From an uncultured Fimbriimonadales bacterium (GTDB taxonomy: Bacteria > Armatimonadota > Fimbriimonadia > Fimbriimonadales > GBS-DC): a stretch of 64,000 nucleotides of DNA. Shown one piece after another: positions 1 to 64,000 of this stretch; the first letter of the stretch is position 1, and every line of letters starts with the position of its first letter. Where the stretch lies: the NCBI GenBank assembly GCA_937992175.1, contig CALKLF010000008.1:7847-71846 (forward strand). Direction: 5' to 3'. The notes beneath the pieces were generated by a model, which was not told the DNA's origin, did not search any database, and worked only from the letters and a program-made list of their open reading frames with translations. A program made the position numbers and the translations under genes.

Positions 1-1
1 T

Positions 2-2449
2 ATCGCAACTCAGAACGATTTGCCCGACGGTCCCAAAGCCTATGGGCGACCAGGCGACTATGTGTTGCGCAATCATCTGGCGACCTTCGTCATCGCGGGC
101 ATCCGCCCGACGCACGGCTACGGACGGTTTGGCGGCAGGCTGCTGGACGCTGTGCTGCACGAGAACGGGCGCCAGAGCGACTTTCTGGGCGAACTCTTTT
201 TCGGTATCGCTGACTCGCGTGGGCTATTCACTGCGCGCGCCTTACGCCCCGAACGAATTGAAATCGCCTCGCATGGCGGCGCGGGCAAACCCGCTGTGGT
301 GCGTGTGCAGATGGTCGATGAGCGGTTCCCCCTGATTGACCAGACGACGCGCATCCCAAGTCAGCCGATGGGCGTGGGCGTCATCGTCACCTACACTCTC
401 GAACCCGACAGTCCCACTCTGCTGATGGAGGCGACTCTTCAGAACCCAACTGACCGTCCGCAAACCTACACGCTTGTTCTGGGGTGGATTCAGGAAGACG
501 GGATGCAGATGTATATGCCTCCTTTTGGCAACGCGAAGGTGGCGCAGGGCGCAGCAGCGGGCGCAGGCGCGTTGGCGATGGTGCAGACCCTGCGCGGCGA
601 GATCCCTTACGCCGCCGCTGTGAACCATCGCCTCAGCTACGGGATGTACCCCCTCGGCGAACGGTTCCCGATGGTGCAGAAGGTGCAGGATATCTACCTG
701 CTCTACCTGCTGAGCAACGCGCCCGCCGAGCCGAACGGCAGCGTGAGCGTGCGCTGGGCGCTCACCGTCGGGCAGGGCGAGACGGAGATCATCCGCGCCG
801 AGCGCAATCGCCTGCTCGGTCTCAAACCGGATACCACGGTTGCATCGGGCGTCGTGCGCAATAGCGACGGCGCGCCGATTGAAAATGCCCGCGTCTATAT
901 CTTTCAGCCGAACGGCGAGCGCGAACAGTTCATCACCGTCGTGCGTACCGATTCGGCAGGGCGATTTCAGGAGCAGCTGCCTCGGGGCGACTATCGCGCG
1001 ATGGCGTTCGCCGACCATCACACCCCGCAGGAGTTCCGCTTCAGCGCGCCCGTGAGCGCGATGCCCACGGTAAGCCTGCCCGCGCCCGCGCAACTGCGCC
1101 TGCGCGCCACAGGCAGTGATAACCGCCCTGCGCCCACGACGGTCGTCTTCGAACGCCTCGACGCTCCCCGCGCGAAAGCCGAACGCCTGCTCTACGGCGA
1201 GGAAGGCAACTTCGGACGCTGGAACCGCGTCCACTTCAGCCTCACAGGCGACGAGACGCTGCCCGTCGAACCCGGACGCTACCGCATCACGCTGCTGCGC
1301 GGCTTTGAGTACGAGATTGCCCAGCGCGAGTTCGACCTGAAACCGGGCGAAACCGCCGAGTTCACCGCCCAGCTCGCCCACACTGCGCCCCTCAACGGCT
1401 ACCTGTCGGGCGACTACCACCTGCACACGCTCGCCTCCCCCGACTCGTATGACTTCTTCGAGGACAAAATCGCCTCCTATGTGGCGATGGATGTGCATAT
1501 CATGGTCAACACCGACCACGACTATCACGCCGACCTTGCGCCGACGGTGCAGGCGATGGGGTTGCGCAACCGAATCGCGACCCTCGTGGGCAACGAGATT
1601 ACGCCCCTGAACACGATGGGGCACTTCAACGCCTTCCCGCAACGCTACGACCCGAACGCATGGAACAACGGCGCGATCGAGTGGCACGACAAAAAAGCGG
1701 GCGAGATTTTCGCCGCCGCACGCAAGAACTATCACCGCGACTCGATTGTGATGATCAACCACCCGCGTGCGCCCACGATGGGCTACTTCCTGCACATCGG
1801 CTTGGATCCCAAAACGGGCGAAATTAAGCGTCCCGAGGAGTTCAGCGACGACTTCGACGCCATCGAGGTAATGAACGGCATGAGCGTCGCCGCCGCGGAA
1901 GCCGTGATGCAGGACTGGTTCTACTTCCTGAATCGGGGCAAGCGCGTGCTGGGCATCGGCACGACTGACAGCCACCACAGCTTCCGCCTGCAGCCCGGTC
2001 TGCCGCGCACCTATGTCTATTTCGGGCATCGCAACCCCGCCCGCGTGACGCCCGACAATCTGGTCGCCCAGCTGCGCAAGGGCGATGTGGTGGTCTGCAG
2101 CGGTCCCGTGCTGACGCTGACCGCCGCCGACGCCCGCAACCCGCGCCGCTCGGTACGCATCGGCGACACGCTGAAGCTGCAGGGCGACGCGATTCAGCTC
2201 AACATCGAGGCGCGCGCGGCGTCATGGGTGCGCGTGAAGTCGCTGCAGGTGATTGTGAACGGACAGGTCGCGTTGGAGCAGCCGCTGAACCAGCCCGACG
2301 GTAAGCCGCTGGACTATAAGGCGACGCTGACTGTGCCCGTGCAGGGCGAGAAAGGCTGGCTGATTGTACGCATCGTGGGCGACAAGTTCACCGCGCTGCT
2401 GCCCGACGCGCCGATGGCGTTCACGAACCCGGTCTACTATGAGCGATAG
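2..2449 (+). CDS. CehA/McbA-family PHP-type metallohydrolase with carboxypeptidase-regulatory-like domain (5' end probably outside window)
   Basis: GDYHLHT, TDHD, GNEIT, GHFN, INHP and GTTDSH metal-binding motifs; SGVVRNSDGAPIENARV CarboxypepD_reg-like segment; frame is open to the window edge. Confidence 0.75.
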   Translation: MATQNDLPDGPKAYGRPGDYVLRNHLATFVIAGIRPTHGYGRFGGRLLDAVLHENGRQSDFLGELFFGIADSRGLFTARALRPERIEIASHGGAGKPAVVRVQMVDERFPLIDQTTRIPSQPMGVGVIVTYTLEPDSPTLLMEATLQNPTDRPQTYTLVLGWIQEDGMQMYMPPFGNAKVAQGAAAGAGALAMVQTLRGEIPYAAAVNHRLSYGMYPLGERFPMVQKVQDIYLLYLLSNAPAEPNGSVSVRWALTVGQGETEIIRAERNRLLGLKPDTTVASGVVRNSDGAPIENARVYIFQPNGEREQFITVVRTDSAGRFQEQLPRGDYRAMAFADHHTPQEFRFSAPVSAMPTVSLPAPAQLRLRATGSDNRPAPTTVVFERLDAPRAKAERLLYGEEGNFGRWNRVHFSLTGDETLPVEPGRYRITLLRGFEYEIAQREFDLKPGETAEFTAQLAHTAPLNGYLSGDYHLHTLASPDSYDFFEDKIASYVAMDVHIMVNTDHDYHADLAPTVQAMGLRNRIATLVGNEITPLNTMGHFNAFPQRYDPNAWNNGAIEWHDKKAGEIFAAARKNYHRDSIVMINHPRAPTMGYFLHIGLDPKTGEIKRPEEFSDDFDAIEVMNGMSVAAAEAVMQDWFYFLNRGKRVLGIGTTDSHHSFRLQPGLPRTYVYFGHRNPARVTPDNLVAQLRKGDVVVCSGPVLTLTAADARNPRRSVRIGDTLKLQGDAIQLNIEARAASWVRVKSLQVIVNGQVALEQPLNQPDGKPLDYKATLTVPVQGEKGWLIVRIVGDKFTALLPDAPMAFTNPVYYER

Positions 2450-2473
2450 GGCAGGGGGTACAATCTACCCCCA

Positions 2474-4474
2474 GTGAACCCCATCGTTCTCGGTGTCGAC
2501 ACGGGCGGCACTTTCACGGATTTTGTGCTGTGGCGTGAAGGGCGACTGCGCTTGCTGAAGTTGCCCTCCACGCCTCACGCCCCTGAACAGGCGATTCTAG
2601 AGGGCGTTCGGCGGCTGCTGCCCGAACCGCCCCCACAGGGTTTCACCTTGCTGCAAGGCACGACCGTCGGCACGAACCGCATTCTGGAGCGCAAAGGCGC
2701 ACGCACGGCGTTTTTAACCTCCGAGGGCTTTCGCGATTTGCTCTTTCTGGCGCGGCAGGATCGGCAACAGCTCTATTCACTGAAGCCGACGCCGCGCCCA
2801 TGTTTGGCGGAGCGCGCCCTCTGCGCTGAAGTTCCCGAACGCCTCGCCTACGACGGCACGGTGCTGCGCCCGCTGGATGTGAGCGGGCTGAATCGGCTGA
2901 TTCGTCGCTGGAAACGCGAGGGCGTGGAAGCGGTTGCGGTCTGCCTGTTGTTTGCCTACGCGAACCCTGCCCACGAGCGCGCGTTGAAACGCCTGCTGGC
3001 GCCGCATTTTGCTGTGTCGCTCTCCAGCGAGGTTGCGCCGGAGTTCCGCGAGTACGAACGCGCCAGCACCACCTTTTTGAACGCCTATCTGACCCCGCCG
3101 ATGACGCGCTATCTGGAGTCGCTGCAGCGCGAGGCGCGTGGGGCGGGCGCGCTCCGTGTGCTGCTGAGCCACTCCGCTGGGGGGCTGATGGACCTCGGAC
3201 GCGCCTGCGCGCATCCCGTCAGCACGATTCTGTCGGGCCCTGCGGCAGGTGTGATGGGTGCGTGGGCGGTCGGGCGCGGCGTCGGTGCGCACCGACTGCT
3301 CACCCTCGACATCGGCGGCACTTCGACCGATATGGCGCTCATCGACCGTGAGCCGTTGCGCACGCCGCTCGGCGAGATCGAGGGTATGCCGTTGCGCTTG
3401 CCCCGCCTCGATGTGCATACGATTGGCGCGGGCGGCGGCTCCATCGCGCGATTGGACGCAGTAGGTGGCTTGCGCGTCGGACCCGAAAGCGCTGGCGCAG
3501 ACCCCGGTCCCGCCGCCTATGGCAGGGGCGAGCAACCTACGCTCACCGACGCGCACCTGACGCTGGGGCATCTGCTCCCGCAGACTTTCGGCTTCGGAAA
3601 TGTCACGATAGACCCCGACCTGTCGGCAAAGGCGATTGAGCCGCTGGCGCGCGCGCTCGGTCTGTCGCTGCAGGAGGCGGCGGAGGCAATTCTGGAGCAG
3701 GCGCGGGCGAAGATGGCGCGCGGCTTGCGCCGTATCTCGGCAGGGCGCGGCGTCAGCCCCGAAAGCTGTACCCTGATTGCCTTCGGGGGCGCGGGGGGCT
3801 TACATCTGTGCGCGCTGGCGCGCATGCTCGGCATTCGCCAGTGGATTGCGCCTCCCTATCCTGGTGTGCTGTCAGCGTATGGACTGCTGTGGATGGATTG
3901 TGTGCATGAGGCGCGGCGCACTCTCCTGACACCCCTGCCCGAAACGTCCACCCGCCATCTGGAAGGGGCGTTGCTCGAACTGCGCGCTGAGTGCGAGGCG
4001 GCGATGCGGCAGATGGGCGCTCCCGTCGGCGGTTATGAGTTGCATACCTTCGCCGACCTGCGCTACGAAGGGCAGTCCTATGAACTCACCGTCCCCTTCG
4101 AGCCAGAGCGTCCCATGCAGGCGCGTCGGGCGTTCGAGCAGCTCCATCAGACGCGCTACGGATTCGCCATGCCCGACCGCCCCGTCGAGCTGGCGACCCT
4201 GCGCGTGCGCGCGGTTGCGCTGAACCCCAAGCCTGCGGGCGCATGCTGGGAGCCGCCCACGAACTATCTGTCCGACCTGCCCGCCACCACCTCGCTCTGG
4301 CTCGGCGATAAAGCGACAACTGTCCCCGTCCTCTCGCGCGAAGTGCTGCAACCCGACATGCCCATCCCTGCCCCCGCGCTGATTGTGCAGCCCGACTCGA
4401 CCCTGCTCATTGAACCGGGCTGGCAGGCCTATCTGGATTCACGCACAGGCGCGTTAATCGGGCGAAGTTTATAA
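2474..4474 (+). CDS. Hydantoinase/oxoprolinase family protein, A subunit
   Basis: GVDTGGTFTD, GTTVGTN, SGPAAG, DIGGTSTD, VGPESAGADPGPAAY, FGGAGGLH motifs. Confidence 0.92.
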   Translation: MNPIVLGVDTGGTFTDFVLWREGRLRLLKLPSTPHAPEQAILEGVRRLLPEPPPQGFTLLQGTTVGTNRILERKGARTAFLTSEGFRDLLFLARQDRQQLYSLKPTPRPCLAERALCAEVPERLAYDGTVLRPLDVSGLNRLIRRWKREGVEAVAVCLLFAYANPAHERALKRLLAPHFAVSLSSEVAPEFREYERASTTFLNAYLTPPMTRYLESLQREARGAGALRVLLSHSAGGLMDLGRACAHPVSTILSGPAAGVMGAWAVGRGVGAHRLLTLDIGGTSTDMALIDREPLRTPLGEIEGMPLRLPRLDVHTIGAGGGSIARLDAVGGLRVGPESAGADPGPAAYGRGEQPTLTDAHLTLGHLLPQTFGFGNVTIDPDLSAKAIEPLARALGLSLQEAAEAILEQARAKMARGLRRISAGRGVSPESCTLIAFGGAGGLHLCALARMLGIRQWIAPPYPGVLSAYGLLWMDCVHEARRTLLTPLPETSTRHLEGALLELRAECEAAMRQMGAPVGGYELHTFADLRYEGQSYELTVPFEPERPMQARRAFEQLHQTRYGFAMPDRPVELATLRVRAVALNPKPAGACWEPPTNYLSDLPATTSLWLGDKATTVPVLSREVLQPDMPIPAPALIVQPDSTLLIEPGWQAYLDSRTGALIGRSL

Positions 4475-4512
4475 CAGGAACAGTTTTTACCTGCGCGAAT
4501 ACTTGACATGCC

Positions 4513-5529
4513 GTGCAGGAGCCTAAAGAGGTTCGAGTAGATTACGACAGCCCGTGGAAGGAGTTCATTACGGTCTTCTTCCGCTGGCTGATTAAGCTGG
4601 TGCTGCCAGAGCTACACGAGCTTATCAACTGGTCGCGTAAGCCGCAGTTTCTGGACAACGAGCTGCGTAAGCTTTCGCCGCAGAGTGAGACGGGTCGTCT
4701 CTACACCGATCGTCTGGTCAAGGTCTGGCTCAAAAACGGCGAGACGCGCGCGATTCTGGTGCATGTCGAGGCGCAGAATCAACCGATAGCTAACCTGCCT
4801 GAGCGCATTTACACTTACCACGCCCGAATCTGGCTGGAACTGCGCCTGGACATCGTGAGCATCGTGATTCTCGGAGACAAAAACCCGAACTGGCGTCCCA
4901 ACCGCTACCTTCGCGAACTGCCCGGCACGCGACTCGACTTCCAGTTTCACACGGTGAAGCTGCTCGCGATGGATGAGAACTTCTTGCTGCGCGAGGCTCA
5001 AAAGCGGAACCCTGCAGCGCTGATGCTTTTGGCGTTTCGCCGCACGATGGAGACGGAAAACGATATGGAAATGCGCTTTGAGGCGCGCAAACAACTCATC
5101 GCGCTGATAGTGGAGTATAGGTATAATAAAGAACATCGGGCGCATATTCTGCGTCTGCTGGAGTGGGTGATGACATTGCCAGAGACACTGGAGCAGCAGG
5201 TTGAGGAATTTGTGGAGCAATACAAGCGCGAGCGGAAGACAACCTTTGTCTCTCGTTTCGAGCGGCGCATGATAGAGCAGGGGCTTCAACAGGGGCTTCA
5301 ACAGGGGCTTCAACAAGGGTTAGAACAGGGAATCGAGAGTTCTATCATGCGCGTCCTGCTCCATCGTTTCGGAGAGGAAGCAAAAACACTGAAGCAGGCC
5401 GTCGCCGCAATTGAGTCGATAGTGATTCTGGAGCAGTTGCTTGATGCCGCGCTCGACGCGCCTACTCTGAAGGCATTTGCTGAAACGCTTGAGCGCTATC
5501 GTGCGGCAGATGGCGAGTCGCGCGAATGA
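4513..5529 (+). CDS. Rpn-like / PD-(D/E)XK putative transposase-nuclease family protein
   Basis: DYDSPWKE N-terminus, D-R-L-V...HVEAQ nuclease motif, C-terminal (QQGL)n repeat; paralogue at 37075-38097. Confidence 0.8.
   Translation: MQEPKEVRVDYDSPWKEFITVFFRWLIKLVLPELHELINWSRKPQFLDNELRKLSPQSETGRLYTDRLVKVWLKNGETRAILVHVEAQNQPIANLPERIYTYHARIWLELRLDIVSIVILGDKNPNWRPNRYLRELPGTRLDFQFHTVKLLAMDENFLLREAQKRNPAALMLLAFRRTMETENDMEMRFEARKQLIALIVEYRYNKEHRAHILRLLEWVMTLPETLEQQVEEFVEQYKRERKTTFVSRFERRMIEQGLQQGLQQGLQQGLEQGIESSIMRVLLHRFGEEAKTLKQAVAAIESIVILEQLLDAALDAPTLKAFAETLERYRAADGESRE
5278..5330 (+). repeat. 12-bp coding tandem repeat (CAGGGGCTTCAA)n encoding QQGL
   Basis: Three near-perfect copies plus one degenerate copy, read directly from the sequence. 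Confidence 0.9.
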
Positions 5530-7943
5530 CCCTTGCAGAGGTTTTACTGTTGACCGGGGGCGTGCTGGCGTACCAGGCGCTTTCTTACGCTGTTCCTGAG
5601 TCGCTTCGTACCGCTCTCTCGGCAGGCGCAGGCGTACTGGTTCCCCTGCAGAATCGCCTCGCGCTGGGGCTGGTGTTGCGAATCCGTGAGGAAGATAATC
5701 CCGAAGCGCTGGGCTATTCCCTCAGACCGATTGAGGCCGTGCTGAGCCAGCCCCTGCTGGACGAGTTACTCCTGAACCTGATGCGCCTGATGGAGCGCGC
5801 GCTGCTTTGCTCGTCAGCGGAGGCGGCGCAAACAGTGTTGCCTGCGGGCGTCCGCTATCGTCTGCGCGCCGTGATTGAGTTGGTGGAGCCGTTGCCGTCG
5901 CTGCGTTCGCCCGCGCAGCGGATGACGGCGGAGGCAATTCAACGGCACGGGGGGCGCGTCAGCCTCGCCGTTCTCAAGCGGGAACTTGCCGCCGCCATCT
6001 GGCAGCCAGGGCTGCGCGGGCTGCGCGAGAAGAGGCGTGTGCGCACGAGTTATGAGCTGGAGCCGCCCCCCTCTCCTGCTCGCCCTGCGGCGTTCATCGA
6101 GCTGACGGCGACGCCCGACGCGCTGGACGCCTTCTTTGCGAGCGAAGCAGCGCGCGCGCCCGCTCAAGCTGCGCTGCTGATGCACCTGTTGGAGCATCCT
6201 GAAGGCAGATTGCCGCGCGCTGCGCTGCTGCAAGGGACAGGCATTAGCCAGCAGTCGCTGCGCGCGCTGGAATCGCGCGGACTGGTGCGCACAGCGCGTG
6301 CGGATGAAGAGCCTGTCGTTGTGCCCAGCCCGCCCCCCACGCTCACGCCTGCCCAGCAGCGCGCCGTCGACGCCCTCAACGATGTTCTGAGAGCGGGCAG
6401 GCATGCAGTGTTCCTGCTCTACGGCGTTACGGGTAGTGGGAAGACGGAGGTCTACTTGCGCGCCGCCGCCGAATGTCTGCGTGTAGGACGCGGCGTGCTG
6501 ATTCTCGTGCCCGAAATCGCGCTCACTGCGCAGGTCAGTCAGGCGTTTCGCGAGCGGTTCGGCGCGAGCGTTGCCGTGTGGCATAGCCTGCTCAGCCCCG
6601 CAGAACGCTACACGCAGTGGCTGCGCATCCAGCGCGGGGACACCCCCATCGTGGTCGGCGCGCGGTCGGCTCTCTTCGCCCCGATGCCGACTCTCGGACT
6701 GATTATCGTGGACGAAGAACATGAGACCTCCTACAAGCAAGCGCATGCGCCCGCCTACCATGCCCGCACGCTCGCAGAGGCGCGCGCTCACGACGCCAAC
6801 GCCGTGTTGCTGCTCGGCTCCGCCACGCCCGCGCTGGAGACCTTCCATCGCGCCGAGCAGGGACTGCTCCAGCGGCTGGATTTGCCAGAGCGCGTCGGCG
6901 GAGCGCGACTGCCCGAAACCCAGCTCATCGACCTGCGCGGCAAGCGGTTCCAGCCCATCAGTTCTGAACTGCTCGACGCGCTCAAAGGGACCCTCGCGCG
7001 CGGGGAGCAGGCGATTCTGTTCCTGAACCGCCGTGGGTTCGCGCCGATGTTGCTCTGTCGGGAGTGCGGGTATACGCCAATGTGCCCAAACTGCTCGGTG
7101 GCGCTGGTGTATCACCGCGGCGCGACACCGTTTATGCTCTGCCATCACTGTGGGCATCGGCAGACGCCGCCGAGAGTCTGCCCGCAGTGTGGTGGACTGG
7201 AAATCCATCCCTTCGGCGTGGGAGCGCAGCGCGTGGAAGCAACGCTGCAGCAACTCTTGCCCGATGTACGCACCGCGCGCCTCGATCGAGATGCCTTCCA
7301 GCGGCGGGGGCAATATTTGCAGATTCTGGCCGATTTCCGCGCGGGGAATTTGCAGGTGCTGGTCGGTACGCAGATGGCGGCGCGGGGGCTGGATTTTCCG
7401 CATGTGACCCTCGTCGGGGTGATTAGCGCGGACATGGGGCTTTATCTGCCCGATTTTCGCGCCAGCGAGCGAGTGTTTCAACTGCTCATGCAGGTCATCG
7501 GGCGGGCGGGCAGGCGCGAGAAGCCTGGACGCGCCCTGATTCAGACCTACAACCCCGACCATCCCGCTGTGCAGCATGCCATGAACCAGGATTATGACGC
7601 CTTTTATCGGCAGGAGCTGGAGCTACGCCGCGAGGTGGGATATCCGCCGTTTGTGCGGTTGGTGAACCTGCTGAGTGTGGACGCCAGCGCGCCTGCCGCC
7701 GAACGCCCCTTGAAGCTGCTTGCCGAGACGCTCGAGCCACAGATTGGCGATGCGCTTCTGCAGATGCTTGGTCCCGCCCCGGCACCGCTGGAACGGTTGG
7801 AGAATCGCTATCGATATCATCTGCTGTTGAAATTCGCGCCTGACGCCGAACCTGCCGAGATTCTCGCGCCTGCGCTGGAGCGGCTCGCGCCTGCCGACCG
7901 CGCCCGCGTGAAGGTGGATATCGACCCGATGCAGCTGTTGTAA
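5526..7943 (+). CDS. priA: Primosomal protein N' (replication restart helicase)
   Basis: GVTGSGKTEVY, VPEIALT, DEEHE, four CxxC pairs, QVIGRAGR, VDIDP C-terminus. Confidence 0.97.
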   Translation: MTLAEVLLLTGGVLAYQALSYAVPESLRTALSAGAGVLVPLQNRLALGLVLRIREEDNPEALGYSLRPIEAVLSQPLLDELLLNLMRLMERALLCSSAEAAQTVLPAGVRYRLRAVIELVEPLPSLRSPAQRMTAEAIQRHGGRVSLAVLKRELAAAIWQPGLRGLREKRRVRTSYELEPPPSPARPAAFIELTATPDALDAFFASEAARAPAQAALLMHLLEHPEGRLPRAALLQGTGISQQSLRALESRGLVRTARADEEPVVVPSPPPTLTPAQQRAVDALNDVLRAGRHAVFLLYGVTGSGKTEVYLRAAAECLRVGRGVLILVPEIALTAQVSQAFRERFGASVAVWHSLLSPAERYTQWLRIQRGDTPIVVGARSALFAPMPTLGLIIVDEEHETSYKQAHAPAYHARTLAEARAHDANAVLLLGSATPALETFHRAEQGLLQRLDLPERVGGARLPETQLIDLRGKRFQPISSELLDALKGTLARGEQAILFLNRRGFAPMLLCRECGYTPMCPNCSVALVYHRGATPFMLCHHCGHRQTPPRVCPQCGGLEIHPFGVGAQRVEATLQQLLPDVRTARLDRDAFQRRGQYLQILADFRAGNLQVLVGTQMAARGLDFPHVTLVGVISADMGLYLPDFRASERVFQLLMQVIGRAGRREKPGRALIQTYNPDHPAVQHAMNQDYDAFYRQELELRREVGYPPFVRLVNLLSVDASAPAAERPLKLLAETLEPQIGDALLQMLGPAPAPLERLENRYRYHLLLKFAPDAEPAEILAPALERLAPADRARVKVDIDPMQLL

Positions 7944-7958
7944 TTGGGCTACGCGCTG

Positions 7959-9143
7959 CTACTTACCCCAGTGCAGGATGGTCTGCAATACGCCCTCGCC
8001 GCAGAGGTAGAAGTTGCGCAGGATCAGTCGCTCCTGCGGGGTGTGGATACGGTCGGCGCCTGTGGGGAACACGAGGCACCGAATCCCCTTCAACGCGAAG
8101 GCGTTCGCGTCGGAGCCGCCTCCTGTGCGCTCCAGCCGAGGCTCGATTCCGACCGTTTTCAGCCCCGCTATCGCCGCCCGCACGATGGGCGCGTCGGGCG
8201 CGAGGCGAATCGCCTCAAAAGTCTGGCTGAAGTTGACCTCTACTTTGCCTTCGCTCTCCTGCGCTACCTGCTCACAGACGGCTTTCCACCGCTGGGTGAG
8301 GGCTTTCACGCGTTCAGAATCGAAACTGCGGAACTCACCCACCAGCTTCACGCGGTCGGGCACGACATTCATCGCCTGTCCACCCTCGATGATGCCGATG
8401 TTTGCGGTGGTCTCCTCGTCGAGCCTGCCCCACTGCATTTGGGCGATGGCTTTCGCCGCCATCGCGATGGCGTTCCTGCCCTTCTCAGGCTCCGCGCCCG
8501 CATGCGCCGCCTTGCCATGAAACACCACCTCGAACTTCCAATGCGTGGGCGACTGCACAAACAGTGCGCTGGGGTCTTCCCGCCCGTCCACCACCAGTCC
8601 TGTTCGGGCTTTGAGCAGGCTCGTGTCGAACGCCTTCGCGCCCAGCAGACCCTTCTCCTCGCGAATGGTGAACACCACCTCCAGCGGCGGATGGGGCAGG
8701 TTGCGCTCCTTGAGCGTGCGAATCACCTCCAGAATAATCGCCACGCCCGCTTTGTTGTCCGCGCCCAGAATTGTGCTGCCGTCCGTGCGGATTTCGTTCT
8801 CGTCGCGGACAATCTGGATGTTCTGAGTGGAGTAGACGGTATCCACATGGGCGTTGAGCAGCAGTGGCGGCGCGTTTACCGTGCCTTTGAATCGCGCGAA
8901 TACATTCCCGCCTGAGCCGCCGATTTGCTTGCTCGCCTCGTCGATGATGACGGTCTCCGCACCGAGTTCGCGCAGCTGCTTCGCCACGAACTCACATATC
9001 ACCGCCTCGTTCTCGGAGCCGCTCTCGATACGCGCCATTTCGATAAACAGCGCGGTCATCCGCCCGTAGTTGAGTAAGGGCTGATAATCGTTCGCCCACG
9101 CAAGGCACCAGAGCAACCCGACCAGCAGACTCAGGCGTTTCAT
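7959..9143 (-). CDS. Secreted M20/M25/M40 (peptidase T-like) metallopeptidase
   Basis: Signal peptide MKRLSLL..., AHVDTV, GADNKAG, EE, GGGSDAN, IHTPQE; start placed at ATG 9143 just downstream of a TATAAT box. Confidence 0.88.
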   Translation of the reverse strand: MKRLSLLVGLLWCLAWANDYQPLLNYGRMTALFIEMARIESGSENEAVICEFVAKQLRELGAETVIIDEASKQIGGSGGNVFARFKGTVNAPPLLLNAHVDTVYSTQNIQIVRDENEIRTDGSTILGADNKAGVAIILEVIRTLKERNLPHPPLEVVFTIREEKGLLGAKAFDTSLLKARTGLVVDGREDPSALFVQSPTHWKFEVVFHGKAAHAGAEPEKGRNAIAMAAKAIAQMQWGRLDEETTANIGIIEGGQAMNVVPDRVKLVGEFRSFDSERVKALTQRWKAVCEQVAQESEGKVEVNFSQTFEAIRLAPDAPIVRAAIAGLKTVGIEPRLERTGGGSDANAFALKGIRCLVFPTGADRIHTPQERLILRNFYLCGEGVLQTILHWGK

Positions 9144-9210
9144 AGCGCGCCAATTATACCGAGCGGAGAGAACGGCAGGAATCGGGCATGTCCTATCGAA
9201 TCGCGCTGTT

Positions 9211-10203
9211 ATGCACCTGATTATTCGGTGTTCGGCGCCAGGGCGCGCGGGGCTGATTGGCAACCCCAGCGACATGTATGGGGGCACGGTGATTTCCTGC
9301 GCTGTACCGCTGCGGGCGCGTTGCACGCTGGAGCCAGCGGCGCGCCTCACTTTCCAGTCGCGTGAGCGGCTGCTTGCGCCCGAGACGCTGGAGTTGCAGT
9401 CCGATGAGTTCGATGTCTGTTGTGTCGCGCTGCAGGGGCTGGGCTTCACGGTGGAGAGCGCGCCGTTCATGGTGCGCATTGAGACCGACATCCCCGCGCA
9501 GTCGGGGCTGGCAGGGTCGTCTGCGCTGTTGACAGCGATTACGGCGTGCTTGCTAAGCTATCGGAAAGAGGAATGGGGGACGCGCCACCAGATCGCGGAG
9601 CGCGTGCGCCGAATCGAGGCGCAACTGCTGCAGGTCGCCTGTGGGTATCAGGATTTCTATATGGCGGCGTTTGGGGGGCTGAACCTGATGGACTTTCGCG
9701 ACAAGGAGCTGCTGGGCAAAGATCCCACCGAGCCGCTGGCGTGCGTCGAGCCGTTGCAGGGCTATCTGCAGGGCGTCGCGCTCCCGCTCTGGCTGGCGAC
9801 GACAGGGGGCAAGCGGTTTTCAGGGGCAGTGCATGCGAATCTGCGCGCCCGCTGGGAATCGGGCGAGGCAGCGGTCGTAGAAGGCATGGCGCGCCTCGGC
9901 AGGCTCGCCCGCGAGGCGAAAACCGCGCTGCTCACGCGCGATTGGAAACAGCTCGCCTACCTGATGAACGAAAACTACGCAATTATTCGGGAGCTGGGAT
10001 GCAGCGGCGAGACACTCGACCAGCTCGTACAGGTCGCGCTGGAGAACGGCGCGCTGGGCGCGAAGCTCGCAGGCGCGGGCGGCGCGGGGGGAACGATTAT
10101 CTTCCTCACGCTCCACCCCGAACGCACGCTGCCCGCGCTGCGCGAGGTCGCCGAGAGAATCATCCCCCTCGCGCCCAACGCGCCGGGGGTGAGTATGGGA
10201 TAG
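9211..10203 (+). CDS. GHMP family sugar kinase (glucuronokinase-like)
   Basis: PGRAGLIGNPSD, IPAQSGLAGSSA ATP-binding loop, GYQD, GAKLAGAGG. Confidence 0.85.
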   Translation: MHLIIRCSAPGRAGLIGNPSDMYGGTVISCAVPLRARCTLEPAARLTFQSRERLLAPETLELQSDEFDVCCVALQGLGFTVESAPFMVRIETDIPAQSGLAGSSALLTAITACLLSYRKEEWGTRHQIAERVRRIEAQLLQVACGYQDFYMAAFGGLNLMDFRDKELLGKDPTEPLACVEPLQGYLQGVALPLWLATTGGKRFSGAVHANLRARWESGEAAVVEGMARLGRLAREAKTALLTRDWKQLAYLMNENYAIIRELGCSGETLDQLVQVALENGALGAKLAGAGGAGGTIIFLTLHPERTLPALREVAERIIPLAPNAPGVSMG

Positions 10204-10270
10204 ACGGAACGCTTTCTCCTGTGTTCGTCGTCTCCCGCCGCCTCCCGCCTGCCTTTCCAGCGGCATGGAG

Positions 10271-10470
10271 CTAGCGGGTCCTGAGCAGTGTAGCGCGGCA
10301 CCGCGCCGACGGCTTCAACGCCCTGCCCACCTTCCGATTTGGGATAGGCGGACTCAGGCACGCCGCTCTGGTTCACGCCCCCGCCGCTGTCGCCGAAGGT
10401 GAACCAGATCGCTACCGCCACGGCAATCACCAGTCCAATCGCCACCGGTTTCGAGACTTCTATTGCGCAT
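10271..10470 (-). pseudogene. Frameshifted small single-TM protein, partner of the DUF1559 gene
   Basis: ATG at 10470 is one nt out of frame with EVSKPVAIGLVIAVAVAIWF; resembles the intact small gene at 23285; no nearby in-frame stop. Confidence 0.5.
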
Positions 10471-10478
10471 CACCGCCC

Positions 10479-10874
10479 TTAGTCGTCGAGATCCCACAGG
10501 TACTGTTCGGGATCCAGCACAAAGCCGCTGCACTGCGGGCGCGCGTCGCAGCCCTGCGTGAGCTGGGAGGGGCGATAGGATTTTACATGTCCATCCACGA
10601 AGGCAACAGTCGTCCGCTCATGCCGATGGAAGTGCCACGCGCCGCCGAACTCTATCCATGTGTACCAGCCCGTAGCGGTCTGCAGACGCCAGCAAGCGGA
10701 GCGCGCGCCCGCGCCGCACGAGTTGCCTTGATAGTCGTACCAGCCGTTTGCGCGACCGCTATCGCATTCGCTGCGCACAATGGTAAAAGTGTCCACGGTG
10801 GCGCGTTTGTTGTACCACCGGTTCGTATGCGCGTTGCGCATAATCGGGGAGAGGTAGACATAGTGCTTCGCCAC
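10479..10874 (-). pseudogene. C-terminal remnant of a DUF1559 / H-X9-DG prepilin-like protein
   Basis: RHERTTVAFVDGHVKS...YLWDLD C-terminus is present; the N-terminal GFTLIELL motif is absent. Confidence 0.7.
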
Positions 10875-10980
10875 TCGTGATTATTTTGATGTTCCGCCCC
10901 CCTCCTGCAGGTCTGATAAGAGGACACGGTTCTGCCTCCACTGCGAACTTAGGAGGCGCATTTTCCCCCGCACTTTCTGA

Positions 10981-11088
10981 ACCTCACTCCCCACCCCCCT
11001 CCCCGTAAACGGAGAGGGGGAGCAGGCAGCGCGTAGCGCGCATTCCCCCATCTCCGCACGCGGAGAGGGGGGGCAAGGGGGGTGAGGT
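10981..11088. repeat. Family A palindromic repeat (CCCCTCTCC..GGAGAGGGG), intergenic dimer
   Basis: Two hairpins flanked by ACCTCA...TGAGGT; homologous copies elsewhere in the window. Confidence 0.85.
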
Positions 11089-11203
11089 CGGAAAAAGCGG
11101 AGGCATGGGCGGTAGATTGTCCTCAGGTGGTGTACCCTTATCAGCTCGTGTAGGTTCTCCCTGCTTTGCGAGGGGAACCGATGTGCGCTTTCCCCTAAAC
11201 CTC

Positions 11204-11233
11204 TTGACAATCCGCGGGTCGGTATGGTATAAT
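11204..11233 (+). promoter_or_regulatory. Sigma70 promoter of tRNA-Val (TTGACA-N18-TATAAT, with TGn extended -10)
   Basis: Perfect hexamers ending 20 nt upstream of the tRNA. Confidence 0.85.
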
Positions 11234-11252
11234 ATGCCCTGCCTGAGCCATC

Positions 11253-11325
11253 GGGCGAATAGCTCAGCTGGGAGAGCGCTTCCCTTACAAGGAAGAGGTC
11301 GCAGGTTCGAGTCCTGCTTCGCCCA
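11253..11325 (+). tRNA. tRNA-Val(TAC), no encoded CCA
   Basis: GGGCGAA/TTCGCCC acceptor stem, CTTCC-CTTACAA-GGAAG anticodon arm, GGTTCGAGTCC T-arm. Confidence 0.97.
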
Positions 11326-12255
11326 CTGAACTCAAAATCGCCCCATCCTCTAAGACCACTTCCCTGCGCTTCTTGGGAACGCCTTGTAGAGAACTACCTG
11401 CTCTACCGTCAAGCCACAAAAAGCCCTAAAACCGCCGAAAAATCGCGCCATCTGCTCCGCGCCTTCCTTGAGTGGAACCCCCCTGCGCCACAACAATTTC
11501 GGCGAGAGGATTGGCTCAAATTCGTGGCGAGCCTGCGTGAATCCAACTACGCTGAATGGACAGTCCACTCGGTTGCTCGCGAGGTTCGGCTACTCCCCAA
11601 GTGGCTGGAGCAAGAGGGCTTGCTCGGCTCCATCGTTCGGCAAGGCGACTTGCCCAAACCCCCCGCCCCAAACCCCAAACCGCTCGCGCCTGCCGAACTG
11701 CAAACTCTCCTGCTCGCCGCAGGCTCCAGCGAGGGATGGCTCGCACGGCGTGATGTGGCGATTGTAGCCACTCTCGCGGATTCAGGGCTACGGCGCGGCG
11801 AACTGCTCCAGATGACGACAGAGCAGGGGTTGGTGGGTTCAGGCGTCGTGAAGCAAAAAGGAGGCTCCTTGCATCGGTTCACACTCGCGCCTGAAACCTG
11901 CTTGCTCGTTCGCGAGTACCTGCGAGCCATCGAGAAGGCAGGGTTCCCGCTGGAGCCGAACGCCCCGCTATGGCGAGCGCAGGATGGTAGACCCTTGACG
12001 CCGAATGGGCTAAGGCAAATCTTTCGCAGGTTCAGCAAGAGGCTCGGACAGCGCGTCTACCCCCATCAACTTCGAGCAACCGCTGCAACCCTGCGGTTAG
12101 CGCAAGGTGTGCCAACAGAGATTGTACGGCAAGGTTTGGGGCATAGGGACGCGAGAAGCATAGCCTACTACGCTCGCGTCGCCGAAACTGACGCCGACAG
12201 GCTCCTGAGGGAATCAAACCCGCTTCGGCTCATCAGCAGGAAACCGCGCGAGTAA
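11326..12255 (+). CDS. Tyrosine recombinase/integrase
   Basis: SGLRRGEL, HQLR, LGH...Y catalytic motifs; the N-terminal helical domain (WERLVENYLLYRQATKSPKT...) lies upstream of GTG 11524 in the same frame; start unresolved. Confidence 0.9.
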   Translation: MNSKSPHPLRPLPCASWERLVENYLLYRQATKSPKTAEKSRHLLRAFLEWNPPAPQQFRREDWLKFVASLRESNYAEWTVHSVAREVRLLPKWLEQEGLLGSIVRQGDLPKPPAPNPKPLAPAELQTLLLAAGSSEGWLARRDVAIVATLADSGLRRGELLQMTTEQGLVGSGVVKQKGGSLHRFTLAPETCLLVREYLRAIEKAGFPLEPNAPLWRAQDGRPLTPNGLRQIFRRFSKRLGQRVYPHQLRATAATLRLAQGVPTEIVRQGLGHRDARSIAYYARVAETDADRLLRESNPLRLISRKPRE

Positions 12256-12299
12256 GCCGAATAGAACCGTAGCCTGCTCTCTCGCGTTCGTGCCCCTCT

Positions 12300-13208
12300 G
12301 TGAACGCGAGGGGCAGGCTTACAGTGGAGTGTGTGGAGCCGATGTGGAAAGTCAGGCGCGAAATCGTAGAACTCTATACGACGCTGATGGAGATTCTGCA
12401 ACTTGCGCAGGAACCGCCTGAAGTAGTGCAGATTCGCGCCGAATGGGAAGCCCTCTCCAACGCCTACCCGAACCCCGACGCCTCTTGCCATAAAGCCATA
12501 GAAGCCTGCTGCCGAAAGTGGAAACTCTGTGACGCGAACGGCGTGATTCCTACAGGGCTATTCGCCTTGCGATGTGAAGGGAAAACCGACCTGCGAGAAG
12601 CCGACTTCCGAATCTGGAGATTCGAGCCGTTAGACCGCCCCGAACTACCGTTCCACCTTTGGGTAGACCCGCGAATCGAGAGCAAGCAGGAGTTTCTCGC
12701 CCGCGCGAAGGCAACTCTGCAGGTAGAGCGCGAACCCCAGCTGCTGGAGAAAATACACGAACTACCTGCCTCGCCTGTGGTGCGGATGGAATGGAACGCC
12801 TCGCGAGGCGAGTTTGAGCCGAAACCTGCAGGATGGCTTCAGAGGGCGCGAGAGGCGTGGAATCTCCCCCCTGAGTTCATGCCCGATGGCGTGCTAACCG
12901 AGATGATTCTACGGGTAGCCGAGTGCTACTACAATCACCTTGCGAAGCAGGTGGGGAGTTATGTGCCTAAGACAACGCGAACGCGAGATGAGATTCCTAA
13001 TATGAAGCGAGGGACGCGCCAATACTACCTTGAAATGGCGTGGGTTCACCTGCTTCGCGCTGTCGGCTGGAGATGGGAACCCATAGCCGATTGGCTGTTT
13101 CGGCATGGCATAGTGGAGCGCGAGAGGAAACTCACAGAGGGTTATGCTCTTCTACTTGCGAGGCTTCGCAAGATTCCTGAGCGATTGCGGAGAGAATTTT
13201 GGCTGTAA
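12300..13208 (+). CDS. Hypothetical protein of the integrated element (possible C-terminal HTH)
   Basis: 302-aa ORF co-oriented between the integrase and the replication genes. Confidence 0.65.
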   Translation: MNARGRLTVECVEPMWKVRREIVELYTTLMEILQLAQEPPEVVQIRAEWEALSNAYPNPDASCHKAIEACCRKWKLCDANGVIPTGLFALRCEGKTDLREADFRIWRFEPLDRPELPFHLWVDPRIESKQEFLARAKATLQVEREPQLLEKIHELPASPVVRMEWNASRGEFEPKPAGWLQRAREAWNLPPEFMPDGVLTEMILRVAECYYNHLAKQVGSYVPKTTRTRDEIPNMKRGTRQYYLEMAWVHLLRAVGWRWEPIADWLFRHGIVERERKLTEGYALLLARLRKIPERLRREFWL

Positions 13209-13218
13209 AACCCCGAAT

Positions 13219-13258
13219 TTTTGTGAATAAGACCACCCCCCCTGCGTTATTCACAAAA
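13219..13258. promoter_or_regulatory. 12-bp perfect inverted repeat containing two DnaA-box-like 9-mers
   Basis: TTTTGTGAATAA-N16-TTATTCACAAAA. Confidence 0.55.
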
Positions 13259-13282
13259 TCACCTGCCACACTCATAAGCGCT

Positions 13283-13498
13283 ATGAGTGGACAGGTACTG
13301 CGCTGGCTATTCGATGGCGACAGGTGTGCACTGCTCGCCCTACGGCGAAGGGCTGAACGGCACTTCCGAAGCCCGCTGGGCGAGCTGAGGAGCATCGTCT
13401 ATGAGGCGTTAGAGCCTGAGATTGAGGCTGTCAAAGCCGAACTCGCTGCCGAACTGCCTGACGAGCCTGCTGAGCGCAAGGAGGTGAGCCTGCCGTGA
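13283..13498 (+). CDS. Small ribbon-helix-helix (Arc/FitA-like) DNA-binding protein
   Basis: LALRRRAERHFRSPLGELRSIVYEAL pattern; stop overlaps the next GTG (GTGA). Confidence 0.55.
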   Translation: MSGQVLRWLFDGDRCALLALRRRAERHFRSPLGELRSIVYEALEPEIEAVKAELAAELPDEPAERKEVSLP

Positions 13499-15201
13499 GA
13501 GGAAACGCGAACCCCCGCCACGCCCGTTCAGGTTCAGGCGAAGCAGGGGCACACACCGCCGAGATTATACCCACACCGAGCTCGAATGACGCCCGTGATT
13601 GGGCAGGGTACTACCTCTCGCGCGGTTGGGCTGTCGTGCCGATTCCTACCCGCGAGAAAGCCCCCCGACTACAGGGTTGGCAGAATCTGCGAATCGCGAG
13701 TGATGAAGTAGGCGAGTACTTCGGAGCCAATTCTAACATCGGGCTAATACTCGGTGAGGCGTCGCACGGTTTATGTGATGTAGACCTTGATGACGCCTAC
13801 GCCCGCCGATTAGCCGATGCCTTCCTGCCACACACTGAGCTGAGGAGCGGACGCCAATCGACAGGCGTGGCTCACTATTGGTACTATTCAGACTTTCGGC
13901 AGACGCGCCGATGGGTAGACCCCGAAGCGCAGGGCGAGCGAGCTTGCTTGCTTGAGCTTCGGGGGAAGGGGCAAACCATCGTGTGCCCGTCAGTACATCC
14001 ATCGGGCGAGAAAATCGATTGGGTGAATGTGAGCAGCGAGCCTGCGCAGGTGGACAGCGACACGCTGTTGCGTGCCTGCGAGCGACTGGCTGCTGCCAGC
14101 CTGCTGGCGCGTCGCTGGGCAGTAGGACAGCGCCACGAACTCGTGTTGGCACTTTCAGGCACACTCGCACGGGCAGGTTGGCGCGAGCAGGAGAGTGCCG
14201 AGTTTATTCGCGCGATTGCCCGCGCGGCAGGAGATGAGGAACTTGCCGACAGAGCGCGTGCTGTCGCCGACACCTACGAATCGATTCGGCGTGGTGAGCC
14301 TGCAACGGGATTGCCCACGCTGAGCGACTTGCTCGGCGAGCGCACGGTACGGACGCTATGCGACTGGCTCCAGTTGGGACACCAAGAGAGTAGGCGTGTC
14401 CCAACTGTCCCAACTGTCCCAACTGAGGAGAGGGGTTGGCGGTTCCATCCCATCCGCTACTCGGAGCGAGAGCGAGAAGATGTGGAGTGCTTCGTGCCCA
14501 ACCTACTCTACTCCTCAAAGTTGACGGTTTTAGCGGGGCCGCCTGGTGTTGGAAAATCCGTATGGGCACTCGAAGTTTCGTGTGTCCTGTCGGATGGAGG
14601 TGAACTGTGGGGACGCTACCCCCTTCCCATCGTGAGTACACTTTGGCTCGACTTTGACGAGGCGTTCGCCCGACTGCAGGAGATTGCTGATGCCCATTAT
14701 GGCGCGAAGGAGCGACACATCTGGACGCTACCCCAAGAGGAACTCCTACCGCTGGGCTACGAAACCTACGCCGCCTACAGCCAACTCATTCGCGACCTGA
14801 ACATCGGGTTGGTGGTGGTGGACGGGCTAATTGATTTTCTTGCCCTAAACGACGCGAATGACGCGAGCCAAGTTCGTGAGCGAATGGCTTGGCTTCGGGC
14901 GCTGGCGCGAGAAACTGACGCTGTAGCCCCGTTGGAACCTGATGAAGTAGCGCAGGTTCTCGAACTCTGGACGCTTGCGGAATCGAAGCGATTCCCGCGC
15001 CTTGTCATTCCTGACTACGCTGTCGTGGAGTGTGGCGCGTCAGCTTGGCGTCTATTCCTTGAACGCGCTGCAGGTTCAGGCGCGATTGCCCTCGCGCGAA
15101 ACCTGCTCCAGCAACGCCCGAAACCGAATGGGCAACCGAGCCTGTTCAGTACCGAAGGTAAAACCATCGACAGAGCCGATTGCGACCTTTTCGAGTCCTA
15201 A
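13495..15201 (+). CDS. Bifunctional DNA primase-polymerase fused to a truncated AAA_25 helicase
   Basis: YLSRGWAVVPI, NIGL, DVDLD, HYWY, CPSVHPSG; Walker A GPPGVGKS and Walker B LVVVDG. Confidence 0.85.
   Translation: MRGNANPRHARSGSGEAGAHTAEIIPTPSSNDARDWAGYYLSRGWAVVPIPTREKAPRLQGWQNLRIASDEVGEYFGANSNIGLILGEASHGLCDVDLDDAYARRLADAFLPHTELRSGRQSTGVAHYWYYSDFRQTRRWVDPEAQGERACLLELRGKGQTIVCPSVHPSGEKIDWVNVSSEPAQVDSDTLLRACERLAAASLLARRWAVGQRHELVLALSGTLARAGWREQESAEFIRAIARAAGDEELADRARAVADTYESIRRGEPATGLPTLSDLLGERTVRTLCDWLQLGHQESRRVPTVPTVPTEERGWRFHPIRYSEREREDVECFVPNLLYSSKLTVLAGPPGVGKSVWALEVSCVLSDGGELWGRYPLPIVSTLWLDFDEAFARLQEIADAHYGAKERHIWTLPQEELLPLGYETYAAYSQLIRDLNIGLVVVDGLIDFLALNDANDASQVRERMAWLRALARETDAVAPLEPDEVAQVLELWTLAESKRFPRLVIPDYAVVECGASAWRLFLERAAGSGAIALARNLLQQRPKPNGQPSLFSTEGKTIDRADCDLFES
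14398..14425 (+). repeat. 9-bp tandem repeat GTCCCAACT x3 (VPTVPTVPT linker)
   Basis: Read directly from the sequence. Confidence 0.85.
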
Positions 15202-15335
15202 CCGCGAGGCAGGCAGGGTAGCACTCATCACCTCCCCCACGCTACCCGCCTGCCCCCTTCACGAAGTTAGACAAAAATCGGGCATTTTTGAGTTCAGGCG
15301 AGTCTAACTTCGCCTCATGCGCCGTATATGAACCG

Positions 15336-15737
15336 ATGGGCATGAACCGAGGCAATAAACGCAAGCAAGCGCAGGAGATTCTCCTTCGCTGCCTTCGCGA
15401 AGGTGTGAGCCTGCCCGTCGCCCTTCGCGTGGCAGGCGTGCCTAAGGCAACATACTACGATTGGCTGAAACGCTACCCTGCCTTTGCACAAGCAGTAGAG
15501 TGTGCTGAAGCCGAAGCCCTCAGTGCTATAGAGCGCGTCCTTTACATAACTGCCCTACAAGGCGACACGAAGTCGGCGATGTGGCTACTTTCACGCCGTT
15601 GCCCTGAAACCTATAGCTTGAAACACCAGCCTGCTGATGAGGATTATACAGTGGAGCTTTATGTCCCGCCCGACGACGGTTCCGTGCCCTACAAGATTCA
15701 GCTCGCTTCACAGCCCACGAACGGCACGAAATCCTGA
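15336..15737 (+). CDS. Terminase small subunit-like HTH protein
   Basis: AGVPKATYYDWLK...FAQAV...AMWLLSRRCPETY pattern typical of TerS-like proteins. Confidence 0.6.
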   Translation: MGMNRGNKRKQAQEILLRCLREGVSLPVALRVAGVPKATYYDWLKRYPAFAQAVECAEAEALSAIERVLYITALQGDTKSAMWLLSRRCPETYSLKHQPADEDYTVELYVPPDDGSVPYKIQLASQPTNGTKS

Positions 15738-16031
15738 AAAATTCGCCCCTGAATCGGCAGGAATCTTTCGCCCTCTCGCGAAACAAAGAAACGCCTACCT
15801 GTTCAGAACAGGTAGGCGAGGTGCTGTAGCAGGGTGCGCTGCCACAGCGCGAGAGAGTATACACCCTCTTTCGCGAAACTCCTGCAAGCCCCCTGCGAGA
15901 AGCCCCTCTGACACCATTCGGGTTTCCCTGTTTTCCTGAAAAACAGGGGCACGAGAGACCCCCAGACTCGTGTTGGGTTCGGGGTGGCGAAAGGGAGCGT
16001 GTGAGGCGCGATTCAGGTTCACGGAAATAAC

Positions 16032-16108
16032 TGGCGCGCCCGGAGGGATTCGAACCCCCGACCCCCAGATCCGAAGTCTGGTGCTCTCGTCCGCTGAGCT
16101 ACGGGCGC
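16032..16108 (-). tRNA. tRNA-Arg(TCG)
   Basis: Reverse complement GCGCCCG...CCAGA-CTTCGGA-TCTGG...GGTTCGAATCC...GCGCCA. Confidence 0.97.
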
Positions 16109-16114
16109 AGGACA

Positions 16115-16192
16115 TGGTCGGGGCGCCCGGACTCGAACCGGGGACCTCTACCACCCCATGGTAGCGCGCTAACCATACTGCGCCACGCCCCG
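16115..16192 (-). tRNA. tRNA-Pro(GGG)
   Basis: Reverse complement CGGGGCG...CTACC-ATGGGGT-GGTAG...GGTTCGAGTCC...CGACCA. Confidence 0.97.
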
Positions 16193-16201
16193 ACAGGCTG
16201 T

Positions 16202-16229
16202 ATTATACCCCAAACGCAAGAGAATGCAA
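16202..16229 (-). promoter_or_regulatory. Sigma70 promoter of the tRNA-Pro/Arg pair (TTGCAT-N16-TATAAT)
   Basis: Hexamers 10 nt upstream of tRNA-Pro on the minus strand. Confidence 0.7.
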
Positions 16230-16251
16230 GCAGGGTGTGCGGCGAGGCGGC

Positions 16252-18018
16252 TCAGGGTGCCTCGGGCGTCACCTGTACCTTGATCTCTTTGCCCTCGCGG
16301 ATAACGGTGAACTCCACAGGCTTGCCTGCCTCCATCTTCTCATAGAGGCTGGTAAGCTCCTCGATGCTCTTCACACGCTGCCCCATCGCTGCGACGATCC
16401 GATCACCTGGACGGAGTCCCGCTTTTTCGGCAGGCGAGCCGGGCGCGACGCCATCCAGCAGCACGCCCTCTTGCTCCGAGTAGGCAGGGATTAACCCGAT
16501 GCGCACGCGGAACCCGCGCCGCGCGCCCTGCTCCGCCGCCGGCGCCTGCGGGCGCGTGAACTGCAGCCGCTCAGGACGATTCGTGATGTCGTACACCACA
16601 CGCTCCGCCAGCGCGACAATCTGCGCCTGCCCCTCGTAGTTGATTTTGTCCCAAGTGTCTGACGGACGATGGTAGTCGGGGTGCATGCCCGTGAAGAAGA
16701 ACAGGATGGGGATGCCCGCCCGCATAAACGGCATATGGTCGCTGCCGCCTGACGCGGACTGGCTCAGTTGCAAGTTCAGGTTCTCCGTGTTCGCCGCCTT
16801 GAGGATGCTCTCCCACTCGGCGGTCGTGCCTACGCCGCTGATGGAGACACGATTGTTCGTCATGCGCCCCACCATATCGAAGTTCAGCATGGCGACGATG
16901 TTCTCGCGGGGGACGGTCGGGTTCTGCACGAAGTGCGCCGCGCCCAGCAAGCCTTCCTCCTCGGCGGAGAAGGCAATCACCAGCACGCTGCGCTTGAGCC
17001 GCTCGCGATTCTGAGCCAGCAGGCGCGCCAGCTCCATGATCGCCGCCGTGCCCGAGGCGTTGTCGTCCGCGCCGTAGTGGATGTCGCCAGGTTCGGGCGC
17101 AAGCGAGCCGACCTCGCCAAAGCCCAGGTGGTCGTAGTGGGCGCCAATCACGATGACCTCGCTGCGCAGTTTCGGGTCACTGCCGGGAATGAAGCCGATC
17201 ACATTCCGCGCCACACCACGATTCGGCTCCAGCGACGCCGCCATCTCCACGCTGGCGTTGAGGTTTGCGCTCACCGGCAAGCCCTTCTCGTTGATGCGCT
17301 TGATCGCCTGCGCGACGGTCATCCCCAGCGGCTGCAACAGCCGGTCGCCCACCGACGCCTGCACATTCAAAATCGCGACATTCGTCGCGGGCGCACGTCC
17401 GCGCATTCCCACCGGCATCAGGCGATCGTTCTCGGGTTGGTTCACCAAAATCACGCCCACCGCGCCTTTCTGGATGGCGGTTTGCACTTTCTGTGGAATG
17501 CGCGACGCTCGCTGGATGTCCGAACTGACGCCCTCGAAGCTGGGCGCGCCGCGCAGGATTACGGCAATCTTACCGGAGACATCCACATTCTCGTAATCAT
17601 CGTAGCCTGCGTTCGGTTGCGAAATGCCGAACCCCACAAACACCAGCTCGCCCTCCACCTTCGTGTTGCTGGTCATATTCAAAGGGCGAATCGACTCTGC
17701 AGGAGCCTCCCACACGCTGCCGCGCTTGAGCTTGAGGTAGTTCTCGTTGCCCGGCTTGAAACCGAGCGTCAGTTCCCAATCCTGAAAATAGCCGTTCGTA
17801 CCCTTCGGCTCCAGCCCTGATTGCTCGAACACGCGAGCGATATAGTCCGCCGCTTTGTACGCGCCTGGCGCAATCGCAAAGCGCCCCTCCAGTTCTGGCG
17901 AGGCAAGATACTTCACATGCGCCTGCAGATTGCTCACCGAGACGCTGGAACGATTCGCGAACGCCAATAGAAATAGCAGCCCAACGCCTGCGAGTAGACT
18001 CAGCCTTCTCATTATCAT
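16252..18018 (-). CDS. M28 family aminopeptidase with PA and PDZ domains
   Basis: GAHYDHLG, GADDNASG, AEEEG, NFDMVGR, SDH, YH motifs; C-terminal PDZ (GSPAEKAGL). Confidence 0.92.
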   Translation of the reverse strand: MIMRRLSLLAGVGLLFLLAFANRSSVSVSNLQAHVKYLASPELEGRFAIAPGAYKAADYIARVFEQSGLEPKGTNGYFQDWELTLGFKPGNENYLKLKRGSVWEAPAESIRPLNMTSNTKVEGELVFVGFGISQPNAGYDDYENVDVSGKIAVILRGAPSFEGVSSDIQRASRIPQKVQTAIQKGAVGVILVNQPENDRLMPVGMRGRAPATNVAILNVQASVGDRLLQPLGMTVAQAIKRINEKGLPVSANLNASVEMAASLEPNRGVARNVIGFIPGSDPKLRSEVIVIGAHYDHLGFGEVGSLAPEPGDIHYGADDNASGTAAIMELARLLAQNRERLKRSVLVIAFSAEEEGLLGAAHFVQNPTVPRENIVAMLNFDMVGRMTNNRVSISGVGTTAEWESILKAANTENLNLQLSQSASGGSDHMPFMRAGIPILFFFTGMHPDYHRPSDTWDKINYEGQAQIVALAERVVYDITNRPERLQFTRPQAPAAEQGARRGFRVRIGLIPAYSEQEGVLLDGVAPGSPAEKAGLRPGDRIVAAMGQRVKSIEELTSLYEKMEAGKPVEFTVIREGKEIKVQVTPEAP

Positions 18019-18136
18019 AGCCCTCGCTATGGGAATTGTACCCCACTTTCTCATAGACTCAAAACAGCGTGTCATGTTCTGCTATCAGCCGCGCCACAAG
18101 CGGGGTGAACACACCGTCAGTGAGCAGACAAAGGGG

Positions 18137-21028
18137 CTAACCCGCATCTACAATCGATTTCAGCTCAGCCAGTACGGTCATCAGCGTCTCCAGCGGGTGG
18201 TCGCCCAACGGCGTGGTAATCTCGTCAGGTTGGGTGCGCGTGCCGGGAATCGCTTTTTGCAGCGCGAGTTGCCAACGCGCCTTGAGTTTGCGGTCGGGCT
18301 TGAACTTCAGCACGAGGTGTTTGCCGTCGACGCCGATGCTCTGCACGCCCAGCGCGTGGGCGAGGATGCGCTGCTCCATCAGCCGAATGAGGTGCCTCAC
18401 GGGCGCGGGCAGCTCGCCGTAGCGGTCGCGCAGCTCGCGCACCAGCGATTTGAGTTCCTCGCGCGTGCGGCTGCCCGCGATGCGCTTGTAGTAGCCCAGC
18501 CGCTGCGCCACATCCGCGATGTAATCGTGCGGAATGAAGGCGTCTACGGGCAGCTTGCTCGCGTCGGGCAGATCCTCTTGCACGGGGGCTTCCAGATCCC
18601 AGCTGGTTTCGCCCTTGCGCAGGCGGCGGATGGCGTCGCGCAGCATCGCCTGATACAGCTCCAGCCCCACCGAACGCATCGCGCCGTGCTGCTCCTCGCC
18701 CAGCAGGTTGCCCGCGCCGCGTATCTCCAAATCACGCAACGCCAGCGCAAAGCCCGAACCTAAGTGCGAGAACTCCTTGAGCGCCTGCAGCCGCTCCTCC
18801 GCCTTCTCCCCCAGTCGTCCCGCCTTAAACAGAAAGTAAGCATACGCCTGCCTATCCGAACGCCCCACACGCCCACGCAACTGATACAACTGCCCCATGC
18901 CAAACCGCTCCGCCCCCTCCACAATCAGCGTGTTCACATTCGGCATATCTAACCCATTCTCAATAATCGTGGTGCTGACCAGCACATCGTATTCGTGATT
19001 GTAAAACGCCAGAATGATATCTTCCATCTCGCGGGCGGGCATTTGCCCATGTGCGACGGCGATGCGGGCATGCGGAACCAGTTTTTGCAGCCGCTCGGCG
19101 ACATGCGTGATGCCCTGAATGCGCGGCACGACATAGAACACCTGCCCGCTGCGCTGCAGCTCGCGGAGAATCGCCTCGCGCGCCATCCAGTCAGTGTAGG
19201 GCGCAACCACTGTGCGGATGGGCAGCCTGCCTGGCGGCGGGTCGGTAATCATGCTCATGTCGCGGATTTCGGTCAGCGCCATATACAGCGTGCGCGGAAT
19301 CGGCGTCGCGCTCATCGACAGTACATCGACTGTACCGCGCAGTTTCTTGAACCGCTCTTTTTGCATCACGCCGAACCGCTGCTCCTCGTCGATAATCACC
19401 AAGCCGAGATTTTTGAACTGCACATCGTCCGAAAGCAGGCGGTGCGTGCCGATGACCATATCGATCGCGCCCGTTTTCAGTCCGTGCAGGATGCGTTTCT
19501 GCTCGGCGGGGCTAATCAGGCGGCTCAGCAGCGCGACCTGCGCTCCGAACGGCTCGAAACGCTCCCTGAAAGTTTGATAGTGCTGATAGGCTAAAATCGT
19601 GGTGGGGCACAGCAGGGCGACCTGCCGTTCCGCCAAGATTGCCTTGAACGCCGCGCGAATCGCCACCTCCGTCTTGCCGAACCCCACATCACCTATTAAC
19701 AGCCTGTCCATCGGGTGCGGCGACTCCAAGTCGGCTTTCACTTCCTGGATGGCGCGGAGTTGCCCCTCGGTCTCGATGTACGGAAACATCGCCTCCATCT
19801 CGGCTTGCCACGGGGTGTCCTCGCCGTAGGGGGGGCGGGTGGCTTTCTCGCGCAGGGCGTAGATACGCACCAGTTCCTCCGCCACCTCTTTGGCTTTCTG
19901 GCGGGCTTTGGCGACCGTGCGCGCCCACGCCGTGCTGCTTAGGCGTTTGATTTCGGGCGGTTTATCGTCGGGCGCGATGTATTTCTGGATGCGGTCTAAC
20001 TGGTCAACGGGCACGAAGATGCGGTCGGGGTGGGCGTACTCGATGAGGAGGTACTCGCGTTTGACGCCCTCGCGCTCTAAGGTGGTCAGCCCCCTGAACA
20101 CGCCCACGCCGTGATAGATATGCACTACATAGTCGCCTGGCTGCAAGTCCATAATGGAGGTGATGGGCACGCCTTCGTTGAAGCGTCGGGGGGGCAGGCG
20201 CAGGCGTCGGTTTTCGAACAGCTCGGCGTCGGTGATGAGAACGAACTTCTGGGCGTCCCACACGAAGCCGCCGCCGAGGTTGCCATGGTGGATAATGACG
20301 CCTTCACCCCCTGACTGACCGTGCGAATGGGGCGCGGGGAGACCCTCACCCCCTGACTGACCGTGCGAATGGGGCGCGGGGAGACCCTCACGACCGTGCG
20401 AATGGGGCGCGGGGAGACCCTCACGACCGTGCGAATGGGGCGCGGGGAGACCCTCACCCCCTGACCCCCTCTCCCACAGCGTGGGAGAGGGGGAACTCGC
20501 TGCGGCGCATGTGGAACTCTCGGCGGCGTGCATGGAACTCTCGGCAGAGTGCGTGGAACTCTCCGCAGAGTGCGTGGAACTCTCCGCAAGGCGCGTGGAC
20601 ATCCCTGCGCCGCGCGGCGACTCCCCCTCTCCCACGCCGTGGGAGAGGGGGCTGGGGGGTGAGGGCAACGAGGCGCGCGGCTCGCCCTGCGGAGGCAGTA
20701 CGCCCCCCACGCCGTGGGAGAGGGGGCTGGGGGGTGAGGGCAACTCCAACATTTCCAACGCCTTTTTCACCTGCGTCGGTCTATCAGTGGCGATGACAAT
20801 CGTGTAGCCCGCCTTATGCCAGTTGGCGATGCGTTGCCAGATGTCCGCGCCGCTGGAGACCGTGCGCAGGGAGCGTGTCCCAGGCGTGAACTCCTGCAGC
20901 GCGCATGGTGCGACGGCATTCCTGCCGTCGCCCTGCGGGGGGTTGGCATTCCTGCCGTCGCTCGGCGTAGCGTCGGCGTCCCGCCGAAGGGTCTCTGGCG
21001 TTGTCGCAGACTGGGCTGGGTTGTGCAT
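18137..21028 (-). CDS. mfd: Transcription-repair coupling factor, N-terminally truncated and carrying repeat-derived insertions
   Basis: RID (GDYVVHIYHGVG), GDVGFGKTEVA, DEEQRFG, QLRGRVGR, RDLEIRGAGNLLG, TRCF domain; UvrB-homology N-terminus largely absent. Confidence 0.93.
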   Translation of the reverse strand: MHNPAQSATTPETLRRDADATPSDGRNANPPQGDGRNAVAPCALQEFTPGTRSLRTVSSGADIWQRIANWHKAGYTIVIATDRPTQVKKALEMLELPSPPSPLSHGVGGVLPPQGEPRASLPSPPSPLSHGVGEGESPRGAGMSTRLAESSTHSAESSTHSAESSMHAAESSTCAAASSPSPTLWERGSGGEGLPAPHSHGREGLPAPHSHGREGLPAPHSHGQSGGEGLPAPHSHGQSGGEGVIIHHGNLGGGFVWDAQKFVLITDAELFENRRLRLPPRRFNEGVPITSIMDLQPGDYVVHIYHGVGVFRGLTTLEREGVKREYLLIEYAHPDRIFVPVDQLDRIQKYIAPDDKPPEIKRLSSTAWARTVAKARQKAKEVAEELVRIYALREKATRPPYGEDTPWQAEMEAMFPYIETEGQLRAIQEVKADLESPHPMDRLLIGDVGFGKTEVAIRAAFKAILAERQVALLCPTTILAYQHYQTFRERFEPFGAQVALLSRLISPAEQKRILHGLKTGAIDMVIGTHRLLSDDVQFKNLGLVIIDEEQRFGVMQKERFKKLRGTVDVLSMSATPIPRTLYMALTEIRDMSMITDPPPGRLPIRTVVAPYTDWMAREAILRELQRSGQVFYVVPRIQGITHVAERLQKLVPHARIAVAHGQMPAREMEDIILAFYNHEYDVLVSTTIIENGLDMPNVNTLIVEGAERFGMGQLYQLRGRVGRSDRQAYAYFLFKAGRLGEKAEERLQALKEFSHLGSGFALALRDLEIRGAGNLLGEEQHGAMRSVGLELYQAMLRDAIRRLRKGETSWDLEAPVQEDLPDASKLPVDAFIPHDYIADVAQRLGYYKRIAGSRTREELKSLVRELRDRYGELPAPVRHLIRLMEQRILAHALGVQSIGVDGKHLVLKFKPDRKLKARWQLALQKAIPGTRTQPDEITTPLGDHPLETLMTVLAELKSIVDAG
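20300..20741. repeat. In-frame composite insertion in mfd: family A hairpins, a 33/42-bp tandem repeat and a 21-bp tandem repeat
   Basis: GACCGTGCGAATGGGGCGCGGGGAGACCCTCAC x4 (20317-20457); GTGGAACTCTC.. x4 (20511-20590); CCCTCTCCCAC..GTGGGAGAGGG hairpins. Confidence 0.9.
20911..20987. repeat. Family C (GTAG-type REP-like) half-copy and GGCATTCCTGCC hairpins near the mfd 5' end
   Basis: GTAGCGTCGGCGTCCCGCCGA matches the copies at 23562, 30023 and 47662. Confidence 0.7.
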
Positions 21029-21128
21029 GGTGCAAAAGCAATATGAGTATACCTATGTTTCAGGCAGCAGAACACAGAGCTTGCGTTCTCACGCAATCAC
21101 AAGCCTGCTCTTCCACTGTATCACCAGT

Positions 21129-21515
21129 TCATGATGGAAGATTTCTACCACTATCTGTACAATCTGTCGCGGTCAGGCGTCGCAAGGCGCAGCAGCATAG
21201 TCTCCGCGTGGGTTCCGAGCGGATATTTGCGCAGAGTGATTGCGGCAGGTTCTCGTCAAGCTTGATTCTCATCATTTGTTGACAGGTAAAGGCGGCAACC
21301 GACGCATTCAGCAACGCGCACAGATAGTATGACTCATCCTTATCGTCAGTCTGGTAGTAAAAGCTGGCGTTGTTCAAAATGATTCCCTTGAAGAGTTCAG
21401 GTTTCTCCCGCAAGTGAGCGGATCGGTGCAATCGCGCCGATTCGGTTTGCAGCCTTTCTATGTCGATTAAGAAGCGCATGGTGGCATCGGTGGGCATCAC
21501 TGTGAATCCAGCCAC
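21129..21515 (-). pseudogene. Fragment resembling the C-terminal region of type IIG/N6 DNA methyltransferase-endonuclease proteins
   Basis: GIILNNASFYYQTDDKDESYYLCALLNAS segment; the rest looks degraded. Confidence 0.4.
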
Positions 21516-21949
21516 GCACGCAACAAGTGCGGATTGATGCGTTGCCCCTGAGTCGCGAAGTAGCGATTCGTTGTGAGTACCCCTACGATGTGTCCCTCGT
21601 TGCCTACCTTCACCACGACTTTTGGTGGGTCGGTGGCATACTTGTTGAAGGCGGAAGTGGAACTGTATTTACTCCCATACTTGCTGTGGGGATTGAAAAG
21701 TCCGTCGGACTTATAGGGGCTGCCCGCGTCATACCTGTTGCCGAGCGCGTTGGAACCGCTCCGAGCGATTCTACCGAGATTTTCGCCATCTGCGCCAATC
21801 ACATAGGCGTCGAGGCGCTCCAGCTCTTCAAAGTCGCGGAACAGGGCGCGTTGACGAGCCTCGATATCGGGCACAAGGATTTGATGAGCAGCCGAGCCGA
21901 GACCGAAAGTCATGGCTATCGTCGCCAATGCGAGCCATTGATTTCGCAT
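21497..21949 (-). CDS. Exported hypothetical protein
   Basis: Signal-peptide-like N-terminus preceded by a GAGG Shine-Dalgarno; YGSKYSSTSAFNKYATDPP motif. Confidence 0.7.
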   Translation of the reverse strand: MRNQWLALATIAMTFGLGSAAHQILVPDIEARQRALFRDFEELERLDAYVIGADGENLGRIARSGSNALGNRYDAGSPYKSDGLFNPHSKYGSKYSSTSAFNKYATDPPKVVVKVGNEGHIVGVLTTNRYFATQGQRINPHLLRAWLDSQ

Positions 21950-22040
21950 CGCAGTTCCTCCTGGATGGAAAGCACTCTCTGTTCTTGGAGAGGCTTCCCT
22001 AAAAATATACCATCACCCAAGCTGTGACTTACCGATTCAG

Positions 22041-22135
22041 AGCAGGCGAGATTCCTCTCGCTTCGCTCGGAATGACAAGTTCGTTTTCGCAAAACCGTTC
22101 TGTCATTCCGAGCGAAGCGAGGAGTCTCGCCTGCT
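22041..22135. repeat. Family B inverted repeat (GAGATTCCTCGCTTCGCTCGGAATGAC...GTCATTCCGAGCGAAGCGAGG)
   Basis: Long hairpin; further copies at 28915, 45372, 47798 and 54318. Confidence 0.9.
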
Positions 22136-22299
22136 TCATGCCGTGTTCCAGTGGCGTTGTCGCAGGAAGCGCTTATTGCAGCGACAGTTGCACATACAAG
22201 GGATCAAGCGGAGTGTGGCTTTCTACCCGCTCTTCGAGAGCAGAACTTCGCAGGAATCGGGGGAACACGGATGTATTAAGAAAGGCAAGGAGGTATTTT

Positions 22300-23271
<972 letters not shown>

Positions 23272-23284
23272 GCAGAAGGAGGCG

Positions 23285-23491
23285 ATGATGAAGGCGGAAG
23301 TACCATCCTGGTTGGCTGTGGCACTGATTGTGCTGGCAATCGCGCTCGTTGGGGGCTGGCTTTTCTATTCAACCAGTCAGCCTGCTAACAACACCGTAAT
23401 CCAGAAAGACTACGGCGACGAGTCGAACCCGTTCGGCAATCAGCCGCCGCCGCAAGGTGCACGCCCTGGCGCAGGCGCAAGCGGGCCGTGA
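23285..23491 (+). CDS. Small single-TM protein downstream of the DUF1559 gene
   Basis: AAGGAGG Shine-Dalgarno, hydrophobic helix, Pro/Gly-rich tail. Confidence 0.75.
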   Translation: MMKAEVPSWLAVALIVLAIALVGGWLFYSTSQPANNTVIQKDYGDESNPFGNQPPPQGARPGAGASGP

Positions 23492-23561
23492 ACGAAACGG
23501 CTCCTCGCTGTGCTTGGAAAGGCAACGGTTGCTATACCAATAGGGGTTTCAAGGACACAGT

Positions 23562-23621
23562 TCGTCGGCGGGGGCACCGACACTACGCACGCGCTCGTAG
23601 CGTCGGCGTCTCCGCCGACGA
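23562..23621. repeat. Family C GTAG-type inverted repeat between convergent genes
   Basis: TCGTCGGCGG...CTAC / GTAG...CCGCCGACGA. Confidence 0.8.
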
Positions 23622-23636
23622 TTCGACTGCCCGAAC

Positions 23637-25229
23637 CTAATGTGCGATATGGTGCGCCCGCACCTCGCGCACAACGGTGACCTTTACCTGACCTGGATAC
23701 TCCAGCTCGGACTGGATTTTGTGCGCAATTTCACGGGCAAGCTGATGGGCGCGCAAATCGTCCACCTCGTTCGGCTTGACCAGCACGCGCACCTCGCGCC
23801 CCGCCTGAATCGCGTACACTTTCTCTACCCCTTCGAAGCTCATGGCGATGCGCTCCAGTTCCTGCATACGGCGCAGGTACTGCTGGAGCGACTCGCGCCG
23901 CGCCCCCGGACGCGCCGCCGAAATCGAGTCGGCGATAATCACCACATGCGCTTCGAGGCTGGCGGGCGGGATATCGTGATGGTGCGCGCCGACGGCGTTG
24001 CACACAATCTCGCTCTCACCGTAGCGACGCAGGAGCTCCATGCCAATCAGCGCGTGCGGTCCCTCGGTGGTGTTTTCCAGCGCCTTGCCGATATCATGAA
24101 AGAGGGCGGCGCGTTTGACCACGCGCGTATCCAGCTTCAGCTCCGCCGCGAGCAAGCCCGCCAGAGTTGCCACCTCGATGGAGTGATCCAACACATTTTG
24201 CGCGTAGCTGGTGCGGTAGCGCAGCTTGCCGAGCGTGCGCACAATCTCAGGGTGGACGCCCGTCAATCCGACCTGCAGCACGGCTTCCTCGCCCGTCTGC
24301 CAGATGCGTCGCTCCACCTCGCTCTTGGCGCGTTCGTACTCCTCTTCGATGCGGGCGGGGTGGATGCGCCCGTCGTTAATCAGGTTCAGCATCGTGATTC
24401 GGGCGATTTCGCGGCGGATTGGCTCGAACGAGGACAGTACGACCGCTTCAGGCGTGTCGTCGATGACCACATCGACGCCCGTGATATGCTCAAAGTGGCG
24501 GATGTTGCGTCCTTCGCGTCCGATAATGCGCCCTTTGATGTCCTCGCTGGGCAAATGGATGACCGTAATCGTGTTCTGCGCGACATGCTCGACCACGCAG
24601 CGCTGCACGGTGTCCAGAATCACCTCGCGGGCGCGGCGCTCGGCGTCGCGTCGGGCGTCTTCTTCGATTTGCCGTGCGAGAATCGCGGCTTCGTGTTCGA
24701 TTTCGTCGCGAATCTCTTTCAGGAGCAGTTCGCGCGCCTGCTCCGCGCTCATGCCACTGATGCGCTCCAGCTCGAAGCGCCGCTGGTGCATCAGCTCGCG
24801 CAGCTCGCCCTGTTTCTTGGTGAGCAGCGCCTCGCGCTCCATCAGCGTATGCTCTTTCTGTTCGAGCAGTTCGAATCGATGTTCGAGCAGTTCCTCACGC
24901 TGGAGCAGGCGTTGCTCGAGGCGCAGGATTTCCGAGCGTTTCTCGCGGGCTTCCTGTTCCGCTTGTTCGATGATTTTGTGCGCCTCTTCACGGGCTTGCA
25001 GGCTCGCCTCGCGTTTGAGCGTTTCGCACTCGCGTTCCAGTTGCGTGCGCTGTTGCGCGAGTCGCTCGGTCTCGCGGCGCGCTTCTTCGAGGGCGCGCTG
25101 CGCCTCTAAGTTTTCCTGCTGGGTCTGGCTACTCAGGTGCGCCTGCGCGCGTCGACTTGCGAGCCAGTACCCCGCACCCGCGGCAACCAGCGCGACAACA
25201 ACGGTTATAACGCCGAATATGAGTTCCAT
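23637..25229 (-). CDS. rny: Ribonuclease Y
   Basis: N-terminal TM, coiled coil, KGRIIGREGRNIR KH domain, HDIGK HD domain, ISAARPGARRE. Confidence 0.97.
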   Translation of the reverse strand: MELIFGVITVVVALVAAGAGYWLASRRAQAHLSSQTQQENLEAQRALEEARRETERLAQQRTQLERECETLKREASLQAREEAHKIIEQAEQEAREKRSEILRLEQRLLQREELLEHRFELLEQKEHTLMEREALLTKKQGELRELMHQRRFELERISGMSAEQARELLLKEIRDEIEHEAAILARQIEEDARRDAERRAREVILDTVQRCVVEHVAQNTITVIHLPSEDIKGRIIGREGRNIRHFEHITGVDVVIDDTPEAVVLSSFEPIRREIARITMLNLINDGRIHPARIEEEYERAKSEVERRIWQTGEEAVLQVGLTGVHPEIVRTLGKLRYRTSYAQNVLDHSIEVATLAGLLAAELKLDTRVVKRAALFHDIGKALENTTEGPHALIGMELLRRYGESEIVCNAVGAHHHDIPPASLEAHVVIIADSISAARPGARRESLQQYLRRMQELERIAMSFEGVEKVYAIQAGREVRVLVKPNEVDDLRAHQLAREIAHKIQSELEYPGQVKVTVVREVRAHHIAH

Positions 25230-25254
25230 AGAAACCTCCTTGAGCGTATTGGGA

Positions 25255-25719
25255 CTACGGCTCGTCGTTCAGGCGCGGGTTCCAACGGCGCAGGGCGTTC
25301 TGGGCGAGTTCGGGTTCGAAACCACGCTGCAGCAGGAACCGAAACCAGCGCGCGACTTCGCGCGGCTCGGCTTCTGCGGGCGGCTCGCCAAAACGCCTGA
25401 AAAGAGCGTGCACGGCGCGGCTCTCCTCGTCGCCCTCCAGTTCGGGCGGACTCAAGCCGCGGCGGGCGAACTCTTGCTCGATGCGCGAGCGACCCGACGG
25501 CTGCTCATCGGTATAGCGCTCGGTCAGGCGTTCACTCAGACGCTCGTCCGAGAGATACCCTTCGGCACGGAGCCACTCGATAGCTTCGCGTGTTTCCGAT
25601 TCGTCGTAGCCTTTCGCGGCTAATCGCTGCGCCAGTTCATAAGTGGATAGGTCGCGCACCCTGAGCCAGCGCAGCGACTGCGCAATCGCCTGCGCCAGGC
25701 GTCCCGATTGCCCCTGCAT
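25255..25719 (-). CDS. recX: Regulatory protein RecX
   Basis: LRVRDLSTYELAQRLAAKGY, GYLSD, G..RI...F..RGL, FLLQRGF. Confidence 0.88.
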   Translation of the reverse strand: MQGQSGRLAQAIAQSLRWLRVRDLSTYELAQRLAAKGYDESETREAIEWLRAEGYLSDERLSERLTERYTDEQPSGRSRIEQEFARRGLSPPELEGDEESRAVHALFRRFGEPPAEAEPREVARWFRFLLQRGFEPELAQNALRRWNPRLNDEP

Positions 25720-25804
25720 CGCTCGCCTGCCTCCAGAACGACGAACGCTTCACGGCGGCAGACTCATCCTGCCGAGGATGATTCAATTAATGATACCCAA
25801 CCGC

Positions 25805-26272
25805 TCAGCGTTTAGTTCCGTCGGGCGGGCGAATGAAAATCTGGGTCAGGTAATAGCGTCGATCGCGCGGGCAATAGACCACGCCGACCCCTGCATGGGT
25901 GAACTCTTTTTGCAGGATGTTCGCGCGATGTCCCGGGCTTTCCATCCATCCCTGCACGGCGACCTGCGCGGGGTTCTCATAGCCGTGCAGCATAAAGATA
26001 TTCTCGCCGCAGGCGCGCCACGGGACGCGGAAACGGTTCAGGCGTTTATCCACATTGCCCAGTCGGGGGTCTTCGTGGTCGAAAAAGTTCCGTTCCGCCA
26101 TGTTTTTGCTGTGGTCGCGGGCGGCGCGGGCGACATCCTCGCGCCATACAAGCGGCGGCAGTTTCGCGCGACAGCGCTGCTCGTTAACTAGGTGATGCAC
26201 GCGCTGCTCCAGATCGCGCAGCTCGCGCTCGGTCGGCTCCTTTCGCGATGGTTCCCGGCGTCGTTGCGGCAT
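25805..26272 (-). CDS. CAP (SCP-like) domain protein
   Basis: AARDHSKNM, FFDH, GENI, GWMESPGHRANIL. Confidence 0.92.
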   Translation of the reverse strand: MPQRRREPSRKEPTERELRDLEQRVHHLVNEQRCRAKLPPLVWREDVARAARDHSKNMAERNFFDHEDPRLGNVDKRLNRFRVPWRACGENIFMLHGYENPAQVAVQGWMESPGHRANILQKEFTHAGVGVVYCPRDRRYYLTQIFIRPPDGTKR

Positions 26273-26283
26273 GACGCTTCTTC

Positions 26284-26394
26284 CTATTCCAGTTCGATTC
26301 TGCGTTCACGCAGGGCGTTGCGCAATCGCTCAGCCCACGGTTTCGCTCGCCGAGCGCGGTTCGGTTTTGTGGGCGCAGACGCCTGAGTCGCCAT
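26284..26394 (-). CDS. Putative 36-aa leaderless small ORF (MATQASAPTKPNRARRAKPWAERLRNALRERRIELE)
   Basis: ATG 9 nt downstream of GGTATAAT; stop 11 nt before the CAP gene. Confidence 0.35.
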   Translation of the reverse strand: MATQASAPTKPNRARRAKPWAERLRNALRERRIELE

Positions 26395-26458
26395 AACATG
26401 CCAATTATACCGATTATTAGCAGGAGGCGCGCCAGCGACGGCGAACCTTAGGAGCGTC

Positions 26459-27259
26459 ATGGCAAAACGCGGTGTGATGGAAGTCTCGCTGGTGTTCCCC
26501 GAAGCCGAAATAATTCGGCGCTATTATCGCGGGCTGATTTATCTGGCGGCGCGCACCTGCTACAGCGAGAAGACGCCCCAGCAAATCTGGGGCGAGTTCC
26601 TCGCCGACAAGACGCCCCCAGAGCGAGTGATGAAGCTAATTGAACATGTGGTGGAATCGGGGCACCACAGCACGATTGAGCATATCAGCTTCACCTTCGC
26701 GATATCGGGGGTGAGCCGTGCGCTGAGCCATCAGCTCGTGCGCCATCGCATCGGCGTCGCGTTCGATCAGCAGAGCCAGCGCTATGTGAAATACAAGGAG
26801 CCGCAGTATGTCACCCCGCCCAGCATCGAGGCGAACCCCGACGCGCTGCAGGAGTTCGAACGCTTCCGCGATGTGAGCGAGGAGATTTACCACCGCTTTC
26901 TGGAGCAGGGCATCCCCGCGGAGGACGCGCGGTTCATCTTCCCCAACGCCGTGACGACCAATCTGATTATGACGGTGAACCTGCGGCAGCTAATGCACAT
27001 GGCGGGGCTGCGCCTGTGCACGCTCGCCCAGTGGGAAATTCGACAGATGTTCAAACTGATTCGCAAAGAGGTGATGGCGGCGGATCCGTACTTTGGCAAG
27101 TTGCTGGTTCCCAAGTGCGTGCCGCTGGGCTATTGCGACGAGAAGCGCAACGAGGACGAACACTGCAAGATACGCCCCCACAAGAACTCAGTGTTCCGCG
27201 TGTGGGAGCTGTATAAGCGGGGGAACTTGGTCGAGCGAACGAACCCGGATGGCCAATAG
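26459..27259 (+). CDS. thyX: FAD-dependent thymidylate synthase
   Basis: GHHSTIEH, RHRIGVAFDQQSQRY, EDARFIFP, AQWEIR. Confidence 0.96.
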   Translation: MAKRGVMEVSLVFPEAEIIRRYYRGLIYLAARTCYSEKTPQQIWGEFLADKTPPERVMKLIEHVVESGHHSTIEHISFTFAISGVSRALSHQLVRHRIGVAFDQQSQRYVKYKEPQYVTPPSIEANPDALQEFERFRDVSEEIYHRFLEQGIPAEDARFIFPNAVTTNLIMTVNLRQLMHMAGLRLCTLAQWEIRQMFKLIRKEVMAADPYFGKLLVPKCVPLGYCDEKRNEDEHCKIRPHKNSVFRVWELYKRGNLVERTNPDGQ

Positions 27260-27295
27260 CACGCTACAGCGACTCGGTCGGTATAATTCCCTTCG

Positions 27296-28159
27296 ATGAA
27301 GCCGTCGGAGTGGCTTGCGATTCGCGTGGTGGCGCCGCCGCCTGCATGGGATGCCGTCGCCGCCGTGCTGATCGATTCAGGCTGCGCGGGCGTGGAGCTG
27401 CGCGACCAGCCCTATAGCGTGGTCGCGTACCTTCCCCAATCGGAGCAGGAGCGCATTCCGACCATCGAGGCGCAGCTGCAGCGTCTCCCCGAATACGATC
27501 TGCCCCCTGTCCACAAGTTCGAGGTGCAATCCGTGAATGAGCAGAACTGGCACACGGCGTGGCGTCGCTATTTTCGCAGTCGTCGGTTCGGGGAGCGGAT
27601 TCGCGTACAGCCCAGCTGGAGCCGTCATCAGCCCACCCATGACGAGATTCTGATTCAGCTGGATCCTGGGCTAGCATTCGGCACAGGGGGGCACGCCACC
27701 ACCGCGTTGTGTCTGGAACTGCTGGAGCAGTACCTGCAGCCTGGGGTGCGTGTCGCGGATGTGGGGACGGGCACGGGGATTTTAGCGATTGCGGCGGCGA
27801 AGCTCGGCGCGCGCGAGGTCATTGCCGTCGACAACGACGAACTCGCCGTCAAGATTGCGCAGGGCAATATCGAGCGCAACGGCGTCGCGGAGCGCGTGCG
27901 GGCGCAGGTTGGCGACGGCTTCCACGCGCTGGAGGGAACTTTTGACCTGATTGTGTGCAACATCATCAGCGAGTTTCTAATCGCGAGTGCGCCGCAGGTT
28001 CCGCCGTGGCTGGATACGGGGGGCGTCTATCTGATTTCAGGAACCAGCGGGCGCAACTGGCGCAGAGGCGTGCGCCGCGCGATTGAATCTGCAGGTTTGA
28101 CGCTGGAGGAGGTGCGCAAACGCCGTACATGGGTCGCCGCCGCGTTTCGCAAGTTGTGA
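27296..28159 (+). CDS. prmA: Ribosomal protein L11 methyltransferase
   Basis: LDPGLAFGTGGHATT, DVGTGTGILAIAAAKLGA. Confidence 0.95.
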   Translation: MKPSEWLAIRVVAPPPAWDAVAAVLIDSGCAGVELRDQPYSVVAYLPQSEQERIPTIEAQLQRLPEYDLPPVHKFEVQSVNEQNWHTAWRRYFRSRRFGERIRVQPSWSRHQPTHDEILIQLDPGLAFGTGGHATTALCLELLEQYLQPGVRVADVGTGTGILAIAAAKLGAREVIAVDNDELAVKIAQGNIERNGVAERVRAQVGDGFHALEGTFDLIVCNIISEFLIASAPQVPPWLDTGGVYLISGTSGRNWRRGVRRAIESAGLTLEEVRKRRTWVAAAFRKL

Positions 28160-28881
28160 CTCCGCGCGCCCTGCCGCGCTTTTTCGTGTCGCCTGACGCC
28201 CTCGAGGCGCGCGCCCTGCCCGTCGAGGTGGCGCATCAGGTTCGGCATGTGCTGCGCCTGAAAGGGGGCGACAGGATTTGCCTGCTGAACGGAGTTGGGG
28301 GCGTTTATCTGGCGCAACTCGGCGAGGGTGCACAGATTACCAGCCTGCAGCCCGCCGCGCTGGAGACCGAACTCCCCGTCGTGGTCGCCGTGTTGCAGTC
28401 GCTCGTTCGCTCGGAGAAAGCGGAGACGGTCGTTCGGCTCTGCGTACAGGGTGGGGCGCAGGCGGTTCACTTCGCCCGTAGCGAACGCTCGCTCGTTAAG
28501 TGGGAGCCGAGTAAGCAACAGAAACATGCTGAACGCTGGCAGAAAATCGCGCGGGAGGAGGCGGAGCTTACCTGTCGCGCTCGGCTGCCTGAGGTGCGTC
28601 TCATGGAAGACTGGCGCGCGGCGTTCCAGAACCTGCCGCGCCCCGTGTTCGTGCTGGACGAGTGGGAAGGCGCGATGCCACTCAAACAATGCTGCCGTCG
28701 CATACCGCTGCCCGACGCGCTGAGCCTCGTGATCGGTCCCGAAGGCGGTTTCAGCCCCGCCGAGCGTGAGTGGATGGCTATGCAACCCGATGTTCATGCC
28801 GTGTCGCTCGGCGCGCGCGTGCTGCGCACAGAAACGGCGGCGTTCTACGCGCTTGCGCAGATTGCAGCGTTGTGGGAATAG
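28156..28881 (+). CDS. rsmE: 16S rRNA m3U1498 methyltransferase
   Basis: HVLRL, IGPEGGFS, SLGARVLRTETA; adjacent to prmA. Confidence 0.95.
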   Translation: MTPRALPRFFVSPDALEARALPVEVAHQVRHVLRLKGGDRICLLNGVGGVYLAQLGEGAQITSLQPAALETELPVVVAVLQSLVRSEKAETVVRLCVQGGAQAVHFARSERSLVKWEPSKQQKHAERWQKIAREEAELTCRARLPEVRLMEDWRAAFQNLPRPVFVLDEWEGAMPLKQCCRRIPLPDALSLVIGPEGGFSPAEREWMAMQPDVHAVSLGARVLRTETAAFYALAQIAALWE

Positions 28882-28914
28882 CGTTCTCAAGCCTGTTTGC
28901 TAACAACTATGAAT

Positions 28915-29011
28915 AGATTCCTCGCTCCGCTCGGAATGACAGTTGTTGTCATGGCTCTTCCCAGAATGACAACAACTGTCATTCCGAGCGGAGCGAGGAA
29001 TCTCGCCTGCT
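28915..29011. repeat. Family B inverted repeat
   Basis: AGATTCCTCGCTCCGCTCGGAATGACAGTTGTTGTCAT...ATGACAACAACTGTCATTCCGAGCGGAGCGAGGAATCT. Confidence 0.9.
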
Positions 29012-29092
29012 CAAAATGATGGGTAGTAGCTTGGGTTTCTTAACACCTGCTTAACATGCCCCCCTGTATAATTTTTCGCGTGGAGGTAAGCC

Positions 29093-30001
29093 ATGCGCAA
29101 TCGAGGTTTTACGCTGATTGAACTGCTGGTAGTCATCGCGATTATCGCGATTCTGGCGGCGATCCTGTTCCCTGTGTTCGCTCAGGCGCGGGAGAAGGCG
29201 CGCCAGACAGGCTGTCTGTCGAATGTGAAGCAAATCGGACTGGGTGTGCAGATGTATATCCAGGACTACGACGAGTATGTGCCGCGGAATGCCTTTGCCG
29301 ATCCGCCCCGCGTGCTGGAGGGCGACCACTTCGTGAACTGCTCCTCGCCCCGCTGGATGGATGTGCTGCAGCCCTACACGAAGAACACCGACATTCACAA
29401 CTGTCCGAGCGACCCGTTCGCGCCAATTCGCGGTACGCTGCCCAACGGTACAGCGCATACCCTCGCTGAGAACAAGCGGTATGTGTATCAGCCTTATTCG
29501 CCCGATGGGCGCGATGTGCGCCGCGAGGCGGACTGCGGCGACCCGAACGGTCAGACGAATGTTGGACGCCGTTTTGGCAGCTACGCGATTAACAATATGT
29601 ACTACGGGGGCTGCGGCAACGGCGTGACCTTCCGCAACAACAACTTCTCCACCTGCACGCCGCCCAACAACAAGCCGCTGGCGATGGCGGCAGAACCTGC
29701 CGACACCGTGCTGATTGCCGAAGTGCAGAACATGGGGCAGAGCGCGGACTTCTATCGCGCCGACCTCGTGCGCGACGATCAGCCCACTCGCGCGGTGGAG
29801 ACCTTCCCGTTCCCCGCGCTGCTGAACCGTCGCAACAACGGCGCGATTCTCGGACGCCACATGAAGCTCTCCAATGTCGTGTGGATGGACGGGCATGCGA
29901 AAGCCGTCACGCTGAACTATCTGGCGGAGACGAACCCGAACATCTGCGGCACGACCTGCGTGATGTTCCGCTTCACGGTGGACGACGACAAGCCACGCTA
30001 A
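29093..30001 (+). CDS. DUF1559 / prepilin-type N-methylation and H-X9-DG domain protein
   Basis: [12 protein letters not shown]..., [23 protein letters not shown]; TATAAT and GGAGG upstream. Confidence 0.95.
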
Positions 30002-30022
30002 GTTAAACTGTCATCGCCGTTC

Positions 30023-30073
30023 GCGGGGACGCCGACGCTACACGAAACGGGTGCGTAGCGTCGGCGTCCCCGC
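30023..30073. repeat. Family C GTAG-type inverted repeat
   Basis: GCGGGGACGCCGACGCTAC...GTAGCGTCGGCGTCCCCGC. Confidence 0.85.
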
Positions 30074-30139
30074 AGACGATTCTATCGCCTCTCTCGACAG
30101 GTCTGTGTCAGGTAAACTTTTCTTTCGGAGGCAAGCAGG

Positions 30140-30700
30140 ATGGCGAAGGTTCTGGAGAAACCCGCACGGCGCAAACGCAAAATGACCGAGGCAGAATTCA
30201 TGCGCCTGCCTGACGATGGACGCAAGTACGAACTGGTTGACGGGGAGGCAAAGGAAGTGCCTGCGAGTGTGAAGCACGATGTAATCGCGATTGAACTGGC
30301 AGTGCGCCTCAAGCCGCTAGTGGCGGAGGCGGCATACCTTGCAGGGACGCAGGCAGGTTTTCGCATGACAACAGGGAACATTCGCGCCCCTGACCTGTCG
30401 GTGATTTTCAAAAACAGCCTGCCTCAAGGCAAGCTCCCTGACGGTTTCGGCGACCGTGCGCCCGACCTCGCCATCGAAATCGTTTCCCCGAATGAAGATA
30501 TGCCTGACCTGATGCGTAAAATCGGCGAATACTTTGAATCGGGCGCGAAGCAGGTCTGGCTGCTGTTTCCTGAACGCAAGCGGGTCATCGTCTATGACTC
30601 GCCGTTTGAGCAGACCGTCCTCAACGAGAACGACACGCTCACCACGCCACTCATTCCTGAGTTCCGCGCGCGCGTAGGCGATCTATTTGAAGCGGAGTAG
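30140..30700 (+). CDS. Uma2 family endonuclease
   Basis: YELVDG, RAPDL, APDLAIEIVSP, K..Y...G..QVWL. Confidence 0.92.
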   Translation: MAKVLEKPARRKRKMTEAEFMRLPDDGRKYELVDGEAKEVPASVKHDVIAIELAVRLKPLVAEAAYLAGTQAGFRMTTGNIRAPDLSVIFKNSLPQGKLPDGFGDRAPDLAIEIVSPNEDMPDLMRKIGEYFESGAKQVWLLFPERKRVIVYDSPFEQTVLNENDTLTTPLIPEFRARVGDLFEAE

Positions 30701-30709
30701 CCCCCGCCG

Positions 30710-31513
30710 ATGCAGGAGACCCTGATTCGTTTCTGGGAGCGTCAAAGCGACGCGATTCTCAAAAGCGCGTTGCAGGTCGCGCTGATTATCGTGCTGGTGA
30801 TTGTGGCGCGGTGGCTGGGTGGGCGCGTCATTCTGTTCATCACCCGCGCGCTCACCAGTAAAATCGAAATCTCCGAACGCCGACAGGCGCAAATCAAGAC
30901 TATCGGCGCACTGCTCAACAGCATTCTGGGCTATGCGCTGCTGTTCGTCGGGCTGCTCAGCATTCTGGGCGCGCTGGGGGTGAATTTGGGTCCCGTGCTA
31001 GCGACGGTGGGCGTCACGGGACTGGCGGTCAGCTTCGGCGCGCAGCAGCTGGTGCGCGATGTGATTAACGGCTTCTTTATCCTGGTGGAGGATCAGTTCA
31101 CCGTCGGCGAGGAAGTGACCATCGACGGCGTTCACGGCACTGTGGAGACGATGGGCATGCGCATCACCCGCATCCGGGACGATCAGGGTCGGCTGGTGAC
31201 CTTCGCGAACAGCAGCATTAACCGTGTGATAAACCACAGTCGGGGCAAGGCGGCGATTAGCGTGGAGGTGGGCGTCGCGGCGGAGTACGGGCTGACCGCG
31301 GCGCGGGAGTGGCTCAAGGAGACCGTCTGCGTGTTTCGCCATCCTGCGCTGCAGGGCGAGCTGGAGGTGGTGGGACCGCGCACGCTGGACACGACGCGCT
31401 ATACTTTCCAGATTCGGGGACACGCGTTCCCGTCGCAGGCGGATACGGTAGCCGACGCCCTGCGCGAGCATCTGCTCCTGCAGGCGAAAGCGGACGGGAC
31501 GCCGCTCAGTTGA
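30710..31513 (+). CDS. Small-conductance mechanosensitive channel (MscS family)
   Basis: GLAVSFGAQQLVRDVINGFFIL, GTVETMGMRIT. Confidence 0.9.
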   Translation: MQETLIRFWERQSDAILKSALQVALIIVLVIVARWLGGRVILFITRALTSKIEISERRQAQIKTIGALLNSILGYALLFVGLLSILGALGVNLGPVLATVGVTGLAVSFGAQQLVRDVINGFFILVEDQFTVGEEVTIDGVHGTVETMGMRITRIRDDQGRLVTFANSSINRVINHSRGKAAISVEVGVAAEYGLTAAREWLKETVCVFRHPALQGELEVVGPRTLDTTRYTFQIRGHAFPSQADTVADALREHLLLQAKADGTPLS

Positions 31514-31579
31514 CGCAGTGCGGGTTTTAGCAGGAATCTGGCTCAGGCTCTCGAACCTGCCCCTCTCAGGAGGGAGAAA

Positions 31580-31912
31580 ATGCTGATTACTACACTGCCC
31601 GAAGTGCCCGGCTACCGCATCGTGAAGGTGCTGGGCGTTGTGAAAGGGAACACGGTGCGAGCGACCCATCTGGGCAAAGATTTTCTGGCTGGATTGCGCC
31701 AGCTGGTGGGCGGCGAGCTAAAGGAATATACGGAGATGCTCTCCAACGCGCGGGCGGAGTCGGAACGACGCATGATGGAAGAGGCGGCGCGACTGGGCGC
31801 GAACGCCGTCGTGAATGTGCGCTTTGTGTCGGGCAATATCACACAAAATTCCGCCGAGATTCTGGTATACGGCACGGCGGTCGTCGTGGAGCCGATACAG
31901 GGAGAGGGATAG
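31580..31912 (+). CDS. YbjQ / UPF0145 family protein
   Basis: VGGELKEYT, LGANAVVNVRF, YGTAV. Confidence 0.92.
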   Translation: MLITTLPEVPGYRIVKVLGVVKGNTVRATHLGKDFLAGLRQLVGGELKEYTEMLSNARAESERRMMEEAARLGANAVVNVRFVSGNITQNSAEILVYGTAVVVEPIQGEG

Positions 31913-32698
31913 ATGCGTTTACAGGGGCGTGTGGCGTGGATTACGGGCGCGGCGCAGGGGCTGGGCGAGGCGTTGGCGCATCGGCTCGCCCAGGAAGGCT
32001 GCATCGGGCTGGCGCTGAGCGATATTCAGACTGAGAAACTAAACGCCGTCGCCCACGCAATTCACGCCCAACATCCCCACTGTGAGACACTGGCTCTGCC
32101 CTGCGATATTCGCCACGAGCAGGAGGTTGTGGACGCCGCCCTGCATATTGACCGACGATTCGGAAAACTGGATCTCCTCGTGGCGAACGCGGGCGTGATC
32201 CACTCCGCCGAGCTGACCGAGATGACGCTGGAGCAGTGGCAGTGGCAGATTGATGTGAACCTGACGGGCTACTTCCTGTGCGCACGCGAGGCGGCGAAGC
32301 TGATGAAGCGCGGGGGCGGCGGCGCGATAATCCAGATTAACTCTAAATCGGGGCTGAAGGGGAGCTACAAGAACTGCGCCTACGCCGCGAGCAAGTTCGG
32401 CGGGATTGGGCTGACCCAGAGCATCGCGATGGACCTAGCCCCCTACGGGATTCGGGTGAACGCGGTGTGTCCGGGCAACCTGCTCGATTCGCCGATGTGG
32501 CAGGGGACGCTGTTTGAGCAGTACGCGCGGAAGTGGGGACTGCCTGAAGAGGCGATTCGTCGCTATTATGAGGCGCAGGTTCCGCTGGGGCGCGGCTGCA
32601 CTTATGACGATGTGGCGAACCTCGTGGTGTTTCTGGCGTCGAGCGAGGCGAGTTATATTACGGGCGAGGCGTATCGGGTGGCAGGAGGGCAGCTATAA
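31913..32698 (+). CDS. srlD: SDR oxidoreductase, sorbitol-6-phosphate 2-dehydrogenase-like
   Basis: TGAAQGLG, VNLTGYFLCAREAA, QINSKSG, YAASKFGG, CPGNLLDSP. Confidence 0.8.
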   Translation: MRLQGRVAWITGAAQGLGEALAHRLAQEGCIGLALSDIQTEKLNAVAHAIHAQHPHCETLALPCDIRHEQEVVDAALHIDRRFGKLDLLVANAGVIHSAELTEMTLEQWQWQIDVNLTGYFLCAREAAKLMKRGGGGAIIQINSKSGLKGSYKNCAYAASKFGGIGLTQSIAMDLAPYGIRVNAVCPGNLLDSPMWQGTLFEQYARKWGLPEEAIRRYYEAQVPLGRGCTYDDVANLVVFLASSEASYITGEAYRVAGGQL

Positions 32699-33160
32699 CG
32701 AACCAGGTTCATCGTGAGCGCACTCCAGATGCACCCAGCCGTAGCCGCGCTGAGGGGTTATCAGTTGACCAAGGCGAATCGGACGAGCGCAGGCGCGGCA
32801 GAAGCCCTGATAGCGCGCCTCAATCACGCGCCGCGCGGCGCGCTGCTGACGGTCGCGACAGCCGACATGCACCCAGTAGCCCCAGCGGGGGTGGCGCGTG
32901 ATGGGGTCGCCTGGGTTAATCGGCGCGCCGCACCCAGTGCATGTCTCCCGATAGCGCGCGGGGATGATGCGCGGCGGCGGTTCGCGTCGCGGAACGAGAC
33001 GCTCAGTCGCCTGCATCAGTTGTCGCAGAGCTTCCTGATAGCCGCGGCGGGGCGCTTGCGCCACAGGCTCAGGCTGCGCGGGAGCGGGGTTCGCGCCGTT
33101 GTTCTCGCGCAAACGCTGATTCTCTTGCCAGCGACGGTTAATCGGTATTGGCTTTGCCAT
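32693..33160 (-). CDS. Tandem CxxC...HxxC zinc-finger protein (last gene of the ubiquitin-like operon)
   Basis: ARYRETCTGC...WVHVGC and ARYQGFCRAC...WVHLEC; starts 3 nt after the E1 stop. Confidence 0.8.
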   Translation of the reverse strand: MAKPIPINRRWQENQRLRENNGANPAPAQPEPVAQAPRRGYQEALRQLMQATERLVPRREPPPRIIPARYRETCTGCGAPINPGDPITRHPRWGYWVHVGCRDRQQRAARRVIEARYQGFCRACARPIRLGQLITPQRGYGWVHLECAHDEPGSL

Positions 33161-33163
33161 CGT

Positions 33164-34609
33164 TCAGCTCCCTCGCGGGGCAGGAATCGGTTTCCCGCGT
33201 CGCGTGCGTCGGCTCTGGCGCGGGAGGTATCCCTGCAGCCCATACAATCCCTGCCCCAACAGGCTGTCGGGATGCTCCGAGCAGAGCAGGCAGTTCGGGT
33301 TGCGCTCGGCGCGGGCAGGAAACGCCTGTTGCTGGAGCAGGTCGTAATAGACATACGGCTGCACAGGCGCGCACCCCGTAGCTAATTTTACCAGCTCCCA
33401 CGCCAGCAGGTTCCCTACAACGCCGTTGAGGAACACTACCTGCGGGTTCGGGATGTGTTCGCCCTGAATATAGCCGCCGCGGATGGAGAGTTCGCGCTGG
33501 TGGGGGGTGAGCTGCTCCTCCACGCTCTGGCGGACGCCTCGCTCCACGCAGGCGATGCAGGCGGTCTCGCCCGGCAGGATGAGCTGCACCTGCCCGCCGC
33601 CCTGCGCAATCCCCCCGTTCTCGCTGCGCACGCCCACACCCGCGTCCAGATAGGGAATCAGGGCGCACATCGCGACGGTGTTCAGATACTGGCGCACGAC
33701 CGCGCTGTCCACCGCACCGACAATCACATCGCAGCCGAGCAGGTGGGCGAGGACCTGGGGCGTGCGGGCGTCGCGAGGGATGGGGACAATCGTGCGCAGT
33801 TCAGGCGGGCGGGCGCGGTTGAGTCGCAGCGCTAACGCACGCACTTTGCGCCATCCCCGCCGCGCCTGCGCATAACTCGCGCCCACCACCCGATTCAGAT
33901 TGCTCAACTCCAGTCGGTCGGGGTCGATCAGCAGAATCTGCCCGACGCCCAACAGCGCGAGCGCGTTCGCAATCTGCGAGCCTAAGCCCCCTGCGCCCAC
34001 CAGCGCGACGCGAAGGCTGCTCAGAATCGCCTGACCCTCCGCCCCAAACGCGCGAATCTGACGGTCGTACACTGTCCGCTCCGCCCAGTCGAGCCAGAGT
34101 AGTTTTTGTCCTGTGCTGTAGCGCGTTTCGAGGGGCGCGCGGAGGACGCGCAGCCGCACAATCGGCGCGAAGCGCTCCCGCTGATAGTCCCAGAACCGCC
34201 CTTCGAAGCTCATGTCGTTGCCGAACACGAGGCTGCCGTGCCGAAACGGGGGCGACATACTTTGCGTGGTCTGGAACTTCAGCAGGTCGCTGCGGTCGTC
34301 AATGGACGAGAAGCGCGGATTCGTACCCCACGGATGGGTATGCGCCTCCAGCAGGCTGTAGCCCTCGCGAGCGCAGCGCACCAGCAGCCCATGCACGAAC
34401 TCTGGGCGCGTTTCTACCAGGCTGTGGGTGCGATGGGCGTAGGCGTTTTCGGGTACGGGTACGACCTCACGCGCGAGGAATATCACGCGCGATTCGCTCT
34501 CCAGCGTCCGGCAGAGCAGGAAACACTTGGTCTCCACGCTACAGTCGGCGAGCAGAACCGCGCGCAGGCGCGCCCAGAGCGCGTGAGGGAGCCGAACCTC
34601 GCCTATCAT
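33164..34609 (-). CDS. JAB/MPN metallopeptidase fused to a ThiF/E1-like adenylyltransferase
   Basis: E...HTHP-x6-S-x2-D JAMM motif; YDRQ, VGAGGLGS, DPDRLELSNLNR, GAVD, CIAC and CLLC Zn sites. Confidence 0.93.
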   Translation of the reverse strand: MIGEVRLPHALWARLRAVLLADCSVETKCFLLCRTLESESRVIFLAREVVPVPENAYAHRTHSLVETRPEFVHGLLVRCAREGYSLLEAHTHPWGTNPRFSSIDDRSDLLKFQTTQSMSPPFRHGSLVFGNDMSFEGRFWDYQRERFAPIVRLRVLRAPLETRYSTGQKLLWLDWAERTVYDRQIRAFGAEGQAILSSLRVALVGAGGLGSQIANALALLGVGQILLIDPDRLELSNLNRVVGASYAQARRGWRKVRALALRLNRARPPELRTIVPIPRDARTPQVLAHLLGCDVIVGAVDSAVVRQYLNTVAMCALIPYLDAGVGVRSENGGIAQGGGQVQLILPGETACIACVERGVRQSVEEQLTPHQRELSIRGGYIQGEHIPNPQVVFLNGVVGNLLAWELVKLATGCAPVQPYVYYDLLQQQAFPARAERNPNCLLCSEHPDSLLGQGLYGLQGYLPRQSRRTRRGKPIPAPRGS

Positions 34610-35121
34610 TGGAATGGATCGTCGTCAATATCGTCCAGATCGTCCAGAGCCACGATGATGAACTCCGTCGGGTTGCGTTTCCATCGTTTGAGCGCGTCGC
34701 GAATCAGTTCACACACGCTGAGCAGGGAGTGTCCCTCCAGCGGATTGGCGGCTGGCTTCCAGCTATGGATATGCAGGCAGCACGCTGTCCAGCCTTTCAT
34801 CTGGGGCGGGGCGTCCGCCAGTTGGCTGGCGCGATTGGGGTCGAAGCGGGTCTCGTTATAGAAGACATGGCTCGGCTTCCTGCCGTCGGCGAGGCGCAGG
34901 TTGTCGTCGACATAGAACCAGTCGGGCGGCGTCTGCGGGTAGTTCGGCGGCAGCAGGATCAGCACATCGGTTCGCTCGTAGTTATAGCCGGGCGGCAGCG
35001 GGAAGTCCTTGACGACCACCCAGCTGCCGTCTTCATCGTCGTAGTCCGCGCTCTTGGTCTGCGAGTAGCGCGCTGCCGCGAGCGCGACCTCATACGCAAT
35101 CCGCTGGAGCCGCGCGTTCAT
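34606..35121 (-). CDS. Prokaryotic E2/UBC-like protein (Prok-E2 family E-like)
   Basis: WVVVKDFPLPPGYN, LPPNYPQTPPDWFY, GWTACCLH..SWKP; ATGA overlap with the JAB-E1 gene. Confidence 0.88.
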   Translation of the reverse strand: MNARLQRIAYEVALAAARYSQTKSADYDDEDGSWVVVKDFPLPPGYNYERTDVLILLPPNYPQTPPDWFYVDDNLRLADGRKPSHVFYNETRFDPNRASQLADAPPQMKGWTACCLHIHSWKPAANPLEGHSLLSVCELIRDALKRWKRNPTEFIIVALDDLDDIDDDPFQ

Positions 35122-35124
35122 GGC

Positions 35125-35319
35125 TTAGAACGCCCCATCCTCCCAGCGCGGCAGTCGCTCGATGGACGGAACCCGCTCCAGAATCTCGTCGGGCGTGGGC
35201 AGCGGCGTATCCAGCACCATCGGGTCGTTCTCCGTGTTGGGCAGCACGGGCTTCAGCGCAATCTCGAACTCCGTATCGTTAATGCGCACCTTCTCCTTGA
35301 CTGTGGTTGCGTTTGCCAT
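35125..35319 (-). CDS. 64-aa putative ubiquitin-like modifier precursor ending RWEDG-AF
   Basis: First gene of the operon, stop 3 nt before the E2 ATG; near-terminal Gly followed by a 2-aa extension. Confidence 0.7.
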   Translation of the reverse strand: MANATTVKEKVRINDTEFEIALKPVLPNTENDPMVLDTPLPTPDEILERVPSIERLPRWEDGAF

Positions 35320-35352
35320 CGTGATAGACCCCCAATGTCGTCGGATAATGCA

Positions 35353-35404
35353 ATTATACCCCAAACGCCCTGGAAAAGTTTCCAGTCTCTCTGCAGGGTA
35401 TAAT
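35353..35404. promoter_or_regulatory. Back-to-back GGTATAAT -10 boxes for the ubiquitin-like operon (minus, 35353-35358) and sdhB (plus, 35399-35404)
   Basis: Perfect TATAAT on each strand in the divergent intergenic region. Confidence 0.65.
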
Positions 35405-35426
35405 CCTTATTCGGAGGCGAAACCTT

Positions 35427-36242
35427 ATGCAAAATGGCAACGGCACTATCCGCATCATCCGTTTGAAGGTGCGTCGGCAGGATGGACCGAACCAGAAGCC
35501 GTACTGGCAAGAGTTCAGCCTGCCCTATCGCCCGAATATGAATGTCGTCTCCTGCTTGATGGAGATTCAGCGCAACCCCGTCGACAGCAGTGGGCGCGCC
35601 GTTTCGCCCCCCGCATGGGAAGCCGCCTGCCTGGAGCAGGTGTGCGGCACATGCACGATGGTGGTGAACGGCATGGTTCAGCAATCCTGCGCCGCGCTCA
35701 TCGATCAGGTGGGCGTGCACAAGGGGGATACTATCGAGGTCGCCTTAGAGCCGATGAGCAAGTTCCCCGTTGTGCGCGACCTGATTGTCGATCGCAGTCG
35801 GATGTTCGAAGCCCTCAAGAAGCTGCAGGCGTGGGTGCCGATGGACGGCTATCACGACTTGGGTCCCGGTCCGCGGGTGGACGACGCGACGCGCGAGTTG
35901 CGCTATGCGTTCGCGCGGTGTATGACCTGCGGCTGCTGCATGGAGGCGTGCCCGCAGTATAACGAGCATTCAGCGTTTATCGGACCCGCCCCGATTGCGC
36001 AGGCGAAGTTATTTAACCTGCACTACGCGGGCGCAACGCTGGCAAACGAGCGTCTAGAGGTGCTGACGGGGCCCGAGGGCATCACGGGCTGCGGCAACGC
36101 GCAGAACTGCGTGAAGGTGTGTCCCAAGGGCATCCCGCTCACCCGCGCGATTGCTGAGCTGCATCGCGACACGACCCTCTATCGCCTGAAGAAGTGGCTG
36201 GGGATTATTCCCGATAAACTTGTGGGCGAGGGCGCGGAATAA
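35427..36242 (+). CDS. sdhB: Succinate dehydrogenase iron-sulfur subunit
   Basis: CLEQVCGTC, CMTCGCCMEACP, CGNAQNCVKVCP. Confidence 0.95.
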   Translation: MQNGNGTIRIIRLKVRRQDGPNQKPYWQEFSLPYRPNMNVVSCLMEIQRNPVDSSGRAVSPPAWEAACLEQVCGTCTMVVNGMVQQSCAALIDQVGVHKGDTIEVALEPMSKFPVVRDLIVDRSRMFEALKKLQAWVPMDGYHDLGPGPRVDDATRELRYAFARCMTCGCCMEACPQYNEHSAFIGPAPIAQAKLFNLHYAGATLANERLEVLTGPEGITGCGNAQNCVKVCPKGIPLTRAIAELHRDTTLYRLKKWLGIIPDKLVGEGAE

Positions 36243-37078
36243 TGCGCATCTTAGTCACGAACGACGATGGCGTGTACGCCGAGGGGATTCGGGTGCTGGC
36301 GCAGCGGCTGAAGCCCCTCGGCGAGGTCTTTATTGTTGCGCCCGATCGCCCGCGCAGCGCGACGGGGCACTCCATCACGCTGCACAAACCCCTGCGCCTG
36401 CATCGGATTCACCTTCCTGACGGCTCGATTGCCTACGCCACAAACGGCACGCCGACGGACTGCGTAACGCTCGGCGCGCACGCCGTGCTGAACCATCAGG
36501 TCGACCTCGTGGTGTCGGGCATCAACGCCGGTCCGAACCTCGGCTGGGATTTGACCTATTCGGGCACGATAGCGGCGGCGATCGAGGGCGCGATACACGG
36601 GATTAACGCGTTTGCGGTCTCGCTGGCGGCGGAGGAGGTGTTGCCGTTAGCCCGCGCGGAGGCGACGAACGAGCCGTTCCAGAGCGAGCTGCCCCCGATG
36701 CACTACGAGACCGCCGCACTCGCCGCGCTGAACATCGCCCGCCTGCTGCGCGAGCATCCCCTGCCTGAGCATACCTTTCTGAATGTGAATGTGCCGAACC
36801 TGCCGATTCATGAGATCAAGGGCTACCAGATTACCGCGCTTGGCAGGCGACAGTATGCGGATCGAATCGAGTCGCGCGTCGACCCCGCGGGACGCCCTTA
36901 CTACTGGCTCAGCGGCAGCCTTGTGGAGGAACGCGACCAGCCGAGCACGGATGTCTACGCCGTCGCGCACGGCTATGTGTCGATTACCCCCGTGCATCTG
37001 GACTTCACGGCGTACAACCTGCTGGAGCCGATGCAGGAGTGGCTGAGTAAGTTGCGTTTGATTACGGATGGGTGTTAG
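36242..37078 (+). CDS. surE: 5'/3'-nucleotidase SurE
   Basis: MRILVTNDDG, GTPTDC, SGINAGPN, YSGT, VSITP. Confidence 0.97.
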   Translation: MRILVTNDDGVYAEGIRVLAQRLKPLGEVFIVAPDRPRSATGHSITLHKPLRLHRIHLPDGSIAYATNGTPTDCVTLGAHAVLNHQVDLVVSGINAGPNLGWDLTYSGTIAAAIEGAIHGINAFAVSLAAEEVLPLARAEATNEPFQSELPPMHYETAALAALNIARLLREHPLPEHTFLNVNVPNLPIHEIKGYQITALGRRQYADRIESRVDPAGRPYYWLSGSLVEERDQPSTDVYAVAHGYVSITPVHLDFTAYNLLEPMQEWLSKLRLITDGC

Positions 37079-38097
37079 GCATTTTCGGGCGCGCTGGAAA
37101 CGATTCGCGCCTGCTCGAGGAACGCTTCCAACGTGGGCACATCCAGCGCGGCGTCGAAGAGCGTTTCCAAGGCAGGCGCGTCCGAAATCGCCTCAACCAG
37201 TGGCTGCGCCGTCTTCGCGGCGTCCCCGAAACGACGGCTCAAGGCGCGTATAATCGTTTTTCTGAGGGTTTCCACTTGTCCTTCGGCGCGCCCTTCGGCA
37301 AGCCCTTTCTCGCGCCCTTCGGCAAGCCCCTTTTCAATCGCGCGCTTTTCCAGCCGCGACACGAACGGCGTCTTCCGACGACGCTTATACTCCTCCACCA
37401 GCTCGTCTACCTGACGCTCCAAAGTCTCTGGCAGCATAAGTACCCACTCCAGCAGGCGCAAAATCTGCGCCTGCTGATTATGAGTATACCCGTACTCCAT
37501 CATCAGCGCAATCAGCCGCTTGCGCGCCTCGAATCGGGCGTCTATGTTCCCCTCTGTTTCCATCGCCTTTCGAAACGCCAGCAACATCAGCGCAGCAGGG
37601 TTTCTACGCTTCGCCTGCTCAGTCAGGTATCGCTCGCCCATCTCCAGCAGCTTCACCGTGTGGAACTGGAAGTCGAGGCGCGTGCCTGGCAGTTCGCGCA
37701 CATAGCGGTCAGGACGCCAGTTCGGGTTCTTGTCGGCGTAAATCACGATACAGACGATGTCGGTGCGGAGTTCCAGCCACGCGCGGGCGTAATAGGCGAA
37801 TACGCGCTCTTCCATCCTGGCTGCAAACTGCGACTGAGCCTCCAGGTGAATGTAGACGCCGCGCGGTTCGCCGTTTTTGAGCCACACGCGAGCAAGGCGG
37901 TCGGGGTAAAGCTTGCCCGTTTCGCTTTGCGGAGAGAGGCGTCGCAGCTCGGCGTCCACAAACTGGGGTCTGCGCTTCCAGTCAATCATCGCATAGAGTT
38001 CATGCAGGATCAACTTGATGAGTTGGCGGAAGAAGACCGTGATAAACTCCTTCCATGGGCTGTCGTAGTCTGCGCGCGATTGCTCCCGCGACTCCAT
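37075..38097 (-). CDS. Rpn-like / PD-(D/E)XK putative transposase-nuclease family protein (paralogue 2)
   Basis: DYDSPWKEFITVFF, HLEAQ, GLAEGREKGLAEG repeat; closely similar to 4513-5529. Confidence 0.82.
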   Translation of the reverse strand: MESREQSRADYDSPWKEFITVFFRQLIKLILHELYAMIDWKRRPQFVDAELRRLSPQSETGKLYPDRLARVWLKNGEPRGVYIHLEAQSQFAARMEERVFAYYARAWLELRTDIVCIVIYADKNPNWRPDRYVRELPGTRLDFQFHTVKLLEMGERYLTEQAKRRNPAALMLLAFRKAMETEGNIDARFEARKRLIALMMEYGYTHNQQAQILRLLEWVLMLPETLERQVDELVEEYKRRRKTPFVSRLEKRAIEKGLAEGREKGLAEGRAEGQVETLRKTIIRALSRRFGDAAKTAQPLVEAISDAPALETLFDAALDVPTLEAFLEQARIVSSAPENA

Positions 38098-38169
38098 AGC
38101 AGGCTAATTCGCACAAGAACAAACTTTCCCTGCCAGAGGATTAGCCACATTATGGAACAATCCTTCTGT

Positions 38170-39591
38170 ATGCGGCAGGTGGATGTGCTGGTGATTGGCA
38201 GTGGGCCCGCGGGGCAGCGCGCGGCGATTCAGGCGGCGAAACTCGGACGCAGCGTCGCGATTGTCGAGCGACAGACCAGCCTCGGCGGGGTGTGCATCAA
38301 TACGGGCACAATCCCCAGCAAGGCGCTGCGCGAGGCAATCCTGCAACTCACAGGCAAACGGGGCGGGCTTTATCACGAAACCAGCACAGGGATCCCCAGC
38401 GACCTGACCATTCAAGACTTGGTCGCGCAGTGCCAGCACATCATCCGCACAGAGCAGGCAGTGATACGCGAGCATCTGCAGAAAAACGGCGTGCAGATGC
38501 TCTGGGGCAACGCCTATTTTGAGGACGAATACACCGTGCGCGTGATTCAGCCGACGGGGCACGAGGTGGTGCGCGCCGAGGCGATTATTCTGGCGGTCGG
38601 CACGGTTCCCGCGCGCCCACCGCATATCCCCTTCGATGACCAGCGGGTGGTGGACAGCGACTCGTTCCTGCGTCTGCCGCGCCTCCCAAAGAGCCTGATT
38701 ATCGTGGGCGGCGGGGTGATTGGCGTGGAGTACGCCTGCATGATGAACCTGCTGGGCGTGCGCGTGATTCTGGTGGAGGCGCGCCAGCGACTGCTCGATC
38801 TTGTGGACACGGAGATCAGCGAGGCGTTGCAGTATCATATGCGCTCGGCGGACATCACGCTGCGTCTGGGCGAGCAGGTGAGCCAGGTGCAGATTCTCCC
38901 CTGCGGTCTGGTGGAGGCGACTTTGGCAAGCGGCAAGCACCTGCGCGCGGAGGCGTTGCTCTACTGTATCGGGCGGCAGGGCGCGACTGCCACGCTGGGG
39001 CTGGAGAAAATCGGGCTGGAGCCTGACTCGCGCGGACGACTGCAGGTCAACGAGCGGTTCCAGACGGCAATTCCCCACATTTACGCGGTAGGAGATGTGA
39101 TTGGCTTCCCCGCGCTGGCAAGCACCTCGATGGAGCAGGGGCGCGTCGCGGCGCTCCACGCCTGCGGCGAACCCGTTGAACAGAGCTGCCCACTGTTCCC
39201 CTACGGAATTTATACTATCCCTGAAATCGCGATGGTGGGCAAGACGGAGGCGCAGCTCACGGCGGAGGGTGTGCCCTATGAGGCGGGCGTGGCGCACTAT
39301 CGCGAAACCGCGCGCGGGCAACTGCTCGGCGATACGCACGGCATGCTCAAAATGCTCATCCACGAGGAGACGCGCGAGATACTCGGGGTTCACGCTATTG
39401 GCGCGGGCGCGACGGAGCTAATTCACATCGGGCAGGTGGCGATTGCCTTTCACGCCACCGTGGACTACTTTCTGAAGGCGATTTTCAACTATCCGACGCT
39501 TGCCGAGTGCTACAAAATCGCCGCGCTGAACGGCAGCAATAAGCTCCGCATGCTGCAGCAGGAGACGAAACTGGAGCGACGAGCAGCGTAG
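38170..39591 (+). CDS. sthA: Soluble pyridine nucleotide transhydrogenase
   Basis: IGSGPAG, GGVCINTGTIPSK (single Cys), GDVIGFPALASTSMEQGR, FNYPTLAE. Confidence 0.92.
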   Translation: MRQVDVLVIGSGPAGQRAAIQAAKLGRSVAIVERQTSLGGVCINTGTIPSKALREAILQLTGKRGGLYHETSTGIPSDLTIQDLVAQCQHIIRTEQAVIREHLQKNGVQMLWGNAYFEDEYTVRVIQPTGHEVVRAEAIILAVGTVPARPPHIPFDDQRVVDSDSFLRLPRLPKSLIIVGGGVIGVEYACMMNLLGVRVILVEARQRLLDLVDTEISEALQYHMRSADITLRLGEQVSQVQILPCGLVEATLASGKHLRAEALLYCIGRQGATATLGLEKIGLEPDSRGRLQVNERFQTAIPHIYAVGDVIGFPALASTSMEQGRVAALHACGEPVEQSCPLFPYGIYTIPEIAMVGKTEAQLTAEGVPYEAGVAHYRETARGQLLGDTHGMLKMLIHEETREILGVHAIGAGATELIHIGQVAIAFHATVDYFLKAIFNYPTLAECYKIAALNGSNKLRMLQQETKLERRAA

Positions 39592-39650
39592 ACAGGAGTT
39601 TCCCCGATGGGGTAGAATCTCTCCCCTCACAGAGGAGAGGAGGACATCCG

Positions 39651-40742
39651 ATGAAGATTCAGCTCAACCGCAAACAGTTTGATGATGCGTTAGGCGTTGT
39701 AGCGGGCGCGGCGGCTGCGCGCGCCTCACTCCCCATTTTGAGCCACCTGTATCTGGAAGCGCGGGGCGACACTTTGCGCCTGCTGGGTAGCGATCTGGAG
39801 CAGTGGGTGGAGTGCCGTATCCCCGCGATTGTCGGCGAGGATGGCGCAACCACGCTCCCCGCGCGCTTGCTTACCGAGCTCGTCGGCTCGCTGGGCGGCG
39901 AGGAAATCAACATCGAATCGGGCGAGCGGCATCAGGCAATTCTGACCAGCGGCGACTCGCGCTACCAGTTGCTCGGGTTACCCGCAGAAGAGTACCCCCC
40001 TATCCCTGAAATCGAATCGCCCAGCGAACTCGCGCTGCCTGCCAAGCACTTTCTGGAGATGGTCGGCTCGGTCGAGTTCGCCGTGTCCAAAGAGGAAGCC
40101 CGCCAGACGCTTACTGGCATCCGCATGGAGTTCGAGGGTGACACCCTGCGCCTCGTAGCGACCGACACGCACCGCCTCGCCGTGCGTACCGCGCGCATCG
40201 ATTCAGGCGCGGGCGAACCCACCAGCGCGATTGTGCCATTGAAGGCAATCCAGCTCGTGCATAAAATCCCGACCGCCGACACGATTACCCTGCAGCTTGG
40301 TATGCATCGCGCCGCGTTCCTCGGCGAGAACGCGGCGGTCTATACCCAGCTTATTGAGGGGCAATATCCGAACTACCAGCGCGTGATCCCGCAGGAGTAT
40401 ACGCGTAAGTGGACGCTGATGGCGCAGGACTTTCGGAACGCGCTGCGCCGCGCCTATCTGGTGGCGCGCAGCAACTCGAATAAGGTGTATCTGCGCACGG
40501 ACAGCGAGAAACTGGTGATTACCGCGCAGGGCGATGTCGGTGAGGCAACCGAGCGCGTCGATCTGATTCGCGAGGGCGATGACCTGGAAATCGCCTTCAA
40601 CGCCCGCTATATCCTCGATGTGCTGGATGTGGTGAAAAGTGAGGGTGTGGTAATTGAACTTACCGAAGCGTTGCGACCCGCTGTGTTCAAACCCGCCGAA
40701 ACGGATGATTATCTGTGTGTGATTATGCCGATGGCGTTGTAG
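39651..40742 (+). CDS. dnaN: DNA polymerase III beta sliding clamp
   Basis: SDLE, ATDTHRL, LIEGQYPNY, IAFNARY, IMPM. Confidence 0.96.
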   Translation: MKIQLNRKQFDDALGVVAGAAAARASLPILSHLYLEARGDTLRLLGSDLEQWVECRIPAIVGEDGATTLPARLLTELVGSLGGEEINIESGERHQAILTSGDSRYQLLGLPAEEYPPIPEIESPSELALPAKHFLEMVGSVEFAVSKEEARQTLTGIRMEFEGDTLRLVATDTHRLAVRTARIDSGAGEPTSAIVPLKAIQLVHKIPTADTITLQLGMHRAAFLGENAAVYTQLIEGQYPNYQRVIPQEYTRKWTLMAQDFRNALRRAYLVARSNSNKVYLRTDSEKLVITAQGDVGEATERVDLIREGDDLEIAFNARYILDVLDVVKSEGVVIELTEALRPAVFKPAETDDYLCVIMPMAL

Positions 40743-40752
40743 CTCAAGTCAT

Positions 40753-40781
40753 CCCCTCTCCCCCAGCGCGGGAGAGGGGAG
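40753..40781. repeat. Family A hairpin between convergent genes (possible terminator)
   Basis: CCCCTCTCCC..GGGAGAGGGG. Confidence 0.65.
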
Positions 40782-40793
40782 AGTTTGATCACA

Positions 40794-42563
40794 TCACTTT
40801 AACTGATACACCTTCACCTGCGGACAGATGTAGAGCAAATCGTGGGGCATCGACTCTTTGCGCCCAAGCAGCGGCGGCTCGTTGCGGAAAGTATGCTCCA
40901 GCGTGTATCGTTCGTTCACGATTCGCATAAACGCCTGATAGTCGGCGCGTCCGATGCGCTGCACATCCCGCTCTTCTAACTCGCTGATTATCAGGTATTC
41001 GGGGAGGGTCGCCTGCAGCGCCTCAGTGTTCCATTCGGGCGGCGCAAGCGGGATGAGCCGATAGGGCTGAGCGTTTTGCGCGTAGCGGAGCCGATCCTGC
41101 CAGCGCAGCTCGCCCGTTTCGGGGAACAGCGGGGGCGTGTAGAACCACGGCACGGTGGGGAAGCCGATTCGCGTTCCGCTAGGCAGGTTCGTCCTTACCC
41201 ACTGCGCTGCCTGGTCGCGGGCGTCGGGACGGCGCATACATAGCGCGAGGCTCGTCGAGCTGAGCAGCTGCCAGAGCAAAGCAGCGAGGGCAAGGATTCT
41301 CAAAACGCCCTCACCCCCAACCCCTCTCCCACGGCGTGGAAGAAGGGAGCCAGACTCCCCCTCTCCCACGCCGTGGGAGAGGGGGCTGGGGGTTGAGGGC
41401 ATCTTCGAACCCCTGCCGTAGGCGAGGGGGCTTGGGGGTGAGGGCGTCCACAATAACCCCACCCCCATCGCCAGCATCGGGAACAGCGGGAATGTGTAGC
41501 GCAGGAAGCGCACCTCTGCCGCGCCAATCAGCAGATAATACGCCAGCGACGCTGCCAGAATCCCCCAGAGCGCAGGATAACGCCGTGCGTAGAACGCCCA
41601 TCCCATCAGGCTCGCGACCAGCCCAATCGCTCCGAACCCTGTGCTGAGGTTGGGGTTAATATGATAGAGCCAACCCAGCCCCGTGTCCGTGAAAATCTCG
41701 CCGTGCCCCTGCCCCGCATGGCGCACTTCGTACCAGAAATGGCTCCAGAACCGTTCCGAATCCGCCCAGATTCCGGGGCAGACGAGCGCGAAGGTCAGCC
41801 CCGTGACGCCCGTCGCCGCGAGGCTCCCCAGAGCGCGCCTGCCGAGAGGCTGTGGGCTCGTCAGCCACAGGCTTACGAGGGGGGCAATCAGCGCCAAGCC
41901 TGCGTTGTATTTGGAGCCAGCGGCGCACCCTGCCCAAACCGCGCCCCAGAGCAGCGTGCGGAGCGGGCGCGGGGAAATCATGAGCGCGACCGCCTGATGA
42001 AACGCCAGCGCCACGAAAAAAGTGGTGGGTACATCCACCGTCATGAAATCGCTATGCACGACCAACGCGGGCGCAAGCGCGAATACCAACCCTGCGACCA
42101 TACCTGCCTGTACGCCCGCAACGATTGCCAGCGTGCGCCCAACCACGACCGCCGCGCCTGCGCCCATCAGCGCGACCTGTAGACGCCCCCACAAGTAAAG
42201 CTGCGCCCGCAACTCGGCAACTTGCGCAGGCGACGGGTTTTCGGGTAGCCCGCCGATGATTCCCGCAGCGCTCAGCCAGTGCAGCCACACGCTCCAGAGG
42301 TACATCGGCAGCGTGCCGTAGTTATAGAAGCCCGGCAGGAACTCGCCCGCGTAGGGGTTAATCGTGAAATAGCTCGCCAGCAGAATCAGCCACTCGTCGG
42401 GGTGATAGGAGTAATAACGCTCGGCGTTGGGCAAGCCCCAGCCGATTCCAATCAGCCGTATGCCCAGCGCAATCCCAAAAACCGCCGTCCATAGCCCGAT
42501 TGACCGATAGCGTTGCAACGCCCGTTCCCTGCTATTTCGCCGCTTCCACGATTTTCTGGGCAA
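40794..42563 (-). CDS. GT-C (ArnT/PMT-like) membrane glycosyltransferase with in-frame repeat insertion
   Basis: HPDE, multiple TM helices, SKYNA, RFLRY..P; start uncertain. Confidence 0.8.
   Translation of the reverse strand: MPRKSWKRRNSRERALQRYRSIGLWTAVFGIALGIRLIGIGWGLPNAERYYSYHPDEWLILLASYFTINPYAGEFLPGFYNYGTLPMYLWSVWLHWLSAAGIIGGLPENPSPAQVAELRAQLYLWGRLQVALMGAGAAVVVGRTLAIVAGVQAGMVAGLVFALAPALVVHSDFMTVDVPTTFFVALAFHQAVALMISPRPLRTLLWGAVWAGCAAGSKYNAGLALIAPLVSLWLTSPQPLGRRALGSLAATGVTGLTFALVCPGIWADSERFWSHFWYEVRHAGQGHGEIFTDTGLGWLYHINPNLSTGFGAIGLVASLMGWAFYARRYPALWGILAASLAYYLLIGAAEVRFLRYTFPLFPMLAMGVGLLWTPSPPSPLAYGRGSKMPSTPSPLSHGVGEGESGSLLPRRGRGVGGEGVLRILALAALLWQLLSSTSLALCMRRPDARDQAAQWVRTNLPSGTRIGFPTVPWFYTPPLFPETGELRWQDRLRYAQNAQPYRLIPLAPPEWNTEALQATLPEYLIISELEERDVQRIGRADYQAFMRIVNERYTLEHTFRNEPPLLGRKESMPHDLLYICPQVKVYQLK
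41308..41445. repeat. Family A repeats inserted in frame in the glycosyltransferase
   Basis: Encodes PSPPSPL...PSPLSHGVGEGE...GRGVGGEG. Confidence 0.88.
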
Positions 42564-43494
42564 TCAGCGCGATTTCGGGGCTGAGGACGCCTTCTGGGCG
42601 CGTGCCCGTGCGCAGGCAGCGCAGGAAGTATTCGGGGGCGTTGCGCGCGCCTTCGGGCAGCGGCTCAGGCTCCTCATAGACAACCTCCGCCCCGCGCCGA
42701 TGGATGCGCAACTTGCCGTCCACCACGCCTGCCGTCGCCTCCGTGCCGTAGACAATCGGGTTCGGCCCGCCGTCCGAGCCGATTTGCGACCAAGTGGCTT
42801 CAATCACGGCAATCGCCTTCGGATAGCGGGCGATGACCACCGCGTTGTCGTCGCTGATAGGGTAATCTTTGGTCAGGCTGCCGCGCGCGCCCACTGTCTG
42901 TTCGGGTTCGCCCAGCAGGTACGCGCTCATGACCGCGCCGTAGCAGGCGAAGTCGGCTAACGCGCCCGCGCCGTTCAGATGTTCGTCATAGAGCCAGCTC
43001 ACGAAGTAGGGGTCGCAGCCGATTTCGCGCGGTCCCGCGTGCCCCGCACGGAACCGAAACTCGAAAATCGCGCCGAAGTCGCCCCGTTTCGCGCGTTCAA
43101 GAAGCGTCTGTATCGCAGGGTTCCAGCGCGTGGGCCAGTTAATCATCAGCAGGCGGTCAGTTGCCCGCGCTGTCGCCAGCATCTGTTCGGCGTCGGTGAG
43201 GTCGGCCGCCATCGGCTTCTCGACCATCACATGCGCTCCACACTGCATCGCCTCGATGGCAATCGCGGCGCTTGTGCGATTATCGGCGCACGCCAGCACA
43301 ATATCGGGCTGCTCCGATTCCAGCATTGCGCGCCAGTCGGCGTAGGCGCGTTGAAAGTGGTTTCGTGCGCGCTCCAGCAAGGGGGTGGCGTCGGCGACGG
43401 CGGTCAGCTCCACCTCAGGCTGCGCCGCCCACTGTTCCAGCAAGCCCCACACATGCCCATGCGTCAATCCTGCAACGGCGAGTTTGAACGCCAT
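42532..43494 (-). CDS. Gfo/Idh/MocA family oxidoreductase
   Basis: HVMVEKPMA, GAGALADFACY. Confidence 0.88.
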   Translation of the reverse strand: MAFKLAVAGLTHGHVWGLLEQWAAQPEVELTAVADATPLLERARNHFQRAYADWRAMLESEQPDIVLACADNRTSAAIAIEAMQCGAHVMVEKPMAADLTDAEQMLATARATDRLLMINWPTRWNPAIQTLLERAKRGDFGAIFEFRFRAGHAGPREIGCDPYFVSWLYDEHLNGAGALADFACYGAVMSAYLLGEPEQTVGARGSLTKDYPISDDNAVVIARYPKAIAVIEATWSQIGSDGGPNPIVYGTEATAGVVDGKLRIHRRGAEVVYEEPEPLPEGARNAPEYFLRCLRTGTRPEGVLSPEIALIAQKIVEAAK

Positions 43495-43496
43495 CG

Positions 43497-44042
43497 TTAT
43501 CGCTCCTTGCTCTCCAGCGTGGGGATGGGCGTTTTCTGGATCGTCTGGGGCGACAGTCCGAACGCCTCACAGAGCCGCTCGACCACCAGCGGGGCGCGCT
43601 CGGCTTCGATCAGGCAGGTGATGCGGTTGTGTGCGTCGCTCATCTGTTCGATGGCGACCCCCGCCTCGTACAGAACCTCCGCGATTCGAGCGAACACGCC
43701 ATGCAGCTCGCGCATATTCTGCGCAAAGATGGAGACCATCACCCGACGCGGTTTGACGGCGACGCGAAAGCCGTCCGCCTCCAGAATCTCGCAGGCGCGC
43801 GCCGCATGCTCCGAATCGACGCCGAAGCTCAGCCCGTTGCGCTGCAGCTTGATGAGAAACAGGGGAATCTCCGCCCCGCGCATCAGGTTCAGAATCTGCT
43901 GGCGTTGCGCCGTGAGGTTATCGGGATAAGGAACGCGCACGAACAGGTAGGTCGCCTCTGCTGAAACCGTGATGGCGCTCACGCCCCGATCGCGCTCAAA
44001 GCTCACACGCTCGCCCTGAACAATCGCCCAGCCCTCGTGCAT
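43497..44042 (-). CDS. Stand-alone tandem ACT-domain protein (aspartokinase regulatory-region-like)
   Basis: [31 protein letters not shown]....ITCLI. Confidence 0.75.
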
Positions 44043-44064
44043 TGCGTGGGGAAGTATACCTGAG

Positions 44065-44195
44065 GGGTACAATTCCCTCAATGCCTACGCAACGGCTGAG
44101 AATCAAGGGTATGACCTGCGCCGCGTGTGTGCGCCGCGTGGAGAAAGTGCTGCAGCGCGCACCGGGCGTGCAGGGGGCGACGGTGAACCTCGCGA
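44065..44195 (+). repeat. 131-bp direct repeat, copy 1 (-10 box plus first 38 codons of copA)
   Basis: Matches 45128-45258 at offset 1063; identical over 44087-44195. Confidence 0.95.
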
Positions 44196-44220
44196 AACTT
44201 TTCACGGCGGAGAGAATTTT

Positions 44221-44568
44221 GTGCCTGGGGTTCGGTTCTATCTTGACGAGAGCGTCGACCCCGTAATTGCTGAGCAGCTTCGGCTGCGTAGCGTGGAGGC
44301 ATACACCACGCGCGATCTCGGCAAACTGGGCGCAAGCGACGCCGAACAACTGCAAACGGCGCTTACGCTGAACGCTGTGCTGGTGACACACGATGTGGAT
44401 TTTCTGCAGATGCAGGCGACACAGACGCTTTTCATCAAGGAGCAACAGTTTGGAATCGGATTCATCGTGCGTGTACTGGAGCAAATCGCCCGCAACTGCA
44501 ACCTGAGCGACTTTAGTTATGTGCGCTTTCTACAGGAGTTCACACATCTGCTGCCCGAAGATGTTTGA
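44221..44568 (+). CDS. DUF5615 PIN-like protein (putative toxin)
   Basis: [21 protein letters not shown]. Confidence 0.85.
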
Positions 44569-44586
44569 AGGTATAATGAGGTTAGC

Positions 44587-45123
44587 ATGGTCATCGAGCG
44601 ACGCGAGGGCGTAGTTGGGGGCAAGCCAGCGATTGCGGGCACGCGCATCAAGGTCTCGCAAATCGTGCTACGCTACTTGGGGGCGGGTGAGCGCGTGAGC
44701 GAAATCGTGCGATGCTATCCTCACCTCACGCCTGCGCAGGTACATACTGCTATCGCTTATTTCTATGAGCATCCGGAAGAGATTCTGAGCGAGCTGTATG
44801 AGGAGCTGCGCCTGATTGACTCGATGCTCAGCGAAGATGACCGTCGACGCCTGCGTATTCAACTCACGGCGCTAATGCTGGAAGGCTATCAGTTCCGCGA
44901 CCTTATCGAGACGCCTGAACAAGCTCAGGAAACTTCAGGCGTATACCTGCTTCTACGCGAAGTCGCCAAGTCAGAGTATCTGATTCAGGGCGTTGGGGCG
45001 GCGGAGTCGGTACGCGCCGCGCTGCAGAACGCAACTGACGCTGCCGATTGCTACGCCGTGCGCTACGCCCCGTTGGAGCAGGCGCAGGCAATTGGGGAGC
45101 AGATTCGCCAGTGGCTGGGCTAA
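44587..45123 (+). CDS. DUF433 antitoxin-like protein with extra C-terminal domain
   Basis: GVVGGKPAIAGTRIKV, YPHLT..QV..AIAY. Confidence 0.88.
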   Translation: MVIERREGVVGGKPAIAGTRIKVSQIVLRYLGAGERVSEIVRCYPHLTPAQVHTAIAYFYEHPEEILSELYEELRLIDSMLSEDDRRRLRIQLTALMLEGYQFRDLIETPEQAQETSGVYLLLREVAKSEYLIQGVGAAESVRAALQNATDAADCYAVRYAPLEQAQAIGEQIRQWLG

Positions 45124-45143
45124 GCACGGGTACAATTCCTCTG

Positions 45144-47621
<2,478 letters not shown>

Positions 47622-47661
47622 GGGCGGAATCGGACGGGCTGAATAATACCAGCTGGGGCTT

Positions 47662-47855
47662 CAGATGTCGTGTGTCGCCGACGCTACGCACGGCGTGCGT
47701 AGCGTCGGCGTCCTGCCGATGACACACGACACTTGAAAGCTCGATTGGTAAGTGCTTCCCGTGAAAAATGCTGGAGAAATGCAGAAGGGAAACGGCTGAG
47801 ATTCCTCGCTTCGCTGGAATGACAACCGTTGTCATTCCGAGCGAAGCGAGGAATC
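47662..47855. repeat. Adjacent family C (47662-47737) and family B (47798-47855) repeats
   Basis: CGCCGACGCTAC..GTAGCGTCGGCG and GAGATTCCTCGCTTCGCT..GTCATTCCGAGCGAAGCGAGGAATC. Confidence 0.85.
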
Positions 47856-47957
47856 GCTTTCGGGATCATTCTTTGCGGGAAAGGCTTATAACTTGATCCT
47901 GCAGGGCGACGCTACAATATCGAGGAATAGGCTATAATTACGCAGGAGGCAAGAACG

Positions 47958-48194
47958 ATGGCATTAGCCGATGTGGAGACCCGCCGCATGGTGCTGCGCG
48001 AGGTTAGCAAGCGTCACCTGGATACATCGCGGCTCGATGTACAGGTGTTTCATGGCGTGGTATACCTGCGGGGTACGGTGAGCGGTATGCGTGGGCACGA
48101 TATTGATCCCAAGGCGGAGATGGAGATTATCCGCCGCATTCTGCGCCAGCGCCCTGGTATTCGCGATGTGGTGGTCGATGTGATTTTCCGCTGA
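47958..48194 (+). CDS. Small BON-domain protein
   Basis: LDVQVFHGVVYLRGTV...PGIRDVV; TATAAT and AGGAGG upstream. Confidence 0.75.
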   Translation: MALADVETRRMVLREVSKRHLDTSRLDVQVFHGVVYLRGTVSGMRGHDIDPKAEMEIIRRILRQRPGIRDVVVDVIFR

Positions 48195-48197
48195 GCG

Positions 48198-48914
48198 ATG
48201 CAACGCGGGCTGTGGGACGCGCTTTATCCGCCGCGCTGTGTGGCGTGCGGACGGTTTAATAACGAGCCGTTGTGTCCTGCCTGCGTGGAGCGCATCGCGC
48301 CGATTCTGCCGCCTGCATGCCGTCGATGTGGTATGCCCCTGCGTCATCTGGGCGATTGCCGACATTGTCTGGGGCGAACCTTTGCATACGACGGGGCGGT
48401 GTGCGCGGGATTTTACACGGGGAGCCTGCGCTGTGCGATTTTGAACTTGAAGTTCCGTCGCTGGCGACGCGCCGCCGAACCGCTGGCGGCGCAGCTCTGG
48501 CAGGCGTGGAGCCGCCCGGAGTGCGCCGTGCTGCGCCAAGTTGACGCGATTATCCCCGTGCCGATTCACCCAGCACGACGCGCCTTTCGGGGCTTCAACC
48601 AGGCGGAGTTAATCGCCGAGCAGCTCAGTCGGCTCTCAGGCGTCCCCGTGTCGACGGGCGCGCTCCGCCGCCGACTCTACCGACGCCCGCAGGTGGGGCT
48701 GCGTCAAGCCGAGCGCATGCAGAATGTGCAGGACGCTTTCGAAGTCGCGCACCCTGAACTGGTTCGGGGACGCGCCGTCGCTTTGCTCGATGATGTGTTC
48801 ACGACGGGCAGCACCCTCGATGCCTGCGCTCGTGCGCTCAAAAGCGCGGGCGCGGCGTTCGTCGTCGCCCTCGCGCTCGCCCGCGACCTCAGCGAAGACG
48901 AACCGACTCTTTAA
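48198..48914 (+). CDS. comF: ComF family phosphoribosyltransferase-fold protein
   Basis: N-terminal CxxC pairs, PVPIH..R...RGFNQ, LLDDVFTTGST. Confidence 0.92.
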   Translation: MQRGLWDALYPPRCVACGRFNNEPLCPACVERIAPILPPACRRCGMPLRHLGDCRHCLGRTFAYDGAVCAGFYTGSLRCAILNLKFRRWRRAAEPLAAQLWQAWSRPECAVLRQVDAIIPVPIHPARRAFRGFNQAELIAEQLSRLSGVPVSTGALRRRLYRRPQVGLRQAERMQNVQDAFEVAHPELVRGRAVALLDDVFTTGSTLDACARALKSAGAAFVVALALARDLSEDEPTL

Positions 48915-49640
48915 GTAAATCTCGTCGGACGCCTCGTATACTCGCTTGTCAATCTGGAGTTGCACCGAGACTGAGTGGAAGCCTTCTCCGTCGGGCAACT
49001 GGCAGCGGAGCCATTCGCGAGGCGTTTGCCACTCGCTCCATGCGCCGTCGCCAACGCGATAGCGCATCGCCTGTGCCCCCTGCGCTCCATGCACATAGAC
49101 AACGACAGCGGGCGAATCCGTAGAGAAGGCATCCAGGTTAATCACAATCGGATAGACATTACGCCGTGCGCCGAGCAACTGTGTCCATGCGGTACGATAG
49201 CGAGTCGCGTCGTTGGCGGTGAAGCCCACGCCCAGCTCGCGATAGTGAGGGTCGAGCAAATTGGCGCGGTGCGGAGGGCTTTGGAGCCACATCTCCAGCG
49301 CGCGCTCGTAGCAGAGCTGTCCCGCCGCGAGGTTCTCGCCCAGCCGATGATAGAAATAGCCCGCCTGCGTCACCCGATAGTCCGCGCGTCGCCCCTGCGC
49401 GTCGGCGTGCTGAATCCGTCCCGTCACTAACAGCGTCTCCGCGTAGCTCTGGGCGGCTGCGCAAAGCTGTTCGTTTAGCTTCAGCGGGGGCAACCCCTGT
49501 TCCAGACGCGCCTCGTTCACAGCCACCGCGTAGTCGTGAAGCAACTTCAGCCGCGTCTCGATGGTGTTGTGAGCGGTTGCACACGCAACACTGATTCCCA
49601 GCAGCATCGTCCCTAACCAGCGCTGGATCGCACGATCCAT
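48636..49640 (-). CDS. Exported CAP-domain protein with C-terminal Ig-like region (3' end overlaps comF)
   Basis: GENLAAG, WLQSPPHRANLL, ELGVG; AGGAGG Shine-Dalgarno before ATG 49640. Confidence 0.8.
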   Translation of the reverse strand: MDRAIQRWLGTMLLGISVACATAHNTIETRLKLLHDYAVAVNEARLEQGLPPLKLNEQLCAAAQSYAETLLVTGRIQHADAQGRRADYRVTQAGYFYHRLGENLAAGQLCYERALEMWLQSPPHRANLLDPHYRELGVGFTANDATRYRTAWTQLLGARRNVYPIVINLDAFSTDSPAVVVYVHGAQGAQAMRYRVGDGAWSEWQTPREWLRCQLPDGEGFHSVSVQLQIDKRVYEASDEIYLKSRFVFAEVAGEREGDDERRARAFERTSAGIEGAARREHIIEQSDGASPNQFRVRDFESVLHILHALGLTQPHLRASVESAAERARRHGDA

Positions 49641-49831
49641 AAGCTTCCCTCCTTTGGGATTATTGGCGTCCATATCATCAAACTCCACGCAAGAATTACC
49701 TGTCTGACGAGAACTCGGTAGCGCTCCTTTGTAGACAAAGCACTACGCCTTGAAAACAGGCGTACATATTATAACCCATGTTGCAGTCTATCGGTGACAC
49801 GCCCCGCGATAGCAGGTATAATCTGCCCGCT

Positions 49832-50977
49832 ATGCTACGGACGGCGAGCCATCCCTGGATGACGCGCGTGCGTCCCGCGGTTAGTTACACGATTCAGGGC
49901 GCGCGCGTGGAACTCTATGTAGTGCCCCACACGAGTTTACATCGCGTCGCGGCGGATGGGCTGATACTCGCTTGCGACACTACGATGCGGATGACGAAAG
50001 GGTTCCGCAAGCAGCTGCGCGACTACGCGGGATTCGACTTAGTGGAGCAGGAGGGGGTCTCCTGTGCGCCGCTGCCCCCACAGGGCGTGGCGATTACAGG
50101 CGCAGGACGCACGAAATTCAGGCAGATTTTGCACGCGCATATTTTCGATGCGCAGTATACGACCGACGCCCGTCTCCAGCTACAGGGCTTGCAGAACGCG
50201 CTCGCCGTCGCCGCGGAGCGGGGGATGCAGACCGTCGCCTTTGCGGATTACACGCTTGATCTGCGCCGCGCCGTCGCGGAAGAGACCGCATGGACGATTG
50301 CGCAGGCGATTGCGCAACGCCCTCAGAGCCTGAATCAGTTCAAAATCCTCTGCACGGACGCCGTGAACGGTTGGGCATTCCAGCAGATTTTGGACTGGGT
50401 CAGTCAGCATGGGTTCGAGCCGTATCGTGCGATGTACCGAATCCGCCACACGATGCTCCATGCGGCGCTGGGCGACTGGCGGACGACGCCCGCTCATGGC
50501 TACTGGCGGTTTACCGAGCCGAGCCTGCGCATGGACGACGCCTTCATCAGGCGCGGCGGGCAGGTGTTGCAAACGAAAACACAGGCGCTCGCGCCGATCT
50601 CGCTGGGCGACGCGACTATTACCCCAGGTGGCGCGCTGCACTACCCGTTTGTCGTGCATCTCGCCGCGTTGGAGGGGAGGCGCATTCCTTCACGCGAGAC
50701 GCTCGTCGCTGCTGTGCGCGCCGCGCTCTCGCTTTCCCACAATCAGTCCCTCCGCACGCTTTTGATTCCTATGCCCAGCCCGCTCAGCGGCGTGACGCCC
50801 AGCGAATTCGCTCAGGTCGTCGCCGAAACCATCAGCGACTACCTGCACGAGGCGATTTCGCGGATTGAGCGCTGTATCCTGCTGGGGGCAAACGAAGCGG
50901 AGTTCCGCGCTTGGCAAGAGGCGGTGAACGCCCTGCGCGACGCGCTGAGCCTGCCGCCGCTGGAGACGGCGCCATAA
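49832..50977 (+). CDS. Tandem macro-domain-like protein (degenerate)
   Basis: Two repeats of A.IT.(A/G)G.....(I/V).H pattern followed by a helix and a T(V/L)-strand. Confidence 0.65.
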   Translation: MLRTASHPWMTRVRPAVSYTIQGARVELYVVPHTSLHRVAADGLILACDTTMRMTKGFRKQLRDYAGFDLVEQEGVSCAPLPPQGVAITGAGRTKFRQILHAHIFDAQYTTDARLQLQGLQNALAVAAERGMQTVAFADYTLDLRRAVAEETAWTIAQAIAQRPQSLNQFKILCTDAVNGWAFQQILDWVSQHGFEPYRAMYRIRHTMLHAALGDWRTTPAHGYWRFTEPSLRMDDAFIRRGGQVLQTKTQALAPISLGDATITPGGALHYPFVVHLAALEGRRIPSRETLVAAVRAALSLSHNQSLRTLLIPMPSPLSGVTPSEFAQVVAETISDYLHEAISRIERCILLGANEAEFRAWQEAVNALRDALSLPPLETAP

Positions 50978-51365
50978 AACCAATCCACACATATCAAGCC
51001 GGGTATGCGCGAAAACTCCGCGAGGTTGTGCGTGACCAGAACCGCACCGTAGGCAAGGGCAACTCCTGCGATCAGGTCGTCCATCGCCCCAACAGGTGTA
51101 CCTTGCTTCTCTAACAGAGCGCGCCCTCGTTCCGCTTGACGAGCCGCCGCCTCCCAAAGGGTAGTGTCAGTACGCTTTCTATAAGCGCGTTCAACTTCAG
51201 TAATCGGTGCTCGGGCTGAGCTGATTTGGCGACCCCGACTTCCAGTTCGCAAAGCGTGATAGTGGACACGGCAATTTCGGCAGGGTTAGATGCAAGAGAA
51301 CACGACGCCACATTGCCCTGACCGCGTACATAGTAAATGACAGTATCCGTGCCTAACAGATACAC
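50974..51365 (-). pseudogene. vapC: VapC PIN toxin pseudogene
   Basis: YLLGTD (first Asp lost), frameshift near 51155, then DDLIAGVALAYGAVLVTHN..EFSRIPGL; no stop at the expected end. Confidence 0.85.
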
Positions 51366-51371
51366 AGCTGT

Positions 51372-51596
51372 TCATAACTCTTCGCGTGGCTGGGACGGTT
51401 GCAGGCGAGGGCGCAACTCCTCCGAATCAGGAAAATCAGGCCACGCGCCTGCCAACGCCTTGGCTTCCTCAGACCACGCGACCTGACGACGCAAACGCTG
51501 GGCAAGATAGCGACTCAAAGGCATACCTGCTCGATGCGCCGCCTCACGGAGTTTCGCTGCAGTTTCCTCATCCAGATACACTGTAACCGACGGCAT
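51372..51596 (-). CDS. CopG/VapB-like ribbon-helix-helix antitoxin
   Basis: VTVYLDEETAAKL..AA...GMPLSRYL, LAGAWPDFP. Confidence 0.85.
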   Translation of the reverse strand: MPSVTVYLDEETAAKLREAAHRAGMPLSRYLAQRLRRQVAWSEEAKALAGAWPDFPDSEELRPRLQPSQPREEL

Positions 51597-51666
51597 TTCT
51601 TCCACCACATGAAAGTGTACCCAAGATGAACCACACCTGCAATTTCCCCCTGCGCCTGCCGAAAAT

Positions 51667-52119
51667 GTGCATGGAATGCGAATTCTGGTGGTGGACGACG
51701 AGCCGATGGTGCATCTGCTGCTCAGTCAGGCGCTGGAGGATGAAGGGCACACGGTTGTTCTCGCCCCGAACGGCGCGGACGCGCTGGAGCAGCTCAAAGC
51801 GGGCGACTACGATCTGCTATTTACCGACATCCACATGCCCCGCCTGAGTGGCATCGACCTCGTGCGCGCCGTGCGCCAGAATAACAAGCGTATCCCCATC
51901 ATCGTCATGGACAGCTACCCTGATCTGTTTATGGAGAGCGAGGTCGGCGTGGAGGCGTTCGCCCTGCTCCCGAAGCCGTTCGACCTCAGCGAGGTACGCC
52001 GCGTTCTCCGTGAAGTGGAAATCGCCCGCACCCCTAACCCCGCGCCCGCGTTGCGGGAGAGGGGAGCCGCGCTCCCCCTCTCCCATGGCGTGGGAGAGGG
52101 GGCTGGGGGTGAGGGCTAA
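51667..52119 (+). CDS. Single-domain response regulator with repeat-derived C-terminal tail
   Basis: ILVVDDE, DIHMPRLSG, KPF; tail PAPALRERG..PLSHGVGEG from a family A repeat (52030-52116). Confidence 0.9.
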   Translation: MHGMRILVVDDEPMVHLLLSQALEDEGHTVVLAPNGADALEQLKAGDYDLLFTDIHMPRLSGIDLVRAVRQNNKRIPIIVMDSYPDLFMESEVGVEAFALLPKPFDLSEVRRVLREVEIARTPNPAPALRERGAALPLSHGVGEGAGGEG

Positions 52120-52134
52120 AGCGAGGTGATTCCC

Positions 52135-54039
52135 ATGCTCTTCCGTTGGAGTCTATTAGTGGCAGGCGCTATAAGTATCTTAGCGATTACGCAAGCCCAA
52201 CGCACTTCCGCAACCGCCGAGTGGCTCTTTGCCGATCCGCAAGAGACCATCCAAGCCGCCACGCGCACCGAACGTTCCGTCGCCGAGTCGTTCACCACCG
52301 TGCGCGTACTGACCCGACGCGAGATCGAACTCAGTGGCGCACAAACCATCCAAGAACTGCTGGAGCGCATGGTGGTGGACTTCGAAGGGCAAGAGTCCTC
52401 CCAACACCGATTCCTGAGCATGCGCGGGGCGTACAGCGCGTCGGAGTTCAACGAGCGAATGCTCTTCCTGCTGGACGGGCAGCCGCTCAACGATGTGCTG
52501 CTGGGCAACTTCCCCGCGATGAGCCTCAGCACGCACGATGTGGAGCGCATTGAGATCGCCTTTGGTCCTGGCTCGGCGATGTACGGTCCGAACGCCTTCG
52601 CGGGCGTGGTGAACATCATTACGCAGCAGGGCGAAACGGGACGCCCTTCGTTCTGGAGCGGCTACGCGGGGCGCGGGGGCTACAACGCCTCCCTGCGCTG
52701 GATGACTGAGCAGGGCGCGCCGTATCGTCTCAGCGTGCAAAGCTCCCTCTGGCGCGACCCCGGCAGCGACCGCGTGCAGAACAACGACTCGATGGTGCGC
52801 ACTGCTCGCATTGCGTTCTCGCAAGGAACCCCCGAACGCGGGCAGTGGCGCGTGAACTACCTCTACGCCGACTTAGACCGCGGATTGGTCGGCATGCGCT
52901 ACTTCAGCTACCCCACGCCCGACGATCGCATGTTCTGGCGCACCCACTACTGGCAGGCGGAGTACCACCGCGCTTTCGGCGCGAATAGCCAGACCACGCG
53001 CCTGTACGGCGTCGCAGGCGACACCATCTTTCTCAAGGTACAAACTCAGCCCCCCATCGCCCCCAACGCGCCGCGCACGCGCATGCCCTTCAGTCAGAGC
53101 ATGCTCGCCGCCGAGACCTACTACCAGTGGCAACTGCCCAACGCGCAAATGCTCGCAGGCGCCGATTACCGCTTCATGCGCGGCAGCAGCCAGAACCACC
53201 TCGGCGGCAGCCACAGCGCGACCAACTTCGCCCTCTACGCGCAGGGCGAGTGGCAACTCGGACGCTGGAGCCCGATTTTAGGCGCGCGCTACGACAGCCA
53301 CTCCCTCTACGGCAACCAGTTTAGCCCGCGCGCAGGGTTCACTTACATCGCCAGCGAGCAACACCGCTTCCGCGCCTCGCTCGGTCGCGCCTTCCGCGCT
53401 CCCAGCTTCGTCGAGATGTATCTCCAGCAGTTCTATGTCTGGATTCCAATTAGCGGCAATCCCGTCCCGCTCAGCATCGAGGGCAAAGCCGACCTGCGCC
53501 CTGAAATCACTTTCAGCACAGAGCTGGGTTATCGCTTCCTTCACCCGCGCTGGCAACTTGACCTCTCCTACTTTACCAGCGACCTTGATGATGTAATTAC
53601 CGTGTTTCTCAAGGATGTCAACCGTCCAGACCTTCGTCAGTATCAGAACCTTTACCGCTTCCGCATCTGGGGCTGGACAGCCGATACAGTAGTCAAACTC
53701 TCGCCTGAGTGGACGCTGGGCGCAGGCTATATGTATGTGCGCTACTCAGGCGGCGTGGAAGAAGACTACAAACCCGCCCGCGACCGCACCGTTATCCGCC
53801 TCGCCTACTTCAAAGAGCGCGGGCTGAGCGGACAACTGGTGTTCAACTACCCCGCTGTCGGGCAGGGCTTTACGGACGCCTATGCGTGGAATACTTACCT
53901 CAACCTTGTCTACCGACCCGACGAGCGTAACCGATTCAACCTGCGCGTCGACAACCTGTTTAATGTGCGTACGGAGATGGCGCGCTGGGTGCCGGGCGGC
54001 AGGCGCAGCGTGTGGATTAGCTATCAACGAGACTGGTAG
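52135..54039 (+). CDS. TonB-dependent receptor
   Basis: Signal peptide, plug (ERIEIAFGPGSAMYG.NA..GVVNIIT), RAFRAPS..E.Y, L.PE, VDNLFN, terminal W. Confidence 0.92.
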   Translation: MLFRWSLLVAGAISILAITQAQRTSATAEWLFADPQETIQAATRTERSVAESFTTVRVLTRREIELSGAQTIQELLERMVVDFEGQESSQHRFLSMRGAYSASEFNERMLFLLDGQPLNDVLLGNFPAMSLSTHDVERIEIAFGPGSAMYGPNAFAGVVNIITQQGETGRPSFWSGYAGRGGYNASLRWMTEQGAPYRLSVQSSLWRDPGSDRVQNNDSMVRTARIAFSQGTPERGQWRVNYLYADLDRGLVGMRYFSYPTPDDRMFWRTHYWQAEYHRAFGANSQTTRLYGVAGDTIFLKVQTQPPIAPNAPRTRMPFSQSMLAAETYYQWQLPNAQMLAGADYRFMRGSSQNHLGGSHSATNFALYAQGEWQLGRWSPILGARYDSHSLYGNQFSPRAGFTYIASEQHRFRASLGRAFRAPSFVEMYLQQFYVWIPISGNPVPLSIEGKADLRPEITFSTELGYRFLHPRWQLDLSYFTSDLDDVITVFLKDVNRPDLRQYQNLYRFRIWGWTADTVVKLSPEWTLGAGYMYVRYSGGVEEDYKPARDRTVIRLAYFKERGLSGQLVFNYPAVGQGFTDAYAWNTYLNLVYRPDERNRFNLRVDNLFNVRTEMARWVPGGRRSVWISYQRDW

Positions 54040-54083
54040 GGACGCCTTTGAGAGAAAACAAAGCGGAAAAGCAGGGAGGTTCA

Positions 54084-55409
54084 ATGATTTTGGAAGCAGA
54101 GGTTTCGGAGGTTGGAGTGACGCCCTCCCGCCCAGCCCCTCTGCTGACAAGGGTACATCGCGTTGCTTCAACTTGGGGAGACGCAGCAGTGATTCCCCAC
54201 GCTGTTTCACCCTCACCCCCCAGCCCCCTCTCGGTAAACGGAGAGGGGGAGTCGCCTGCGTGCGAGGCGGCGCTTCCCCCTTCTCCGTTTACCGAGAGGG
54301 GGCTGGGGGGTGAGGTTAGGAATGACAGCTTTGTCATTCCGCGCGAAGCGAGGAATCTCCACCGCTCTGATGGAGTATGCGACAACGCGAGCCTCTCAAA
54401 CTCCTTTATGAATGACGAAAACGGGAAGACGCGGCTTTACCAGATGCTCCTTACGCCGCTCTTTACCCTGTTCATGTTCTTTCTTCTCAGTTTTGCCCTC
54501 GCCCAGCCCCCGCTGATTGCCATTCTGCAAAGCGACGAGGGCGCAATCTATACCGACGCCATTAATCGGTTCCATCAGGAAATGGAGAAACAGGGGGTGG
54601 ATGTGCAGACGCTCATTTTTGTGCTCAAAGACGACGAAAGCGACTCCGAGCTGCCCGAGCGTATCCTAAGCCGTAAACCGAAGATGATTCTGGCGGTAGG
54701 CATGAACGCTGCACTGCGCCTCAAGAAGTATTACGAGAGTCTACCTTTGGACCAGCAACCCCCTGTGGTGTTCACCATGGTGATGGATCCTGTTCAGCAT
54801 GGGTTGGTTCAGAGCGCAGAGCGGAGCGGGACGCGCTTCGCAGGCGTGACGCTGGCAATCAATCCCCAAAAACAGCTCCGCGCGCTGAAAGACTCGCTTC
54901 CGGAGGTCAAGCGTGTAGGGGTTGTTTACACCCCTGAGGAATTTGTGTCGCGGGGCCTGATTGAGCAGGCGCGCAAAGATGCCGAACGATTGGGGCTATC
55001 CCTGGTGGAGGCGCATGTCTCCACTCCCAAACAGCTCAACGAAGCGCTGGGACGCTTGCGCGGCACAGTCGACGCCTTCTGGATTATTCCCGATGCAATT
55101 TACGCGGAGGATCCCAAGGCGTTGCAGACCGTAATGGAGTTCTCTCGACGCCAGCGTATCCCGACCTTGGGATACTTAGAACGGTTCGCCCAGCAGGGTG
55201 CGCTGGTCAGTGTCGGGATAGACATGGCGGAGCAGGGTGCGCTCGCCGCAGAGCAGTCCATCCGTATTCTCAATGGAGAGAAGCCCGAGGACCTGCCCCT
55301 TTTGACCCCGCGCCGCGCCCTGACCTATTACAACCTCAAGGCGGCGCGTGCGCTGGGAATCACCATTCCCGATATGCTGCTCAATCTGGCGGCGAAGGTG
55401 TACGAATGA
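54084..55409 (+). CDS. ABC_sub_bind-type periplasmic substrate-binding protein (start uncertain: 54084, 54408 or 54444)
   Basis: PVVFTMVMDP, KRVGVVY.P.E, VDAFWIIPD, YNLKAARALGITIP. Confidence 0.85.
   Translation: MILEAEVSEVGVTPSRPAPLLTRVHRVASTWGDAAVIPHAVSPSPPSPLSVNGEGESPACEAALPPSPFTERGLGGEVRNDSFVIPREARNLHRSDGVCDNASLSNSFMNDENGKTRLYQMLLTPLFTLFMFFLLSFALAQPPLIAILQSDEGAIYTDAINRFHQEMEKQGVDVQTLIFVLKDDESDSELPERILSRKPKMILAVGMNAALRLKKYYESLPLDQQPPVVFTMVMDPVQHGLVQSAERSGTRFAGVTLAINPQKQLRALKDSLPEVKRVGVVYTPEEFVSRGLIEQARKDAERLGLSLVEAHVSTPKQLNEALGRLRGTVDAFWIIPDAIYAEDPKALQTVMEFSRRQRIPTLGYLERFAQQGALVSVGIDMAEQGALAAEQSIRILNGEKPEDLPLLTPRRALTYYNLKAARALGITIPDMLLNLAAKVYE
54210..54359. repeat. Fused family A (54210-54317) and family B (54318-54359) repeats
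   Basis: CCCTCACCCCCCAGCCCCCTCTCGGTAAACGGAGAGGGGG...GGAATGACAGCTTTGTCATTCC. Confidence 0.88.
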
Positions 55410-57922
55410 GTCGGCTTGGTCTGCGTGAACGGCTCCTGCTATTCTATGCGTTGATGGCGCTCGCGCCGGTGCTGGCAGCGGGTGCGCTGCTCTACATCTA
55501 CCTGAACAATCAAGTCTTCAGCTCCGCAACGCAGTTCCAGAGCGGGGTGCGGCAGGAGCTAAGCAACTATCAGCGCAGCGTGCGCGAAGGGGTTACGACC
55601 GTGCTGGAAGAATCTCAGCAGCAGGTGCGGCGGCGTCTCAATCAACAGCTCAAAACCCACCGCGACGAGACGCTCCAGCGTCAAAACGTCCTCCTGCGCG
55701 ATACAATCAGCGACCTGCAAACCGCCACACGCGATGCGCTGCAACAAACCGAGCACGATACGCTCCAGAACCTGAACCAGACCATGAACCGCGTAGAGCG
55801 AAAGGTGCAGGCAGTGCAGTCCGACTCGCTGGCGATGCTGCAGACCACGACGGAGCAGGCGACGCGCCGCGCCCTGCAGGAGCTGATTGTGCAACACCTG
55901 ATGCAACTGTCGACTCAGTTCTCGCGTCAGGTGGAAGGACTGCTGCGCAATTACACGGCGCAGCTGACCTTGATTGCCCAACAGCCTGCGATTCAGAACG
56001 CCAGCGTGCAGGAGAGCCGCTGGATCCTGCAGGCGTTGCAGGATCGGGAGCCTGCATATCAGGCGCTCACCCTGCTGGACGCGCAGGGCAACCCACTGGT
56101 GGAGATTGGCGATGCGCTGGACGACCCCGCGCTAACCTGGTCGGATCGGCGATTGCTCTGGGAGCGACTGCTGAGCGAACAGGAGACGACGCTGGGCGAG
56201 GCGCGTCTGTACCGCGTGGAAGGGCGGATGCAGCCGCTCGTGCCCATGATTATTCCCGTGCGGCAGATGGGCAAAGAGTTTCGGGGCGCGATTTTCGCGC
56301 TGGTGAGTCTGGAGGAGGCAGGTGCCTTAACGCGCGGTTTTCGGCAGGGCGAGCGCGGCGCAGTCGCCCTGATTCAGCAGGACGGCTTGGTTCTGGCGCA
56401 CAGCGACCCAAAGCGCGTCGGGCAGACCGAGACACGCTTCCCCGAGTCGCTCTACACGCTGACCCAGGCGCACAGCCAGCTCATGCACCTGCCCGACGGC
56501 AAGTGGCTCGTCGCCGCCGCGCCGATTCGTCGCCTGCGCGCCGTGCTGGTCATCACGCAGCCTGCTGAGGAGGCGTTCCAGCTCGTCGCTGCACTGCAGC
56601 AGTCCCTGCAACAGAGCTTCCAGCAGCAACGCGCTCAGACCGCAACCGCGCTGCGCCAGACCCGCGCCGCCGCGCAGAGCCGATTCGCGCTGCAGGCGAA
56701 CCGCCAGCAACAGGCGACCCGCGCTCAAATTCAGCAGGCGGAACAACGCGCCATCGCCCGCACCACGCAGACCCTGACGCAACTCGCGCAGGCGCAACAG
56801 AAGAACCTCTCCGCCATGCTGGAGGCGTCCGCGCGCGAAACCCAACACGAGCTGGATAGAGGGCTGAAGATTCAGCTGAACGAGGTTTTCCAAGGCGCAA
56901 ACTGGCGTCTGGCGGAAATCGCGGGCGAGCTGCGACGGAGTATCAACGACCGAATCCGCGAGTCGTTCCTTGTCGCGATGCTGTGCGTGTTGGGGTTTCT
57001 GTTGGTGGGCGCGGTGTTTCTCCATCGGACGCTGGTGCGCCCCCTGCGGATTCTGGTTAAGGTCACCCATGACATCGCGGCGGGTGACCTCACGCGGCGC
57101 GTGGAACTGCCCAATCGCGGCTGTCCCGACTTAGACGATCTTGCCGACTCGTTCAATCACATGGTAGACGCCCTGCAGAAGGCGGAGGCGCAACTGATTC
57201 AGTCCAGTAAGCTCGCCTCGCTGGGCACGCTCGCCTCCGGCGTAGCGCACGAGCTGAACCAGCCGCTCGCCATCATCCGAGCCATCGCCCAGCAAAACCT
57301 TGAGACGCTCGACTCTATACCCACCCCGCAACTGATTAGCCAACTCCACGAAGATTTACAAATCATCCATCGCCAGACCGTGCGGATGAGCCAGATTATT
57401 CAGCACCTGCGCGCCTTCTCGCGCAAGCCGCGCGAGGAGTTCGAACCTGTGAACCTGAACGAGGTCGCCCAGAACGCGCTGATTCTCTTGCGCGAGCAGC
57501 TGCGCCAGCGCGGGATTACGCTGATAGAGAACTACGCCGACGACCTGCCGCCCGTGCTGGGCGAAGCGAACTCGCTGGAGCAGATTGTGATTAACCTGCT
57601 GACCAACGCCCGCGACGCGCTGGAAGGGCGCGACGACGGACAGATCACTATTCAGACGGGGCTGTACGACGACGGCAGGCGCGTCTACGCCGAGCTGCGC
57701 GTGCGCGATAACGGTCTCGGCGTACCGCCCGACATCCGCTCGCAGATTTTTGATCCGTTCTTTACGACGAAAGACCCGAACAAGGGCACGGGGCTGGGGC
57801 TTGCCATCTCGCTGGAGATTGCCCAGAAGCACGGGGGCTTGTTGACGCTGGGCGAAACGGAGCGCGGCGCGGAGTTTGTGTTGCGGATTCCCCTCGCCGA
57901 AGCCCAGAAACAGGCGGCGTAG
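55406..57922 (+). CDS. Sensor histidine kinase (TM, coiled coil, Cache, coiled coil, TM, HAMP, HisKA, HATPase)
   Basis: KLASLGTLASGVAHELNQPL, NLLTNARDA, DNGLG, FFTTK, GTGLGL. Confidence 0.95.
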   Translation: MSRLGLRERLLLFYALMALAPVLAAGALLYIYLNNQVFSSATQFQSGVRQELSNYQRSVREGVTTVLEESQQQVRRRLNQQLKTHRDETLQRQNVLLRDTISDLQTATRDALQQTEHDTLQNLNQTMNRVERKVQAVQSDSLAMLQTTTEQATRRALQELIVQHLMQLSTQFSRQVEGLLRNYTAQLTLIAQQPAIQNASVQESRWILQALQDREPAYQALTLLDAQGNPLVEIGDALDDPALTWSDRRLLWERLLSEQETTLGEARLYRVEGRMQPLVPMIIPVRQMGKEFRGAIFALVSLEEAGALTRGFRQGERGAVALIQQDGLVLAHSDPKRVGQTETRFPESLYTLTQAHSQLMHLPDGKWLVAAAPIRRLRAVLVITQPAEEAFQLVAALQQSLQQSFQQQRAQTATALRQTRAAAQSRFALQANRQQQATRAQIQQAEQRAIARTTQTLTQLAQAQQKNLSAMLEASARETQHELDRGLKIQLNEVFQGANWRLAEIAGELRRSINDRIRESFLVAMLCVLGFLLVGAVFLHRTLVRPLRILVKVTHDIAAGDLTRRVELPNRGCPDLDDLADSFNHMVDALQKAEAQLIQSSKLASLGTLASGVAHELNQPLAIIRAIAQQNLETLDSIPTPQLISQLHEDLQIIHRQTVRMSQIIQHLRAFSRKPREEFEPVNLNEVAQNALILLREQLRQRGITLIENYADDLPPVLGEANSLEQIVINLLTNARDALEGRDDGQITIQTGLYDDGRRVYAELRVRDNGLGVPPDIRSQIFDPFFTTKDPNKGTGLGLAISLEIAQKHGGLLTLGETERGAEFVLRIPLAEAQKQAA

Positions 57923-57993
57923 GCATACGAAATTTCGCTCCAGTGCGGTACAATTCCGCCGCTACGCCGTCTAAGCAAGTAGAGGCGCGAACG

Positions 57994-58845
57994 ATGGGCA
58001 AATCGTTGCACTGCCCCGAATGGGAGGAAAAGCTGAGCCTTTATGTGGACGGGGTGTTGAACCCGTTCGATGAGAACGCGGTGGAGGCGCACCTGGCGCG
58101 TTGCGCGTCGTGCCGTGCAACCGTTGAGTTATGGCAATCAGTGGGGCAGTCGGTGCGTCGTTTGCCGCGCGAGTTGCCGCCGCCCTACCTGCGCGAGCGG
58201 ATTCTGGCGTCCACCACGCGCCGTCGGCGTCTGCCGCGTCGCCTGATTCCCAGCTGGCGTGTGCTTGCGCCAGCACTGGGCGTCGCGCTGCTGCTGGGCT
58301 GGCTGACTCTGCCGCGCCCCGAACCCGCGCGCGAGGCGGTGGTGAGCATTCCCGCTCCACAGGTGCAGACGACTATCCCCGCCTACGCTGCTGAATCGAA
58401 CGCTGCGCCGACCGAGCCGTTCCCCTCCGCGCCGTTGGTGATTGTGTTGCAGCCCGCGCCGTCCTATCGCACTGTTTCGCCCGCGCCGCGCTGGCTGACG
58501 CAAAACCGCCTTAGCCCCGCGCCGAGCGCGCCCGAATCGACGCCGTCCATCGTGATTATAGGCGACTCCACGCCGCGATTCACGCCGACCGCTTCAACCC
58601 CGCCCTCGATTGTCACCGAGATTGCCGAGTCGAGCGAACCGCCCGCGACGCCCGTCGAGACGATTACCGTGAGCGCGCCCGCACGCCCTGCAACCACCTC
58701 TGCTACGCGCGACCTGACCAGCTGGCTCCAGCAACTGAACCAGCAACTCCGCGAGGAAGACCGACGCCAGATTTCAGGCGCAACGCAGCGCGAACCGAAT
58801 AAACGACGATTCTTTGTGCCGATTGTAACCGTAGACCTTAAATAA
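57994..58845 (+). CDS. zf-HC2 anti-sigma-factor-like membrane protein with Pro/Ser/Thr-rich linker
   Basis: LSLYVDGVL...HLARCASC followed by a TM helix. Confidence 0.82.
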   Translation: MGKSLHCPEWEEKLSLYVDGVLNPFDENAVEAHLARCASCRATVELWQSVGQSVRRLPRELPPPYLRERILASTTRRRRLPRRLIPSWRVLAPALGVALLLGWLTLPRPEPAREAVVSIPAPQVQTTIPAYAAESNAAPTEPFPSAPLVIVLQPAPSYRTVSPAPRWLTQNRLSPAPSAPESTPSIVIIGDSTPRFTPTASTPPSIVTEIAESSEPPATPVETITVSAPARPATTSATRDLTSWLQQLNQQLREEDRRQISGATQREPNKRRFFVPIVTVDLK

Positions 58846-58854
58846 AGGGTCCTT

Positions 58855-61800
58855 ATGCGACGCTTCGCGCTGATGGGGCTGCTGGGACTTGCGCTGAGCG
58901 CCTCAGCGCAAGAGAGCGCTGCGCCGTTATTAGATCTGAACGGGGCGGTAAAGCCGTCCACGCCTACTGCCTCGCAGACCGTCGGTGAATCGACTTCGGA
59001 CATCCTGCCGGGCAACGGCACGCGCGGCGGCTATATGACCCGCTATGCGCCCGTGATTCCTTACTCCGAATCGGTCTATGTGGACGGCAAACGCCTGCAG
59101 CGCGATGTCGATTACTGGATCGACTACGCCTCTGGGCATCTCGCGCTCGCGTTGCCTGTGAGCCGCGTCTCGACAGTGCAGATTTACTATCGCTATGACC
59201 CACAGGGCAAGCGCGAGAGCGTGGTGGGCGCGCTACCGATTCTGTCGCTCTCGTTCGGGCAGGGAGGCGGGATTAGCGCGCTCTATATGCCAGGCATGAC
59301 CGAGACCACGAAAGACGGCGCCGCCTATCGCCTGAGCGCGTATGGCATGCAGAACGCCCTGCGCTTTGGGGGCGGCGGCAGCCTGCAGGGTTACTTCTTT
59401 GTCGGCTCGCGCGATGCCATCAACGCCTACGCCGCGCCGAATGTGCGCGACCGTCAACGCCCCAACATCGCCCCGTCCGAAACCGCGCAGTTCGTCGTGC
59501 AGCAACTGCAGCTGAACGCGGGCGCGCTCCAGCTCCGCGCACACTATCAGGACATCGGCAAGGGCTTCTCCGCGCAGAAGATGCTCGGCATGCAGAGCGG
59601 GCTGGACGCGAGTCAGCTCGCTGCATGGGAGCGCGAGCGGGGACTCAAACGCTATGATTATGCCGTCGGGCTGAACCTTGGCGGCGCGTCGCTGCAACAG
59701 ACGCAACTGCGCATTCAGGACGACAAAGGCGCCATCGAGCAAGAGGGCTGGCAGTTCACCAGCAGCTGGCTGAACCTGAACTGGACGCGGCGCGAATCGA
59801 GTGCGCAGTTCCAGCGTTATAAAGATTTGGGCGACCAGCAGAAGGGCGACTGGGAGCGCGAGCGGGGACTCGTGCGCGAGCAACTCGCCTCCAGCCTGCA
59901 GTTCGCCCCCAACAGCGCGTTGAAGTTTGACCAGCTGCGGCTCCGTCAGGGCAAGGAGCGCATCGAACGCGATGTGTACGCGCTTGAAACGCCCTGGCTC
60001 AAAGCCTCGCGCCTGCAGCAGCGTGTGGGTGAAGGCTTCACCCGATTTGGCGACCTCGCGGAGGGCGACAAAGGGCAACTCGCCCGCGAAGTCGGGATGA
60101 GCCGCGACCAGACGCACCTCGAAATCACGCAGCCTGGCTTCAAACTCGCCGCCGCCGACCACGAGATTCGCTCCCCCACAGGCAAACTGGAGCGTGAGAG
60201 CATCCGCGTCGAGACGCCCACGGTGGTCGTGGAGCATACGCATCGCGCTGTGTCGCCCGAATTCGGCAAACTGCCCAACCTCGCCCCGCAAGAACATCAG
60301 CAGCTGGTGGAGGAAGTGCGCCAGTTCCACGATACCTCGAACGCCGTGCCGTTCGACCCGAACCACGACCTGCCGCTGCTCATGCGCGAGCAGGGGCTGG
60401 AGCGCACCATGCAGCGCGTGGAGGTCAAGCCCTCGAAAGATACGAGCCTGCAGATGCGCCGCTACGAGACCGCCAACCGCGCAGGCGAAGGGGATCTCAA
60501 GGGCGTGCAGTGGCAGCTGCGCACCCCGACCCTGCAACTGCGCCTGCACGAACGCAACATCGCCTCCGGCTTCACCCGCCTGCGCGACCTCACGCGCATC
60601 GAGCAGCTACTGTTCCACAACGAGCAGGGCATCCACCGCTTCGACTGGGACGCGGCAATCACTACCAGGCAGTTCGGGCTGGCGTTCTCACAGATGCGCG
60701 TGCGCGAAATCGGCGCGGGGCTGCACCGCACCAGCGCGCGATTCATCCACCCGCTCATCGAGCTGCACTACCACCAGCGACAGGTCGACGCCGACTTCGC
60801 GCGGGCGCACGATTTGGCAGACCCCGAACGCGACTTTTTTGCGCAGCTGCGCGGCTACAGCCAGCACGACTGGACTGCCCGACTCCGCCCCGCGCAGAAC
60901 TTCCAGCTTGAACTGTTCGGTTTCGGCGCACGCAACCCGCTGGAGAACATCAACAGCCGCCGCCAGCGCTATCGCTTCGTGTGGCGGCCGTTCAAGAACC
61001 TCACTTTCGGACGGCACCAGGACGAGTATCAGTCCGATAAAACCCTCGAGCGGCTCTATCAGGACGAGTATGAGCGCAACGATTTGCAGTATCAGCTGGG
61101 CTGGGGGCAGTTGAACGCCTATCAGGAGCGGCGGCGCATCGGCGGCACGCTCGCCAACCCGCTCTATCAGGATACCGAGTTCTGGCGATTCAATACGGCG
61201 GCGATTCGCAACTTGAACCTCGCGCTGGAGGAGCGACGCACCAACGCCACGGGCATGCCCAGCGAGCGCTATCGGCATTACCAGACCGCCTACACGCTTA
61301 ACCCACGCACGAAACTGCAGTTCGCTCACATGGAGGCGCAGCGGGAAGGCGCGCCCGACGAGAGCGCACAGCAACTCGGGCTGGAGTATGAGATTGCGCA
61401 GGGCGCGAAACTCACCTTCTCCGAGACGCGCAACGCCAAAGAGGGCGCGAACGGCAACCGCGTGCTGTCGGCAGGTCTTACGCAAACTGTTTTCGGCGTG
61501 TTGAGCATCGGCGGCGCGTATCAGGAACAGCGCGTGGATCGCACCAACACCCGCGCTCAGAGCCAGGTAGTCATCCAGAGCGCGAAGCCGTTCAACTTTT
61601 TGGGGCTGCAGGAGTTCCAGTTCGACTTCCGCTACGGCGCGCTTGCCGACCGCGGCGCATGGCAACAGGAGAACAAACACTTCACGGCGCAAGCCACCGC
61701 CCTGCGTCACAAAATCGCAGGCGGCTATGTCGGTCTCTATGTGCCCGGGCAGGGACGCGCCGTCGATCGCTACTGTCAGCTCGAATCGCCCCCGCATCCG

Positions 61801-62334
61801 CAGCTGCGCTACAGCCTGCACTACAAAACGCGCACCTATCAGGACGGCAGGCTGTTCCTTGTACGCAACTATAACATTTCCTACAAACTGGACGGGCGGT
61901 TCACCCTGACCCATGAGTTCCAGACGCACCCGGAGCAGGCGAACGCGAATGTCGTGCTGGGCAGCGTGCTGCAGCCGACGGGCGTCTCCGCGTGGGGCTT
62001 GGAGTGGCGCTGGACGCCGCGAATCTTCCTGCGCGGGGATTATCGGATTGAATGGAACGACCACCAGAACCGTCGCACGCGACGCGGCGGGCTGACCCTC
62101 AGCACGAATCAGGCGGACAATCTGAGCTACAGCGTCGGCTATCGCGTGGACGCCGAACGCTTCGGCGAGCGCAACGCCATCGCCCACACCTTCTTTCTCT
62201 CTACCGAGCGCAAACTCGACTCCGAGAACTTCCTAATGTTCGGCTTCCAGTGGACGCACTACGAACGCCGCCCCGACCTCAGCATCCCACGCGACCAGCA
62301 GCGCTTGGTACTGGAGTGGCGGAGGCCGTTTTAG
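58855..62334 (+). CDS. Large exported, probable outer-membrane beta-rich protein with internal repeats
   Basis: Signal peptide, amphipathic beta strands, terminal Phe, recurring F.R..DL....RE.G..R motif. Confidence 0.75.
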   Translation: MRRFALMGLLGLALSASAQESAAPLLDLNGAVKPSTPTASQTVGESTSDILPGNGTRGGYMTRYAPVIPYSESVYVDGKRLQRDVDYWIDYASGHLALALPVSRVSTVQIYYRYDPQGKRESVVGALPILSLSFGQGGGISALYMPGMTETTKDGAAYRLSAYGMQNALRFGGGGSLQGYFFVGSRDAINAYAAPNVRDRQRPNIAPSETAQFVVQQLQLNAGALQLRAHYQDIGKGFSAQKMLGMQSGLDASQLAAWERERGLKRYDYAVGLNLGGASLQQTQLRIQDDKGAIEQEGWQFTSSWLNLNWTRRESSAQFQRYKDLGDQQKGDWERERGLVREQLASSLQFAPNSALKFDQLRLRQGKERIERDVYALETPWLKASRLQQRVGEGFTRFGDLAEGDKGQLAREVGMSRDQTHLEITQPGFKLAAADHEIRSPTGKLERESIRVETPTVVVEHTHRAVSPEFGKLPNLAPQEHQQLVEEVRQFHDTSNAVPFDPNHDLPLLMREQGLERTMQRVEVKPSKDTSLQMRRYETANRAGEGDLKGVQWQLRTPTLQLRLHERNIASGFTRLRDLTRIEQLLFHNEQGIHRFDWDAAITTRQFGLAFSQMRVREIGAGLHRTSARFIHPLIELHYHQRQVDADFARAHDLADPERDFFAQLRGYSQHDWTARLRPAQNFQLELFGFGARNPLENINSRRQRYRFVWRPFKNLTFGRHQDEYQSDKTLERLYQDEYERNDLQYQLGWGQLNAYQERRRIGGTLANPLYQDTEFWRFNTAAIRNLNLALEERRTNATGMPSERYRHYQTAYTLNPRTKLQFAHMEAQREGAPDESAQQLGLEYEIAQGAKLTFSETRNAKEGANGNRVLSAGLTQTVFGVLSIGGAYQEQRVDRTNTRAQSQVVIQSAKPFNFLGLQEFQFDFRYGALADRGAWQQENKHFTAQATALRHKIAGGYVGLYVPGQGRAVDRYCQLESPPHPQLRYSLHYKTRTYQDGRLFLVRNYNISYKLDGRFTLTHEFQTHPEQANANVVLGSVLQPTGVSAWGLEWRWTPRIFLRGDYRIEWNDHQNRRTRRGGLTLSTNQADNLSYSVGYRVDAERFGERNAIAHTFFLSTERKLDSENFLMFGFQWTHYERRPDLSIPRDQQRLVLEWRRPF

Positions 62335-63992
62335 CTCCCGCTACCTCCATTCCTTAAACTCGGCAGTAGCGACGGCAGCTGGTGGGGGGCAAGCGGAACC
62401 GTGTCGCTCGCCAAGCCGTCAGGCGTCCCCAGCCCGCGCCGAATCGTCTCCCACCAGTCCCACTGCACGATATGTGAGGCGTCGAAAATCATCACGCCGT
62501 GCGAGTTCAGGCGCGCGGCGCGGATGGCCCGCTCGAACCCCGCTGGGTCGCCCCGATAGTCCAGCGCGTAAATCCCTGAGTAGACAAACAAATCGCCGTT
62601 CGTCCACTCCATCACGCGGCGCGTCATCCCTTCCACCGTGCGAATCTCATCGCCGTCATAGAGGGGAGCTTCATTCATGAACGGGATATTGAAATAGACG
62701 CCGGGCATCAGGTAGTCCATATCATACAGGTAGGAGGTGAGCCGATATTCGGGGCTGACGAAGCCGTAGGGTCGCGCTAAGGCGTCGCTGCCCCAGTTCA
62801 CGCCGAGTTCAAAGTAAATCGGATACCAGCTGCCCACATACGCGCCGATGGGCATCGGGCGCACGGATTCGATCGTGCGACGAATGTCGCGCAGCAGGTC
62901 ACGGATTACGCGGGCGCGGAACTCTGCCCACTGCCCGAAGCGCTGACCGCGCTCATACCCCTCGCGAGGCAGCGTCGGCGGGCGCACGATGTCGTCGGGC
63001 CAGTTGCTCACGCGCCCGTACTCGGCTTCGAACGCCGCGCGTGTGCGCTCCGAAAAGTCGGTATACACATTCGCCCAGCGCATCCGATCCAGCACGAACC
63101 CGTCAATCGGGTAGTTCTGGCAGATTTCGCGGATAATACCCAGCAGCCGCTCGCGCACGACGGGATGCAGCGGGTTCACGAACACGGCGATGCCCTCCGT
63201 GTCCGATTCGGCAATCGGCTGCAGGATGGGCTGCGTCTGTAGGGTTAACCCGACGCCCAGCGTACTGAGCCTTTCTAAGTTTTGCGCCGCCTGCCCGTCG
63301 GCGACCAGAATCCAGCCGTTTTCGGGGGGCGTGAGCGGGCGCGCGACGAACATCCCATCGATGACCGCCTGCACACGCAGATCGTCAGTGAGAATCGCAT
63401 ACGCCCAGCTGCGTCCCGCGGGCGGTACGGGCGCAGGGTTGCGCCGATACGCCGCAATCCCATCGGGCGGGGGCGTGACATCGAAGCGGTTCAGCTCATA
63501 GCGCGAGCCATCCGGCAACACCAGCGTGCGCCGCCGCGAGTAGGCGACCATCTGCCAGTCCACATGCTCATAGGCAGGACCCGAATTGAACATCTTGTGC
63601 CCTTCGGACAGCACATTGATATTCGCATGCACCTCCAGCCCAATCGCGTGCGCCTCTTCCAGGAACACCTGCAGCACATCGATATCGGGCGGAACCTGAA
63701 TCCCGCGCCATTCGGTGAGCTTAGGGGCGATTTGACTGTGATACAGCACATGCCCGCTAATCGGCTTCACATCCAGCACGATGCAGTTGATGCCGACCTC
63801 ACGACATCGTCGCACAAAGTCGCGAATCTGGGCGCGGTCAATCAGCCAGCTGAGGTTCGCCGTCGCGTCGACCCACATCACGCGCCCTTCGAGTCCCATG
63901 CGCCGCGTGAGCGCGACCGACGGCGGCAACAACTGGGGGAACGCACTTGCGCATACGCCTGCCAGAACAACCCAACACCAGAACCGACGCAT
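62331..63992 (-). CDS. Family-10-like glycoside hydrolase (GHL10/DUF187 type)
   Basis: Signal peptide, LDVKP..G..LY.S, EEAHAIGLEVHA, NPLHP.VR, YPIDGFVLDR.R. Confidence 0.82.
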   Translation of the reverse strand: MRRFWCWVVLAGVCASAFPQLLPPSVALTRRMGLEGRVMWVDATANLSWLIDRAQIRDFVRRCREVGINCIVLDVKPISGHVLYHSQIAPKLTEWRGIQVPPDIDVLQVFLEEAHAIGLEVHANINVLSEGHKMFNSGPAYEHVDWQMVAYSRRRTLVLPDGSRYELNRFDVTPPPDGIAAYRRNPAPVPPAGRSWAYAILTDDLRVQAVIDGMFVARPLTPPENGWILVADGQAAQNLERLSTLGVGLTLQTQPILQPIAESDTEGIAVFVNPLHPVVRERLLGIIREICQNYPIDGFVLDRMRWANVYTDFSERTRAAFEAEYGRVSNWPDDIVRPPTLPREGYERGQRFGQWAEFRARVIRDLLRDIRRTIESVRPMPIGAYVGSWYPIYFELGVNWGSDALARPYGFVSPEYRLTSYLYDMDYLMPGVYFNIPFMNEAPLYDGDEIRTVEGMTRRVMEWTNGDLFVYSGIYALDYRGDPAGFERAIRAARLNSHGVMIFDASHIVQWDWWETIRRGLGTPDGLASDTVPLAPHQLPSLLPSLRNGGSGS

Positions 63993-64000
63993 CGAGGCGA

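What the first reader, a model, noticed from the sequence alone, without database searches (positions are those of the whole stretch)
32693..35319. Four-gene ubiquitin-like conjugation operon: mini-modifier, E2, JAB-E1 fusion and tandem Zn-finger protein
Seen: four co-oriented genes with 3-nt gaps or an ATGA overlap and their own GGTATAAT box. They encode a 64-aa protein ending G-A-F, an E2-like protein, a JAMM-motif peptidase fused to a ThiF adenylyltransferase, and a two-finger Zn protein. Known: Ubl+E2+JAB+E1 sets form bacterial ubiquitination-like systems (BilABCD, Bub), and E1/E2/JAB also act in CBASS (Cap2/Cap3), mostly in antiphage defence. Inference: this is a complete protein-tagging pathway. 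Its modifier type, catalytic residues and fourth gene do not match the described versions as I know them, and it sits among housekeeping genes (srlD-like, sdhB) rather than in a defence island.
Basis: partly seen in the sequence, partly recalled or inferred. Interest (0 to 1): 0.9.

Follow-up and report, generated by a model that had tools for sequence, protein, structure and literature searches.

The report
Bub-like protein-tagging operon, mini modifier
A heat-loving bacterial family carries a compact four-gene relative of the recently described bacterial "Bub" ubiquitin-like tagging pathway, but with a tiny stand-alone tag protein, a cysteine instead of a serine in its transfer enzyme, and a zinc-finger protein in place of the usual protease.

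Summary
Four tightly packed minus-strand genes (32693-35319) encode a 64-aa protein, a Prok-E2_E/BubB-type E2, a JAB-E1 fusion and a tandem zinc-finger protein.

The E1 and E2 find Citrobacter BubCD and BubB as their best solved relatives, so this is a relative of Type I Bub (6E.1) operons. It fails three features of described Bub operons:
- The modifier is a separate 64-aa gene, not predicted as a full beta-grasp. It ends in an invariant LPRWEDG plus a variable 1-4 residue tail.
- The E2 has Cys115-x-His117 where Bub E2s have Ser-x-His. The E1 keeps the Bub-type crossover tyrosine (Y380).
- No DUF6527/BubE is found. A family-specific zinc-finger protein follows the E1 instead.

A complex model puts the small protein's tail in the JAMM active site (score 0.73, best control 0.00).

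The E2 was found in 24 of 28 sampled genomes of one Fimbriimonadales family. It sits among housekeeping genes and was not found on viral contigs.

Conjugation, targets and biological role are untested. Verdict: a new variant of a known kind, of solid interest.

The parts
35353..35360 (-). GGTATAAT box upstream of the small gene (candidate -10 element of the operon)
   Evidence: Read from the sequence. Not listed by the consensus promoter scan, which needs a -35 match. Function unproven.
35125..35319 (-). Small protein precursor, 64 aa. Predicted mature form is M1-G62 (35134-35319). The A63-F64 tail plus stop is 35125-35133.
   Evidence: ORF. LPRWEDG is conserved and followed by 1-4 variable residues; G62 is invariant in the 19-21 sequences of alignments A1 and A4. 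pN/pS 0.10-0.14. AF2 model: hairpin 7-22, coil, helix 43-49, tail; pLDDT 66.5. The complex model places residues 55-64 at the JAMM site.
34606..35121 (-). E2 of the Prok-E2_E/BubB type, 171 aa. D67 is codon 34921-34923, C115 is 34777-34779, H117 is 34771-34773.
   Evidence: Pfam PF14462 E=7.9e-14. PDB best hit is Citrobacter BubB. The motif W-x3-[C/S]-x-H-x3-W has the same spacing as in Ser-type relatives.
34115..34609 (-). JAB/JAMM peptidase domain of the fusion protein (residues 1-165; E26, H90, H92, S101, D104)
   Evidence: Prok-JAB E=8.9e-4. Aligned with the BubCD peptidase domain. Motif residues invariant in alignment A5. Codons checked.
33164..34114 (-). E1 adenylation domain (residues 166-481). 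R240 and Y380 (codon 33470-33472), C351-x2-C354 and C440-x2-C443, C-terminal KPIPAPRGS tail.
   Evidence: ThiF E=1.3e-40. BubCD alignment places Y380 on the BubCD crossover tyrosine and R240 on BubCD R227. Y380 is invariant in 13 of 13 E1s. Tails listed.
32693..33160 (-). Tandem Zn-finger protein, 155 aa. Head motif MAKPIPINRRW is 33128-33160. Finger 1 is 32834-32965 (C74, C77, H98, C101, plus R89-H90). Finger 2 is 32711-32824 (C121, C124, H144, C147).
   Evidence: No family hit. Alignment. AF2 pLDDT 80.9, above 90 in the fingers. Only weak RING, C1 and PARP-finger fold matches. It follows the E1 in 26 of 26 metagenome loci where E1 is present and the contig allows. Head motif present in 42 of 42 loci.

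Best explanation
This is a self-contained E1-E2 protein-conjugation operon. It descends from the same stock as Type I Bub (6E.1) systems but has been remodelled.

Proposed steps:
1. The 64-aa precursor is trimmed by the JAB domain of the JAB-E1 fusion just after the invariant Gly62, removing Ala-Phe. This is inferred from conservation and a complex model.
2. The E1 domain adenylates Gly62 and takes it onto Tyr380 as an oxyester. This is inferred by homology to BubCD.
3. The tag passes to Cys115 of the E2, with His117 and Asp67 assisting, as a thioester. In described Bub systems this intermediate is a Ser oxyester. The step is inferred from the motif.
4. The E2 transfers the tag to lysines of target proteins.

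The Zn-finger protein is most likely the E2's specificity partner: an E3-like adaptor, or else the main substrate. Its invariant head motif [K/R]PIPxN[K/R]R[W/F] shares a [K/R]PIP core with the E1's C-terminal tail. That may mean the two dock in turn at one site. This last point is speculative.

Because there is no BubE protease, the JAB domain probably also removes the tag from targets.

The biological role is open. I put roughly even odds on a lineage-conserved cellular or stress pathway versus antiphage defence.
For: Enzyme homology:
- The E1 matches Citrobacter BubCD over both domains (E=2.6e-24, query residues 15-406 of 481).
- The JAMM residues and Y380 are invariant in 13 of 13 aligned E1s.
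- R240 aligns with BubCD R227 and Y380 with BubCD Y370; the paper shows the Y370F and R227A effects.
- The E2 matches BubB and Pfam Prok-E2_E.

E2 active site:
- 70 of 72 family-type E2 hits have Cys at the [C/S]-x-H position. The other 2 are on cut contigs.
- Of 25 distant relatives, 18 have Ser, 2 have Cys and 5 did not fit the pattern.
- The spacing W-x3-[C/S]-x-H-x3-W is identical in this E2 and in the Ser-type L133.

Modifier:
- The small gene sits directly upstream of the E2 in 15 of 15 family-type genome loci and in 52 of 57 family-type metagenome loci. Of the other five, three gave no tblastn hit for the small gene, of which two hold decayed remnants. The other two are cut after the E2 but do hold it.
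- LPRWEDG is conserved and followed by a variable tail; G62 is invariant in the aligned sets.
- pN/pS is 0.10-0.14.
- Complex model of E1 plus small protein: ipSAE 0.73, 0.74 and 0.01 in three runs, median 0.73, best of 3 controls 0.00. The mark was reached by 58 of 80 solved complexes and 2 of 110 mismatched pairs. The runs agree in at least 0% of their contacts, and the partner pLDDT is at least 46. Small-protein residues 55-64 lie against E26, H90, H92 and S101-D104. JAB-Ubl and BubCD-BubA complexes have been solved, so this pass may partly reflect likeness to them.

Zn-finger protein:
- It follows the E1 in 11 of 11 genome loci that have an E1 and in 26 of 26 metagenome loci where the contig allows.
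- It also accompanies small+E2 without an E1 in L035, L041, L114 and L115.

Co-absence: the three family genomes that lack the E2 also lack the JAB-E1.

Transcription (weak hint): contigs from RNA libraries of one study, belonging to 90-97% relatives, bridge the small/E2 and E1/ZnF junctions.
Against: - No biochemical data exist for this system.
- The small protein has no detectable similarity to any Ubl: Pfam found none, hhalign against a Ubl-E2 fusion's Ubl gave probability 0.1%, and the Atlas gave no usable hit.
- Its AF2 model is of low confidence (pLDDT 66.5, pTM 0.22) and shows only a hairpin and one short helix.
- The complex model binds it to the peptidase domain, not the adenylation site. 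One of the three runs failed (0.01).
- The assignment of C115 rests on motif alignment. HMMER's own alignment to BubB places the gap ambiguously, and no E2 model was built.
- The ZnF role rests on gene order and weak fold matches: best Z is 6.2 for a RING domain, below the tool's own caution line of 8, with C1 domains and PARP fingers close behind.
- The finger domain also occurs fused to a UvrD helicase and an AAA ATPase. That fits nucleic-acid or general protein binding as well as an E3 role.
Confidence: 0.6

Rival explanations
1. Same machinery, but its role is antiphage defence, as proposed for other Bub, Bil and CBASS-type systems. The tag would be put on phage or host proteins during infection, and the fast-evolving Zn-finger protein would be the sensor or targeting part.
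For: - Distant relatives in the same order sit in defence or mobile settings. L048 lies beside antirestriction-like, methylase, HTH-peptidase and PIN-like ORFs (named from the sequences, not scanned). L046 lies beside a Cas10-palm cyclase and a Card1-type CARF protein.
- The Bub paper reports mobile-element and defence-locus contexts.
- The ZnF protein diverges much faster (36-77% identity) than the small protein (73-94%).
- Extra E1-less cassettes exist and some are decaying.
- The locus position differs between genera.
- Uma2 nuclease-like genes recur nearby.
Against: - The E2 was found in 24 of 28 sampled genomes of the family and in 4 of its 6 sampled genera.
- The E1 tree groups by genus.
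- Neighbours are housekeeping genes here. By my reading of the ORF starts, the same holds in other genera.
- PADLOC gave only partial hits to the E1 domain.
- No CapW/BrxR or CapH+CapP-like regulator lies next to the operon.
- No relative was found on viral contigs.
- The Bub authors themselves found no phage protection so far.
Confidence: 0.45
2. The small protein is not a transferable tag. It would be a sulfur carrier or adenylated peptide, in the manner of small carrier + JAB + MoeB-like E1 sets (the QbsE/QbsD/QbsC and CysO/Mec examples are recalled, not checked here) or the MccB-type peptide adenylation whose structures appear.
For: - A small protein with a Gly followed by a short removable tail, a JAMM peptidase and a ThiF/MoeB-type E1 are all present.
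- The E1 keeps the two C-x2-C pairs typical of MoeB/ThiF-type enzymes.
- MccB appears among the E1's solved relatives (E about 3e-7).
- The small protein is not predicted as a full beta-grasp.
Against: - A conserved E2 with a [C/S]-x-H active-site motif always accompanies the small gene.
- The E1's closest solved relative by far is the conjugating BubCD, including the catalytic tyrosine.
- No rhodanese or sulfurtransferase domain was found in the E1.
- No biosynthetic genes lie next to the operon.
Confidence: 0.07
3. The small protein is a regulator or pseudo-substrate that occupies the JAB active site. The true conjugated species would be something else, for example the ZnF protein or an unlinked protein.
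For: - The only modelled interface is with the peptidase domain, not the adenylation site.
- There is no fold or sequence link to Ubls.
Against: - The gene stands exactly where the Ubl stands in fused (L046-L048) and unfused (L120-L139) relatives.
- Its end (hydrophobic-P-x-x-E-x-G) resembles the Ubl end VPFHEYG that precedes the E2 domain in L046/L047.
- The invariant Gly followed by a variable tail is the pattern expected of a processed tag.
- The precursor form was the one modelled, so a peptidase-bound pose is what would be expected.
Confidence: 0.1

Closest known systems
Type I Bub (6E.1) operons: BubAB + BubCD + BubE (Ye et al. 2024 preprint, PMC11601596). I read the outline, Results parts 1-2 and the Discussion.
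   Same: - A JAB-E1 fusion that is the best solved relative of this E1, with its crossover-loop tyrosine and adenylation arginine conserved.
- A BubB/Prok-E2_E type E2 with His at +2 and the upstream Asp.
- A tag ending in Gly that the JAB domain exposes.
- Gene order tag-E2-E1.
   Different: - The tag is a separate 64-aa gene with no Multi_ubiq match and no predicted full beta-grasp.
- The E2 nucleophile is Cys, not the Ser the paper calls invariant.
- No DUF6527/BubE in the operon, and none found in the 93.8%-complete genome.
- A Zn-finger protein is the fourth gene.
- The operon is held across a bacterial family among housekeeping genes rather than on mobile elements.
Unfused Ubl + Ser-type E2 + JAB-E1 operons in metagenomes
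   Same: Separate tag gene directly upstream of the E2. Same E2 motif spacing. E1 with the crossover tyrosine.
   Different: Their tags are 76-87 aa (183 aa with a DUF1508-like N-terminal part in L139) and read like ordinary Bub Ubls. Their E2s have Ser. No ZnF homologue was detected by tblastn.
Bil (BilABCD) systems (described in PMC11601596 and 10.1101/2023.09.26.559546; passages seen)
   Same: Ubl + E2 + JAB + E1, thioester-capable E2, and JAB pre-processing of the Ubl.
   Different: [quoted passage not shown] Here there is a single adenylation domain fused to the JAB, with Tyr instead of an E1 Cys.
Type II CBASS Cap2/Cap3
   Same: An E1 adenylation domain (partial PADLOC E1-E2 hits, best E=5.3e-19) and a JAB peptidase.
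   Different: Cap2 is an E2-E1 fusion that conjugates a CD-NTase. No CD-NTase or effector is present here, and the hits cover only the E1 core.
Archaeal Caldiarchaeum E1/E2/small-RING E3 cascade (PMC5654768 and PMC6043591; search listing and abstracts only)
   Same: An operon with tag, E1, E2, a JAMM peptidase and a small zinc-binding protein that could act as an E3.
   Different: That system has a true ubiquitin and a true two-zinc RING. Each finger here has only one C-C-H-C site, and its RING likeness is weak (Z 6.2).
Pup (prokaryotic ubiquitin-like protein); recalled, not checked here
   Same: A tag of about 60 aa that is largely disordered.
   Different: Pup is ligated through a C-terminal Glu side chain by PafA, a glutamine-synthetase-like enzyme, and involves no E1/E2.

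Membership tests
Type I Bub (6E.1) operon | JAB/JAMM peptidase fused to a single E1 adenylation domain (BubCD) | tested here: met
   ThiF E=1.3e-40 and Prok-JAB E=8.9e-4. The BubCD match spans both domains, E=2.6e-24. JAMM residues are invariant.
Type I Bub (6E.1) operon | E1 crossover loop with an invariant Tyr and no catalytic Cys | tested here: met
   Y380 aligns with the BubCD tyrosine and is invariant in 13 of 13 E1s. No Cys lies between C354 and residue 390.
Type I Bub (6E.1) operon | BubB-type E2 (Prok-E2_E) | tested here: met
   PF14462 at 51.9 bits against a cut-off of 25. BubB is the best PDB hit.
Type I Bub (6E.1) operon | E2 with an invariant catalytic Ser, plus His at +2 and an Asp | tested here: not met
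   The position holds Cys115, as in 70 of 72 family-type E2 hits. His117 and Asp67 are present. The assignment is by motif alignment, not by structure.
Type I Bub (6E.1) operon | Ubl with 1-3 beta-grasp domains, encoded as a fusion to the E2 (BubAB) | tested here: not met
   The tag is a separate 64-aa ORF with no Multi_ubiq hit. hhalign against a Ubl gave 0.1%. The AF2 model shows only a hairpin and one helix, at low confidence.
Type I Bub (6E.1) operon | BubE (DUF6527 serine protease) in the operon | tested here: not met
   No PF20137 hit in the four proteins. None among the candidates scored in the own genome, which is 93.76% complete. ZnF against a DUF6527 ORF gave hhalign probability 0.4%. 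The positive control L048 scored 6.4e-22.
RING / U-box E3 (for the ZnF protein) | Cross-brace fold with eight Zn ligands (two sites) and an E2-binding surface | tested here: inconclusive
   Each repeat has one C-x2-C...H-x2-C site, and finger 1 has an extra conserved His. The best fold matches are RING domains: Z 6.2, rmsd 2.2 A over 50 residues, with others at Z 5.3-5.5. All are below the tool's caution line of 8. Foldseek gave nothing at E<=0.001.
PARP-type zinc finger (for the ZnF protein) | C-x2-C, long spacer, H-x2-C finger that binds DNA breaks (the spacing is recalled, not checked) | tested here: inconclusive
   Same ligand order but a 20-residue spacer. No Pfam zf-PARP hit for this protein. 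A relative, P0204, scores 30.2 bits, below the cut-off of 39.3. Fold Z is 4.4-4.8. The profile search against PDB sequences was empty.
Type II CBASS (Cap2/Cap3) | E2-E1 fusion next to a CD-NTase and an effector | tested here: not met
   The E2 is a separate gene. PADLOC hits cover only the E1 core. The neighbours are housekeeping genes.
Sulfur-carrier + JAB + MoeB-like E1 sets | Beta-grasp carrier with no E2, and sulfurtransferase or biosynthetic partners | tested here: not met
   A conserved E2 is always present. No rhodanese or biosynthetic genes were found.

The most novel reading that the evidence does not exclude
Ubiquitin-type enzymes here conjugate a 62-residue peptide that is only half a beta-grasp or largely disordered: a Pup-like mini-tag handled by an E1 and an E2. 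The chemistry would be mixed, with a tyrosine oxyester on the E1 and a cysteine thioester on the E2. A one-zinc, RING-like tandem finger protein would act as the E3, docking through the same [K/R]PIP peptide that ends the E1. The pathway would be a vertically inherited cellular (non-defence) regulatory or proteostasis system of a whole thermophilic bacterial family. Extra tag-E2 cassettes would share a single E1, as eukaryotic E2s do.
Probability: 0.2. Interest if true: 0.85.

Novelty: new variant of a known kind. Interest (0 to 1): 0.62.

Why it matters
Bub pathways were described only in 2024. Their defining oddity is conjugation without any catalytic cysteine, and their biological role is unknown (PMC11601596, Discussion).

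- **Chemistry.** This lineage keeps the Bub E1 tyrosine but has a cysteine on the E2. It is a natural test case for how oxyester and thioester chemistry interconvert in evolution.
- **Tag size.** The tag is shrunk to 62 residues. That asks how little of a ubiquitin fold an E1, E2 and JAB set needs.
- **Fourth gene.** The BubE protease is replaced by a zinc-finger protein that may be a minimal E3 or a substrate.
- **Role.** Near-universal presence in one bacterial family, among housekeeping genes, offers a place to look for a non-defence role of bacterial ubiquitin-like tagging.
- **Tractability.** The proteins are small, probably thermostable, and should suit reconstitution.

Tried and rejected
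**Searches that gave nothing decisive**
- PADLOC and NCBIfam gave no system-level or specific family call. They returned only partial matches to the E1 core and weak ThiF/MoeB matches.
- hhalign of the small-protein alignment against the Ubl part of the L046 fusion found no similarity (probability 0.1%).
- hhalign of the ZnF alignment against a DUF6527 ORF found no relation (probability 0.4%).
- The ZnF profile against PDB sequences gave nothing (best E=9.6).
- Foldseek with the ZnF model gave no match at E<=0.001.
- The ESM Atlas gave no usable hit for the small protein. For ZnF it returned only its own Armatimonadota cluster and scores below 0.9.
- The viral-contig scan with the E2 alignment matched 16 pattern stretches, none of them a relative.
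- The genome-contig scan with the ZnF alignment used a single pattern taken from the head motif. Its restriction to Fimbriimonadales/Armatimonadota (12 loci) is therefore partly by construction.

**Analyses that stayed unresolved**
- In the E1 tree, the family clade is solid (100/100). Its relation to the other Cys-type pair (L046/L047) and to the Ser-type groups is unresolved, with long branches. I make no claim about a single origin of the cysteine.
- One of the three complex runs scored 0.01.
- RNA-contig depths were not used to rank genes, following the tool's own warning. Parts without RNA cover are not interpreted.

**Ideas rejected**
- Lys3 of ZnF as an obligatory acceptor. The L035 variant and one metagenome head have Arg there.
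- Stop-codon read-through to make a BubAB-like fusion. The small gene and the E2 are in frame here and in L045, but other loci have a 4-nt gap or an ATGA overlap (coordinates).
- ZnF as a stand-in protease for BubE. Beyond the zinc ligands and R89/H90 there is no conserved Ser, Cys or Asp.

**Limits of the literature check**
- I found no paper in the held library describing a Cys-type Bub E2, an unfused mini-tag or this Zn-finger partner (searches; passage search).
- Supplementary tables of the Bub papers were not seen. Table S1, which lists 544 operons, may already include such variants.
- Results part 3 of PMC11601596 was not read.

Full report
**What is there.** On the minus strand of the window lie four ORFs.
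- A 64-aa protein at 35125-35319.
- A 171-aa protein at 34606-35121.
- A 481-aa protein at 33164-34609.
- A 155-aa protein at 32693-33160.

The junctions are TAA-GCC-ATG (3-nt gap), ATGA (overlap) and TGA-ACG-ATG (3-nt gap). A GGTATAAT box lies on the minus strand at 35353-35360. A second one on the plus strand at 35397-35404 faces the divergent sdhB-like gene. The consensus scan lists neither, because no -35 hexamer matches.

**The enzymes.**
- Pfam gives Prok-E2_E for the 171-aa protein (E=7.9e-14). For the 481-aa protein it gives ThiF (E=1.3e-40) plus a sub-threshold Prok-JAB match.
- Against all solved structures, the 481-aa protein's best relative is Citrobacter BubCD (E=2.6e-24). The alignment runs from residue 15 to 406, across both the peptidase and the adenylation domain, and is well ahead of MoeB (E=7.7e-18).
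- The E2's only significant solved relative is Citrobacter BubB (E=7.3e-5 as a single sequence; E=2.9e-13 with a profile).
[quoted passage not shown] They work through a tyrosine oxyester on the E1 and a serine oxyester on the E2.

**Catalytic residues.**
- The JAMM residues E26, H90, H92, S101 and D104 are invariant in 13 aligned E1s.
- So are the nucleotide-binding glycines.
- So is R240, which aligns with BubCD R227.
- Y380, in the motif G-G-Y-I-Q-G, aligns with the BubCD crossover tyrosine in R-G-Y-I-T-G and is invariant. No cysteine lies in the crossover loop.
- Unlike Citrobacter BubCD, this E1 keeps two C-x2-C pairs (C351/C354 and C440/C443), as MoeB-type enzymes do.
- In the E2, Asp67 aligns with the BubB aspartate region.
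- The nucleophile position needed care, because HMMER aligns BubB's W-S-R-H next to a 4-residue gap.
- Metagenome relatives settle it. L133 reads W-A-W-F-S-V-H-I-E-S-W and this E2 reads W-T-A-C-C-L-H-I-H-S-W. The spacing is the same, so Cys115 stands on the serine and His117 on the histidine.
- Of 72 family-type E2 hits, 70 have Cys there; the other 2 are on cut contigs. Of 25 distant hits, 18 have Ser, 2 have Cys (L046, L047) and 5 do not fit the pattern.
- Two more distant database homologues (P0032, P0033) have Ser-Leu-His.

This lineage therefore pairs a Bub-type E1 tyrosine with a canonical-type E2 cysteine.

**The small protein.**
- It has no family match.
- It has 29 database homologues at 73-94% identity, none with a functional name.
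- All end in L-P-R-W-E-D-G followed by 1-4 variable residues (AF, AY, MH, GC, GR, GANA, GGDA and others).
- More distant genera keep the same end and an N-terminal hairpin-like segment, while a proline-rich middle varies.
- pN/pS against three orthologues is 0.10-0.14, so it is a real coding gene.
- It stands exactly where the Ubl stands in relatives. In L046/L047 a 71-aa Ubl ending V-P-F-H-E-Y-G is fused to the E2. In L120-L139, separate 76-87-aa Ubls ending in Gly precede Ser-type E2s.
- No sequence similarity to those Ubls is detectable (hhalign probability 0.1%).
- AlphaFold2 with a 19-row alignment gives only a hairpin (7-22), a long coil, a short helix (43-49) and a tail, at pLDDT 66.5 and pTM 0.22.
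- By my reading it looks like the first half of a beta-grasp plus the C-terminal tail. The model is too weak to be sure.

A complex prediction of the JAB-E1 (13-row alignment) with the small protein (19 rows) scored as follows.
- ipSAE was 0.73, 0.74 and 0.01 in three runs, median 0.73. The best of 3 controls was 0.00.
- The mark was reached by 58 of 80 solved complexes and 2 of 110 mismatched pairs.
- The runs agree in at least 0% of their contacts, and the partner pLDDT is at least 46.
- In the best run, residues 28-64 of the small protein lie on the peptidase domain. W59 sits against residues 66, 67, 72 and 111. Residues 60-64 lie against E26, H90, H92 and S101-D104.
- That is the pose expected for a precursor about to be cut after Gly62. 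It is not the adenylation pose.
- Similar JAB-Ubl complexes are solved, so the pass may partly be likeness to them.

**The fourth protein.**
- It has no family. It is not DUF6527, and no DUF6527 was found in the 93.76%-complete genome. A canonical Type I Bub locus in the same order (L048) scored 6.4e-22 as a positive control.
- It has an invariant head, [K/R]-P-I-P-x-N-[K/R]-R-[W/F], present in 42 of 42 loci. A variable linker follows, then two repeats of A-R-Y-x3-C-x2-C...W-V-H-x2-C.
- AlphaFold2 gives pLDDT 80.9, above 90 in both fingers.
- Fold searches give only middling matches:
  - RING domains of ZNRF1, Ark2C, RNF165, RNF38 and RNF12 for finger 1 (Z 5.3-6.2).
  - C1 domains for finger 2 (Z about 5).
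  - PARP-1 fingers (Z 4.4-4.8; Foldseek E=0.011 for the tandem).
- A profile search of 1.84 billion representatives finds 343 proteins at E<=0.001, of which 12 are at E<=1e-30. The finger is therefore a wider, unnamed domain.
- That domain occurs in many tiny proteins. Among the ten longer hits scanned it sits with a UvrD helicase in one and an AAA ATPase in another, with weak DUF2175 and sub-threshold zf-PARP signals.
- The E1 of this genus ends in K-P-I-P-[A/T/I]-P-R-G-x, eight codons before the ZnF head K-P-I-P. Distant E1s end in related P-K-x-[I/L]-P or P-I-P tails.
- I read this as a possible shared docking peptide. That is speculation and I could not test it.

**Distribution and context.**
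- Source names of homologues point to Fimbriimonadales (Armatimonadota) MAGs. Runs holding near-identical DNA are labelled marine and hot-spring metagenomes.
- Of 121 genomes of the order, 28 have the E2. By family: 24 of 28 in the window's own family, 3 of 68 in a second family (weak, Bub-like hits) and 0 of 24 in three others. By genus within the family: 15/16, 4/4, 3/4, 2/2, 0/1 and 0/1.
- The three family genomes without the E2 also lack the JAB-E1.
- I fetched 18 of the 34 places; 15 are family-type. All 15 have the small gene upstream. Eleven have the full four-gene order, two have small+E2+ZnF without an E1 (L035, L041) and two have small+E2 only (L033, L043).
- Each of the three genomes checked that has an E1-less cassette also has a full operon (G021, G048, G070).
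- In G030 the JAB-E1 stands alone on another contig, next to a Uma2 gene.
- A metagenome scan gave 79 loci, 57 of them family-type:
  - 26 have the full four genes.
  - 6 have an E1 but the contig ends before ZnF.
  - 18 have small+E2 only.
  - 3 have the E2 with no small-gene hit.
  - 2 have small+E2+ZnF.
  - 2 are cut after the E2.
- Of the three with no small-gene hit, two hold decayed remnants of the small gene.
- These loci overlap in part with the genome loci and are kin, so the counts are not independent.
- Synteny with the SDR and sdhB/SurE genes holds only in close relatives.
- In other genera the neighbours, judged from the ORF starts, look like RNase PH, DnaX, acetyl-CoA synthetase, a deacylase and CdaA-like genes. 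This is my reading; I did not scan them.
- The window's own neighbours were scanned and are housekeeping types.
- No relative was found on viral contigs.
- The E1 tree groups by genus, with the family clade at 100/100 on a long branch. Deeper relations are unresolved.

**Expression.** Contigs from two RNA libraries of one study, belonging to 90-97% identical relatives, cover much of the operon. They bridge the small/E2 junction (records 16 and 21) and the E1/ZnF junction (record 17). The tool warns that DNA can be present in such libraries, so this is only a weak hint of transcription.

**Mechanism proposed.**
- Shown by sequence: the gene set, the motifs and the conservation.
- Inferred by homology: adenylation of Gly62, transfer to Tyr380, and hand-off to the E2.
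- Inferred from motif alignment: a Cys115 thioester.
- Inferred from conservation and one model: JAB trimming after Gly62.
- Inferred from the absence of BubE: the JAB domain also deconjugates.
- Speculative: ZnF as an E3-like adaptor or main substrate that docks through the KPIP head.

The role is open. Family-wide retention and the housekeeping setting argue for a cellular function. The fast-evolving ZnF, the extra and decaying cassettes, the shifting location and the defence ties of relatives argue for immunity.

**Comparison and novelty.**
- The operon works like, and is related to, Type I Bub. It fails three features the authors give for Bub operons: the fused beta-grasp Ubl, the invariant E2 serine and BubE.
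- I therefore file it as a new variant of a known kind, not as a member.
- I found no description of such a variant in the held library (searches; passages).
- The supplementary operon tables of the Bub papers could not be seen and may contain similar cases.

Noticed in passing
window 30140-30700 (+); also L033, L035, L039, L064-L067, L072, L075, L080, L081, L142: Uma2-family (putative restriction-endonuclease-like) genes recur within a few kb of these cassettes. One lies directly upstream of the solitary JAB-E1 of G030. The own genome has 12 Uma2 copies in 2.8 Mb, so the recurrence looks more frequent than chance. The loci are kin, however, and no test was done.
   Followed up: partly
L033, L043, L064-L085 (small+E2 only); L035, L041, L114, L115 (small+E2+ZnF); L079, L082: Second cassettes lacking an E1 exist beside a full operon in the same genome, which suggests several tag-E2 pairs served by one E1. 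In L079 and L082 only a remnant of the small gene's end (..P-x-W-K-D-E-G-Y) is left upstream of an intact E2. L041 has a one-finger ZnF of 117 aa.
   Followed up: partly
L046 1878-10803 and L047 (family f3 of the same order): A different Cys-type relative. A single-Ubl-E2 fusion (motif F-C-L-H) is followed by a 269-aa multi-pass membrane protein, a 186/216-aa protein, a weakly vWA-like protein and a JAB-E1. These lie beside a Cas10-palm-like cyclase and a Card1-type CARF protein. It looks like a signalling-linked defence island.
   Followed up: partly
L120-L139 (metagenome contigs): Operons with an unfused full-size Ubl (76-87 aa ending in Gly, or GG plus a 4-residue tail; a DUF1508-like-Ubl in L139), a Ser-x-His E2 and a JAB-E1. 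In L120 and L129 the JAB and E1 are split into two genes. The Bub preprint says all Type I operons have the Ubl fused to the E2. I did not scan these loci for DUF6527. L133 has a 256-aa Cys-rich protein about 0.8 kb downstream.
   Followed up: partly
window 35125-35121 junction; L045: The small gene and the E2 are in the same reading frame here, separated only by TAA-GCC. Read-through would recreate a BubAB-like fusion. The frame relation is not kept in other loci (4-nt gap or ATGA overlap).
   Followed up: yes
window 35353-35360 (-) and 35397-35404 (+): Both divergent genes (the operon and the sdhB-like gene) are preceded by the same GGTATAAT box. Relatives' contigs show a similar box upstream of sdhB (loose ends at 35413).
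   Followed up: no
window 37075-38097 (-): A 340-aa ORF with no Pfam hit at E<=1e-5. It lies antisense to the first kilobase of a long open frame (37072-39591, +); the pyridine-nucleotide oxidoreductase gene occupies the rest of that frame. It is conserved next to surE in L045 (93% identity).
   Followed up: no
L002 (G000:C51:18134-21499): The genome's other ThiF-like gene (33% identity to the E1 core) lies in a 496-aa open frame. Its N-terminal part reads like a small carrier-protein domain fused to the adenylyltransferase. It was used only as a tree outgroup.
   Followed up: no

Follow-up and report, generated by a model that had tools for sequence, protein, structure and literature searches.

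The stretch of DNA analysed here (64,000 nucleotides, hereafter the window) contains a cassette of four genes that lie head to tail on the minus strand and encode a very small protein, here called the tag, an E2-like protein, a JAB-E1 fusion and a protein with two zinc ribbons. The genes and the C-terminal features of the tag are as follows.

35125..35319, minus strand: mini-tag gene, 64 amino acids plus stop, taken from the open reading frame and the DNA; occupies the BubA (Ubl) position in the cassette
35134..35136, minus strand: encodes Gly62, at which the mature protein is proposed to end (WEDG); this residue is invariant in all 30 alignment rows and all 31 locus sequences
35128..35133, minus strand: encodes Ala63-Phe64, the cap that JAB is proposed to remove; residues after the Gly are variable and number 0 to 4
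34606..35121, minus strand: E2-like protein (BubB-like), 171 amino acids, matching PF14462 (Prok-E2_E) at 7.9e-14, above cut-off
33164..34609, minus strand: JAB/JAMM peptidase-E1 (ThiF) fusion, BubCD-like, 481 amino acids, matching ThiF at 1.3e-40 and Prok-JAB at 8.9e-4, the latter below cut-off
32693..33160, minus strand: fourth protein, two zinc ribbons, 155 amino acids, no significant family; occupies the BubE (DUF6527) position

The tag reading frame runs from 35319 down to 35128 and closes with a TAA stop at 35127-35125 (minus strand). A longer open reading frame (35125..35364, minus strand) has a TTG start; the ATG at 35319 gives the 64-amino-acid protein, and in the alignment conservation among the homologues begins with the ATG form and does not reach back to the upstream TTG. 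E2 starts 3 nt past the tag stop and in the same frame, with TAA-GCC between the two genes. The cassette is flanked on one side by genes for an SDR, YbjQ, an MscS-type channel and Uma2, and on the other by genes for an SdhB-like protein and SurE. Neither a CapW nor a CapH/CapP regulator adjoins it, and a sequence scan of the cassette for promoters and terminators returned counts no higher than in shuffled sequence. Elsewhere in the window, a 340-amino-acid open reading frame (37075-38097, minus strand) is located between surE and a pyridine-nucleotide-disulfide-oxidoreductase-like gene. It matches no Pfam family at E <= 1e-5, and the opposite strand carries a long open reading frame there that is probably spurious.

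The tag family and its C-terminus

The 64-amino-acid open reading frame had been claimed in an earlier sequence-only reading of this DNA. It is present as quoted and is under strong purifying selection, with a median dN/dS of 0.08, a mean dS of 0.78 and a mean dN of 0.07 across 190 pairs of 20 distinct DNA versions. This sample comprised the window and 20 of the 32 loci described below, compared over an indel-free core of 56 codons; the remaining 12 loci were left out because of indels in the linker. In a word-indexed search, 29 of 29 candidate homologues matched at E <= 0.01, all of them 73-94% identical. An exhaustive HMMER search of 1.84 billion cluster representatives with the tag profile returned 8 matches at E <= 0.001, all 55-85 amino acids long, among them two (P0030 and P0034) that are without the C-terminal half and appear to be frameshifted. 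The tag family is thus real but very narrow. In two RNA libraries, assembled contigs about 96% identical to the window span the tag and continue into E2, a weak hint that the two genes are co-transcribed in relatives; these contigs may reflect DNA carry-over, and their source is relatives and not the window strain.

Conservation in the tag extends to its very end. Gly62, W59, D61, L56, P51, V11, N14, E19, I20, P24 and N31 are invariant in 30 of 30 rows, and P57 is kept in at least 90% of them. In 31 of 31 locus-derived tags, W[EQ]DG followed by two to four variable residues forms the C-terminal end. The caps found at these loci are AF, AY, AN, AC, AR, AH, TC, GC, GY and IG (two residues) and ATE, APA, ASF, GLR, GRA, ATKR, GANA and GGDA (three or four residues), and further cluster representatives add MH, AQ, GR, LQA, GAH, ATNR and GENA. 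At the locus with the most distant E2 (L046), the open reading frame upstream of E2 ends in NRPPWEDG and then a stop, leaving zero cap residues. The sequence-only reading had proposed WEDG|AF as the cut site and had named an invariant Gly among homologues as one of its checks; the alignment provides that Gly, with 0 to 4 varying residues beyond it. A single cut after the invariant Gly fits every cap seen, which supports the proposed site. A cut after a second Gly was rejected because most members of the family are without one.

Relation to Type I Bub systems

Bub conjugation systems were described in 2024 by Ye, Gong, Chambers & Corbett (10.1101/2024.11.21.623953) and by Gong et al. (10.1101/2024.11.21.623966). 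As described there, a Type I Bub operon encodes a Ubl that is usually fused to E2 (BubAB), a JAB-E1 protein (BubCD) and a DUF6527 serine protease (BubE) (10.1101/2024.11.21.623953; 10.1101/2024.11.21.623966). The Bub E1 is described as having an invariant Tyr in its crossover loop and the E2 a Ser-x-His motif plus an Asp (10.1101/2024.11.21.623953; 10.1101/2024.11.21.623966), and the pathway as running via oxyesters with no catalytic cysteines (10.1101/2024.11.21.623953). BubCD cleaves BubAB directly after a conserved Gly, BubA Gly229 (10.1101/2024.11.21.623953), and the authors state that "all Bub operons encode BubE" (Ye et al., 10.1101/2024.11.21.623953). The operons of Table S1 contain DUF6527 and come from Millman et al. 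2022; among its Type I Bub rows, at least 31 have split Ubl and E2 genes and at least two, from Burkholderia cepacia, are marked "Ub missing" (PMC11601596). The terms "Armatimonad", "Fimbriimonad", "Chthonomonas" and "HR15" are absent from the whole Table S1 spreadsheet (PMC11601596). In full-text literature outside subscription journals, the terms BubCD, BubA and DUF6527 were found only in these two Corbett-lab preprints.

Because the best solved relatives of its enzymes are Citrobacter BubB and BubCD, the cassette is, as judged by sequence, a variant of Type I Bub ("6E.1"), an assignment that the sequence-only reading had not made. The PDB matches of the E2 are chains of Citrobacter BubB only (7.3e-5 from the sequence alone, 3.4e-8 from the family profile), and the best PDB match of JAB-E1 is Citrobacter BubCD (2.6e-24 over residues 15-406). 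The gene order (a gene in the Ubl position, E2, JAB-E1 fusion) is also that of Type I Bub. JAB-E1 shares with BubCD both the JAMM residues and the crossover-loop Tyr: GGYIQG aligned to RGYITG of BubCD, and across 42 rows Y380 (codon 33470-33472, minus strand) is invariant, E26, H90, H92 and D104 are kept in at least 90%, and the ATP-site glycines are conserved. The JAB-E1 neighbour that the sequence-only reading had assumed is therefore present with its JAMM residues, and an E2 adjoins it.

The E2 is of the Prok-E2_E type and has the Asp (D67) and His (H117) of the BubB site; D67 aligns with BubB D299, and the proposed active-site residues are D67, C115 (codon 34777-34779, minus strand) and H117. 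The nucleophile position differs from that of BubB, which has Ser: the E2 motif is C-L-H in 19 of 21 rows and S-L-H in the other two (P0067 and P0068). The E2 of L046 likewise has Ser, and the E2 of a Thermoflexus locus (L045) has Cys. C115 would correspond to BubB S333 by motif and spacing rather than by a residue-level structural alignment, and this equivalence is supported by S-L-H in P0067, P0068 and L046 and by W-S-R-H in the canonical loci L067-L069.

Two further parts of the cassette depart from Type I Bub. Tags are 61-77 amino acids long and match no Ubl family, whereas BubA consists of one to three Multi_ubiq beta-grasp domains, and the cassette has no DUF6527 BubE but carries the two-zinc-ribbon protein in that place. 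This fourth protein has no detectable similarity to DUF6527. It starts with a near-invariant M(A)KPIPxNRRW, which is followed by an acidic linker that varies and by two ARY..C..C...WVH..C repeats. It is found downstream of JAB-E1 at 37-41% identity in three genomes (G355, G400 and G350), and in 15 of 24 loci with JAB-E1, disrupted in one (L021). Its C-termini vary, and the cassette holds no second candidate with a conserved Gly end. The JAB-E1 of the window ends in RRGKPIPAPRGS, so that a KPIP motif closes JAB-E1 and opens the fourth protein; the JAB-E1 alignment consensus also has PxP at its C-terminal end. The repeated KPIP could be a common docking motif or an acceptor site.

Canonical split Bub loci of the same phylum (L067-L069) share the four-position layout. 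Their JAB-E1 proteins match the profile of the window family at 1e-82 to 1e-92 and their E2 proteins match the corresponding profile at 1e-9 to 1e-12. Their Ubls end in TEG or TDG followed by 0, 12 or 8 residues, and thus resemble the tag in ending with an acidic residue and Gly beneath a cap, here of 0-12 residues. They differ in that their Ubl is a Multi_ubiq beta-grasp, their E2 carries W-S-R-H and DUF6527 follows JAB-E1. A tree of JAB-E1 proteins with ThiF-only proteins as outgroup places every row from a mini-tag cassette in one clade (SH-aLRT 99) and leaves the canonical rows outside. The label of this clade is partly defined by identity, so its monophyly is not independent evidence. The deep forks of this tree give no support for the mini-tag clade having arisen either inside or outside canonical Bub.

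The shared frame of tag and E2 in the window suggested a recent nonsense split of a BubAB fusion. We rejected this candidate because junctions vary among loci, no fused form was found and split genes are known in Type I Bub. With E2 starts projected from the HMM alignment, the junctions of 31 loci lie in varying frames and comprise 3-nt gaps (12 loci), a 4-nt gap (1), overlaps of 1 or 4 nt (7) and distances of 30-84 nt (11). A length-unrestricted profile search of the 1.84 billion representatives returned no tag-E2 fusion.

A scan with the E2 profile, taking one genome per species, gave 32 loci, 29 of which are assigned to Armatimonadota/Armatimonadetes or Fimbriimonadales, two to a "bacterium" (L022 and L034) and one to Thermoflexus. 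The tag HMM matches the open reading frame directly upstream of E2 in 31 of these; the tag of the 32nd (L046) was recognised by eye. JAB-E1 is present in 24 of the 32 loci, and the other 8 (L020, L024, L027, L029, L030, L031, L043 and L044) have tag and E2 alone. Six genomes hold a full cassette together with an orphan tag/E2 pair, which suggests that one E1 serves two such pairs. At L013 and L031, an unrelated convergent gene lies 3' of E2. The neighbourhoods differ among the window, G400 and G350, indicating that the cassette moves. Upstream of the cassette at L046 lie a large P-loop ATPase-like open reading frame and another that by eye looked plasmid- or conjugation-related (976-2769 and 2672-3625, plus strand), and a trypsin-like protease open reading frame lies downstream. 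Among 401 sampled genomes of the phylum, the tag profile matches strongly in four (E <= 2.7e-17), all of them in the family of the window, and three more matches (E 0.001-0.007) are likely due to chance. Multi_ubiq occurs in 16 of the 401 and in none of three other genomes of the window's family. In the genome of the window (a Fimbriimonadales MAG of the phylum Armatimonadota, 2.8 Mb, 93.8% complete), Multi_ubiq has no match at E <= 0.1 and DUF6527 none above cut-off, its best match (E 0.094) lying on another contig.

Fold of the tag and alternative roles

Neither the tag nor 8 relatives (9 members scanned in all) match any Pfam family, PF14452 (Multi_ubiq) included, with E values up to 10 allowed. 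The tag, E2 and fourth protein have no match in NCBIfam or PADLOC, the ESM Atlas gave no usable match for the tag, and a PDB sequence search with the tag profile returned only rows at chance level (best E 0.068). The AlphaFold2 model of the tag built from the 30-row alignment (mean pLDDT 63.6, pTM 0.21) has strands at residues 7-13 and 16-22, a helix of seven residues at 43-49 and coil elsewhere, in agreement with the hairpin, Pro-rich spacer and helix start described from the sequence. It predicts no ordinary ThiS, MoaD or ubiquitin fold, as the claim of something less than a full beta-grasp had anticipated. Foldseek found no PDB match to this low-confidence model at E <= 0.001 (best E 3.2). 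As a control, a 12-row Multi_ubiq alignment gave a model with the beta-grasp element order (pLDDT 83.3, pTM 0.70) and BubA(155-229) in 9ea8_B as its best PDB match (TM 0.86). The method is thus able to see a beta-grasp from a shallower alignment, and it sees none in the tag. At the same time, the tag alignment is itself shallow (30 rows, hhalign Neff about 1.9), so the low AlphaFold2 confidence could reflect a shortcoming of the method and not true disorder. On the basis of this low-confidence model, we conclude that the tag is probably not a full beta-grasp. Prediction of a complex of JAB-E1 with tag residues 1-62, a check named in the sequence-only reading, gave scores of 0.48, 0.07 and 0.29, with a median under the 0.32 mark and without control runs, which speaks neither for nor against binding.

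Between hairpin and helix lies a segment rich in Pro and Thr, whose length and composition differ from one sub-clade to another. Within the main sub-clade, this "linker" is as strongly conserved as the rest of the tag, which fits a folded or tightly bound segment equally well as a flexible spacer. By eye, the tag hairpin and PSIERL...EDG resemble the first hairpin and PGVERF...TEG of canonical Ubls, a likeness that is not significant. A vestigial beta-grasp that has lost strands 3-5 would fit this pattern, without statistical support.

One alternative is that the tag does fold as an entire beta-grasp Ubl that is compact, strongly diverged and of the size of ThiS (66 amino acids), and that predictors miss this; the mechanism would otherwise be unchanged. 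A family as small and Pro-rich as this one could escape structure and profile methods, and the shallow alignment, the Ubl position of the tag in a Bub-type cassette and the by-eye likeness to canonical C-termini are all compatible with such a protein. Its hairpin, KVRINDTEFEI, also resembles the Multi_ubiq start YKIRIDKTHHEV; this is the sole match found by hhalign, which aligned the tag with 12 Multi_ubiq domains of the same phylum at 6.6% probability over 12 columns (KVRINDTEFEIA against KIRIDKTHHEVA). We nevertheless consider a complete beta-grasp unlikely. AlphaFold2 places no strand past residue 22 where the 12-row Multi_ubiq alignment folds confidently, 8 of 62 residues are prolines, the segment between hairpin and helix is variable between sub-clades, and no Pfam Ubl family was found in the 9 members scanned.

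Alternatively, the tag may never be transferred, and may act instead as a regulator, chaperone or inhibitor (for example, a pseudo-substrate) of E2 or JAB-E1, the true substrate being another protein. Bacterial E1 and E2 enzymes are described as able to act on non-Ubl substrates, and in type II CBASS Cap2 conjugates the CD-NTase (Ye et al., 10.1101/2024.11.21.623953). The tag always accompanies E2, even in the loci without JAB-E1, and the conserved N-terminal motif of the fourth gene product would suit such an arrangement as well. However, an invariant terminal Gly beneath a variable cap is, by sequence pattern, the mark of an activated C-terminus, the homologue at L046 stops exactly at this Gly, and no other protein of the cassette has a conserved Gly end; we regard an untransferred tag as very improbable.

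Least probable of all is that the C-terminus of the tag is adenylated for a purpose other than tagging, as in sulfur carriers (QbsE/QbsD, CysO/Mec) or MccA/MccB-type peptide precursors. QbsE has a Gly followed by a two-residue cap that a JAMM peptidase removes, the arrangement proposed for the tag, and the E1 domain matches MoeB, ThiF and MccB in the PDB as well as, below cut-offs, the MoeB/ThiF models of NCBIfam, but both enzymes match conjugating Bub proteins best, all 32 loci pair the tag with an E2 whose Asp/Cys/His triad is conserved, and the cassette contains no rhodanese, sulfur-transfer, biosynthetic or export genes. To our knowledge, sulfur-carrier and microcin pathways need no E2.

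A proposed tagging pathway and its significance

The mini-tag reading is supported by this computational analysis: every refuting condition of the sequence-only reading that is open to computation (Gly conservation, an ordinary fold, a frame that is not a gene) turned out in its favour. We consider it probable, on the sequence and model evidence together, that the 64-amino-acid protein is the modifier, equivalent to BubA, of a Bub-type conjugation cassette that occurs almost only in Fimbriimonadales. For this tagging pathway, we infer all chemical steps and the target. The JAB/JAMM domain would trim the precursor after Gly62 and remove Ala-Phe, by analogy with the cleavage of BubAB after its conserved Gly, which in BubA is likewise followed by an extension. 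The ThiF-like E1 domain would then adenylate Gly62, and the acyl group would move to the crossover-loop Tyr380, as in BubCD, and from there to Cys115 of the E2, at the place of the catalytic Ser of BubB. The final acceptor would be an amine on a target protein. The tag would retain an N-terminal hairpin, a short helix and the LPRWEDG tail, joined by the Pro/Thr-rich linker, and because this would be an incomplete beta-grasp, recognition by E1 and JAB would occur mainly via tail and hairpin. The JAB domain may double as a deconjugase, since BubE is missing and the uncapped tag of L046 keeps its JAB-E1 partner.

A more specific form of the modifier reading, which we put forward tentatively as one possibility, is that the tag is a Pup-like, mostly disordered modifier of 62 residues that is activated by E1 and E2, folds only on its enzymes via the hairpin and LPRWEDG, and passes through a relay of Tyr oxyester and Cys thioester. 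Pup and UBact end in GGQ or GGE and are attached by a glutamine-synthetase-like ligase (PafA/Dop). The tag resembles them in its size (about 60-64 residues), in being predicted to be largely unstructured alone and in the proposed C-terminal processing step. It differs in ending with WEDG-AF rather than GGQ or GGE, in the proposed E1 adenylation and E2, and in that the cassette has no PafA/Dop gene. Elsewhere in the same genome, two proteins of the Pup-ligase family (PafA/Dop-like) match at E 3e-158 and 3e-126; their genes lie on contigs C83:7170-8525 and C108:11147-12523 (L071 and L072), and the cassette lies on contig C8. To judge from these genes, the organism may run Pup/UBact-type tagging besides the E1/E2 cassette.

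The modifier reading also invites comparison with type II CBASS, in which, as described, Cap2/Cap3 direct E1/E2 and JAB activities to the C-terminus of a protein other than a beta-grasp Ubl (10.1101/2024.11.21.623953). The E1 domain of JAB-E1 matches the E1-E2 models of PADLOC at 5e-19 and weaker. In Cap2/Cap3, the substrate is the large CD-NTase, E2 is joined to E1 and JAB stands alone, whereas in the window the proposed substrate is a dedicated mini-protein, E2 stands alone and JAB is the fusion partner of E1.

The 2024 description presents Bub systems as using beta-grasp Ubls and doing without catalytic cysteines, and its catalogue took DUF6527 as the seed (10.1101/2024.11.21.623953; PMC11601596); the mini-tag clade would be missed by such a catalogue. 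It is possible that overlooked small tags explain the Type I Bub rows marked "Ub missing" (PMC11601596). Three parts that were supposed to be constant appear to differ together in this clade, namely the nucleophile of the E2, the protease BubE and, probably, the fold of the Ubl, whereas the core of JAB-E1 is kept along with its Tyr. If the mini-tag is truly conjugated, then recognition by E1, E2 and JAB would be reducible to a hairpin and a tail, which would bear on the relation of ubiquitin-type tagging to Pup-type tagging and to CBASS-type C-terminal conjugation. In that case, the naturally occurring Ser and Cys variants of a single E2 family could also be paired to compare oxyester with thioester chemistry. 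Should the tag prove to be a disordered modifier, it would be the smallest and least ubiquitin-like substrate of dedicated E1-E2 tagging, and its cassette would offer a snapshot of Ser/Cys interchange in the evolution of E2 enzymes.
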